A stretch of DNA of 64,000 bases from Macrostomum hystrix (taxonomy: Eukaryota; Animalia; Platyhelminthes). The notes beneath the pieces are model-generated. The model was not told the DNA's origin and searched no databases. It saw only the letters and a list, made by a program, of their open reading frames with translations. Where the stretch lies: the NCBI GenBank assembly GCA_950097015.1, contig CATNEN010000010.1, positions 1,302,001 to 1,366,000 on the forward strand. The letters run 5' to 3'. This document shows, piece by piece, positions 1 to 64,000 of the stretch. The stretch's first letter is position 1. Each line of letters begins with the position of its first letter. The position numbers and the translations under genes are program-made.

Positions 1-1673
1 AATAGTACGGACTGAGGCCGGTGGGGTCCGGTGCACGTATGACGGCTGTGAGTTGAATTTAATGCAAGTTCACGAACAATATTGTGCAGACAATATATGC
101 GACTAAACGAGGCGCTGCAAGTAGTAAGACTGCAATAATGCCATTGTATAATGTACATTTTTGGACTAACAAACTTTTTGCGACTACAACTCAATACTAA
201 GGTTCTAATCTCTAGTTCGGTGGAATGCAGTACTTCTCGATTTCATGCAGACTTTAAACATTTGGTGGCGTTTCGCAGAGCAAAGTCTCATCATTCAACC
301 CATCCATCAATTCTAGCCTCATAAAGAGCAACACCAATGACCCAGCAAAGGCAAGCCCACAACTATGCTGCGCCTTGCGACATTGCAGTTCTCACGATGA
401 AAGTTTAGGAAATAAAAAGCAGTTATAAAATGAACTTCTGCTTAGACTAGCGCTGGACAAAGCCAGTTCTCAGCTCGCAAATTGGCAATCTTTCACTTCG
501 ATACTCTGCAATGAATGGACGGCACACAATGGCGCGGTCACACGAACGCACGAGATGGCCGCACAAGCAGTCACTCGGGAACACAATGGTGTGAAGTGCG
601 GCTGGAGCCGAGGGCTCTCAAACCGGTGGTTGCGGGCTCGCGGTTTACTTACGATGCGACGATGGCCGCTTTGGGAGTTGAAGAACTACACAGCGTGAGG
701 AAAATTGTGACGAGGGAGATTTTAATTGGTGTGAGAAAATTGGCTCGTGATTCTGTACTGCTGTATTGGTGACTGCATTCCAGCAGCAGCTGCATAAAAC
801 TAGTCTAGTACGCGAAAAATGAGGGAAGGCGATTAAAATTGGGAATGATGGAAGGACGAATATTTTTAAAGCTATGCTTCGAGTTCCTTTGATGTAATAT
901 TTGGCATGTAGCTCAAACGACTTTAAATTAAGTTACATCTAGCCCTGCAGCTTTAGTCTTGATTTGTGAATTCAAGCCGGGAGTTGGTTTAGAAAATCCA
1001 GAATCGAAAAATTCACCGAAAGCTTTCGCGATTGCATTCGTCTTCTTCTTCACTAAAATGGGACTGAAAGTTAACAACTACCGGGTATCTCAAACGAGGA
1101 TCAACAAGGGTTCCTCTTTTGTTAATTCTTTGGCAAGGTGACCACCGAAACTCGAGCGGAACTAAGTGGCAGTATTGGGTGATACTTGTGCACTACCCTA
1201 TCTTGTGATGCTTGTTTCACAGACAGAATTCACTACTATACCTGGCTTGGGTGCGTTCGCTTGGATGTTTAGGAATAAGAAGTTATGAAAAAATGTTTTT
1301 AGGAAAAAAATGCTTTTAACAGGTCGAATTCCGATGTTGCTTGGGTAAATTACTCGTACATTGGGCATTCGAAGTTTTGATGGTTAGGAACGTAAAGCAA
1401 AATGATAATACATTTACGAGCGTACCCTTGATTCCTTCAATTAGCAATTAAATAAAGAATTTCCGGGATCATGAAGCAACTAACAAATATAATCAGCCTT
1501 TGGTCTGAAGACACCTCTATTGAAATAAACAAAATTCGAAGCACTGACAAGACGTTCATGAAATATACATAAGGCTAGTGCGAGAACGCGACAAGACAAT
1601 GCAGCGGTACTGAAAGAAAGCGAATAAGTAATTTACAGCAGGAGCTAAGTACTTAATATTTTTATCCACTTAC

Positions 1674-1780
1674 TTAATGACGAATGCGAACAGAGCGCAG
1701 AGAACCACTGTGGCATCAAGGATGTTCCAGAGATCGCGGCAGTACGCACCAGGGTGCAGGATGATGCCAACGTCGATAAT
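1674..1780 (-). CDS. Cav2: Cav2 exon IIIS3 ([34 protein letters not shown])
   Basis: 107 nt, tag| and |GTAAGT. Confidence 0.94.
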
Positions 1781-4700
1781 CTATCGGGCGCCAGGGCATC
1801 ATAATTATCAGGTGATCGGTTCACAAAAACGTTAAAATAATATTACTGTTACGAACCTTGAGAATCATTTCAATAGTAAAGACCAGCGTGAAGGCGTAGT
1901 CAAAGTAGCCCAGGTAGATGTTTTTGAGGGTGACATTCTTGATATCGACCGGGTCCTCGGCTGCCAGTGCTATGCTGCTGGCGCAGATGATTATCATGAT
2001 GAACAGGTCGAAGTAACGCAGGTTTACCACGAAGTGACAGAATCGGCGAATTCTGTAATTTTAATGGCAGCAAACAATGCGAATCGGTACAAAATGTCAC
2101 CGAAGCTACTAAGCCCTGTAGTAGTATTAGGCGCGCATCTCACGGGTTGGTTGGCCCCAAGAAGAACATGGAGCTGTAGGGCAGGATGGGTTTGCCGACG
2201 CCGATCAGCATGTCGCCGCCCTCCTCCTGTTGACCAGACTCTTCGGACTCTGCAATCAAAGTTGGGATGGACAGGGACTCGTGAGCCTTAATGTGAGCCG
2301 AATGCTAAAAATTATCCGATCAAGCGATAAGTAGCCCAGCCGATAAGAGCCAGGGCGGAGCGCTTACTCTGTTTCATGATGCGACGCTCCTCCGCCAGAC
2401 CATTCAGCCGCCTGGGCTCCGGCGTCAGCTTGTCCACCTCGCCTGGTTCCTTGCAGCTGGTTGGGTTTTAGTTGGGATGGTGGACTTCGTATGAGCTCTG
2501 CTACTACTACCACTTCTGCCCGTAGCACTACCACTCGCACGCCAAAAAGAACTGTGTGCTCACTAATCGAATCGCTGCTGCTCGAGGGCGCCAACCTGCC
2601 CGGGTGTCGGTGGCACCACATTCAGCATTGGAGCGGCTGCTGTTGAGGCTCCTGGTTCGGATTCGTCCGGCTTGGCCTCGCCGGCTTCAGCCTCGGTGCG
2701 CAGCATTTCTTCGCGCTGGGTCAAAAAAGCATTTTCATTTTAGCATGGATTTGCCTGGCTCTAGGGCGGCCAAAATGCAGTGTTACCAGGAGAATTAAGG
2801 AGAGAGCTGCTAACCTCTTTTTCTTCATTCTCTCTCTGCTCGTCCAGGGCCGTGAGCTCCTGCGCATTCGCCAGGTTGTCCACAGCGATGGCCAGAAACA
2901 CGTTCAACAGCGTGTCTGGCGTTTGTTTCGAGTTACCCACAGGCGGTTAAGGAAAATGAAATAGACAAAAATGCATAATGAAAAGCAAGGCCATACGGCT
3001 GCTGCTGCTGATTAATTATCAAAGCGGCAAAGAACAAATATGCTTTCGCAGAGGCAGTTTAGAAGAACTGGTTAAATTCGATATATGAATCATTTGCACT
3101 TTGCACACAAACTGTTCTCTGTACAGTTCCACTGCTCCACACCTTTCTTTCTGCACCTGCTTTTTCTGCTCTCCTGCCTTCCGGGTGCCAATAACAACTT
3201 TTCAGCCTATCCGCTCAGCTTTAGTCTCTGGCTTGATTGATGAGTTTCTGCTGCTGCAACTGCTGCATTAACCAATGTAGCGTAGCCAACAACGCCCGTT
3301 ACTCTTTTCTAATCCGTCCCCGACTCATTTCCTCGGCTCTCCACCTAGACTTCCACCCCGGGTTGAATAATATAAATAGTTCCATTTGACACTTGCTGTT
3401 GGACACAGCAATGGCAGAGTAGGGGCCAATCTAAACTTCTTCCGAGTTTCAAGGCCTCAGTTATTGAAAATCTTGAAGTTGCCAATGTCATTGTGTTACT
3501 ATTTTTAACATAAATGGTAAAATAGTATGGTGAATAAATGCTGTGATAAAATATGAAATAGGCACTGGTAGCAGATGCACTGACAAGCGTAATGCAGTAG
3601 TGAAAGGCAAGCCGTCTTAAAGTTAGGTGCTAGTTCGTACCTAATAATAAAATCTCAAGTTATTTTTTCTTATCTCTAGTCCTTTCGACTAATTAGAACT
3701 ATGAATAATTTTATAATTTGGTTAGCCTGCGTAAGTCATCAAAGAGATTAAGTATAAGCATGCAGATAAGCAGAATGGTTGTGTAAGCATAGTTTCCAAA
3801 CTCAATCGGTGCATCGGATCCTAACAAGATGTCTCAGTGCTTCTGCTTGTGAGTGAATAGGAAAGTAGAAATGAAAATAAACCGAGTAAGTTTATCTGAG
3901 AAATAAAGAAAACCTTCAACTCAAGAAGAACGTAAACTTCAGCCGTTAGGAGCCAACAAAAAGCTAGAGAGAATAAATTTCAGAGATAGCAAGCTGGAGA
4001 AATCGCTAAATTGTTCGTCAGCCACCGAGAGAGTAAAATGCAAGTGAAAGAGCAGTAAATGTCCAAATAAGATAATAAAATAAACGATAATAGATAGATA
4101 AACGGCGGCGTGAACTCGAGGATACAGTTTCCGAACAGCACTAGGAGAATGAAGTAGGTGGCATAGGCCATGCCCTGGCCTACACCGCCTTGCGATCTGA
4201 TACCATAGTACATGATGAGGTTCCAGTCCTCGCCGGTCAGGATCTGCGAGCGCGTTATGTTTAGTTGCGGAAAATTTTTACAATAAACTACTCGTACGCT
4301 CAATGCTTGATCAGGAATTTATCGATTCGGCCGAGTCCTAGCTGATAGGCTGGCTTTAATTCTAGAATTTGTCTATAGACCAGCTGGAAATGGGTGATAC
4401 AATGAGCTGCTCACTAGAGAATTTCAGCTCAAAATACCCCAGGGATAACAATGTACTCGTACTGTAGGATTAATGGTACTGCAAGTCTTCTCTTGGACAC
4501 GTCAATTTCCCCTCCTCGACTAGAAAAATGTGCTTCTTTAACTGTGCGGTAATCAGAATTGACAGTAATTCACTGAATGGCAGAGGGTGGTTAGCTGCAC
4601 ACAGACCGCACAGGCTTCTCTGCAAGAATTCTCAGACGTAGTGGCGTACAAGTACACTGTGCTCATATGGCATGCTCGTGATAGCAGCGAGTGCACCGAG

Positions 4701-7700
4701 TTCGGAGCCTCAGCTGAGCATGCGGGACACATCTTATCAGGAATCGGCGTGGGTATACGGCTGTTAGCCTTAGTTGCTAAGCGGCAATCTGCATAAATTA
4801 GCCGTACAGGGGGTCGCGCACTTGCACAAGCGCGGTCTAGAATCAGAAACGAAGAATGCATTCACAGGCGCATAGTTATAATTCCTTAGGCTGGGAAGTT
4901 TCTGTAAAAGAGGGTTATGATGAGATCAGCGGGTTGGATCCCCTGTTTAGCCCACCCCTGCGGCAGGCAAAGGATACAATTGCCGAACAGCAGCAGCACC
5001 ACAAAGTAGGCCGCCGCCCACATGCCAGAGGAGCTGCCAGTCCGCTGCGAGCGAATGCCAGCGTACATCACGCTGTTCCAGTCCTCGCTTGTCAGCACCT
5101 GCTCAGACGATGGAAACGCAGAGTGGTCTGGTCTGGTTTAGAGTGGTCTGGTCTGGTTTAGAGTGGTCTGGTCTGGTTTAGAGTGGTCTGGTCTGGTTTA
5201 GAGTGGTCTGGTCTGGTTTAGAGTGGTCTGGTCTGGTTTTGTGTTTTCTGGTCTGGTCTGGTCTGGTCTGGTCTGGTCTGGTCTGGTCTGGTCTGGTCTG
5301 GTCTGGTCTGGTCTGGTCTGGTCTGGTCTGGTCTGGTCTGGTCTGGTCTGGTCTGGTCTGGTCTGGTCTGGTCTGGTCTGGTCTGGTCTAGTCTGGTCTG
5401 GTCTGGTCTGGTCTGGTCTGGTCTGGTCTGGTCTGGTCTGGTCTGTTCTGGTCTGGTCTGGTCTGGTCTGGTCTGGTCTGGTCTGGTCTGGTCTGGTCTG
5501 GTCTGGTCTGGTCTGGTCTGGTCTGGTCTGGTCTGGTCTGGTCTGGTCTGGTCTGGTCTGGTCTGGTCTGGTCTGGTCTGGTCTGGTCTGGTCTGGTCTG
5601 GTCTGGTCTGGTCTGGTCTGGTCTGGTCTGGTCTGGTCTGGTCTGGTCTGGTCTGGTCTGGTCTGGTCTGGTCTGGTCTGGTCTGGTCTGGTCTGGTCTG
5701 GTCTGTTCTGTTCTGGTCTGGTCTGGTCTGGTCTGGTCTGTTCTGTTCTGGTCTGGTCTGGTCTGGTCTGGTCTGGTCTGGTCTGGTCTGGTCTGGTCTG
5801 GTCTGGTCTGGTCTGGTCTGGTCTGGTCTGGTCTGGTCTGGTCTGGTCTGGTCTGGTCTGGTCTGGTCTGGTCTGGTCTGGTCTGGTCTGGTCTGGTCTG
5901 GTATGGTCTGGTCTGGTCTGGTCTGGTATGGTCTGGTCTGGTCTGGTCTGCTCTGCTCTGCCTGATCTGGACATTGAACAAAGTTCATTGTGGCAGGCTT
6001 TGATTAAAGGCTTACGTCTCATAACTAACTGCGTGATTTCGTGCTTTACTTCTGTCAAATTCGATTGCTTACTAATAGAGTGCATGCAATGAGCTCTCCG
6101 GTTGCTGCTCTCAGTTTATAGACATCAAATACCACTCTCAAGTGGTTTGATTGTTTTCTCTCGCCGGCCTCAGAAAACCCGATGAGCATGCGATGAGAAT
6201 GGATTATTATGCTTTAATTATTGATAAGCTCCACGAAATTGGCTCACCTGAAACACCGTTAGCAGGCCTTTGACGAACGTGTCGAAATTCTGAGCCGGTC
6301 GGCCTTCCGGAAAGTTGAACCTGCGGGGACGCCAGAAGCTTGGTGTGTTTGGAAGATTTTAGCGATCGATGGCGGCGCTGGCCACACTTATGTCCGTTTG
6401 AAAGCCTCATATTTTATTCACACTGTTTGAGCACACGAAAATCCATCGCCTTTTCGAAGCTTCGAACCCAATTCAAGGCCTTGTAACGAAAATTCATGTG
6501 ATTCCTAACTTATGTCGCCTGATTTCACTAAATTTATTGAATTCAGATGCGATTCGGATCTAGGAAAAGTTGATTTGAGAATGCTATGATAATAATATCA
6601 TTATTTGCAGTATGTACGAGCGTAGTTTGCACTGGCACATCATTTGGTGACAGTAAGACCCGCAACCAGCGAGAGGCTATTCTGTCTATTCCGCTGTATC
6701 TTGAATACACACGCACACATTACCTGTGATGGCACGCACTCACACATCTGCCCTGACTTTCTCATTGTGTCAGGCAGTAGTGCCAAGGGGTTTTGCCCTC
6801 AAGGGCCAAATTGAGGGATTGTAGGATAAGCCCTCAAGCCTGTGCCAAAATTATGTAGCGTATTCGGTACTGGAAACAAACTCGTTAATCGCTTTGCCAC
6901 TCACACCCTTCAGTCTGGGAGAGGCAGAAAAAAATTACAGTGAAAGGTACTCACTCTCCACCAAAGAGCTGCATGCCTAGCAGGGCAAATATCAATATGA
7001 ACAAGAACAGCAGGAACAGCAGCGAGATGATGGAGCGCATTGAGTTGAGCAGGGAGATCACCAGATTGCGCAACGATGACCAATACCTGGAAGTTATTTT
7101 TCGTAGTCTAAATTAGCGCCTGTCATTTGCGAGCTATTGATTGCCAATTTGCCATCGCGCTGTCAATTTAGAGGAGGGTTGCTAGGGCGTCACTGATCTC
7201 GCGATGCAGGGTGGGACGCTTCAAAATAAAATCTTTGCGGTTTCCGGGTGACTTCACGCCAAACTCTTAGGTGAGCAGCGACTACAGACAGTCCTCGATG
7301 CTGCGCTATAGGAACTGGTCAGCATGCACTTATTCATAGAGAGCAGTCAGTAACCACGCAAGCATGCTAGGCTGGCTGATTCAAATAACTCAAATATTAC
7401 TCATACTGCATGCAACAGAATGAGCTGGTCCGAAATATTAGGCTCACTATTTCTTTCACTTTCTTGTTAACAAGGCAATAAAAAATGCATTAAAATTGTC
7501 CTGTCCATCTTGCTGAGTTTTGCTAAAATCACTAGACAGAGAAGTGCACTGTTCAATGCATTTTAACCTAACCCAAGGACTACTAAAGTAGAAGGACGCG
7601 ATTAAGTGGAAAAATTTGTGCCGTTGAAGGTCGATTTTCAAGAAATTTTCCTTTGATTGAATTCCAATAAGGAGACAGTGTCAGCTTTATAAAAAACTGC

Positions 7701-10700
7701 TTCAAAAATGGCGGTAGCGATTCCTCAGTAGATTTTTATAAAAACAGGCCTTGAAGATATTTTCCAAGAATCGAGAGTATTGTTTCCGACCGCTTCAGTA
7801 GTCCATGGCTTAACCCAGCGAGGCCAGGCTGGGTGATACTATCGATATGTACTAATCTAGTCATGTCGTCCAAGCTCAATGTGCGGTTAAACGTCAGTAG
7901 CATTTGCTTAGGCAGCAGTTGATGCTATTTAATCCTGAGTCCTTTTCAGATCCTCTGTAGAAAGCATTTTAGCTCAGAAAAACCGGAGCAGTTTCACGCA
8001 TTCGGCAGCACCGCAGCTGCACCAGTGGGGGCGAGGAGGTGGGGCATGGACCCTCTGGAGCTCGTAAATTCTGGGATGCTAAAGTGGAAAAACGGAACAC
8101 TGGCGAGAGAATTGAGGCTAACACTCTGGCGATCGGCTACATTCCAGCTGCATACCTCGAACAAATTTGACAGGGCAAGAAAAATTTTTCTGCATCTCCA
8201 GAACCACTTCCACCGGATCATTGAATACATCAGCGCAGCTCTTCGCTCTGATCCTCTCAACCCAGTCACGTCAGTCAATTTCTGAAGTTTGTACGCATTT
8301 TGGTCGGTCTGTTCCGAACAATTTAAAAACTGCTAAGCTAAGATACTATGAAAATGAATGTAGAGATAACCAGATGGCTTGTATCAGAGAATCCAGATAA
8401 GTACTCGTAGATTTGGTCGTCAATGCTGCTGCTATCACTGTAATGATACGATGCATCATTCTATGGATAGAGGGACACATAAAACGCTAATGAGCATGAG
8501 CTAACTGAAGTTCATTCAGCTTATCCATACATGCTCATCAGCAAGACCACTCGACTTAACAAAATGGCATAAAAAAACAACAGAAAGATGAAACGATGAA
8601 ATTAGTGAAATAAAGATGGTGCATGAAGCACGGGTCATGTGACACAGTCAAGCAACAGTGAGAAGAAATGAGGAAAGAAATGCCCCACCCTACAAGCAGC
8701 GTTCTGCCAAGCTACTGTCGAGCCGTGATAACCCATTGACTAAATTTAGCACTGGTAATAAAATACGGTACATTGTCCAACCATCACCGAATAAATATAA
8801 GTTTACAGACCTTGCAAAGTCTACAACGTAATTGCGAGCTTAAAATAAGGATAGAAAAAAATTAGGAAAGGAAACTAAATGTTCACAACACCGAGGTGAG
8901 TTGGTATCGACTCCAGCATGCGTAAAATGAGAAGCGCATTGGGAAACATCACAGGTGGTTTAGGCACCGGCAGTGGGTGCGACCCCTTGTAGGGTCTTCG
9001 GCGGCAAAGTACCTGGTGACCTTGAATATTCTGAGCAATCGAATACTGCGCAGGGCACTGAAGCCAAACGACTGGCCGCTGTTCTGCCAGAACACCTCAA
9101 ACAGGCTGGCCACAATTACCTGAGGCGAGCGTATGATGACGTGCGGGTGGATGCGGCGGAGAGGGTGGGGCGAGACGGCGGTGCAGAGGAGGTTGGAGGA
9201 GACTGCGCGCGGAATCGAATAATTCTCCAAGACTCGAAATTAGAGTTAATTTGCTTAAATAAGACTTTGTGTCTTCCGGAGACTGCACACGATTGAATAC
9301 TGACAGGCATATACGATTTTTCGCTATTATAGTTATTGGTCAGTACCCTGAACATGGAAAATATTATAAATAATCATTTCGTGCAGATTAAAATAATAAT
9401 TGTTGAAATATACAATCTCCGAGCACAAATTTTACATTAGCACGGAAAGACTCATGAGAAAGATTAATTGCGTAGAAAAGTACACGCGTTTACTGGTGGG
9501 AGTACAAACAGTTCACAAAAGCCGCTAAGACACTTTTAGGTTAAGAGAAAAATAAAAACTCGCGCAATGCCGTGTTGGCACTGACGCTGATAGAAGTTCT
9601 AAGCAAATGCCTGCCATGCGGTGGGTCAGAACTAGTGGATCTGCTGCTGGTCCCTACCAGACTAGCTAAGGGAACTATAGGAGGCTCTATAGTACTAGAC
9701 GCCCAGCGCTTGTATCGGCACAGATTAGCGCAACCGACTGAAGGTGAGCCGATCCCAGAAATGTCAGCAAGATCTGACGATACTGATGATAAGCAGTGCT
9801 GTGACCAAGGATTCGATAAAGTGGGAACAGAGTCTCTGGCATCGTGGATCCAGTGAATTAGAGGAGGCTGTGAGCAGAGGGCCCAACCCGCACCGACTTG
9901 CCTAGTGACTTTAAAAATTCGCAGCAGCCTGAGAGCGCGCAGCACGCTGATACCGAACGAAGACGTCGGGTGAAAGAATGTCCAGCCGATTTCAAGTGTG
10001 CTGCCACAAATCACCTGAAATGCGAAGGGTCAGTGGCGGACATGGGCGGCAGCGGCGGTGGCGGTGACGATGGCGACGTCGTTTAGCAGCGGCGGAGGTA
10101 GGAACAGTCCAGGGAGGCGCGCGTGAGATAAATATGACATGGCGGTTCGGGAAGCTAAGCAGTTTTCGTAGCCTGTCAGTACTATGTTCGGCGCAACTCC
10201 GGCAGTTTTAGGAAATATTTTTACGAGTTTTTGACATCATAGCACAGAGAGAATTTAAATCTTACAGGCATCAGATGACGACTCAACGCCTGTCTGCTAG
10301 ATGGCGATAAGTACAAATTGAACAAGCAACGCATTAAATGAAAAAACAGATATGGGCACTGAAGCAGGGTCCTATCTCCCCTTGTTGATGGGGCTTATCC
10401 GCCTGTCATGACCAGTCCAATGCCATTAGGCGCCGGTCCCTTGGCCGAAGGCATGCCACAGTCTCCGGGGACCTGGCGGGAAGTGGGGCGCTCGAGGCCG
10501 GAGGGGACGCGGATCGGAACCGGTCCGATTTTTATTTGCATTTTCAGTCCAGCCACACTCGATTGCCAATCGATTTCGAGAGGCGATCCCTGTAATAATC
10601 CGGGTCCCCGAGACGGCTCGCTTCGCTTGCTGGTGACAGGAAGCCGTTCTATGTTCCCCCGCAATTCATATACAAAACCCAACTTCCCATGTGCGGTTAA

Positions 10701-13700
10701 CAGGCGAAAGCAACTCACGGTGCAGTCAAAAATGTTGAACGACGACTGGAAGTAGAGGCGGAAGCCAAGGCCGTACATTTTGATGCACATCTCGAACATG
10801 AACAGACCGAGGAACACGAACTCGGCGTAGTCTGCGGACCGTTAGAGAAAGTACTTTCAAGGAAACATGCTTTTTTATAATAAGACTCAAAATAATTTCA
10901 GTCTTTTCTTTTTAACGTCGTACATCAAATATATTCGTCTTAAAAACAAAGCAATTGAAAAACTCACAAAGAAATGTGGTCAGCCACTGCGGCTGGTTGT
11001 TGAAGTCGATAGCCACGCAGACGGTGTTGAGGAACACCAGCACAATGACCACCCAGTAGAAGGCCTGGCTCTTCACCGTCCGCCGGATGGAGTAGCGGAG
11101 CCGCTTCTCCGTGCGCCAGAGGCAGGCGCAGCGAGATGGTTGCCTGGCTTTCTTCCGTGTGGAGCCGTTCTCGCCCATCGGTTCGCCTGCGCATGACGGG
11201 TGGAAGCCTCTTTAAAGCTCAGCGACGCAACGCACTCTTATGATTTGAGTAAGCAGCACATTAAGTGCGATCAGGTTCTTCAGGACGTTTTAAAAGCGAA
11301 ATTACTAGCTTCGAGTCTTTGGACTGTACTTATCGAAGAAATGTATCGCATTTTCGCCAACTTAAGCACGAATATATACCATTTCTACACGTCTGTGTCT
11401 ACGCATAATGTACGCTCGTACATTATAATGTCTCTTTCGATTTATGTCATTCGGTCTATCAAACGCTATAATCGAATAAACCCTGCAGAACATCACAGAA
11501 GCAAAAAACATAGCCTCAAATGGTTTTCTGTCCTGCATAAGTTGATTTTTAGATACCTGCGATACGAATATCAGATTTTTCTCGGAGCACCCGTAGCAGA
11601 CTCAGCTGGAGTTAATTGAGTGCGGATGTAATCAAATACAGGAGCAAAGGATACAGCTTGTGAGCACAAAGCATTGTAGCGGATTGAGACCTGGGCAATT
11701 ACTGCAGCAGATTGCATTGAAATCCGTGCACTGGCAGCGGTTCCTGGCAGGCCGTCTTTCAGTATTCCACGCTCTTTCGCATCGTCCAGCCTTCCGGAAG
11801 ACTTTGCTTTGTACGAGCTATCATGCATCGTGACGAAGGAGTGAATCTCCCGTTTTCTCTCATCCCCGCTCCTTCTCAGAACGAGGGTTAGAAATGAGAT
11901 TCATGAATTGGGAATTTCGCCGGCCGACAAGCGAGCGGTGCACTTTAGGCTAATCCCTGGCTAATCCCGCACACCCTCTACTTCCCCCGCAGAGCCGCCA
12001 GCGGAGCGGGCCACTCACGAATGTCGTAGAGAAAGTCGACGCCGTCCTCTCCTTGGCCGACGCGCGGCTCCGAGCCGCTTTTACTCTTCGAGCGCTTCTT
12101 CTTGATTCGGCGAGAGGCCGGGTGACCGCGGTCTGCGGACAGAAAGCGTTCGTAAATGTTTTCATTTTGCGCCTAAATTAAGAAACCACACTAAAAGAGG
12201 ATCTAAAAAAATTATTGGCCGTGAAGTGTCCGCAACTAAAAGTTTTCCTTTCTATTTTAAACATGATTTTGAGAAAGATAGCTTGAATGCACATGTCGTT
12301 CTGTTACGCATCCTTTTGAGTGAGTGTTCTCAGGGTTCTAGTAGATTATGCTTCTACTAGAACTTATGCTAGTGAATTATACCCCAATGTATTTTGAGAC
12401 GCGCCGAGAGCGTGAAAGTTCATTTTAAAACGTTTGCAGCGTGCCACTTACCCGCCAGAATTTTTATTTTGACATTGTCTGGCGCTGTTTCTTCGTTCAG
12501 CGTTGCCTCCTCGGCCTTGCAGATCCAGTCCAGGTAGCCGTTGAGCTCCTTCTCCACCTGTTGCTGGCGGCGCAGCTTCAAGAAGGCGCGCCGATTCTCA
12601 ACTCTTTCTCGTTCCTTGGCGAATTCGCTGCGGTTTGGTAACGGTGGGGCTGGCTGGTGAAAGGTGTGGCGCTAGATATCATTTATATAGCGGATATACG
12701 ACTCATAGGACCTGACGCAATCAAACCACCCAGCTTTGTGCAGTAACTTCATCTCTAACACCTGCCCTATCTAACCAAAGAACCAAATATTTTGTTTCTC
12801 ATAATATCTGACTCAAGAGGGCGAGTGGCGGAGCCGTAACACCGTCGACTCTTGGACCAAGGTGACAGAGTACAAATCCGTGACGAGGACCAAGGTGGAC
12901 CAAGGCATAGTGTATACACAAGGACCACTATTAATTAGGACTTTAGTAGTCCTTGTGTACATATTGACCAAAGATGAGATACTCACAGCAGATGTACACA
13001 CCCTGTGTGAGAACTTGCAAATGTACGTGCATGTCTGTGTGTGTACTCAGGGATAAGCCAAAATGGGCAGAATTTCCAGCAGGCTGTGTGCGGGTCATTG
13101 CTTAATGATGCGTCAGTACCCACCGCCCCCTGCGAATAACAATCATTGTAATCTAAGTCGTAAAATGTCGAACGGCTGTGTACCAAACAACATAATAAAG
13201 TGCCGCTTACCCGCTGAGAACACCCAGCACGAGGTTGAGCATGAAGAATGAGCCGAGGATAATTAGCGGAATGAAGTAGAGCAAATTGAACACCGTCTGA
13301 TTCACATCGTCAGTCTGAAAATTTTCGTGAAGATGTAAAAAATTTTTCGTCAGAAAATGGAGCCTTTGTCAGGTTAAATCGGGCTCATTACAGCACCGGC
13401 GGTGACAGCGTCACTCACGAAGTACATGATGTCTGTCCAGCCCTCCATGGTGATGCACTGGAAGACTGTCAGCATGGCGTAGAGGATGTTGTCAAAGCTG
13501 GTGATGCCGTAGTTTGGGCCCTCCCAGTAGGCGCGGCACTCGTAGCCAGACGGACACTCGACGCCTCCGGGCTTGCCATCAGCTGAGACCTCGCAGGGCA
13601 CGAGATTGTTGAAACCGGGAGTGGCATCGGGCAGCTCGTTGCTATCTGAGCATTCAAGTGAGAAATTCAGGTGAGAATCAGTAGTTCATATAATCAAGTA

Positions 13701-16700
13701 TGAAAGAAACATATTCGTAGATTGACAATGGCTTTCGGTTAAGATCTAGAACACATTAATAAAATATCAAGTGCATTTCGCATCTGATTCTCTTGAGCCA
13801 TATCTGAGACTAGTGATCTGCCTCAACCGCTAGCAATTGTAGCACACTTGTCACTGGGTTCATTCGATTCAAATATAGCGAGCACATTTGACTGCACAAG
13901 CCTTGACGGAGGCTGCCATCAGTGAATAGCAATTTTCCGAACAGCTCAAGCACTTGTTCTCCCAATGTCAGTTCGCTCGGAAATTGCCCGACACCACGCA
14001 GCACTGCATCATTCCCGCGACCGAACCACCCGACCCCTCTCGAAATTCCGACCGCAAATTGGCCGCAATTTCGCAAGCCTGCCGATTCCAGGAGAGAGAT
14101 AAAATATGGCCTCACTGTTCGGGAAGCAGGTCTTGTGAAACGAGCCGCTGAAAAACTCCAGGCCGATAATGGCGAAGATGAGTATGGCGAACAGCACCAG
14201 CAGGGCGATCTGCAGCAGCGGCGCCATGGCTCTGATGATGGACTTCAGCACGACCTGGAGACCTAACGTAGGACAATGGAGGGGAGCAGGTTGTCGCACT
14301 GTGTGGGATGGCTGCTGCATCACCTGATTAGCACTGGCACCGCTGTGGAGCACAACATCGAGTTACAAGGCTAGGACAGTAAGCAAACTCAGAGGAAAGT
14401 GGCAGATTAGTGCTCAACTGCTGGGCCGTCCTGGTGCCCCGTACTGTGTGGCTCCCAGCATATTTGCGAGTCCATTACTTGTTATCATTAGGCAGTAAAT
14501 TAGAAAAACATGCTTGACTAATCGATTCTCGCAGTCCTTGCATACTCAGCATGAAATCAAATATGCACTGTTAGCTTATGGGGCGAAAATGTAGTTTTTT
14601 TGTGGAGACGTAGTTCTAGCTCGTGTTATATCTAACTCGGTATAAGGAGTCATTGAATGCTCAGCTAGAAGTCTGGCTAGTTCGGTCGAATATCTGGGAC
14701 ACACCGGATAGTGACGTGACGTGTGAGCAGGTGACAATCATCCCAATTTGTTTGCCAGATCGCAACGATCTGTTCTTTTTATTCTGCTCGGAAATTTTGA
14801 AAATAAGAACCCAGCAACAGAGACACAATGGCCCTCCTCTCCACTTTGGATTCTGTCCCAGAAGAGGACCAAGGATTTAGGCGGGTGGGATGCGAGGGCA
14901 GCGGGACGAGGGGGCGAGGCGCCCAGACCCCCGGTGGGAACAGAAAGTGGTTCTGGGTTCGCTCATCCCCCTTGCAGAAGCGGGCGGGATCTACTCATCC
15001 CCAATTTTAGGGCCTGACTCTTCCCCTTTTATCCCAATTCTCCGCGATCCTCTGTCGAGCTGGCCAGAGGAATTTCAGTGTGATCTCGCTGGACTTAGCA
15101 GGGCTGGCCGAGCTTTTGCAAAAATCAACACTCACTCTAGTCGGAAAGGGACTCAACTTACTACACAAAAATTTCCGCCGAAAAATTCTGTTTAAAACAA
15201 ATTCAAAAGTACAACGGACATAAAAATAGCTGATTCCGTGAGTTGCCCGCCGACTTCAAAGCTATTGCTGGCTTGATAATGCTTAAGCAAGGCTGTCCGA
15301 GTAATGCGATCGAGCAAAATGAGTGACTAGTTTAGCAAGTCACACATTCTTGCTGAGCTGTGCCTTGAAGTTAGTCAGGTGTTAAAGAAGAACCCAAGAT
15401 AGTAAACAGTGCAGTTGAGAATAAAAATATAAAAACCAAGACAAAAGCAGACTGTAAATTATGAGCAAAAGAAGTGCAATTTTTTAATATAAAAGAGTCA
15501 TGAGGCAGAAGAGAACCAAAGCCGATAGGCTATGAAATGTTTAAATGAGGCGGAGAAATGCTTAGTGTTTTGACTCGAACTGCACTAAACGGGGCTGGCA
15601 CTTGTAGCTTTGCTTTAGAACTAAAAATATTTCGCTAAAATTCGGCATTTTCTATGCTCGCAGAATATTTTATGGCACTTAATGGGCCTGCAACGCCCGA
15701 GCTCATTCTGGCTAGTGTCGGCTTTCCCACCAAATTTGGTGAATATTTTCCCAATAGATTATCCCTGTCAGCCTCTTCAATCAGGGATGCTATCTTTAGG
15801 GATCAGGATTGAAATAAAGATAAGGACATAAGTCCTGTCAAACATGTCCGTGAGCACCCAAGCACGCATAACAAGTCAGCCATAATTAGCCAAAGAAAGA
15901 GAAACGGATTAATGTGTGAGAGAAAAACAGCAAGAGCGGCTATTGTACTTGGAATGCCAGACACCAGCTTCAGCGGGCGGAGCACCCGGACCGCCCGCAG
16001 GGTGCGCAGGTCGAAGTTGCTCTGGTTGGACGCGAAAAGTGTCACAAATCTGAAATTCGCGAAGTACAGTTGGCGGCTGCCCCAGTGCGGTGCGACACAA
16101 CAAAACCATCGAGCCTGCCCAGGCCATGCAACTGAGGCAGTCAAATAGCTTTCAGCTGGCTTGCTACTGATAAATACGGACTCTGTCAATACTTGGCACA
16201 ATAACTACTATGCGAGTACGTTTGGCACTGAATAGACTGCAAAGAAACTCAATTAGTTGTGTGACTTGATTCAACAAGCAACGAGTTTTTCGTCCGGATC
16301 TCATGACCAAAAATAAATAGCAATAATATTTGGCTACAATAGATAATGCCACAGACTGCACAAATCAACACAGGTGAAATTATGTATTCGGGCTGATGCT
16401 GAAGCCCTGGCTAAACTGCACAAACGGGACACAATAAGCTGAGTGCTTGCGCATGGGATCGCATGGAAGGTGTGACTGAAGCTCGGTTCGAAAAACAAAA
16501 CTTTAGCCTAGGACAGTAAGCTACTCATAAGTTACACAAAGGCTTGAAGGACGAGAATGTAACAAAGCGGTTTAGAAGCCACTTAGATAATGACGAGGAC
16601 TATGAAACTACTCAACGGTGCCTAGGCAGGTGTGCAGCCTCCAACAACCTTTGCCTAATCAACCAGTCTCAATGGAGATGCATGGAGCGGAGAGGCTATC

Positions 16701-19700
16701 GGACCCCAGAGCCACCACTTACTCTCAAACCCGGTGACCAGTTTGAGAGGCCGCATAACCCTCAGCGCCCTCAGAGCTGGCTGATCAAATGTGGGCAGAA
16801 TGAAAGCCAGTAACCTGCGAATATCAGCGAGTGAGGTGTGTCAGCAGACTGACTGTCAGTTCAGTCTAATCCTGGGTCAGAAGGCACGCAAGTGGCTGCC
16901 TCGCATCAGAACTGTTTGCTCGCTGATCGCAGAGCTCCAGTCGAGCAAGAAAAAGCAAGATATTCTAAAAATAGAACTGAGTTTGCACACTCGCTGGAGC
17001 AGAGGCACAGGGTCAGACAGTGGAAGATTTGCCAACCTTAGTGACAGACCTGCTGTTTGGGGCCGCATTGACAGAGGCAAGCTTTAGGAAGCCGCCCGCT
17101 TGACTTCAAAATTTAAATTAATTTTCGACACACAGAGTGAATAAGTAATAAAAAGGTGAGCAAATTTCCTCGTTGCAATGCATAAAACATGTCTGAATTC
17201 ATCATTGCTAGGCATCTGAAACTGGAGACACGTAAATGGTACACCTGAAAATGATTAAAGTGAGTCACTCAACTCAGGTGAGCTGGGATTTCAATCTCGC
17301 GGATTGAAATAAAATATCTATACGCACAACGCTTTGTCATCAGCTCATTCACTGCTCACTCACTGCTCACTCACTGCTCACTCACTGCTCAGGAAGTGCG
17401 ATGGATGAAGAAGCGAGCGTGCTTTTTTATCCCATGCCCCACCCCATCAATCTGCACTCAACAGGCAACATGAAACCCGGCCGAGCAAATTCAAAAGCCG
17501 TTGCCACATTTCCATGCTCAGACCCTTGTAGTTGAGCCCACCCGCTGCCCCCCTCTCCCAGTGTCTCTGGCTGTGTCCTGAACAGCGCACGCGTCAATCC
17601 CCTGGGATAGTCGACGGGACACAGCATCCCGCAGCCCGGCTCGCATTCCCAATGCAGCCGGTGCATTTGGCTCTGGGCATGCAGGCGGAGACGGTGCCGG
17701 CAGCGGCTGCGGCGAAACCTGGGACTGTGAGACGAAGGCCCGTCGGACTCAAAATCGATTTCTGGCTGGCAAAGGCTGCCAACTGCGTCCGCTCCGAGCT
17801 CGGCACCTCAGGCGGGGGTGGCGCTGCGTTCCTTGAACTGCTCAGCAACAAAATCAGATTTCGAAACTAAAGACTTTTTTCACCTTCCAAGGCGCACTTT
17901 TATGCCATCGCCTCTTGCCGAAACGCCTTAATCGATTTTCTGCCGCTGTGCTTAACTCGAACAACTCAGTCCGCTCATCGCTTTAGACCTCAACAGGCCT
18001 TCAAAATGCAGCCACTTTTGATGGCCTTGATCGATTCCATTCCAGCGTCGAATGCGAGATAACAAGTGGCTTCTGAAATCAATGCGCTACTTCTCTGAGT
18101 CTCCTCATCCACTCCTCTACGTATCCTTCACACTCTCCGTCACACTCTCCGTCACACTCTCCGTCACACTCTCCTTCACACTCTCCGTCACACACTCCGT
18201 CACACTCTCCGTCACACTCTCCGTCACACTCTCCGTCACACTCTCCGTCACACTCTCCGTCACACTCTCCGTCACACTCTCCCTCACACTCTCCCTCACA
18301 CTCTCCGTCACACTCTCCGTCACACTCTCCGTCACACTCTCCCTCACACTCTCCCTCACACTCTCCCTCACACTCTCTCACACTCTCCCGCAGACTCTCC
18401 CTCACACTCTCCCACTCCCTCAAGGGTATTGTGTCGCTTCTGCTTCAAAAGGCAGAAAATTAAAATATGCACACAATGCAAGTAGAGATTAGTAAGCAAA
18501 AGTGCATAGCCAAATAAAAAAAGTCAAAACTGTGCTGTCTGACAAAGTGGACCCCCAGTGTATCCGAACTTACCCCGTGACCACGACCACAAAGTCCATG
18601 ATGTTCCAGATGTTCCTCAGGTAGGCGCCCCTGTGCATAACGAAGCCTAGTGCCACAATCTTCAGCAGAGCCTCCACACAGAAGATGCCGAGAAAGTAGC
18701 GCTCGGTCATGTCCTGAGCAGGGCGGAAAGTGCTCAAATGTTACTTCTGTTCTCTCCTATGTATCATCTCTCCCCTGTCTCGTATCTCCCCCTGTCTCTT
18801 ATCTCCCCTGTCTCTTTTCTCCCCTGTCTTATCTCTTCCCTGTCTCTTATCTCCCCTGTCTCATCTCTCCCCTGTCTCTTATCTCCCCTGTCTCATCTCT
18901 CCCCTGTCTCGTATCTCCCCCTGTCTCTTATCTCCCCTGTCTCTTATCTCCCCTGTCTCTTATCTCCCCTGTCTCATCTCTCCCCTGTCTCTTATCTCCC
19001 CTGTCTCATCTCTCCCCTGTCTCGTATCTCCCCTGTCTCTTATCTCCCCTGTCTCATCTCTCCCCTGTCTCATCTCTCCCCTCTATCTTATCTCCCCTGT
19101 CTCTTATCTCCCCTGTCTCATCTCTCCCCTGTCTCTTATCTCCCCGTCTCTTATCTCCCCTGTCTCATTTCTCCTCTTTCTTATCTCTCCCCTGTCTCAT
19201 CTCTCCCCTGTCTCATCTCAACCCTGTCTCAAAGTTCACTCACCAGCTTGACGGACAGTGGGGTCTTGTCTTGCTTCGGCAGGTGCTCCTCTGCTCCCAG
19301 CACAATGCAGTTGGCTATGATGGTGAGCAGCACCATGTACTCAAAAGGCGTGTCGCACGACAACGCAGAGCGCCAGTTGTGTTAAGGAAAATTTTCTGCA
19401 CAATTCCTTTCAATTTGAACTTTAAAACAGAATGTTGTTGCAGGCAAATGAGATAATGAGGGCAGAGGGATAAAATGGGGCAGAGGGGGGAGAATGAAGC
19501 AGAGGGGGAGAATGAAGCAGATGGGGAGAATGAGGCATAGGGGAGAATGAGGCACAGGGGAGAACGAGGCATTGGGGGGAGAATGAGGCATTGGGGGGAG
19601 AATGAGCAGAGGGGGAGAATGAGCAGAGGGAGAATGAGCAGAGGGAGAATGAGCAGAGGGAGAATGAGCAGAGGGAGAATGAGCAGAGGGGGGAGAATGA

Positions 19701-22700
19701 GCAAAGGGAGAATGAGCAGAGGGAGAATGAGCAGAGGGAGAATGAGCAGAGGGAGAATGAGCAGAGGGAGAATGAGAAGAGGGAGAATGAGCAGAGGGAG
19801 AATGAGCAGAGGGAGAATGAGCAGAGGGAGAATGAGCAGAGGGAGAATGAGCAGAGGGAGAATGAGCAGAGGGGGGAGAATGAGCAAAGGGAGAATGAGC
19901 AGAGGGAAAATGAGCAGAGGGAGAATGAGCAGAGGGAGAATGAGCAGAGGGAGAATGAGCAGAGGGAGAATGAGCAGAGGGAGAGAATGAGGCAGAGGGT
20001 AGAATAAGGCAAGAGAGGAGAATAGGGCAGTTTGGGAGAGCTATCCGCACCTCTTACAGAGCACTGTGTGAAAAGGATATCCCCACTCGATGATGATCTT
20101 GGCGTACTTCCTGATCACGTTCTCCTCAGAGAAGATGCACAGGGAGCGGCCATAGACGCCGCCCAGGCCGGGCATCGCGAGGCTCAGCGTCCGCCGGGCG
20201 ATGTTGCGCAGCGAGCCGCTCTTCGAGTCTCCTCGGCCAGCGCCGCCACCGACGCCGCCGCCGCCCCCGGGCCCGCCAGTATCATCCAAATAGTCGCCAG
20301 CGTCCACGGTGAGCGCCGCCATCCTTAGCGGGGCGGGTTGCAGTTTTTTGGTTGTGAGTTGCGGAATGGGGTCCGAGTCGGGAGTTTGTTTGGGTGAGTC
20401 CGCAGTTTGCGTCATTGGTCTGCGGCAATCGCTGCGGCTGGCACGCAGCTGGCGGGTGTCTGCTGCTGCTGCTGCTGCTGTTGCTGCCGCATGCCTCTCT
20501 TCCCGCTCCTCAGTTTAGAGAGTTTTTTTAGAAACGCTAAGTGGCCAGCAGATCCGGGTATGTGGCGCCTTATCTGTCGCGGTATCCGCGCACTGGGAGC
20601 TGCTCTGACTCCAGATGCTGGCCAGGACTGCCCGACCTGCCCGACCCGCACGCTATATTTCCCCAACGCCCGGCTCAGCCGGCTCCCCACGAGGTGACCC
20701 CGGCCCAGCCACCAGCCAATCAGGGGCCGGGAATCGATCGTTCTCTCTCCTGGAGCGGCCAGCAGTGGGGAATTTGAGGAGGAGAAGAAAGGAGAGAGGG
20801 GGAGCTTCTAGCGACCATCTACGCGTGTCTTCTCTGGCTCTCGCTCCCAGTGTGGGTGCGGAATGAGGCCACGCGTACGATTGAGTGAGGCACTCTTACT
20901 GCTCCACAGAGGATGCACTCTCCAGCTAGCCCCCTCCCTAAAGCGCCAGTCCCAGCCCCAGCTCCGCAACGAAAACTCTTTGCAAAAAAACAATCTGCCC
21001 AGCAGCTCCCCATCCATGCAGATGCAGAACAGGAATTGGTTCTTGTGTGCAGCAGCCAGGCCTCTTAAACAGTAGGGATCAAGTACCAATGCATTGTCTA
21101 CCGATTTGATCAGCTAAGAGTTTCAGTGCATGCCCAGGGGAAGGCTGTAAGACAGCGAGGACACGCAGGCTTTGAGGGCGGGGTTGTCCTGCATGGAGTC
21201 TCCCAATTGATCAGAAGTCGGTGTGTGGGGCAGGCGGGGAAGCTGTACGGAGGGCGACAGTGAAGAGCAAAAGTGAGGTCGGTCATTAATCACTGCCCGG
21301 CCAGCGCAGCCCGGGCCCCATATCCTTAAGCAGAATTATTACTGGATGAGAAGTACTACTAAAAAGCAGAACCAGCAGCGGCAGCCGCAGCAGATCCTCA
21401 AACCTGACTTCAGTTCCCTCCTTAGTCCATGGTAAGCTAGGGAGAGTTTGTGTGATACCAGCTGCCTGCCGCGAGCTCTCTGCTTTGGGTGACAGCGAAA
21501 TGGGAATTCCGCGGCAACCCAAGCCGCTTCTCCCGCTAAGACAGAAAGAATTTTGTGACTTTCCTGTGCTAAAAACCATTTTATGGCTGTCCATGCAGCC
21601 AGGTCTTGTGTTCAGTTTTATAGATCCAGGCCGACTGCTGTGGGTTAAGCAACTAAAAAAAATTTTGCTTGTCGGCGGAGCCGTTCGCTGAGCAATGGTT
21701 CATTCCGTCTGGTCGACTGTCGCTATGGACTCGATCACTGCTCTCCTGCTCCTAAAGTCTGAGTTAGCGACTCGTTTAATATATGACCCTTTGTTCTTCC
21801 CCGCTGCTAGAAACCACGTACTGCAGCCAGCCGTTTTATAGTGGCTGTAGTCTATGACAGTTGTCTATTGCCGAACCGCCTCTCGCTTCCTTGGCAACAT
21901 GCTAAACAACCCGCTGCCCAAGAGAATGCGATTCCGCCCATTCAGTTGGCCCATGGAACATAGAGAAAGATCGTTAGAAAGTACACCTGACATCTGGCCC
22001 ATAGATAACGATTGATAGAAAGTACACCTAACATCTGGCCCATAGATAACGATTGATAGAAAGTACACCTAACATCTGGCCCATAGATAACGATCGATAG
22101 AAAGTACACCTAACATCTGGCCCATAATAATAATAATAATTGCAGGAGGGCTGCGGGCAATGACACATAGTTTGGTGACACTAGACCCGCAGCCAGCGAG
22201 GAGGCAATTCTGCCCATTTCGCTGACTCCTGAGCACACACGCACACAGATACTGTACGCAGGCATACGCTCACACAGGTGTGTACATCTGCCCTGACTTT
22301 CTCATCGTCAGGCAGTGTACACTCGAACTGTGCCTTGGAGGTTGGCCCTCAAGGGCGTAAATTGCACGACAAGCCCCCAAGCCTTCTCTCCGCGGCTGCG
22401 CCCCAAATAAATGTGGCCTCGCCGTGGAATCGAACTTAGGGACTGTGGTGCGAGTGGCAAACGCGTTAACCGCTCTGCCACCGACCCCCTCATCTGGCCC
22501 ATAGATAACGATCGATAGAAAGTACAGCTGACATCTGGCCCATAGATAACGATCGATAGAAAGTACACCTGACATCTGGCCTATTGATAACGATTGATAG
22601 AAAGTACACCTAACATCTGGCCCATAGATAACGATCGATAGAAAGTACACCTAACATCTGGCCCATAGATAACGATCGATAGAAAGTACAGCTGACATCT

Positions 22701-25700
22701 GGCCCATAGATAACGATCGATAGAAAGTACAGCTGACATCTGGCCCATAGATAACGATCGATAGAAAGTACACCTGACATCTGGCCTATTGATAACGATC
22801 GATGAAAAGTACACCTGACCCATTTTGGTCCATATGTATAGCCGCGAGGCTGCGTACTGCTGTTCAGTCCATGGACTGAGGGGGAGGTCGCCCCTTAAGA
22901 TCTCTCTCGACTGTGCTCTGTCTCCAACACAGGAAAGCTGCAAACCACACGCATCATTATTGTTAGTCTCCCTTTATCTATTCCGCCGTCCCTACGTGGC
23001 TCAAAGCCCTCATTCGGCCCAAGCCTGAGACACCCACGCAGCGGCCAGGCGGTGACTGAGTCCGCCGCGCCCAACTAGCAGCTGACCGACCGCTAGCAGA
23101 GCCACCGCTGTCGGCCCACTCCAACCGGGAGGGGCGGGATCTGAGCCTCAAAGCGGCCGCAATGCCAGTTTGCACTTTTAACCCAGTGAGAGACTGGAGC
23201 TGCAGATACAGGTGGGGACGGTTGAGCAGGGGAAGGTAGAGCCAAAAGCAGGTGAGCTCACTACTTGGTTAGAGAGGCTGCGGCGGGTGAGTTCTAATCA
23301 CATCTCATGAGCTTGAGAAAAGTCTTCAGCACCTGCCTTCCCCCCACAGCCTAGCTCAGTTGCTCCTCTGTCCCTGTCTGCCTGAGCTGACTATTAATTA
23401 TCCCAAGAGGAATTCGCTTCTTTCTTGTCTATATCATTTGCAGCTGTCAATCAGCTGGGAGTCTGTCATCAGCGAGTGGGTATTTTGTTATTGAGTCAGC
23501 CTGCACTGGATTTGCCCAGTCACTCCAGTTGTCACAACTGGTTTGTCCTTTAAAGCTACTTTGCTTTTGATTTCCCGTTCACAATGTCTGCAGCTGATGT
23601 GCATCCAAGGGGTCCTTCACAAACTTAGCTTTTTATTAAATCGTTCACATCTTGAATGATGATCAAACCTTGAATGATAATCACACATTGAATGATAATC
23701 ACACATTATAATCACACATTGAATGATAATCACACATTGAATGATAATCACACATTGAATGATAATCACAAATTGAATGATAATCACATATTATAATCAC
23801 ACATTGAATGATAATCACACATTATAATCACACATTGAATGATAATCTCACATTATAATCACACATTGAATGATAATCACACATTGAATGATAATCACAT
23901 ATTATAATCACACATTGAATGATAATCTCACATTATAATCACACATTGAATGATAATCTCACATTATAATCACACATTGAATGATAATCACACATTGAAT
24001 GATAATCACACATTGAATGATAATCACATATTATAATCACACATTGAATGATAATCACACATTATAATCACACATTGAATGATAATCACACATTGAATGA
24101 TAATCACAAATTGAATGATAATCACATATTATAATCACACATTGAATGATAATCACACATTATAATCACACATTGAATGATAATCACACATTATAATCAC
24201 ACATTGAATTATAATCTCACATTATAATCACACATTGAATGATAATCACACATTGAATGATAATCTCACATTTTAATCACACATTGAATAAAAATCTCAC
24301 ATTTTAATCACACATTGAATGATAATCACACATTGAATGAAAATCTCACATTTTAATCACACATTGAATGATAATCGCACATTATAATCACACATTGAAT
24401 GATAATCACACATTATAATCATACATTGAATGATAATCTCACATTATAATCACACATTGAATGATAATCACACATTATAATCATACATTGAATGATAATC
24501 ACACATTATAATCACACATTATAATCACACATTATAATCAAACATTGAATGATAATCACACATTATAATCACACATTGAATGATAATCACACATTATAAT
24601 CACACATTGAATGATAATCACACATTATAATCACACATTGAATGATAATCTCACATTATAATCATACATTGAATGATAATCACACATTATAATCACACAT
24701 TGAATGATAATCACACATTTTAATCACACATTGAATGATAATCTCACATTATAATCACACATTGAATGATAATCACACATTATAATCATACATTGAATGA
24801 TAATCTTACATTATAATCACACATTGAATGATAATCTCACATTATAATCATACATTGAATGATAATCTCACATTATAATCACACATTGAATGTTAATCTC
24901 ACATTTTAATCACACATTGAATGATAATCTCACATTTTAATCACACATTGAATGATAATCACTCCGGGTATTGGTTCCATCGGGCCCTTCCCGCCTTTTT
25001 GTCAGTTGCGCATTGCCAGCCCACAATCGCCCAGTCTCGCTGTCCACTCCATCATATTTTTCCCATATCCCTTGCCTGAGCCTCCCCTAGAGGAAAAGTG
25101 GGTCAGCAAGAGTGTTTGGCAGAGGCGGGTAGAGTTGCAAGCAAAGCCGTCTCGAATGTCTCTGTCATTTTCTGGCTCCTGTTGCCCCAGGTGTGCGGGC
25201 CGCATTAATGCTCAGAAGTATTTATTCACTAGCCAAATAATAGGCCAAAGAAACCCAAGGATGGGAAAAGAGGAAAGAGGAAGAGGCGGAGGAGCTTTGG
25301 GAGCGGAGCGTAAAAGTGCAAACCGCGGCGCTGCTCAGGACCGACACACTGGCGGGGCTGTCCGCGATGGGTACATGATGAGATTTTATGAGCAGAAAAT
25401 GATGTCTATATTGATGTTTTTGCCAACAGACACCCCGACCAGAATCGTTGAATATTCAGACGATACCGATGATTTGTGATTCTGGAAATTATCACATCGG
25501 ATAGAGTGGAAAATTTTAGCCCGTGTTCTGCATTTTCATGCCAATTGTTTAAAGATTTTGGGAAGTACTGAAAAAAGGTGTGTATTTGAAAAGATACTTT
25601 GTGCTTCAGTTCATTGTTTGGAACCTGCTGTGCTTCAGTTCATTGTTTGGAACCTGCTGTGCTTCAGTTCATTGTTTGGAACCTGCTGTGCTTCAGTTCA

Positions 25701-27993
25701 TTGTTTGGAACCTGCTGTGCTTCAGTTCATTGTTTGGAACCTGCTGTGCTTCAGTTCATTGTTTGGAACCTGCTGTGCTTCAGTTCATTGTTTGGAACCT
25801 GCTGTGCTTCAGTTCATTGTTTGGAACCTGCTGTGCTTCAGTTCATTGTTTTGGAACCTGCTGTGCTTCAGTTCATTGTTTTGGAACCTGCTGTGCTTCA
25901 GTTCATTGTTTGGAACCTGCTGTGCTTCAGTTCATTGTTTGGAACCTGCTGTGCTTCAGTTCATTGTTTGGAACCTGCTGTGCTTCAGTTCATTGTTTGG
26001 AACCTGCTGTGCTTCAGTTGATTGTTTGGAACCTGCCCTTATTTTTTTATTTTTTCCATATCCCTTGCCTGAGCCTCCCCTAGAGGAAAAGTGGGTCAGC
26101 AAGAGTGTTTGGCAGAGGCGGGTAGAGTTGCAAGCAAAGCCGTCTCGAATGTCTCTGTCATTTTCTGGCTCCTGTTGCCCCAGGTGTGCGGGCCGCATTA
26201 ATGCTCAGAAGTATTTATTCACTAGCCAAATAATAGGCCAAAGAAACCCAAGGATGGGAAAAGAGGAAAGAGGAAGAGGCGGAGGAGCTTTAGGAGCGGA
26301 GCGTAAAAGTGCAAACCGCGGCGCTGCTCAGGACCGACACACTGGCGGGGCTGTCCGCGATGGGGAATCATAGGAGGCGGCGGCGACAAACACAGGCCGC
26401 TGGAGAGCTTATCCCCGCTCAGAGGAAGAGAGAAAGGGGGTGGAGACAGAGAGATGAAGAGCAGAGACTGGCAAGGCGGGCTTTCGAGGCGCCGCCGAAT
26501 CAGCTTCTCAAAGTTTGCAAGCTCTAATTCTGGCTTTCAATTCTGGCCCTGCTGGCCCGCGTTGACAATTTTGAATCGTTGATTAACTGGACAGCCCGGA
26601 GATGATCGGCGGCAGCTCACAGTCACAGGCTGGGTGTGACAGGCAGAGTGGAGTGACAGGCAGACTGTGTGTGACAGGCAGGCAGGGAGTGACAAGCAGA
26701 CAGGGTGTGACAGTTAGACAGGGTGTGACAGGTAGACAGGGTGTGACAGGCAGAGTAGAGTGACAGGCAGACAGGGTGTGACAGGCAGAAAGGGTGTGAC
26801 AGGCAGAGTAGAGTGACAGACAGACAGGGTGTGACAGGTAGACAGGGTGTGACAGGCAGAGTAGAGTGACAGGCAGAGTAGAGTGACAGGCAGAGTAGAG
26901 TGACAGGCAGAGTAGAGTGACAGGCAGAGTAGAGTGACAGGCAGAGTAGAGTGACAGGCAGAGTAGAGTGACAGGCAGAGTAGAGTGACAGGCAGAGTAG
27001 AGTGACAGGCAGAGTAGAGTGACAGGCAGAGTAGAGTGACAGGCAGAGTAGAGTGACAGGCAGAGTAGAGTGACAGGCAGAGTAGAGTGACAGGCAGAGT
27101 AGAGTGACAGGCAGAGTAGAGTGACAGGCAAACAAGGTGTGAAAGGCAGAGTAGAGTGACAGGCAGACAGGGTGTGACAGGTAGACAGGGTGTGACAGGC
27201 AGAGTAGAGTGACAGGCAGACAGGGTGTGACAGGCAGAGTAGAGTGACAGGCAGACTGGGTGTGACAGGTCGACAGGGTGTGACAGGCAGACAGGATGTG
27301 ACAGGTAGACAAGGTGTGACAGGTAGACAGGGTGTGACAGGCAGACAAGGTGTGACAGGCAGACAAGGTGTGACAGGCAGATAGGGTGTGACAGGCAGAC
27401 AAGGTGTGACAGGCAGACAAGGGTGTGACAGGCAGACAGGGTGTGACAGGCAGACAGGGTGTGACAGGTAGACAGGGTGTGACAGGCGGATACCATCCTG
27501 TCAAACGGGTTTGGCATGTGTATTCCAGCGGTCTTTGAGTGCATGCTATAATACTGGAATAAGGGAGAAATGCTGCAGCTGAGCTCCTAGCAACACTGAG
27601 AGTGACATTTGGGCCGAGTGCAGTCTGTCAGAGGATTCAATTATGGCGGTAGCGCAGGCAATCGCGCAGATGGGATAATTAATATTTTTTAGTTCTAGAC
27701 TGACCGCAAAAAGCGTCGTCAGGAGCAGATGGAAAACATAGAACTGCAGTTTACAGAGAGAGGCGAACTGCAGTTCTGGAAATTGCAAAAGAGCAACAGA
27801 ATTTCGAATCCACTTGGCCTGCATGAGAAGGTCCGGGGGGCAATTTGCATGTTAGGACAGCCTCCCCCCACTGCTCCCGCAATTCCCGCCTGATCTGCGG
27901 TCTCCTGCTCTCTCTGGCTGAACATTTCCGCAGCCGAACTGGCAGCTTTTGCAGCGGAAAGCCTGAGATGGAGGGGCCAGCCTCCCCTGGGAC

Positions 27994-28028
<35 letters not shown>

Positions 28029-31000
28029 AATTCTCGCATCGGGACCAAAAATGCATTTATCTGCAGGGCTGGGGGCTTGTCCTCAGAGGACTCAGGCGGC
28101 TGAGGATTAGTCGGTCGTGTTTGTAACGGCCCTCAGAGCAGCCCCCGGTCTGTTTGCAATCCTCTCTCGTATCCGCCATGCCGAGCTCAGCCAGTGTAAT
28201 TATCGGGAGTGAATTGGCTTTTTTTATTATCCAGCAAAATTCGATGCATGCTACTGGCACTAGTAGGGTGCTAAGAAAGGCGATGTGTTTTTAGATCTTT
28301 ACGAATATTTGTAAAAGTAAATAGTAGCTGCTCTAATTAAACTGATAGCGACTCCAGAATTTCCCAACTTATTCATTTCAGCTTTAAAAAGTGATTGCAA
28401 AGAAGAGGATTAACCGGCTTTCAACCGGATGAATGCATGCAAGCGCAACTGAGCTGATGAATCAATTCGAATGAAAGGCGGCCGAATGAAAGGCCCAACA
28501 GCAGCGCACTGCAGCGGTGCCATTCCTAATCAGGAGCTGCGAGTGCGCATTGGCGAGTGCTTCGAATTTCACCCGGTCGACTGCGGCCCGCGAGACGGAG
28601 TCGCGGTGCGAAATTCCAACAGAGTAGAACTTATTGGCGATAGGACGAAATTTTGAAGCGTCTCAAAATTATGGATGTGGTCCTCAAATTAGAACTGGTC
28701 CTTAAATTAGAACTGGTCCTCAAATTAGAACTGGTCCTCAAATTAGAACTGGTCCTCAAATTAGAACTGGTCCTCAAATTAGAACTGGTCCTCAAATTAG
28801 AACTGGTCCTCAAATTAGAACTGGTCCTCAAATTATGGATGTGGTCCTCAAATTAGAACTGGTCCTCAAATTAGAACTGGTCCTCAAATTATGGATGTGG
28901 TCCTCAAATTAGAACTGGTCCTCAAATTAGAACTGGTCCTCAAATTAGAACTGGTCCTCAAATTAGAACTGGTCCTCAAATTAGAACTGGTCCTCAAATT
29001 AGAACTGGTCCTCAAATTAGAACTGGTCCTCAAATTAGAACTGGTCCTCAAATTAGAACTGGTCCTCAAATTAGAACTGGTCCTCAAATTAGAACTGGTC
29101 CTCAAATTAGTGGTTAATCGGAAGTGCTACCGAAGTTGAAGATGGTCCCAAAGCTGGAAGTGGTGCCAAAGCTGGAAGTGGTGCCAAAGCTGGAAGTGGT
29201 GCCAAAGCTGGAAGTGGTGCCAAAGCTGGAAGTGGTGCCAAAGCTGGAAGTGGTGCCAAAGCTGGAAGTGGTGCCAAAGCTGGAAGTGGTGCCAAAGCTG
29301 GAAGTGGTGCCAAAGCTGGAAGTGGTGCCAAAGCTGGAAGTGGTGCCAAAGCTGGAAGTGGTGCCAAAGCTGGAAGTGGTGCCAAAGCTGGAAGTGGTGC
29401 CAAAGCTGGAAGTGGTGCCGAAGCTGGAAGTGGTGCCAAAGCTGGAAGTGGTGTCAAAGCTGGAAGTGGTGTCAAAGCTGGAAGTGGTGTCAAGATAAGT
29501 GTCAGATGAGGTGCCCCAGCGTTTCAGGTCCCCAAATGTCCTAATCCCAGAGAGTCACATTGCTCTCAAGTTTATTTATGTTCCGAACGGGCCATCCATA
29601 AACAGTATTTAGTCGTTTTTATCTCACGTGTCCTGAAGTTAGCGCAGATATTTCCCCCAGCAATAAATAGAAGAATGTGTGGGACATAAAAAATTGTTTT
29701 ATTCTTTCAAAGTCGCAAATAGCGGGTGAGCGAACTTGAGGCTTGAGGCGGGCGATTTTGCTGGGTGCAGAAATTTCGACTCGAGGCTGAGCGTGCAGAT
29801 CAATAAGCAATGCTAATTATGAGCCACCCGATACAGTCCGTCCGCCCAGTGACTGCTCTCACCAGTCTGGGGTGTCAGCAAATATTCAACAGCTTCGTCT
29901 GACTGCACTGCCAATTGCTGGACTCTTTTAGCCTGTATAGTTGCAAATATCGCTCAGCCTACCGCACTTGTAAAGGGTTCAAAGAAATTTTGAGCACAGT
30001 ACACCTTGGCTCCTCAACTTCTATAGCGAGAGCGACAAGTCACGGGTTCGAAGCCTTAACTTTAGCCCTAACCCTAACCCTAACCCTAACCCAAACCCTA
30101 ACCCTAACCCTAACCCTAACCCAAACCCTAACCCTAACCCTAACCCTAACCCTAACCCTAACCCTAACCCTAACGCTAGCCGTTAGAGTAGAACGACCAC
30201 GCTATTTTTCCTGCTGGGAAAGACCACGGGGCCGGGGTATTTCAAATACCCACGGCTTACTTCACGGTGGCTCCCAAACCGAAAGATCGATTTCGTCAAT
30301 TTCGTGAATAAAAGGTTCCGCCTTTTTACGATTAATTAACTTTCAAAGCCGTCCGATGGTACTCAGTATTTTTTGTCCAAGACCCTGGTGACAAGGACAA
30401 CTAGCATTGTTCTGTATACACCTGTATGTCGAATCCATATCGGCTAAAACTCAGAATATTCAGACGATGCCGATGATTTGTGATTCTGGAAATTATCACA
30501 TCGGATAGAGTGGAAAATTTTAGCCCGTGTTCTGCATTTTCATGCCAATTGTTTAAAGATTTTGGGAAGTACTGAAAAAAGGTGTGTATTTGAAAAGATA
30601 CTTTGTGCTTCAGTTCATTGTTTGGAACCTGCTGTGCTTCAGTTCATTGTTTGGAACCTGCTGTGCTTCAGTTCATTGTTTGGAACCTGCTGTGCTTCAG
30701 TTCATTGTTTGGAACCTGCTGTGCTTCAGTTCATTGTTTGGAACCTGCTGTGCTTCAGTTCATTGTTTGGAACCTGCTGTGCTTCAGTTCATTGTTTGGA
30801 ACCTGCTGTGCTTCAGTTCATTGTTTGGAACCTGCTGTGCTTCAGTTCATTGTTTGGAACCTGCTGTGCTTCAGTTCATTGTTTGGAACCTGCTGTGCTT
30901 CAGTTCATTGTTTGGAACCTGCTGTGCTTCAGTTCATTGTTTGGAACCTGCTGTGCTTCAGTTCATTGTTTGGAACCTGCTGTGCTTCAGTTGATTGTTT

Positions 31001-33873
31001 GGAACCTGCTGTGCTTCAGTTCATTGTTTGGAACCTGCTGTGCTTCAGTTCATTGTTTGGAACCTGCTGTGCTTCAGTTGATTGTTTGGAACCTGCTGTG
31101 CTTCAGTTCATTGTTTGGAACCTGCTGTGCTTCAGTTGATTGTTTGGAACCTGCTGTGCTTCAGTTCATTGTTTGGAACCTGCTGTGCTTCAGTTGATTG
31201 TTTGGAACCTGCTGTGCTTCAGTTGATTGTTTTGGAACCTGCTGTGCTTCAGTTCACTGTTTGGAACCTGCTGTGCTTCAGTTCATTGTTTTGGAACCTG
31301 CTGTGCTTCAGTTCATTGTTTTGGAACCTGCTGTGCTTCAGTTCATTGTTTTGGAACCTGCTGTGCTTCAGTTCATTGTTTTGGAACCTGCTGTGCTTCA
31401 GTTCATTGTTTTGGAACCTGCTGTGCTTCAGTTCATTGTTTTGGAACCTGCTGTGCTTCAGTTCATTGTTTGGAACCTGCTGTGCTTCAGTTCATTGTTT
31501 TGGAACCTGCTGTGCTTCAGTTCATTGTTTTGGAACCTGCTGTGCTTCAGTTCATTGTTTTGGAACCTGCTGTGCTTCAGTTCATTGTTTTGGAACCTGC
31601 TGTGCTTCAGTTCATTGTTTTGGAACCTGCTGTGCTTCAGTTCATTGTTTGGAACCTGCTGTGATCAAGTGAACTTTACTAAAGATCCCTGCCTTGTAGT
31701 TCAGTCTAAAAACTGGTTGCTGTGACGAGAGAATCGGAGCTAAAAATAGAAATAAATAAACATTTCTGAATTTCTGATTGGATTGCCTGACAAAAGAGGT
31801 CCTCGGGACCGGGGGTGGGCGAGGCAGGGCTTTCAGAGCAATTTAAGAATTATAACTGAACGAGACACAAAAAGCAAACAGCTGGCTGGATTTCCTGTTG
31901 CCATCAGTGTCACAAGGCACAAAACACGCTCACAATGCAACTCATGCTTAAACTGCTCCTGCTGCTCCTGTTGCTGATCTGGTGTTTCATTGATCCAAGC
32001 CTTGGTACGAATTATCTATTTTTACTCTATGTGAGTGAGTGACAGAGCGGTGAACGGGTCGGACTCTCGCACCAAGGTCCCTGAGCTCAACTGCCACCAA
32101 TGTGGTCTTTGAGGCACAGCCGCGGAGAGAAGGCTTGGCGGCTTCGTGCAATTTACGCCCACGAGGGCCAATCCCTAAGGCACAGTGTGAGTGTACACTG
32201 CCTGAACATGAAAGTCAGGACAGATGTACACAGCTGGCACTGGCACATAATTCGGTGACAGAAGTGCGCAGCCAGCGAGGAGGCAACTCTGCCCGTTTTT
32301 CTGACTTTCTCATTGTCAGGCAGTGTACACTTTTACTGTAGCCTTGAAGGTTGACTCTCAAGGTCGTACATTGCACTTTCTAAAACCATTCCAAAGGCCA
32401 GAACTCAAGCGCCGCTGCCGTCAGCTCCGATCTGTTCGACAGAGGCTTAGCCATAGACAGGGCCTCCAGGGACTTTGTGGTCGTGCTCTGCTTGGCATTC
32501 TTCGGCGCCGGCCTGTTGCTGGGCATCTGCTACATCAACTGGCCCAACAAAAGCTGCTGCAGCGGCGGGGTCCACGTGTGATCCACCCAACCCAACTGCC
32601 GTGTTTTCGGGTTCGAGAGTTCGAGACTAGGAGGTCGAGAGTTCGAATCTCAGAAATCTGTCTGTCAGAAATAACATGCGTCTGTCTACTCGCACTCACC
32701 TGTGCAGTAAATAAATGTGCTTTTACTGCTATCAGGTTTGAAATTTGAAAATCAGGGTCCCGCATGGCGGACAAGTTATTCTTATCGTAACTCGAAGGTA
32801 TGGTTCGGGCTGTCTATTGAACTGGCATAATTAAATTATGCTCGATTGGGGAGCGGCTAAATAAATTTGATCCCGAATTCCATGGTCCCAGACAGCAACA
32901 AGCCTGCGACTACGGGTTGACTAGCAAAGGACCAACGACTTAGACAAGACAAGGAGAATCACTGAGGCAAAGCGAATCCCTCAGGCAAAGGGAATCCCTG
33001 AGGCAAAGGGAATCCCTGAGGCAAAGCGAATCCCTCAGGCAAAGGGAATCCCTGAGGCAAAGGGAATCCCTGAGGCAAAGGGAATCCCTGAGGCAAATGG
33101 AATCCATGAGGCAAAGGGAATCTATGAGGAAAAGGGAATCCATGAGGCAAAGGGAATCCCTGAGGCAAAGGGAATCCATGAGGAAAAGGGAATCCATGAG
33201 GCAAAGGGAATCCCTGAGGCAAAGGGAATCCCTGAGGCAAAGGGAATCCCTGAGGCAAAGAGAATCTATGAGGAAAAGGGAATCCATGAGGCAAAGGGAA
33301 TCCCTGAGGCAAAGGGAATCCCCGAGGCAAAGGGAATCCCTGAGGCAAAGAGAATCTATGAGGAAAAGGGAATCCATGAGGCAAAGGGAATCCCTGAGGC
33401 AAAGGGAATCCTCGAGGCAAAGGGAATCCCTGAGGCAAAGGGAATCCATGAGGCAAAGGGAATCCCCGAGGCAAAGGGAATCCCTGAGGCAAAGGGAATC
33501 CCTGAGGCAAAGGGAATCCCTGAGGCAAAGGGAATCCCTGAGGCAAAGGGAATCCATGAGGCAAAGGGAATCCCTGAGGCCAGCCAGACACTCACTCAGG
33601 GTAGGAGCGCAGGTTCTTCAGCTGCGACTGCAGCAGGGCGCAGGTCCTGAGGTCGCTGGTGTTGACGGCTCGGCGACGTTCGACCCGCGTCGCCAGACCA
33701 ACTCCGACGCCGCCGCCGCCGCTGCCGTCGATTCCGCTGGAGGTGGCATCATCGCCGGCGAAATCCTGGTCGCTGTCACCTCCGAAGCCACCGTCTGGGA
33801 GGATGGAGCTTCGGCGGCGCGCGTCCAGCGCTCCCAGAGCCACGTTTGCCAGGTTGGCGCGAGGTGGTGGCAT
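1674..33873 (-). CDS. Cav2: Voltage-gated calcium channel alpha-1 subunit, Cav2 (cacophony/unc-2/CACNA1A-B-E) type; multi-exon, 3' end outside window
   Basis: Phase-consistent exon chain encodes IS1-IS6 (selectivity filter TMEGW), AID ([20 protein letters not shown]), IIS1-IIS6 (EDW filter), II-III linker ([13 protein letters not shown]) and IIIS1-S3; N-terminal [26 protein letters not shown] is Cav2-like. Confidence 0.96.
1857..2052 (-). CDS. Cav2: Cav2 exon IIIS1-S2 ([19 protein letters not shown]...FTIEMILK)
   Basis: 196 nt, cag| and |GTTCGT. Confidence 0.95.
2144..2249 (-). CDS. Cav2: Cav2 exon II-III linker end ([18 protein letters not shown])
   Basis: 106 nt, conserved motif. Confidence 0.92.
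2368..2456 (-). CDS. Cav2: Cav2 exon II-III linker ([29 protein letters not shown])
   Basis: 89 nt, phase 2 in, phase 1 out, |GTAAGC. Confidence 0.72.
2564..2715 (-). CDS. Cav2: Cav2 exon II-III linker ([13 protein letters not shown]...EQQRFD)
   Basis: 152 nt, phase fits; low sequence conservation. Confidence 0.72.
2815..2915 (-). CDS. Cav2: Cav2 exon end of IIS6 ([22 protein letters not shown]...EKE)
   Basis: 101 nt, highly conserved peptide. Confidence 0.95.
2916..4125 (-). other. U12-type GT-AG intron (extends to 4977 when copy a is used)
   Basis: GTATCCT donors and TTCCTTAAC branch site at 2954-2946 upstream of ccag acceptor. Confidence 0.88.
4126..4243 (-). CDS. Cav2: Cav2 alternative exon II pore loop and S6 copy b ([39 protein letters not shown])
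   Basis: 118 nt, cag| acceptor, U12-like donor |GTATCCTCG. Confidence 0.92.
4978..5098 (-). CDS. Cav2: Cav2 alternative exon II pore loop and S6 copy a ([40 protein letters not shown])
   Basis: 121 nt, cag| acceptor, U12 donor |GTATCCTTT. Confidence 0.9.
5121..5958. repeat. (GGTCT)n pentamer microsatellite with 20-bp variant units at left end
   Basis: Direct reading; source of QTRPD and LVWSG ORFs. Confidence 0.97.
6248..6320 (-). CDS. Cav2: Cav2 exon domain II turret and pore helix ([24 protein letters not shown])
   Basis: 73 nt, cag| and |GTGAGC. Confidence 0.93.
6590..6910 (-). mobile_element. SINE family 1, diverged copy
   Basis: Shares gacccgca.ccagcgag, ctgccctgactttctc..gtcaggcag and cctcaagggc blocks with 22127-22490. 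Confidence 0.75.
6955..7086 (-). CDS. Cav2: Cav2 exon IIS4-S5 linker and IIS5 ([43 protein letters not shown])
   Basis: 132 nt; not in ORF track, read manually. Confidence 0.95.
9013..9119 (-). CDS. Cav2: Cav2 alternative exon IIS3-S4 copy b ([35 protein letters not shown])
   Basis: 107 nt, ctcag| and AG|GTACTT; same phases as copy a. Confidence 0.9.
9902..10014 (-). CDS. Cav2: Cav2 alternative exon IIS3-S4 copy a ([37 protein letters not shown])
   Basis: 113 nt, ttcag| acceptor, non-canonical AG|GCAAGT GC donor. Confidence 0.9.
10719..10831 (-). CDS. Cav2: Cav2 exon IIS2-S3 ([22 protein letters not shown]...FNIFDCT)
   Basis: 113 nt, cag| and |GTGAGT. Confidence 0.95.
10968..11186 (-). CDS. 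Cav2: Cav2 exon end of I-II linker and IIS1 ([22 protein letters not shown])
   Basis: 219 nt, cag| and |GTGAGT. Confidence 0.94.
12019..12132 (-). CDS. Cav2: Cav2 exon I-II linker ([19 protein letters not shown]...FLYDI)
   Basis: 114 nt, phase 1 in and out, cag| and |GTGAGT. Confidence 0.82.
12452..12627 (-). CDS. Cav2: Cav2 exon I-II linker with AID ([40 protein letters not shown])
   Basis: 176 nt, AID motif, |GTAAGT. Confidence 0.95.
12965..13150 (+). mobile_element. SINE family 1, 3' half
   Basis: Reverse-complement similarity to 22170-22290. Confidence 0.65.
13211..13314 (-). CDS. Cav2: Cav2 exon IS6 ([23 protein letters not shown])
   Basis: 104 nt, cag| and |GTAAGC. Confidence 0.95.
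13419..13645 (-). CDS. Cav2: Cav2 exon domain I turret and pore loop ([30 protein letters not shown])
   Basis: 227 nt, cag| and |GTGAGT. Confidence 0.95.
14116..14262 (-). CDS. Cav2: Cav2 exon IS5 ([21 protein letters not shown]...FHKTCFPN)
   Basis: 147 nt, tag| and |GTGAGG. Confidence 0.93.
15949..16049 (-). CDS. Cav2: Cav2 exon IS4 ([22 protein letters not shown])
   Basis: 101 nt, canonical S4 Arg repeat, phases fit neighbours. Confidence 0.95.
17345..17391. repeat. 11-bp tandem repeat (actcactgctc)
   Basis: Direct reading. Confidence 0.8.
18120..18420. repeat. 12-bp minisatellite (ctctccgtcaca)
   Basis: Direct reading. Confidence 0.93.
18574..18713 (-). CDS. Cav2: Cav2 exon IS2-IS3 ([19 protein letters not shown]...[12 protein letters not shown])
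   Basis: 140 nt, cag| and |GTAAGT. Confidence 0.95.
18755..19228. repeat. Pyrimidine-rich ~18-bp minisatellite (tctcatctctcccctgtc), same family as 51490-52850
   Basis: Direct reading. Confidence 0.92.
19244..19349 (-). CDS. Cav2: Cav2 exon IS1 ([18 protein letters not shown]...SVKL)
   Basis: 106 nt, AC acceptor, GTGAGT donor. Confidence 0.94.
19350..20080 (-). other. U12-type AT-AC intron
   Basis: 5' ATATCCTTTT, branch site TTCCTTAAC (19389-19381), 3' AC; joining gives in-frame EWG|PFEY. Confidence 0.93.
19455..20040. repeat. Purine-rich ~15-bp minisatellite (gggagaatgagcaga)
   Basis: Direct reading; fills most of the AT-AC intron. Confidence 0.93.
20081..20323 (-). CDS. Cav2: Cav2 exon: N-terminus to [10 protein letters not shown]
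   Basis: 243 nt; ends TGG GG|ATATCCTTTT (U12 AT donor); internal ATG at 20322. Confidence 0.93.
21975..22820. repeat. 41-bp minisatellite (catctggcccatagataacgatcgatagaaagtacacctaa) interrupted by a SINE
   Basis: Units at 21975-22126 and 22491-22820. Confidence 0.92.
22127..22490 (-). mobile_element. tRNA-derived SINE (family 1), full length, (ATT)n tail
   Basis: A box GGTGGCAGAGCGG, B box GTTCGATTCC, 13-bp TSD catctggcccata. Confidence 0.85.
23670..24962. repeat. AT-rich composite minisatellite (ttgaatgataatcacaca / ttataatcacaca)
   Basis: Direct reading. Confidence 0.95.
25056..26363 (+). repeat. ~315-bp direct repeats (25056-25371 and 26050-26363) enclosing a 29-bp satellite block
   Basis: Near-identical sequence, also seen as duplicated peptide in the ORF track. 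Confidence 0.92.
25599..26035. repeat. 29-bp satellite (tgtgcttcagttcattgtttggaacctgc), array 1
   Basis: Direct reading. Confidence 0.95.
26622..27490. repeat. 17/18-bp minisatellite (gtgacaggcagagtaga / gtgtgacaggcagacagg)
   Basis: Direct reading. Confidence 0.94.
28665..29110. repeat. 18-bp minisatellite (ctcaaattagaactggtc)
   Basis: Direct reading. Confidence 0.95.
29140..29492. repeat. 18-bp minisatellite (ccaaagctggaagtggtg)
   Basis: Direct reading. Confidence 0.95.
30066..30174. repeat. Interstitial telomeric repeat (CCCTAA)n, ~18 units
   Basis: Direct reading; two CCCAAA variants. Confidence 0.95.
30601..31662. repeat. 29/30-bp satellite, array 2, same ~150-bp unique 5' flank as array 1
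   Basis: 30453-30600 matches 25449-25598. Confidence 0.95.
31935..32581 (+). CDS. Candidate nested small single-pass membrane protein, 84 aa; exons 31935-32004 and 32397-32581
   Basis: cacaATG start, signal-peptide exon [24 protein letters not shown]|GTACGA, phase-matching aaag| acceptor, GC3-rich exon 2 with 21-aa TM, AATAAA at 32710. Confidence 0.6.
32036..32375. mobile_element. Two SINE family 1 fragments in opposite orientation
   Basis: 32036-32229 matches head half on +, 32230-32375 matches tail half on -. Confidence 0.72.
32960..33580. repeat. 18-bp minisatellite (gggaatccctgaggcaaa)
   Basis: Direct reading; abuts donor of putative first Cav2 exon. Confidence 0.94.
33596..33873 (-). 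CDS. Cav2: Cav2 putative first coding exon (long N-terminus [14 protein letters not shown]...[27 protein letters not shown])
   Basis: ATG at 33873, GC3-rich, donor CCT GA|GTGAGT (phase 2) matches phase-2 acceptor ctaag|G ATG at 20323. Confidence 0.7.
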
Positions 33874-34517
33874 TCGCCTCGGGGATTTCGGGGATATTGG
33901 CTGGTGGGGGATAATTTTAAGTGGGAAACAGGAATCGAATCGGGGGCTCAGCCTGCCGCGAGGCTGCGGACCGGTCCGGCTCCGGCATCAGTGGCTCCGC
34001 GGCTGCTGGAACTGCGGGATCGAGAGGGGAAGTTAAATTGGCGTCTTTTGCGTCATTTCTATAAGAACTTCTACATTTTCTACTCGTATGTCCTCTTCAA
34101 ATTTCCTTTCACATCCCACAGACCTCATTTCTCGTCCGTCCCAACAGATTTACCAAAAAACTTCTCATCCTGGCCCACCTGGCATTTCCGCAGCGAATGC
34201 GGAAACAGCAACGAAAATCAATTTATAAGCCATTAAGGAATACCGAGAAGCATCGCGAGTATGCGTTGCCGCAACAGCGGGCTACCGAGGCTTTCACGGG
34301 GACATGCTGAGACAGGCAATGCTGGTTCGATCCCTGCTTTAACTGACTCGTGTTTGTCTGTCTGTCAGCTTGTGAAATTTCGGTTGGATGCATTTGCACT
34401 TTTCTTCCCTCGGGTGATAAGGTGGAAGCGTAGGCACTTATTACTCAGGAAGAATAATGTTTGCTGTCTGAGAGCTATCGGGGAATCGTTTTAACTAATG
34501 AATTTTTTGTAGCTAGA

Positions 34518-34877
34518 TGGAGTGACAGAATCAGGTGAATGGAGTGACAGAATCAGGCGAATGGAGTGACAGAATCAGGCGAATGGAGTGACAGAATCAG
34601 GCGAATGGAGTGACAGAATCAGGCGAATGGAGTGACAGAATCAGGCGAATGGAGTGACAGAATCAGGCGAATGAAGTGACAGAATCAGGCGAATGGAGTG
34701 ACAGAATCAGGCGAATGGAGTGACAGAATCAGGCGAATGGAGTGACAGAATCAGGCGAATGGAGTGACAGAATCAGGCGAATGGAGTGACAGAATCAGGC
34801 GAATGGAGTGACAGAATCAGGCGAATGGAGTGACAGAATCAGGCGAATGGAGTGACAGAATCAGGCGAATGGAGTGA
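34518..34877. repeat. 22-bp minisatellite (atggagtgacagaatcaggcga)
   Basis: Direct reading. Confidence 0.95.
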
Positions 34878-36705
34878 AATATTTAAAGCGAATTTCACAA
34901 ACACAAATTAACCAGAAAAATGATCAGGGAAATGTTGACACAGACAAAGCTGAGAATGAAACGAAGCCGAGATGGGAGGACTCAAAGGGGTGAGAGAAGT
35001 GACGGTCAGCCGCTTCGATCAGTTCTTGATCTTATCTTTTATTGCAGCCGGCTGCTCCACACCTGACTTTCTCCGCTGATATTCTCATTCCCATCTGGCA
35101 TTCCAGCTGTCTTTCTGGCTGAGGTAGGCAAGGAGGGGCAGGCAGTAGGGCTATCGTTTTTTATATTTGCAATTTCTCAGACAAAGAGAAAACAGGCAGA
35201 CATTTATCCAAGCCTTCATCAATCAGTTCCTAGCATCACCCAAGCATTGCTGTTTGTTGCACGAAATATTTGAGCCTTATTTTTATCAGTCAAACGATAT
35301 GTTTCGAAAAATGATTAGTTTTTCTTTGGGTTTATTATTGATTGCAAGCAGAAAAGAATTAATGTTAATCAATTTAAACAAAAGTTTTCACTGATGGTGT
35401 TTCTGATAAACTCATGCTCATTGTTATGGTTTCATTAAGGACGCATATATTATTCAGGTGTATTTAAATAAGGTAATAAGCAAAAGAAAATTCTGCTTCA
35501 ATTCAAATTCTGCAACCGAGTAACAGGACTCAGGTTGGGTAATGAAGACTCGTGCTTACTCAATCTGAATCTGCCGAATGCGACTCAGATCAAAGAGCTC
35601 ATGGAGATTGCAGCTTGTACTTTTCATCGCGTATTGAGTCGAAAATTGTATCAAATGCGATTTTTTCGATAATCGCTGCAGCCCCGACCTTCCAGACCCG
35701 ACCAGCTTCAGCAGGGGAGGGGCTGGCCTCGGTTAGCAAATAAGCAAACTCGGAGGCAGGGAGATTGGGTCAGAGTGACAGATATGAAAATGAATGCCCA
35801 GTTTTGCCAGGGCACGAAGCGCATTTAGTTGAGTAGTTTTCGAGTTGATCCCACCGATAGTGCAGCTTCCTAATTAATCTGTTCAGCCGGCTGCAGGGTG
35901 ATCGATGCGGCTCGAGGGCAAATAATAATCCCGCTTATTGCTGCAGGATCTGTTGCAGGTTAATTTTCTAGTCTAAGCCTGCTTTCGGTTCTTCTTCTTC
36001 TAGAGGGGCATTGTCAGGTGGAAAGCTTAGCGACACATCTTCAGTCCAAATCTCACATTCTTAGTCACCCCACCTGGCCATGCAATGCACCAATCCTAGC
36101 TGGCTGTCCGATCCCACTCAGTGAGATCGATAGTAAATTATCAAATGACCGTCCATCGCTAAATGTATTAGAGTTGCATAACTGTAATTAAATTTTTCCA
36201 ACTTAATTTGATTTTACAAAATCCCAGCCTCAGGACTGAGGCGGCAATTCAGTGCGGGCACTGGCCGGGAGAGGCGGGACAGAGAGGGAAGACAGTCTCT
36301 TCCCCAGCAACAATGCCGAGCCACATAATAGTGAGCTCTGATGAGGCTTGGCAGGCAGTTTGAATCGGTGCCATCGCTGGGCTTGGCTGGAAGGGTTGAC
36401 AAAAAGCAGATGAAACGGCCCTGGCCGGGACAATGGGATCTCAGGTATGTCAGCAGCTGATGTGCAGATCATTCTTATTCTCCTTTTTCAATAATGCACG
36501 CGCCCGATCTCGGAGACTCGACGGAGGCTTTGACAAAAAATAGAATTTTTGGCAGTTGAAAAGTGCAGCCATCTCCACGGCTACACGCTGAACCCATTAA
36601 CCTGGGAAGGCGAACAACGGTGCGGGAGAAGGGACAGAGGAAGCAAGCTGAAAATGCTCAGAGGAATTGCCTATTGATACTGGAACAATGAGACACATAA
36701 GAGAG

Positions 36706-37110
36706 TAGACAGAATCAATGTTAGCTCAGACAGACTCAATGTTAGCTCAGACAGACTCAATGTTAGCTCAGACAGACTCAATGTTAGCTCAGACAGACTC
36801 AATGTTAGCTCAGACAGACTCAACGGTAGCCCAGACAGACTCAACGGTAGCTCAGACAGACTCAACGGTAGCCCAGACAGACTCAACGGTAGCCCAGACA
36901 GACTCAACGGTAGCCCAGACAGACTCAACGGTAGCCCAGACAGACTCAACGGTAGCCCAGACAGACTCAACGGTAGCCCAGACAGACTCAACGGTAGCCC
37001 AGACAGACTCAACGGTAGCCCAGACAGACTCAACGGTAGCCCAGACAGACTCAACGGTAGCCCAGACAGACTCAACGGTAGCCCAGACAGACTCAATGGT
37101 ACACAGACTC
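36706..37110. repeat. 21-bp minisatellite (actcaacggtagcccagacag)
   Basis: Direct reading. Confidence 0.95.
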
Positions 37111-37264
37111 AATGGAGCTGCGTTCGTTCGGAAAAATAGGGTTTCATAAAAACTATTAATAATAGTTTCTTTACACCCACCCCAATTTCCAGCCGACAGC
37201 CCAGCCGCGCTTCGCATCTGAAAGCTGCTGGGTTCAGCTGTCCATGAACTTGCAATCCTCTTAA

Positions 37265-37400
37265 CATTGAGTAGCTGGGCGAACTAAAGCAATGCAGAGT
37301 TAAGTGTCCCGCTAAAGGACAAAAATAGTTCTAGTGGAGTCGGGAATCGAACCCCCGACCTTAAAACGAAAGGCGGTCGCTCTAACCACTAGGCCCCAGT
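37265..37400 (-). mobile_element. tRNA-derived SINE (family 2, V-SINE-like body), 5' part
   Basis: tRNA-like head (TAGTGGTTAGAGC..GGTTCGATTCCC) followed by gtcctttagcgggacacttaac...cccagct. Confidence 0.65.
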
Positions 37401-37849
37401 CAAGTTTCAGATTACACGCTAAAACAGGAGTAGGGTAGAGTAAGTGAGTCCCAGAAAACGCCTTTGAGCGGGAGAAAGGACTGGCAGATGCTGACGGACC
37501 GGCTGGGCCGAGGTTCACGATTAATGTTTCATAGCCGCTGAGGCATTAATCAGAGCCACCCCGGCCGCCGCGGCTGCCTCGCCACTGCTCTGCGAGGTGA
37601 GGCCTGCGGAACGGAATAATTAATACAAGCCGCGCTCTGAGATTCTGAGTTGACGGGAGACGGCCGGGTAAGAGGGCCGCAGCTCTGAGCCACGTGTTGG
37701 ACGGCGCCAACACAAGCATCCTAATTGTTCATTAGAGGCGCCAAGCCTTGCCTAGCAGCAGCAGCCAAGGCCCAAATTGGAGCAGCAAATCTCTTCACAC
37801 ATTCTCTGCTGCTTCCTCAATCTGCAGCTTGCTCGACTCTTGACACCTA

Positions 37850-38492
37850 ATCTCCCTCTCCCAATCTCCCTCTCACAGTCTCCATCTCACAATCTCCCTC
37901 TCGCAGTCTCCCTCTCACAGTCTCCCTCTCACAGTCTCCCTCTCACAGTCTCCCTCTCACAGTCTCTCTCTAACAGTCTCCCTCTCACAGTCTCCCTCTC
38001 ACAGTCTCTCTCTCACAGTCTCCCTCTCACAGTCTCTCTCTCACAGTCTCCCTCTCACAGTCTCTCTCTCACAGTCTCCCTCTCACAGTCTCCCTCTCAC
38101 AATCTCCCTCTCGCAGTCTCCCTCTCACAGTCTCTCTCTCACAGTCTCCCTCTCACAGTCTCTCTCTCACAGTCTCCCTCTCACAGTCTCCCTCTCACAG
38201 TCTCCCTCTCACAGTCTCCCTCCCACAGTCTCCCTCTCACAGTCTCCCTCTCACAGTCTCCCTCTCACAGTCTCTCTCTCACAGTCTCCCTCTCACAGTC
38301 TCCCTCTCACAGTCTCTCTCTCACAGTCTCCCTCTCCCAATCTCCCTCTCACAGTCTCCCTCTCACAGTCTCCCTCTCACAGTCTCCCTCTCACAGTCTC
38401 TCTCTAACAGTCTCCCTCTCACAGTCTCCCTCTCACAGTCTCTCTCTCACATCCTCCCTCTCACAGTCTCCCTCTCACAGCCTCCCTCTCAC
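37850..38492. repeat. ~14-bp minisatellite (ctcacagtctccct)
   Basis: Direct reading. Confidence 0.93.
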
Positions 38493-39084
38493 AATCCGGA
38501 GATTCTCTGTAAGTACTTTTTCAATAGTACAAGCAGGCCAGCTACACTGCCACACAAAGTCGCTTATTGCAGTGTGGAAGCCAAGAACTTCAAAGAGAGA
38601 GAAAGCAGCTAAAGAGAAGTTGTAGGGTTAGTGACCGGTTGTTCTGAGCGTCGTTTTGCCGGAGCAGTTACAGCAAGGCTATCGATCCCTAGGATCGATT
38701 TTCATAGGCCGTCCACGGATAGCAGTCGTTTGCGATCTCAGAATTCTCAGGATCATGAGAACTGCGCATTGTGCTCATCGGCTTTTCTGAGGAGAATCGC
38801 TTTGTGGCAGTTTTTAGAAAGTGATTTCTAGGAAGCCGGGGTTTCCTCATCCAGGCTGGGTGAGGAGGTTGACTGCGACTGTCAAGATTGATGCGATGGG
38901 ACAGTTGCTATGCGGACATATGGATGCCAGACCGCTTTAGTTTATTCATAATTTACTGCGCGACTGGGAGGGCCTCCTATTGTTCGGCGCGGTGTACCAG
39001 CCATTTTGGAGTTTTATCAGCAGCTCTCGGTAACTCGACCAGACTAGCCATTCAACATTTTATCCTGTTACTCAACTCATGGAC

Positions 39085-39348
39085 AAGCTCAGCAACTGAT
39101 GAACTCACTCATGAACTCACGAACTGACTTATGGTCTGATGAACTCACTTAAGAACTTATGAACTCACTGATGAACTCACTCATAAACTCACGAACTGAC
39201 TCATGGTCTGATAAGCTCACTAAAGAACTCATGAACTCACTCATGAACTCACTCATGAACTCACGAACTGACTCATGGTCTGATGAACTCGCTCATGAAC
39301 TCACTCATGAACTCACTCATGAACTCGCTCATGAACTCACTCATGATC
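39085..39348 (+). repeat. 12-bp degenerate repeat (atgaactcactc)
   Basis: Direct reading; inverted partner at 41865-42200. Confidence 0.85.
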
Positions 39349-39984
39349 TATGGCTCATGCTGCCTCTAGTTAAATGGCTTCTCTAATTGTTTTACGTGCT
39401 GCAGATGCAGTAGACTCACTGATTCCGGGCAGCACTGCCAGTCGGCAATAAAACTTTGCAAGCTTTCACAGCGCGGATCGTAAATTACTTTCTAGACATG
39501 CGCCGCGCCGAGAGATTAAAAGTTATTAGGGCAGTTTTTAATAGTAGCGAACTGAACCTGCTAAAATCTCCGAATCCCATTCGAAAAGTTTGAGCCGCCC
39601 TTTGCCAACCGAACCGCCATTCTCCCCAGAACTCTGGCCGCCTCGCAGCTCTAGTTTCGGGGATGGGGATAAACACTATTAATAATATGCAGGTCGAGCA
39701 GCTGGGATCTATCCAGCCCTCCATGTATGTTTCTGGCCTCCCCTCTCTAGTTACGCTCTGATTTTCGCCTCCGGCCCCCCAGCCTCCCCCCGCCCTCCAA
39801 GGCTGCTCAGAAAATTGGCAGTTTTGTGGAATCGCCCGGAGCCGCTGAAGCTGCCAGGCAAAAGCAGCAGCAACAACTTTGCCTCACTGAAATTATCGAC
39901 TGCGCTCTCACGGCCACCACCGCTTCCCGCTTGCAGCCCTGCACTCAGAAACAGGGCAGAGGGGTCAGTCTGCCTGCGGTTTGT

Positions 39985-41602
39985 GCGTGTGTGAGTGTGA
40001 GTGAGTGTGAGTGAGTGTGAGTGTGAGTGTGAGTGAGTGTGAGTGAGTGTGAGTGTGAGTGTGTGTGAGTGTGAGTGTGAGTGAGTGTTTGTGAGTGTGT
40101 GTGTGTGAGTGTGAGTGTGAGTGTGTGTGAGTGTGAGTGTGAGTGAGTGTGAGTGAGTGTGAGTGTGAGTGTGTGTGAGTGTGAGTGTGAGTGAGTGTTT
40201 GTGAGTGTGTGTGTGTGAGTGTGAGTGTGAGTGTGTGTGAGTGTGAGTGTGAGTGAGTGTGAGTGAGTGTGAGTGTGTGTGAGTGTGTGTGAGTGTGAGT
40301 GTGAGTGAGTGTGTGTGAGTGTGAGTGTGAGTGTGAGTGTGTGTGAGTGAGTGTGTGTGGGTGTGTCAGTGTTTGTGAGTGAGTGTGAGTGTGAGTGTGA
40401 GTGTGTGTAAGTGTGAGTGAGTGTGAGTGAGTGTGAGTGTGAGTGAGTGTGAGTGTGAGTGAGTGTGAGTGTGAGTATGAGTGTGAGTGAGTGTGAGTGT
40501 GAGTGAGTGTGAGTGTGAGTGAGTGTGAGTGAGTGTGAGTGTGAGTGAGTGTGAGTGAGTGTGAGTGTGAGTGAGTGTGCGTGAGTGTGAGTGTGAGTGA
40601 GTGTGAGTGAGTGAGTGTGAGTGTGAGTGAGTGAGTTTGAGTGTGAGTGAGTGTAAGTGTGAGTGAGTGAGTGTGTGTGTGAGTGAGTGTGAGTGAGTGT
40701 GAGTGTGAGTGAGTGTGAGTGTGAGTGAGTGTGAGTGAGTGTGAGTGTGAGTGAGTGAGTGTGAGTGTGAGTGAGTGTGAGTGAGTGAGTGTGAGTGTGA
40801 GTGAGTGAGTGTGAGTGTGAGTGAGTGTGAGTGTGTGTGAGTGTGTGTGAGTGTGTGAGTGTCAGTGTTTGTGAGTGAGTGTGAGTGAGTGAGTGTGAGT
40901 GTGTGTGTGAGTGTGTGTGTGAGTGTGTGTGAGTGTGTGTGAGTGTGTGTGAGTGAGTGTGAGTGTGTGTGAGTGTGTGTGAGTGTGTGAGTGTGAGTGT
41001 GTGTGTGAGTGTGTGTGAGTGTGTGTGAGTGTGTGTGAGTGAGTGTGAGTGTGTGTGTGTGAGTGTGAGTGTGTGAGTGTGAGTGTGTGAGTGTGAGTGT
41101 GTGAGTGTGAGTGTGTGAGTGTGAGTGTGTGAGTGTGAGTGTGTGAGTGTGAGTGTGAGTGTGAGTGTGAGTGTGAGTGTGAGTGTGTGTGAGTGTGTGT
41201 GAGTGTGTGTGAGTGTGTGTGAGTGAGTGTGAGTGTGTGTGTGTGAGTGTGAGTGTGTGAGTGTGAGTGTGTGAGTGTGAGTGTGTGAGTGTGAGTGTGT
41301 GAGTGTGAGTGTGAGTGTGAGTGTGAGTGTGTGAGTGTGAGTGTGTGAGTGTGAGTGTGTGAGTGTGAGTGTGTGAGTGTGAGTGTGTGAGTGTGAGTGT
41401 GTGAGTGTGAGTGTGAGTGTGAGTGTGAGTGTGAGTGTGAGTGTGTGTGAGTGTGTGTGAGTGTGTGTGAGTGTGTGTGAGTGAGTGTGAGTGTGTGTGT
41501 GTGAGTGTGAGTGTGTGAGTGTGAGTGTGTGAGTGTGAGTGTGTGAGTGTGAGTGTGTGAGTGTGAGTGTGAGTGTGAGTGTGAGTGTGTGTGAGTGTGA
41601 GT
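39985..41602. repeat. Compound (GT)/(GTGA) microsatellite
   Basis: Direct reading. Confidence 0.97.
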
Positions 41603-41864
41603 TTCAGAAATGCCTCTTCGCCCGATTAACCACAGGTTGGGGATTCAGACCTGTCCGAGCAGCCCAGGGAGTTCAATAAATGAAAGCGAGTGGATGCAGG
41701 GCAGCACAAGGACATCATTCAGTTTCAGAAGACAGCACTGGCGTTCTTGGAGAGGCATTTCGAGCACAGAATAGGGCCCGTGATCTCATAGGGAAATACT
41801 GAGACAACACGGTGTGCTGGGATTCGAGTTGTCTGCCTGAGTTAAGTTGCGCCTCAAGTTTGTG

Positions 41865-42200
41865 ACTCATGGGTTAATTATGAATTTATGACTGAGTTGA
41901 GTGAGTCCAAAGTAGAGTTCATGGGTGAGTTGATGAGTGGGATTATGAGTGAGATCTTGAGTGAGATCAAGGGTGCGATCATTCGAGAGTTCATGAGTAA
42001 GATCATGAGTGAGCTCATAAGAGATTTCATGAGTGAGTTCATGAGTGAGTTCATGAGTGAGTTCATGAGAGACAGTTTATGGGTGAGTTCATGAGTGAGT
42101 TCATGAGTGAGTTCATGAGTGAGTTCATGAGAGACAGTTTATGGGTGAGTTCATGAGTGAGTTCATGAGAGACAGTTTATGGGTGAGTTCATGAGTGAGT
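41865..42200 (-). repeat. 12-bp degenerate repeat (gagtgagttcat)
   Basis: Reverse complement of the 39085-39348 unit. Confidence 0.85.
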
Positions 42201-42764
42201 TCTCGCAGGGAGAGTTGCAGGCTGCAGTGGAGGATTCGCCCCAGCATGTCTGGGCTAAGTGAGAACAAGCGATAATGAGGCAAAAGGAAAGAGACACCCT
42301 GCTCAGGCCAGCCCTCCCCCCGGGGAATGCGTCTCCCAGCAACTTTGTCACGGATCTCGCCGCTAGCGGAAAATAGAAGAAAAGAGATGGGATAAAGCGG
42401 GAAGGAGAGCGGCGCCGGTCACAGAAGCGGCTGATTGCCTTCTCACCCCCCGTGACACGAGAGCTCCACCCGGACCCGATAATAAAGGGGATCGCTTCCC
42501 AATGCCACCTTCTCCTGTTGCGCGGCTGTTTAAGCTCTTGCCCTGTTGTCCTGCGGCTATTGCCATCGCCACGGCGCTGGCTGGGCTGGCGGCCCGGTTG
42601 CACTTTGCCACTCTTCCGGCCCTCTGGTAACGAAGGCTCCTCGCCACTTCCCGCTGCGATTCATGATCCCTATTATTTCCACTCCTACTCGCCCTACCGC
42701 ATTTCCCTAACCGATAATTGCCTTTCTTGTGTACACCCTAGCTGTAAAGTCTGTGCCTAGTGTC

Positions 42765-43170
42765 TAGTCTGCCCACTGTCTACTCTGCCTACTGTCTACT
42801 CTGCCCACTGTCTACCCTGCCCATTGTCTACTCTGCCTACTGTCTACTCTGCCCACTGTCTACTCTGCCTACTGTCTACTCTGCCTACTGTCTACTCTGC
42901 CTACTGTCTACTCTGCCTACTGTCTACTCTGCCCATTGTCTACTCTGCCCACTGTCTACCCTGCCCATTGTCTACTCTGCCTACTGTCTACTCTGCCTAC
43001 TGTCTACTCTGCCTACTGTCTACTCAGCCCACTGTCTACTCTGCCTATTGTCTACACTGCCCACTGTCTACTCTGCCTACTGTCTACTCTGCCTACTGTC
43101 TACTCTGCCTACTGTCTACTCTGCCTATCGTCTACACTGCCTGTCTACACACTACACCACTGTCTACAAT
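42765..43170. repeat. 16-bp minisatellite (actgtctactctgcct)
   Basis: Direct reading. Confidence 0.92.
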
Positions 43171-43889
43171 CTTGTATGCCCAATGTCTGCTTCTCTGACT
43201 GTCTGCTCTGTACATTGTCCACTTTACCTAAATTTTTACATACAGCTAATTTGAATTCCTTATTGCAAATGCATATTTACCAAATCTAATTATCCTAAAT
43301 ATCCTTCAACCGCAGAACTGCTGTCAGCTGTTCTGAGCACATTCCTATGAGCAGTACCAATCAATATTTGTCAATCTCAGAGCAAACGCAAAAATGAAAC
43401 TCAGAAATTTCGCCAGCAAAATCACTGCTATGCTATGTCTATGCTATGCCAAAAACTGGCATGCCAAGAGCAACAACATTCTGGATTCAATCCAAGCTCA
43501 GCTGACTTACCCAGGCAGTCGCTGAAGCCGCGTCTGTGGCCAACCGCATCGGTCCCGATTCTCCGGCCTCTCCGTCTGCTGGATTCGCACCTTTGTTTGT
43601 AGAGCTCCCAGTGACTCAACGAGGTCTCAGGGTTGCCGCGAGATTGAAGCAGAATGAATCAGCTGGGGCTGAGGCTGCGGGAACGGCGCTGCAGGACGCG
43701 AATAGGGATGGCGTGGGATTTGGGATTCTTCTTAAATTGCACTTCGTGAGCCGCGACGCCCACCCCTCCTCCTCTACGAGCGAACGCCCACCATCCCAGA
43801 CTCCCGGCTTCATCTCCCCTCATTTTTTTCTCCCAACCCTAGTTGGTTTCTGGGAAAGCGCCATGATGCGACGCGCGTCGGCGCCCTAG

Positions 43890-43930
43890 CGGGCTTTGCC
43901 GATTGGCTGGCGCAAGTAGCCAATCAGAAT
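43890..43930. promoter_or_regulatory. Possible promoter element: inverted pair of CCAAT boxes in a GC-rich island
   Basis: GATTGG at 43901 and CCAATCAG at 43920; motif match only. Confidence 0.3.
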
Positions 43931-45576
43931 GTCACCCTTTGCACTCTGGGCTTCACAGGCCGAGCCATTGGGTGGGGCAGATGGGGTGGCGGCGGGGCCG
44001 AGTGCCGAGCAGATCTCGTTTCCATCACCTTGCCAGGGTAGGTGCGTGGGCCTGGTGATACTGGGACAGCGGCGACGGGAAGTTCTCCCTAATCCCCCCC
44101 GGCCTCCTACGAAAGTCCTTCTAAGGGATTTCTATTTTGCGAATTTTCCAAGCGCTCAAGAAGTCTCCCTTTTCATGTCAGCCCGGTGTGCTGACCAACT
44201 GCGAACTTTGCGATGGCGTGACTCGGCTAATCCTAATTTCTTATTCACCCCAATGCTCCCAGCTGCTGCTGCTGCTGCTGCCTTTGAAATACTCGTGGGT
44301 GCCACACACGCACACACGGGAGCGCCAGCGAGAGAGAGAGTGTGGGGGAGAGATTTGCCACCGTCGAAGCTGAATCCTTCCGTCCGCAAAAAAGCTGCTC
44401 TCGCTTTCTCTCCGGACTGCTCTCTGACCCCAGGAGGCTGAAGGCCGCAGCAGCCCGCAGCTGCAACCTGCCGCAACACAGCTGCAAAACCCTCAGACGG
44501 TGCGTCTGGCGCGCCGCGTGCACTTCTCCCAATGCGTTGAGCGAGAGAAGACGAGAGAGAGGGGGAGAGTGATAGGGGATGCCGGAGGGAAAGCATACAT
44601 AGACAAGGTCCGATGTGTTTTAGCTGCAGCAGCAGCAACAGCAACAGCAGCATCGGCAGCAGCGGCAGGACCTTGAGCTGAAATAAAAGTCTGTATATAC
44701 ATAAATGCTGTCATGCAAGCATACACAGGCAGTGAGGTGGGGCACACGAGATAAGCTGTCACGGTACAAGGCGGATGGGGGAACAAATTTATGTAAAGAG
44801 AGACATTGGGAGGAGGCATAAAGGCAGCGGATGACAGCGAGAGCCAGTAAATATATCAGTTTGAGTAGTAAAAAAACAGGGGCTTGGCTTAGACTGAGGG
44901 CAGAGGTGAGGGCCAGCCGGGCGGGGGGCGGCCGACATGGACTCAGGGACTCAGCCGCGACTGCTCATACTTGAGGAGTGTCCTATTATACGAATTTATA
45001 GTATCCAAGAGCAGAGTTAGGACGGCAGTGAAGCTTTGTGCTCCCGGCTTCCTTCTAAAGTCAGACTGGCTTCCTTCTTTTGCTTCTGCCAAAAAGGGTC
45101 TCGGTGTGATTGCTTTGCTTTGTCTACTTGGCATACGAGCTAACAACAGCAGCAACAGCAGCAGCAGCAGCAGCCACTCACTCCAGGAGCTGCCGGCTCT
45201 CAGGGCGGGGTCGCTGGAGTCGCACCGCATCCGCAATCTGGCGGGTGTGGTGGGGAGGTCGCCTCTCCCGCTGGTTGCCAATGAAAATTGATCATGACAG
45301 CCGGGCCGTGGGGCCAAGAGGAGCGCCAGCCGACTCCCCTCCCTCTTTGAAATGTTTCATCAGGGTCTGGGCGGTGCCTCACTCGCCACTTGGTCTCGGG
45401 TGGGCTGGCTGCTGAGTGGAGATGGAGAGAGGCAGGGAGAGGCGATGGAGATAGCTTTCCTCCCAAGGAATTTTTTGGGAGGCGGGCCGGGCGACGGCAG
45501 CGGAAGGCCGCCGCAGGCGCAGCAGGGAAGGCGACTATTTTTTTACCAGTTTCACGCCTTCAATGAGCAAGTCTCT

Positions 45577-45812
45577 GAAGCAGAAGCGCGCAGTCTTCTG
45601 CTCCCGGCTCCCCGGTAGCCTAGTCTAAGCGCGCAGTCTTCTGCTCCCGGCTCCCCGGTAGCCTAGTCTAAGCGCGCAGTCTTCTGCTCCCGGCTCCCCG
45701 GTAGTCTAGTCTAAGCGCGCAGTCTTCTGCTCCCGGCTCCCCGGTAGTCTAGTCTAAGCGCGCAGTCTTCTGCTCCCGGCTCCCCGGTAGTCTAGTCTAA
45801 GCGCGCAGTCTT
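45577..45812. repeat. 43-bp tandem repeat, ~5 copies
   Basis: aagcgcgcagtcttctgctcccggctccccggtagtctagtct. Confidence 0.93.
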
Positions 45813-46214
45813 CTGAGCTGAGCTGTTGTCGGCATTTCTGAAACACCGTCTCCATCTCCCTCTCGCCCAATGTTTGCGGCGGCCTGTGCAGTGCAGAGCA
45901 AACAGGAGCCCGCAGCAGCTCGGCTGGCAGTGCGTGAGGGAGAAAACTCTCGAGAAAAGCTATGCGAAAAGTTCTGCAACCGTTCAGCCTTTGCTGCTGG
46001 ACGCAAAACCTTTGGTACATTGCAGTGCAAGCTAAAGCAAATTTGCTTTGTAACTAATCGAGCAAGAGCAGGAATCGCTTCTCGATTGGATATCGGAAAT
46101 GGAAGATGACGGACGAGGAATCGCAGATGTTCAAACTTTTTGTGGAATCAAAATGAGAACCCGAATCAGTGCAAGAACGATTGGCAGAATCTTACACTTG
46201 TATCAGGGGTCTGT

Positions 46215-46645
46215 CACTGAAACCGCATCAGTGTCTGTCACTGGAATCGCATCAAGGTCAGTCACTGGAATCGCATCAGGGTCCGTCACTGGAATCGCAT
46301 CAGGGTCCGTTACTGGAATCGCATCAGGGTCCGTTAATGGAATCGCATCAAGGTCCGTCACTGGAATCGCATCAGGGTCCGTCACTGGAATCGCATCAGG
46401 GTCCGTTACTGGAATCGCATCAGGGTCCGTCACTGGAATCGCATCAGGATCTGTCACTGGAATCGCATCAGGGTCCGTCACTGGAATCGCATCAGGATCT
46501 GTCACTGGAATCGCATCAGGATCTGCCACTGGAATCGCATCAGGATCTGCCACTGGAATCGCATCAGGATCAGTCACAGGAATCGCATCAGGATCTGTCA
46601 CTGGAATCGCATCAAGGTCAGTCACTGGAATCGCATCAGGATCTG
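46215..46645. repeat. 24-bp minisatellite (gtcactggaatcgcatcagggtcc)
   Basis: Direct reading. Confidence 0.94.
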
Positions 46646-47171
46646 AAGTGATTTAACTTGTCGAGAATTAGAAATCGCCAGGTAAATCCTGATAAGTTTA
46701 CACCTTGTACAGCTTCACTCGGTGGTCAATTCAACTCAACATCGGATTCTCGTCTCTCTCGCTCCCTTTCCACCCTTCCTTCTGCAGGCAGGCGGCCTCC
46801 GATTATCCGGCGCGCAGCGAAGCATTCAGCGAAACCTCCCGGGAAATTCTCTTTGCTTTCTGCGAGAACTTTTCAGACCAAAGACGGGAAAGGAGGGAGA
46901 GAATGCGGGGGTTGGAGAAAGGAAAAGAAGACGTGGCGACACGCGCTGAGGTGAGGGCCGCCTCGGCTGCTCCTTAGCGGCACAATCCACACATCGCCAG
47001 GCCGCCTAACTCGATTAGACCCGGCCCCGCCAGAGCTCCGGTCAAATCACTGACGCTGCGACCTGCTGCGAAACTCGGCCTTGGGTCAGCGCTTGGCAAC
47101 TTAGCTACTCTGACCCTATGCTGGGATTATGAGGATTATGGGATGCACAAAGGGATCAAAAGGCTCTGAGG

Positions 47172-47522
47172 GAATCACAAGACACTAAAGGGGATCACAA
47201 GACACTAAAGGGGATCACAAGACACTAAAGGGGATCAAAAGACACTAAATGGGATCACAAGACACTAAAGGGGATCAAAAGACACTAAAGGGGATCACAA
47301 GACACTAAAGAGGATCAAAAGACACTAAATGGGATCACAAGACACTAAAGGGGATCAAAAGACACTAAAGGGGATCACAAGACACTAAAGGGGATCACAA
47401 GACCCCAAAGGAATCAAAAGACAATAAAGGGGATCACAAGACACTAAAGGGGATCACAAGACCCCAAAGGAATCAAAAGACAATAAAGGGGATCACAAGA
47501 CACTAAAAAGGATCACAAGACC
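47172..47522. repeat. 20-bp minisatellite (gggatcacaagacactaaag)
   Basis: Direct reading. Confidence 0.93.
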
Positions 47523-50025
47523 GTAGAGAATCACGAGATTCTAGATACTGAACCATGAGCCTAAGCTCTAGCTCGCCCAGTGAACCTGAGGCCCTAGAAA
47601 CGCGGCGGGTCGCTTCAGTAGTATTGACCATGCAGCTCGCGGCTTTCAGGTTAGTCGTTGGATTTTTCAGTCGCGTCACATTTAAAAATGCATTTTAGCA
47701 GCCCGGTCGGCACGCCACTCCCTGCTCAGTAGGGCTTCTTTTAATCATCGCGGCCTGCCCTGCCCGGCTCCCCCTTCAGCCGCAGCCGGCCTCCGTTTCA
47801 TCGGATTCTTCCTCGGCCCTGCGGGTGGCAGCTCGGATCTCAGTTTAGTTCATTCACTCCGGTCGCCAGGAAGCAGATTATTAAGAACTTAGTTAATAGA
47901 GGCTCGAGTAGAGGAAAAAATGGGCCACAGGAGAGCGAGGCCGCGGACCAGAGGCCAAGCTGGCTGACTCGCAATAATACACGCGGCCCACAAGGACGAG
48001 CGTGACGCGGCGGAGGTCCCGATCGCGTGGCCAAGTGGAAAAGTACATCCGCGCCCAACTCAGCGCAGCTCATTTATGATTTCTTATAATAACGGGAGCA
48101 CTGGTGATTTTCTAAGAATAATGGAATTTTTTCTTAGAATACCGATATTTACTTTTAAATTTCTTAGAATCAAAAAATTGTTTGTTAGAATACCTGATGG
48201 TTATCAGCAAAAAGTGAAGTCAGTGAAAATAATCACTGACGCATTTCTTAGAATCACAGAATTCGTTTCTCAGAATACTAGAATCACCGATTTTCCTAGA
48301 ATTATAATTTTATTTCTTAGAACACTGAAATCACGGGCGATTCTCTAAAAATCTAAATATTGATTCTTAGAATCCAGGGATCAGCAAAGAATTTTTAGAA
48401 GCCAGTGAAAATATACCATTTCCCGACCAGTTGTTTTTAGAGTATTAAGTTTTCTAAACCAAATAAACGCATCGTCTTTACCCTGGTTGGCCGATTCTGA
48501 CCGTTAATTTTGCTTTTTCATGCCTAAAGTTACAACCTTACCAAATAACAAATAATTGAAGCATAAGTCTGCGGAGATTAACGCACTTTCAAGTTTCGAG
48601 TCCGATTCCTTCTGGCTTCAAAGCGAACAAAAAAGCTTTTAATCGGGTGGCTAAAATGTCTGGCGGGTTTGGTGAGGATACAAGTCAGTAGTAATCGTGT
48701 ATTTCACTCCACACAGCAGCAGCTGATCACATTGAGACAATGGAAATTCTCTACTCTCTACTCTCTTAGCCAGTTTCCCATCACTGGGCATAAAATCTTC
48801 ATCATACTACTAGCAAGCGCCCTGCAACTTGCGGCTAATTTTAGCAAAAATTTAAACAGAATTATTAAAAACAAAAACAAAAGTCGGTCAGGACCCGATC
48901 GGAGCCACAGAGGAGGAAATCCACAACAATATTGTGTAATAATAACAATAAAAATAGTAGTAAGCTGATAAAACTGACTTGTGCGTTTGAATAAAAAAGA
49001 CAAAAATGTTTTAATAAAAAAACTTTATTTGCAGGAGGACCATGTACAGCCCGCCTACGTGCCCCACACCAGAAAAAAATCTAAAAAGTACAATAGTATG
49101 ATTCAACCATACTAAGAATAAGAATAGTTTGTTAATACTAATTTAAGTAGCCAAATTGATCTCAAAATGAATATCTAATCAACCTTTAAAAAACTGCTCT
49201 CAGCACAGAGCTGCTAAAAAACTTTCAAATGTGAAGAATCACAAAATACCGTTTCTGACAGGACTAATGTAGGAGTCCTCCGGAAGAAACTTAAAACAAC
49301 AATTTTTGCTTTTGTTTAAATTTAAGCGCAATTAAGAAACTGCCTGCATAATTGCACGCACCGTTGATCGAAAAAAATTGAGGGTTCAATTAAAACAAAC
49401 AACCTCGTCTTTTAAAAATAGCGCGCGAATTTGAATTGATTGCAGCGTATTTAAAACAAAACGGCTAACGACAAAATGCACCTTGCTCTGGGTCGCTAAA
49501 TCAACAGACTCTTATTCAAAATATCGCTAGAATTTTGATTTGTATCTTTTTAATGCTACTAATATAAATATTGCTCATGTAATTTCAAACGATAAATAAA
49601 CTAATGAGAGATCGAAGCATACATAAAAACGCTTTGATAAAAAGTTAAGGAATTTAATAAGATCGTGATAAAAAAGCAATAATGCAGCAATAGCAAATAA
49701 TTATAAGTAGGGAGGTGACTAACGATTCTTCAAAAGTGGAAAATTTTCATTAATAACATACTTAATAGGCTTCTGCGGTTCAATCAAAACTAAACACGAA
49801 GCAACAAGCTTGCCAAACTAACATTAGCTAAATAAAAATACTCGCTAACAAAGCTACCGCCAGTAGCATGCTTGGGCTGGGAGATAAACTTGTGAAATGA
49901 GAAAAGCGCTACCTGACGCAATTTAATTGTTTTTCATTTTTCAGTAGCAGAATAGCTAAATCACAATCCCTGCGGACATCATCGCAGCTCCAACCATGCC
50001 TATCTATGACTACCAGCACGACAGC

Positions 50026-54698
<4,673 letters not shown>

Positions 54699-56732
54699 TG
54701 CTGTGCAGTGGGGCGTTCGACTGGCTGAAACAAACGTTTTTTGTTATCTATTTTGCATTAAAATAAATTTTCTTGTCGACTAGTCATGAAGATGATAAAT
54801 AAAGTAATGGATGCTATTATTTAGAAAAAACAGTTTTACTATTTCTACTATTGCGCAAAATAACTACTTAACAGTTATATGTTGATAGATTATATATTAG
54901 AAAATAAAAAAAACGATTTTTAATAGCTATAGCCAATGAAAATAGCTGATACTTGAAAATGCATTTTTATTCACTATAGAAAGTTAAGTCGGATAAAAAA
55001 CGCACAAGAATGTTTGCTTAGTCATATAATTAAATAAAAAAAAATTCACTTTCACTTCTACCTCCTTTGCTTAGATCTAGATACCATATAATACAGGCAA
55101 CTTGTCAGCAAAAGCAAAATGCAAAAGCATTTAATAACAGTATAAACAGAACAAAAGTTTAACTTAAGAAACATACATAAGAAGCAGACTTGAATAAGGC
55201 TTACTAAATATAAGACAGATTAAAATCCTCGCAAAAAACTAAATTTTAGTTTTCGCTGTGATTTTTAGATATCTAATTAATTAGATTCATCGGAAGTAAG
55301 ATGCATGATTTAATAATAAAAAAGAGCCAACTATAAACAAACTAAAAAACTTGTATTTTTTTTTTTGTAAAAAGCTAGCGACTATAGGGATTATGTAAAG
55401 TCTTTCGATCTTTGAATCTAAACAAGATATTATTATATATATCGGCTGTAAAATTTTCCGTCGTCTTATCTATTTAAATTTGACACAATGATGCTATTTT
55501 AATATAAGATTTATGCAAGAATAGTAAAGCTATTATTTTTAAACGTACAAAAACATTTAAATTTATATCAATAAGTCTGTTGCATAGCATTTTCATAATT
55601 GCTAAACGTTTACTGTTGCTTAAATAAAAACACCCAATTTTTCGTTATTTCAAAATTACGTACTAAATTTTTACGTCATGCATGCGTGAACGTGAAACTC
55701 ATGTATGCGTAAACCTGCAGGCCTCTTTTTTATTTTTAAAGTCCTAATTCGATTTTTGTTCTGTTGGTATAGTATAGTTCAGACTGATTAAACACCTATT
55801 CTTGACACTTAATATAGCGCTAAAAATGTTCTTTTCAAAGTACAGTCAGCTTGACAAAAAGTCCACAGAGAGTAAATATTTATGTACTTTTATCACCTTA
55901 TTCTAATTTCGAATCTGTCAAATGCATGCATGCAATGCTGGCGTAATCCTTTATCCCGTCCTAGTTTGCTGTATTAAATTATATTGAGCTATTTGTGTAC
56001 TTAAAATGTTCACTAAACAAAAAATATGTTTATGCATAAGTGTTAGGTAGGCCTAAGCCTAAGCCAGAAATTTTAGAAACAATGTGCCACATAATAGAGA
56101 AACCTGCTAAAACCCTCTTCTGGTCTCTGGGAAATCTCAAAATATAGTTTTTATTATTTAATATTTATTAGAAGCTAACAATAGCTATTATTTTATATGC
56201 TCTTATTTTAGTTGGCCTAGTTTTGTTGGGTGCTGGTCATTTCATCAACTGCCTCATCGTCAACTTGGTTGATGAAGTGACTAACATTTAAGGGTGGTCT
56301 TACTGGCAGTTGACGAAATGACCAAGGTTTGAGGCTGCCTTATTGGCCCGTTGATGAAATAACCTCACACTGTTAGTCACTTCGCCAACCAGTTAACATT
56401 GTCAAAATTGTTATAGTGTAATGTTGTCTAGTTATCATCATGCATGGATCCAGATGCAAATTGACATTCATTGTAAGTGAACCAACATGTGAGAGAGAGA
56501 GAGAGTAGAGGGAGTTGTACGAAGAGTCACATTGCACGTTGTCATGTTTTGTTGGAAAGCATCCCTCTCCTAGAAAGCGCCCACTTTCTGAAATCCCCAC
56601 TGAATTGAAACAAACAAATTGAAACATCTTTTGACATCTGTTAATTCTCTCAATCCATCTTCACAGCCATGCACCCCCTAGCTGACAATGTGTGCCCTAT
56701 CTTGGTCTTGGTTTCAATAAAAACGTGGGTGG

Positions 56733-57375
56733 GGCTTCCGCGCATTTCGGTGCCTGTGCTTTTCGGTGCCGAGCGTTTCGGTGCCCGGTCTTGCTTTTCA
56801 GTCCCCATCCAAATTTGCATTGTCAGTCAGTAAAGCGCTTTAATACTGATGATAAAACAATACTTAAATACAAAACCATTCAAGAAGCGATTACTATCAA
56901 CATACGTTTTTATTGTTGAAACTTTCGAACAAATTTGTCGGTGCATGATTATGTCACACTGCAGCCCAAATGCCAACTGTACGGTATACTGATTGCGCAT
57001 TAGTACAGTACATTCTCTCTCTATCTGATCTTTCTCTCTCCACCTCAATGTACATGTACATTGACACTGTTGTCACTGTTGTCATTTGTCGATTTGTCGA
57101 CTTTGCGTTGTGTACATTCAAAAGGCAATGGAGCAAATTACATTTTAGCAGTGTTTCTCAGAAACGTAAGCTTTCAAACGGTAGAAAAAAACAAAGGATA
57201 AAAAACGAGCAAGGACAGGCATATTAGCCACAATTTGTATTTAAGTATTGTTTTATCATCAGTATTAAAGCGCTTTACTGACTGACAATGCAAAATTGGA
57301 TGGGGACCGAAAAGCAAGACCGGGCACCGAAACGCTCGGCACCGAAAAGCACAGGCACCAAAATGCGCGGCAACC
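56733..57375. mobile_element. MITE with ~140-bp terminal inverted repeats
   Basis: 56738-56874 is the near-perfect reverse complement of 57234-57370; flanked by (c)gtgggtgg direct repeat (8-9 bp TSD). Confidence 0.88.
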
Positions 57376-58454
57376 GTGGGTGGTACTTGAGTGGAGTGGT
57401 AAATGACACCTTTAATTGGTAGGCAGCTCTTGTGAGGTGCAAATTAGCACCATGTCTTATATCCCTAAATATCATGTCTCAACAACTGGCCCCACTAGCC
57501 AAGCCAATCTGAAATACTTAAACCTGACACTGCACCCTCCTCAAACACTGTATATAATGTCGCTTGTGCTAGGATTTCAGGAGGGCCACTCAACTTTTGT
57601 GTCTTGGCAATGGAGAATGAAAGTGTATTCAGTGCTTAGAGACTGTGCGGCCACATCAACAAGCCATATACAGTGTGATTCGTGCCAAAAGTGGCAAAAT
57701 CGAACTTGTGGAACTGGAATCTAACAAGCAAAATACAAGCGGCTTATGTGGCAAGACATGTTTGCATGGTTGTGTGCCACTTGTGGGCCTGCAGCGGAGC
57801 TCTTCCTGACTCTAGTCTACACCATAGTCAGGAATGTAGCATTGTACATGTACATTTACATAGTACTCACATGTACATGTAGATGTATGCCTGTACCCAC
57901 TTAATCTTTGTGACCTTTGTGATCTTTGTGATATATTTGTGATAACATTGCACCATGCAGTATATTTACACTACAGTATATTCGAATTCAAGGGACTGTG
58001 GTTATGTGGTATAAACTAATACACTAATTTTATTCAGTTCGACCAATATGAATATGAAAATCATTTTAACATAAGCATTCATTGTCTATATTTTTATGGA
58101 TTAGGCTATACAAGCCATTCAAGTCAAGGAATGGGTGATATTTTATTGGCAGTTGATAAAATGACCAAGGTTTGAGATTGCCTCATTGACCAGTTGACAA
58201 AATGACCAATATAGGAATCCAGTTGACAAAATGACTAGGATCCGTTTTGTTTAGTATATTAACATTAGGTACCGACATTCATTCATACATTTTATAAAAT
58301 AGTAGGTAGTAGGTTTGTAGGCCCCTTTTTTGTAAGTTGAAAATTATTTTTTGCAACTTTTTACTTGGTTAGCTTAGCTACTCAAAATAAATAAATACTA
58401 GCCTATCCACTTTGATAACAGCAACTTTAGTAGCAGCTGCTTTGGCCATATTGT

Positions 58455-59490
58455 TGGATCAGTGCAGCTTAGAAATAACAAAGGAGAGTTACCCAATAAC
58501 TTTCTTGAACCAAATTAAGAATACCTTTGGCCACTAAGCAATCAAGTTTTAACTTCATGGCATTTTGCAATCTATATGGCATTGTTCTAGGTTTCAGAAA
58601 AACTGGAACTGCACTATCTCAAGCATGGCCAAGTGTCAACTTGGCCATGAAGTTTGTCACTATTCTGCAAATCCCTATTAATATATTATCTGCTTGTTGA
58701 GCAAGAAAAGATTGCTTGGATCCATTCTCTCCCTATGCTATTCTGCTTGTCCCTGTTGACAATATATACTGTCAGATACCATTGAAATCTTAGAAATGTT
58801 TCAAAGTTTCAGTGTTTCAAAGTAACTTTGCAGCATCCCAGTAGTTGTATCTCATTACCATTGTAGTCTTTGATCTTTCCACTACATGGCAGAAGCTTTT
58901 GTTTCTATTTCAAGTGATCAAAGTCTTTGCAAAGCAACAATATGTCTGCATCAGTAACGAAGTTCACTCAGATTGATGGTTCTTTACCTTTGAAGACAGT
59001 CCTATACTGCATGTTAGATCTGAGGCTAGCAGTAAAAATATGATGCCCAAACATAAACTGGTTGCACATTCTGCCTTCCAGCTTGTGCCAAATCGACAAT
59101 CTTTTGCTGCCATTTGCGCATACATGCATGTGCTCATCCTCTCCTCCCTGTCGGAGTATCAAAAACTCACATATGGCAGCAATGGGAAGTTTTTTGGCTG
59201 AAATCGCTCTGCAAGTATTTCTTTGCAATCCTCCAAGGATTTTTTGGCAGGTTTCTCTGATACAGTGGCATCAGCTACTATATTTAAGGCATCTGACCCC
59301 ATTAGGGCAAGTTGCACATTCTTGATCATGGCTTCATTGTCTAGTTCCTGCCAGGCTACCATGGTGTTGAATTGAAGTAGCCATCAAGCAAGGTCATCTC
59401 CCCTTTTCAATGGTTCCAATAAGTCTCTTGTCCTTATTGCCACTTATTAGATCAGTGTAGCTCAGAAATAACAAAGGAAAGTCCACTTTA
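58455..59490 (-). mobile_element. Decayed Ty3/Gypsy LTR retrotransposon remnant (gag, PBS-like site, LTR-end relics)
   Basis: Frameshifted gag-like peptide (IGTIE..DDLA*WLLQF..ALMGSDAL..KPAKKSLEDCKEILAERFQPK..IAAICEF..RQ..E..); TGGCAATAAGG at 59442-59432 resembles PBS TGGCGACGAGG; ~35-bp direct copies near 58455 and 59450. Confidence 0.65.
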
Positions 59491-59794
59491 TGGTCAATGC
59501 TAGTTAAACTTATTTATAATTTGTGTTCTTTTTGGGCTTGTCTATTATTTTCTTTAATATTTGATTAGGGACTCTATGCCTGTCCCTCAAATAACTGGGT
59601 TAGCCATAAACTAAAACTGATTTTCTATGTAACTTTTATGCATATAGAAGTTCAAATACTTGTATATTAGCACATATGAAAGATGACTCATAGTTATGAT
59701 CTTATTACTTTATGGTATTAAATTTTATGCAAGTTAAAACTATATAACTATATACATAGTATACCTTTGCACTTTCTTATTAGCTACTCTTAAT

Positions 59795-59907
59795 TCTGCC
59801 ACCCTGGCCAATGTACAGGCACAGTCAGCTGCATTGGCAGCCAGTACGATCGGCAGCAGCCTTGGGCGACACTGATGGCTCCAACAGGGTGCAAAAGCAG
59901 CAGCAGT
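59795..59907 (+). pseudogene. SPCS1: Duplicated fragment of SPCS1 3' coding region
   Basis: 113 bp aligns ungapped to 61889-62001 with 7 substitutions. Confidence 0.9.
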
Positions 59908-60185
59908 TATTTGTGTTAGATATATATATTATTAACTATATCACTAGCAAACTATAGCCTGTGGCTTAGTAACTGAGATTCTGGTGTGTTTTAAAGCTAA
60001 GTACATCTATTTAGTCCTTGGGCTAGCAAGGCTGCATAACCTCTCTTACTTTCTACCAGTTGCTGGCACCCATCCTCTTGCGAAGTAATTTAAAGTACTA
60101 GGAAATTAAGTCTATATATTCATATATCACCTTGAAGATTCATGTACATATATACAACCATGGCAGTGCTCAACCTAATATTCTT

Positions 60186-61092
60186 TAATCAAATGTTTGC
60201 ACCTCAGAAAGCAAGTCCTCTTGAAAGAAATGGCACTTCAGTATTCATCTATTAAGACTTGCTTTTTAATCAAATGTTTGCACATCAGAAAGCAAGTCCT
60301 CTTGAAAGAAATGGCACTTCAGTATTCATCTATTAAGACTTGCTTTTTAATCAAATGTTTGCACCTCAGAAAGCAAGTCCTCTTGAAAGAAATGGCACTT
60401 CAGTATTCATCTATTAAGACTCCTTGCTTTTTAATCAAATGTTTGCACCTCAGAAAGCAAGTCCTCTTGAAAGAAATGGCACTTCAGTATTCATCTATTA
60501 AGACTTGCTTTTTAATCAAATGTTTGCACCTCAGAAAGCAAGTCCTCTTGAAAGAAATGGCACTTCAGTATTCATCTATTAAGACTTGCTTTTTAATCAA
60601 ATGTTTGCACCTCAGAAAGCAAGTCCTCTTGAAAGAAATGGCACTTCAGTATTCATCTATTAAGACTTGCTTTTTAATCAAATGTTTGCACCTCAGAAAG
60701 CAAGTCCTCTTGAAAGAAATGGCACTTCAGTATTCATCTATTAAGACTCCTTGCTTTTTAATCAAATGTTTGCACCTCAGAAAGCAAGTCCTCTTGAAAG
60801 AAATGGCACTTCAGTATTCATCTATTAAGACTTGCTTTTTAATCAAATGTTTGCACCTCAGAAAGCAAGTCCTCTTGAAAGAAATGGCACTTCAGTATTC
60901 ATCTATTAAGACTTGCTTTTTAATCAAATGTTTGCACCTCAGAAAGCAAGTCCTCTTGAAAGAAATGGCACTTCAGTATTCATCTATTAATACTTGCTTT
61001 TTAATCAAATGTTTGCACCTCAGAAAGCAAGTCCTCTTGAAAGAAATGGCACTTCAGTATTCATCTATTAAGACTCCTTGCTTTTTAATCAA
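60186..61092. repeat. 81-bp satellite, ~11 units with higher-order 4-unit period
   Basis: +3-nt variant at units 3, 7 and 11. Confidence 0.93.
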
Positions 61093-61691
61093 TGGAAGCA
61101 CTCATTATGCCTTGGGTCTAGCTTTTCTTAATATCTACAAATTGTATTATTAAACCTAATATTTTTCTTCACCTAGCAATACAGCCTATAGCTAAACCTT
61201 ACATAATGAACATACAAATACCTTGTCCAATTGTCATTAATGACTTATCCCTTTAAAGTATAATTTAAGGACTAATTGCAATCTTGACTGCAACTTTCAT
61301 TTCTAAAATTGAAGTAGCTTTTATAGAGTTAAAAATAAGTTTGTATCTTAAGTTTGTATAATATGAAGCTTATCTTTTATCCCTTTCTTTTGAAAATGAA
61401 GGCACAAGTTGAATTAGGCCTAAAATATTTCGTTTAGTTAGTCAAAGCACCCAAAGTCAGTTTGTATTAACCCAGCTATTATTTTTAGTGAAACCTCTAT
61501 TGCTATAAAAATATAGTTCCAGTTCAGCAATCTCTAAACCTTCTCTCACCACTAAAGTATCTTCATCTTTCCCTTATCTTATTGTTTTTGTCAATCTGGC
61601 TTGCAAGTGTCTTTTAAATACGAGTACATAGTTAAACATAGCACAGAACAACTACAACTGAACTTTGACCCCTGCCGCTGCAGCTCTGGCA

Positions 61692-62033
61692 ATGAAGTTT
61701 CTGACTGACCTGACCAGCCGCATTCCAACTCACATGGACTTCGATGGTCAGCGCAAAGCCGAGCGCACCTTCCAGCTGGTGCTGACCATCTTCGGCCTAG
61801 CTGGTCTGGCATGGGGCTACGTCTGTCAGCAGTTCTCCCAGACTGTGCTCATCCTGGCTGCCGGCTTCGCCCTGTCCGCCCTGCTGACTCTGCCACCCTG
61901 GCCAATGTACAGGCGCAGTCAGCTGCGTTGGCAGCCGGTGCGATCGGCAGCAGCCTCGGGCGACACTGATGGCTCCAACAGGGCGCAACAGCAGCAGCAG
62001 TCGGGTCGAAAGCAGGCAAAGAAGGAGAAATAA
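61692..62033 (+). CDS. SPCS1: Signal peptidase complex subunit 1 (SPC12), intronless, 113 aa
   Basis: MDFDGQRKAE..., two TM segments, LTLPPWPMYRR..L.WQ motif. Confidence 0.93.
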   Translation: MKFLTDLTSRIPTHMDFDGQRKAERTFQLVLTIFGLAGLAWGYVCQQFSQTVLILAAGFALSALLTLPPWPMYRRSQLRWQPVRSAAASGDTDGSNRAQQQQQSGRKQAKKEK

Positions 62034-62754
62034 AAAATTAATTTTAATATATTATTTAGCTAGTTCCTAAGTTCTTACAAACTGTAGGTGTTGGAGTTGT
62101 TTTACAGTATTTCATAGCACACTATGTTCAATAGAAATATTCATTCTAATTCAATTTGAATACAATATTCGAAAAATGGATTATGTATCTTTTTGGCTAA
62201 ATTGCAGCCGAGAGACGTTAAAAAACTCGCTTTCAATATTAATGTCTATGGCACTTTAAGCCGACTATAGGATCCCTCAGCTGAGAATGATTCGACCATA
62301 GACTAATGAATAGGGTAAAGCAAATGCTTAATCTGTACTCAATTATTCTATGTTGTGGATTCTTTTAATTTCAGTTGTCTTTTGTCGTGAAAGGTGTATT
62401 TTGTGGCTTGTAAAATTAATTCCAAGCATGTAGGGTTAATAGAATTAATGTGCAATCAGTTTTTCTTTATTCGATGTTCGTACTTTCTGTCTGTATAGGG
62501 GCTATCATGTTGGTCCCCAGCAAGGCGTGCCTCTGTTGCTTCTTGGTTTGATTTATTTGCTGTCATTTCTGTTATACTCTTCTATTGGCTCGAGAGGACT
62601 CACTTGCTTTTGGTGTTTGGTTTATACAAATAAAAAGGTGAGATATTTGTGCAAGTTCATTCGTTAAGTCTGATTGTTATAAATGCAGCTTGTTTTGTTT
62701 ATGCAGATTTATTGCATTTGCTGTGCTGCCTTAAATATTTTATTTTTATGGGTA

Positions 62755-63050
62755 GTATCGAGGGTTGAGGGGTAGAATCGAGGGTTGAGGGGTAGAATCG
62801 AGGGTTGAGGGGTAGTATCGAGGGTTGACGGGTAGAATCGAGGGTTGAGGGGTAGAATCGAGGGTTGAGGATAGAATCGAGGGTTGAGGATAGAATCGAG
62901 GGTTGAGGATAGAATCGAGGGTTGAGGATAGAATCGAGGGTTGAGGATAGAATCGAGGGTTGAGGATAGAATCGAGGGTTGAGGATAGAATCGAGGGTTG
63001 AGGATAGAATCGAGGTTTGAGTCGAGGGTTAAGGGTTAGAATCGAGGGTA
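62755..63050. repeat. 19-bp minisatellite (tagaatcgagggttgagga)
   Basis: Direct reading. Confidence 0.93.
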
Positions 63051-63183
63051 TGAGGAGTACAAACTATAGATAAAGGGTAGACACGGGGAAAAGCTTATTG
63101 TGAGTACTGAATAATGAGGAAAATCTCATTGCTTGTTAATAAATGTGGAATCGCTGGTCTTTCAGCAGCCCAATCAGCACCCA

Positions 63184-63582
63184 ATGTCAGCTGCCTACCA
63201 GCAGCAGCAGCAAATGGCGGCAGCTGCTCAGCGCTTTCACCAGCAGCAGCAGCAGCAGCACTTGGGCCAGCAGCCCGCCCACATGCAATCCAGTGGACCG
63301 ATGTTCCATTTCGGCATGATTCCGCTTCATCATCAGCAGCAGCAGCAGACGCCGCCACTGCCGCAGCATTCTTCGCCGCATCATCAGCTGTCCCAGATGC
63401 AGCAGCCAAACCCGCCGGCACCTCCGATTCAGCAGCAGCAGCAGAAGGGTCGATCGCCGAACAAAATAAGCACCGTGCTCACCAATGTGCAGCGACGCAA
63501 TATACAGACTACTGCCCAGTTTGAGGTCAGAGAGCTGACACTGCACCAGCTGGCGGCTCAGGGCGAGCTCAACCTGCTGCAG
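63184..63582 (+). CDS. ANKRA2: Ankyrin repeat family A (ANKRA2/RFXANK-like), first coding exon with polyQ-rich N-terminus; rest outside window
   Basis: STVLTNVQRRN...LTLHQLAAQGEL matches the pre-ankyrin motif of RFXANK/ANKRA2; donor CAG|GTGAGA. Confidence 0.8.
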
Positions 63583-63726
63583 GTGAGATGCTCAAGTTTT
63601 GGGGTTCTTGACTAATCTAGGATTGTGCTCACAGGTATAAATAGTGCACTTATTATAAAGTTATTTTTAAGTAGTTAACAATACCCACAGGCGATAAACA
63701 GGTACCCAGGTAGCATCCGCAAGTAG

Positions 63727-64000
63727 TTGTCAGTCACAGGTGGTACACACACCTAGTTGTCACGCACAGGTGGTACACACACCTAGTTGTCAGTCACAGG
63801 TGGTACACACACCTAGTTGTCACGCACAGGTGGTACACACACCTAGTTGTCAGTCACAGGTGGTACACACAGCTAGTTGTCAGTCACAGGTGGTACACAC
63901 AGCTAGTTGTCAGTCACAGGTGGTACACACACCTAGTTGTCAGTCACAGGTGGTACACACAACTAGTTGTCAGTCACAGGTAGAACACACAGCTAGTTGT
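63727..64000. repeat. 30-bp minisatellite in ANKRA2-like intron
   Basis: cacaggtggtacacacacctagttgtcagt. Confidence 0.93.

Follow-up and report, generated by a model that had tools for sequence, protein, structure and literature searches.

How a channel gene that carries two tandem copies of a pore exon would deliver exactly one of them to each mature mRNA is the question raised by a calcium-channel locus of the flatworm Macrostomum hystrix. Exclusion of neighboring exons by incompatibility between U2 and U12 splice sites is a textbook mechanism, and an initial annotation of this DNA had proposed that it operates here, on the domain II pore exons of a Cav2 gene. We followed up this proposal in the window, the whole 64,000-nucleotide stretch that was analyzed (contig CATNEN010000010.1, positions 1,302,001 to 1,366,000), in public RNA data and in homologous genes of other animals. 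Sequence and RNA together support a JNK-type reading of the exon pair, and exon duplication combined with U2/U12 incompatibility probably explains why the two pore exons are exclusive.

Anatomy of the duplicated pore exon

The gene lies on the minus strand and is of the Cav2 type. In its translation, aspartate follows the filter glutamate of domain II (xEDW), and there is a Cav2-type S6 and linker motif, in place of which Cav1 homologues carry ICGNYILLNVF; the flanking exons are 67-92% identical to a Taenia solium gene named P/Q-type alpha-1A in its source. Direct reading of the sequence reproduced the splice anatomy described earlier to the single base, including both tandem pore exons with their phase and the upstream U2 donor. 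The features are as follows, in window coordinates:

6320-6248, minus strand: constitutive upstream exon, domain II S5-P loop (translation), 3' end ...GTGTTTCAG before GTGAGC; its last 27-30 bases are joined to exons a and b in RNA
6247-6242, minus strand: upstream exon donor, U2-type GTGAGC, in the context CAG/GTGAGC
5124..5960, minus strand: (CAGAC)n microsatellite, about 167 units, period 5, 93% matches, 837 bp
5098-4978, minus strand: alternative exon a, 121 nt, phase 0 to 1, 40 residues plus 1 base
4969..4977, minus strand: exon a donor, U12-type GT, GTATCCTTT (sequence reading)
4244..4977, minus strand: a-b hybrid intron, U12-type 5' end and U2-type 3' end
4243-4126, minus strand: alternative exon b, 118 nt, phase 0 to 1, 39 residues plus 1 base
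4117..4125, minus strand: exon b donor, U12-type GT, GTATCCTCG (sequence reading)
2954-2946, minus strand: U12 branch-site consensus TTCCTTAAC, common to both alternative introns, 30 nt upstream of the AG
2915-2815, minus strand: constitutive downstream exon, covering the last part of IIS6 and the beginning of the II-III linker; completes a Tyr codon
19350..20080, minus strand: D1S1 AT-AC U12 intron of the same gene, 731 nt, 5' start ATATCCTTTT, with TTCCTTAAC at 19389-19381

Exons a and b are tandem homologues that both encode the domain II selectivity filter and S6, with 24/40 residues identical. Translation of exon a gives the filter TSEDW, the P2 helix, a loop with one extra residue and S6 as far as FGN, and that of exon b gives the canonical TGEDW filter and S6. 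Both acceptors are U2-type (...tctgagcag before exon a and ...cgctcgcag before exon b). The microsatellite lies within the upstream U2 intron and ends 25 nt upstream of the exon a acceptor. The two isoforms would thus exchange the channel's outer pore: they differ at the residue before the filter glutamate (S in exon a, G in exon b), in the P2-S6 loop and in upper S6. Both exons retain the filter glutamate and the following aspartate.

Comparison of the two copies indicates that exon a is under constraint: dN/dS between a and b is 0.30 at a dS of about 1.3, and exon a keeps 17 of the 19 near-invariant positions (at least 90% conserved among homologues). One near-invariant residue that it changes is the filter glycine, present in 138 of 139 unique homologues and replaced by serine. 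Serine is tolerated at this site, because a single-copy Cav2 exon of another animal (L004) also reads TSEDW. Exon b is 65-67.5% identical to the orthologous exons of Paragonimus and Taenia, and a scan of these two loci for a second exon copy found none, each having a single copy. A homologue search with the exon a open reading frame returned no protein in its length range and no Macrostomum relative, and among representative sequences the closest matches to exon a were vertebrate Cav2.3-type exons at 76% identity; by these searches, no exon a orthologue was found in another Macrostomum or other identified species.

Splice-site classes and the ancient intron after IIS6

Along the transcript the signals follow the order U2 donor; U2 acceptor, exon a, U12 donor; U2 acceptor, exon b, U12 donor; U12 branch site and acceptor. 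The minor-type donors claimed for both alternative exons hold up, with a GTATCCT core at each, although the exon b donor GTATCCTCG is off consensus at +8 and +9. The motif RTATCCTY occurs 9 times on both strands of the 64 kb, against 6.5 expected, and two of these nine occurrences fall exactly at the ends of exons a and b. The introns flanking a and b cannot be aligned except for GTATCCT at the donors and CAG at the acceptors, with synonymous sites near saturation (dS about 1.3). Since these are the only elements the introns share, and since so rare a motif is placed exactly at both exon ends, the donor matches are more than chance. Elsewhere in the gene, GTATCCTT at 11654-11647 falls within the intron that separates the I-II linker exon from the IIS1 exon; no recognizable exon adjoins it, and we rejected it as a candidate.

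The two alternative acceptors had been described as having no U12 branch site, and we likewise found none: in the preceding 50 nt, the best TCCTTRAY-like match has 3 mismatches before exon a and 2 before exon b (TCCGCAAC). Most random 50-nt windows of local introns match TCCTTRAY equally well or better; in 36% of the random windows the best match has 2 mismatches. The partial matches are therefore background and neither is a branch site; TCCGCAAC was rejected as a relic on the same ground. Among the three acceptors, TTCCTTAAC stands solely before the common downstream exon, as the initial annotation stated. The motif is perfect, its spacing to the AG is 30 nt as against the usual 10-20 nt for U12 branch sites, and it is followed by no polypyrimidine tract before the shared exon.

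The intron after IIS6 is, by sequence comparison, an ancient and deeply conserved U12-type intron of animal Cav1 and Cav2 genes. In 101 of the recovered exon-end segments from many animals the sequence reads GN-CIL, which corresponds to T/GTATCCT (about 115 of the recovered segments are genomic read-through open reading frames), and most animal Cav2 and Cav1 genes sampled have GTATCCT at this position. DNA of Paragonimus, Taenia and a third animal confirmed the donor and showed a branch site to go with it in every case: TCCTTGAC 30 nt before the AG in Taenia, CCTTAAC 24 nt before the AG in Paragonimus, and a site at a spacing of 11 nt in the third animal. The Taenia and Paragonimus introns otherwise differ in sequence from that of Macrostomum and keep the branch motif; the long branch-to-AG spacing looks like a flatworm habit. 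The CK and CE read-throughs have GTAAG or GTGAG in place of GTATCCT and mark lineages with a converted intron. Flatworms possess minor snRNAs, and schistosomes carry all four (PMC2770079). In rat Cacna1c, U6atac knock-down leads to retention of minor introns 2 and 13 (PMC8767276); we infer that the second vertebrate minor intron occupies the post-IIS6 position, given the GN-CIL reading of vertebrate-type Cav2.1, Cav2.2, Cav2.3 and Cav1 exons.

An internal control for these signals lies in the same gene. The D1S1 intron, whose position is conserved in Cav and Nav genes (PMC6259924), ends in ...GACAC 31 nt after its TTCCTTAAC, and its flanking exons translate when joined.

Isoforms in RNA and the enforcement of exclusivity

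The RNA data consist of assembled contigs from two small public runs (X1 and X2), and rare variants are lost from such contigs. In X1, a 939-nt contig at depth 23 runs from the upstream exon through exon b to the downstream exons, and in X2 a contig runs from the upstream exon through exon a to the downstream exons, with exon a at a depth of 6.8 against 22 on the shared exons (about 30%). Junctions of the upstream exon were read from loose ends of contigs, comprising its last 27-30 bases joined to b in X1 and to a in X2. All four predicted junctions (6248>5098, 6248>4243, 4978>2915 and 4126>2915) were thus found, each of them GT..AG, including the minus-strand joints 2915/4126 in X1 and 2915/4978 in X2; exons a and b lie in separate contigs, and both copies are used. 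The proposal that exon a is not joined to exon b agrees with the contigs of X1 and X2, in which no a>b joint (4978>4243) was seen and in which a low-level a+b or skipped product could be missed. The exon b contig is absent from X2, possibly filtered out, and the a:b ratio there is a guess.

In the scheme that we consider probable, the ancestral exon before the post-IIS6 U12 intron of Macrostomum Cav2 would have been duplicated in tandem together with its U2 acceptor and U12 donor. The major spliceosome would join the upstream exon to either a or b, and the minor spliceosome would join either of these to the downstream exon. The a-b intron, with a U12 5' end and a U2 3' end, would not be removable, and neither would the intron skipping both exons, with a U2 5' end and a U12 3' end. 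Because these hybrid introns could not be removed, each mature mRNA would contain exactly one pore exon. The splice-site sequences predict that exclusion depends on the minor spliceosome; we likewise infer what decides between a and b and how the isoforms differ in function.

This scheme has to be weighed against the reading frame as the enforcing agent. Double inclusion of a and b (239 nt) and skipping of both each shift the frame and meet a stop codon, and with exon lengths of 121 and 118 nt any leaky a+b or skipped product would be out of frame. A frameshift by itself would give apparent exclusivity, so that frame and mRNA surveillance might chiefly enforce it, with the U12 donors merely inherited and doing no extra work. 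We regard this as unlikely: by our own reading of the sequence, the donor of the hybrid a-b intron matches the U1 consensus at 3 of 9 positions, and the intron has no U12 branch site, so an a+b product should rarely form. The gene has both safeguards, and one does not preclude the other; because including both exons shifts the frame, U2/U12 incompatibility is not the sole safeguard, and the frameshift is a second one. A different view would make exon a a decaying duplicate whose inclusion is splicing noise, the working channel coming from the exon b isoform only. The altered filter glycine, the appearance of exon a in one of two runs at lower depth and the lack of an orthologue in our searches are all in keeping with decay. 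However, with dS near saturation, exon a still has its frame, both splice sites, its near-invariant residues and a dN/dS of 0.30, its depth in X2 reaches nearly a third of that of the shared exons, and TSEDW recurs in the single-copy exon of L004; we hold decay to be slightly less likely still than enforcement by frame.

Lower again, and very unlikely in our judgment, is the view that the GTATCCT introns are spliced by the major spliceosome, in which case no incompatibility would exist and the choice would be made otherwise. Its appeal comes from the long distance between TTCCTTAAC and the AG and from a U2-like GGGTAAC that is closer to the downstream AG, at 16 nt. AT-AC introns are not spliceable by the U2 spliceosome, however, and the AT-AC intron of this very gene has a perfect TTCCTTAAC at a like spacing. 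The branch motif is conserved in Taenia and Paragonimus despite their otherwise different introns, the donor is a very poor U1 site, and truly converted lineages show GTAAG or GTGAG. Competing RNA pairings, with a docking site and selectors as in insect Dscam, could also direct exon choice, and a 13-nt pair with 92% complementarity does flank exon b (4340-4352 and 3203-3215). By our estimate chance alone would produce about one such pair in 2.2 kb, and the remaining pairs are CAG-type low-complexity matches; we therefore rejected the inverted repeats as selectors, and consider this explanation extremely improbable.

Comparison with known exclusive exons

The layout matches that of exons 6a/6b of the JNK genes (MAPK8/9/10), as the initial annotation had recognized. 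In both, an upstream U2 donor precedes tandem duplicates of like length and phase that each pair a U2 acceptor with a U12 GT donor, and the shared downstream exon is preceded by the sole U12 branch site and acceptor (PMC1874599; PMC5740500, appendix S18). In JNK2 this U2/U12 layout drives the exclusion of 6a and 6b (PMC1874599). The Macrostomum case differs in concerning an ion channel and not a kinase, in another phylum, with the role of the minor spliceosome read from sequence; its branch site precedes the AG by 30 nt, and it lacks the long polypyrimidine tract of the hybrid intron that sets the default exon in JNK2.

Conserved U12 introns are known from Cav and Nav genes (PMC6259924; PMC8767276), and the Macrostomum gene has the post-IIS6 GTATCCT intron and the D1S1 AT-AC intron. 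In the DNA of the other species examined these introns flank single constitutive exons, whereas in Macrostomum Cav2 the exon before the post-IIS6 intron is duplicated, and for this reason the intron would act here as an exclusivity device. Exons 15a/15b of NALCN and 12a/12b of Cav3 (Lymnaea and others) are also exclusive and swap part of the domain II pore, including filter or turret residues, and the portions of these reports available to us describe no U12 involvement (PMC3557258, PMC4436565, PMC10120453). In those pairs, as described there, the residue altered is a charged one (E/K) or the turret cysteines are changed, and a shift in Na/Ca selectivity has been measured; the Macrostomum pair instead keeps the filter glutamate and aspartate and differs by G versus S, in the loop and in upper S6. 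In humans, a census of mutually exclusive U2/U12 clusters lists only MAPK8/9/10, MAPK14, CEP170 and CRTC1 (PMC5740500). That the arrangement is undescribed for Cav genes fits the literature searched, in which no Cav gene with such exons was found; the mechanism itself is known.

The post-IIS6 intron may have served as a ready-made exclusivity device more than once. A 138-residue protein (P0002; a single UniParc entry, UPI00060F11D9) contains two tandem copies of the IIS6 exon, each followed by CIL. By analogy with the Cav3 and NALCN pairs, reuse in Macrostomum and in the source of this protein would give Cav2 channels whose outer pore is exchanged, and the TSEDW form would have altered permeation, block or gating. 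We put this forward tentatively, as possible but somewhat unlikely; if both the reuse and the altered pore were true, they would give a concrete example of selection favoring the retention of minor introns in channel genes.

In a further phylum and gene family, the locus adds a probable independent case of this type of exclusion, and the minor intron involved ranks among the most conserved known. As a natural experiment, it also bears on the outer pore of domain II in a presynaptic-type calcium channel, including a change at the glycine of 138 of 139 homologues. RNAi works in Macrostomum lignano, which makes the minor-spliceosome mechanism directly testable in this genus. More broadly, the Macrostomum gene suggests that simple tandem exon duplication can turn old minor introns into isoform switches.

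Two tandem pore exons and their splice signals

Most of a calcium-channel alpha1 gene of the Cav2 type lies on the window's minus strand, beginning with its first coding exon near 20322 and reaching domain III around position 1650, with the remainder past the window start. Two tandem homologous exons of this gene, exon a and exon b, encode the domain II selectivity filter and S6, and on direct reading the exon coordinates and sequences of the initial annotation proved exact.

Exons of the domain II pore region
6320-6248, minus strand: constitutive upstream exon, ending CAG/GTGAGC
5098-4978, minus strand: exon a, 121 nt, encoding VLTSEDWN...LLLFGN
4243-4126, minus strand: exon b, 118 nt, encoding ILTGEDWN...LVLFGN
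2915-2815, minus strand: constitutive downstream exon, giving the final two bases of a Tyr codon

Exons a and b are both of phase 0 to 1: each opens at a codon boundary and closes one base into a codon. Translation of the upstream exon, either alternative exon and the downstream exon gave open Cav2 frames in both cases; with both exons included, or both skipped, the reading frame shifted and met stop codons. The gene has another homologous pair of alternative exons, for domain II S3-S4, at 10014-9902 (113 nt) and 9119-9013 (107 nt) on the minus strand; the first has a GC donor (AG/GCAAGT) and the second GTACTT, and neither is a U12 donor.

The donors after exons a and b read GTATCCTTT and GTATCCTCG, which bears out the proposal that both exons end in minor-spliceosome donors; by eye, GTATCC after ATT or ACT agrees with the U1 consensus at 3 of 9 positions. 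GTGAGC, which follows the upstream exon, makes a good U2 donor, again as proposed. Before the common downstream acceptor stands TTCCTTAAC at 2954-2946 (-), followed by 30 nt without a pyrimidine tract and then AG. Within 50 nt of the alternative acceptors, the best match to TCCTTRAY had three mismatches (exon a) and two mismatches (exon b), and no match rose above background: most random 50-nt windows from local introns match as well or better, with a best match of two mismatches in 36%. Because these matches are at background level, neither alternative acceptor has a U12 branch site, and the claim that such a site precedes the common downstream exon alone holds. RTATCCTY occurs nine times on both strands of the 64-kb window (6.5 expected); two occurrences fall exactly at the ends of exons a and b, and another forms the 5' splice site of an AT-AC intron. 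On the gene's strand, a third GTATCCTT is found at 11647-11654, within the intron that separates the I-II linker and IIS1 exons; it adjoins no recognisable exon and is probably a chance match.

Use of both exons in RNA

RNA was available as two small public runs from one study, X1 and X2, in the form of assembled contigs, from which rare products would drop out; joints to the upstream exon were read from the loose ends of contigs. In X1, a single 939-nt contig (depth 23) leads from the upstream exon through exon b and the joint 4126>2915 to four more exon junctions, its loose end at 4246 being the reverse complement of ...ACGTTCGTCAAAGGCCTGCTAACGGTGTTT in the upstream exon. X2 has a contig of 180 nt (depth 6.8) that links this upstream exon to exon a (loose end 5101) and crosses 4978>2915; another X2 contig, of the shared downstream exons (depth 22), ends one base past 2915, as expected where an assembly graph branches. 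Every contig joint is GT..AG on the gene's strand. All four expected junctions (6248>5098, 6248>4243, 4978>2915 and 4126>2915) were therefore recovered, and exons a and b are each spliced in exactly where predicted, between identical neighbouring exons.

Each copy was seen in RNA, exon a in X2 and exon b in X1, and the tandem joint 4978>4243 was absent from the contigs of both runs, where rare products could be lost. Exon b was missing from the X2 contigs displayed, a loss that the contig filter can cause, and no exon a branch appeared among the X1 contigs; exon a depth in X2 was about one third that of the shared exons. The difference between the runs is at most a hint of regulated or variable exon a use. 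Low-depth contigs (about 3-9) in both runs cover parts of the U12 intron between exon b and the downstream exon (2926-3737, minus strand), and may reflect slow removal of a minor intron or DNA carry-over. The intron between exons a and b had no contig coverage at 4434-4897 in either run.

Minor-intron identity and age of the exon pair

Four lines of evidence support the assignment of the introns after exons a and b to the minor spliceosome. The same gene holds a canonical AT-AC intron at D1S1:

19350-20080, minus strand: AT-AC U12 intron, starting ATATCCTTTT at 20080, with TTCCTTAAC at 19389-19381 and ending ...GACAC

Its flanking exons, once joined, translate in frame, and 31 nt separate its branch site from the 3' end, matching the unusual spacing of the IIS6 intron. 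Conservation of the D1S1 intron is known from almost all Cav and Nav genes (PMC6259924). It also contains a minisatellite of about 500 nt with units like CTCATTCTCCCTCTG.

We performed phmmer with exon a against 1.8 billion representative proteins, and the matches were mostly short ORFs called on genomic contigs, which commonly run past the exon end into the intron (about 115 exon-end segments). The continuation GN-CIL, corresponding to T/GT ATC CTN, the U12 core, was found in 101 of the exon-end segments recovered, among them vertebrate-type Cav2.1, 2.2 and 2.3 exons and Cav1-type exons. A few segments continue with CK or CE (GTAAG, GTGAG; P0073, P0076, P0091, P0100, P0127, P0148 and P0154), a second Taenia solium Cav2 paralogue among these read-throughs, suggesting that several lineages have converted the IIS6 minor intron to a U2-type one. 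Another 45 continue YTLLNV and come from spliced RNA or from genes lacking this intron.

Genomic DNA gave AATT/GTATCCTTTT with CCTTAAC 24 nt before AG in Paragonimus westermani, AACT/GTATCCTTCT with TCCTTGAC 30 nt before AG in Taenia solium, and AACT/GTATCCTTTC with TCCTTGAC 11 nt before AG in a third animal (L003). Given these spacings, the long branch-to-AG distance looks characteristic of a genuine U12 intron in flatworms and not the sign of an unused motif. Schistosomes possess U11, U12, U4atac and U6atac (PMC2770079) and have verified minor introns (PMC10639083), and U6atac knock-down in rat cardiomyocytes leads to retention of Cacna1c minor introns 2 and 13 (PMC8767276).

Exons a and b share 24 of 40 residues and 62% of nucleotides, with dS of about 1.3, close to saturation, and are old duplicates; dN/dS between them is 0.30 at this near-saturated dS. 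Their flanking introns do not align, except for the donor GTATCCT and the acceptor CAG.

A probable JNK-type switch in the channel pore

The exon pair with its U2/U12 layout is confirmed, and the JNK-type interpretation put forward for it is supported by anatomy, RNA and deep conservation of the U12 signals. The major spliceosome would pair 6247 with 5099 or with 4244, and the minor spliceosome would pair 4977 or 4125 with 2916; pairs joining a to b, or upstream to downstream, would be of mixed class and hence excluded, with the frameshift as a second, independent safeguard against double inclusion or skipping. We consider this mechanism likely; dependence on the minor spliceosome is predicted, and the isoforms may differ in function.

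The layout leaves the choice of exon itself unexplained. Were both exons committed at once, the hybrid intron would stay and yield a dead-end RNA, so some coordination is expected, for which exon definition across a U2 acceptor and a U12 donor is a candidate. We found no convincing competing RNA pairings around the exons, the best candidate being a 13-nt pair at chance level. A (CAGAC)n array (5124-5960, minus-strand sense; 837 bp, 167 units) makes up most of the U2 intron before exon a, stopping 25 nt short of the exon a acceptor. The array is rich in CA, its units look like weak branch sites, and it is a candidate regulator of exon a use, although such a role is speculative.

The splice classes are arranged as in JNK exons 6a/6b, in which the intron that separates the alternatives combines a U12 5' splice site with a U2 3' end and is unspliceable (PMC1874599), so the likeness drawn by the initial annotation stands. 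A human genome-wide study gives the number of U2/U12 clusters as five in its text, and its appendix lists MAPK8, 9, 10, MAPK14, CEP170 and CRTC1; channel genes are absent from those named (PMC5740500). The exclusion mechanism itself is already known, as are minor introns in Cav genes, which the literature searched treats as constitutive. Domain II pore exon pairs are known from invertebrate NALCN and Cav3, and the available portions of these sources do not mention a U12 role (PMC3557258, PMC4436565, PMC10120453). A Cav exon pair of the U2/U12-exclusive kind was not described in the literature searched, in agreement with the novelty claimed for it.

P0002 (UniParc UPI00060F11D9, 138 aa), a single read-through ORF from an AT-rich genome, contains the exon twice in tandem, with about 38 codons between the copies; the upstream copy is the more divergent. 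As each copy is followed by CIL (GTATCCT), the same layout is probably shared by at least one further species. No second copy was found in the Taenia and Paragonimus loci, each of which has a single one. Another match, the predicted protein P0001 (727 aa), repeats parts of this exon sequence four times head to tail and resembles an assembly artefact more than a true array of exons.

In an alignment with 139 unique homologous segments, conservation reaches 90% or more at 19 positions; exon a keeps 17 of these and exon b 18. Exon a departs at the glycine right before the filter glutamate (TGEDW to TSEDW) and at one loop glycine. The former position is glycine in 138 homologues and serine in one, L004:6675-6930, a metagenome scaffold from an intron-poor animal, where the sole exon copy of a Cav2-like gene reads TSEDW; serine is therefore tolerated there. 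The L004 intron at the same position (61 nt, GTAAGT...TAG) is U2-type, a case of U12-to-U2 conversion combined with a filter serine. The P2-S6 loop is one residue longer in exon a (RSQGGVGQG in exon b), and the upper S6 sequence differs between the two exons. Exon a keeps the filter glutamate, the next aspartate, the tryptophan and the FGN end. With the glutamate and aspartate kept and the loop, S6 and glycine changed, the domain II outer pore would thus be swapped between isoforms and the charged ring left unchanged.
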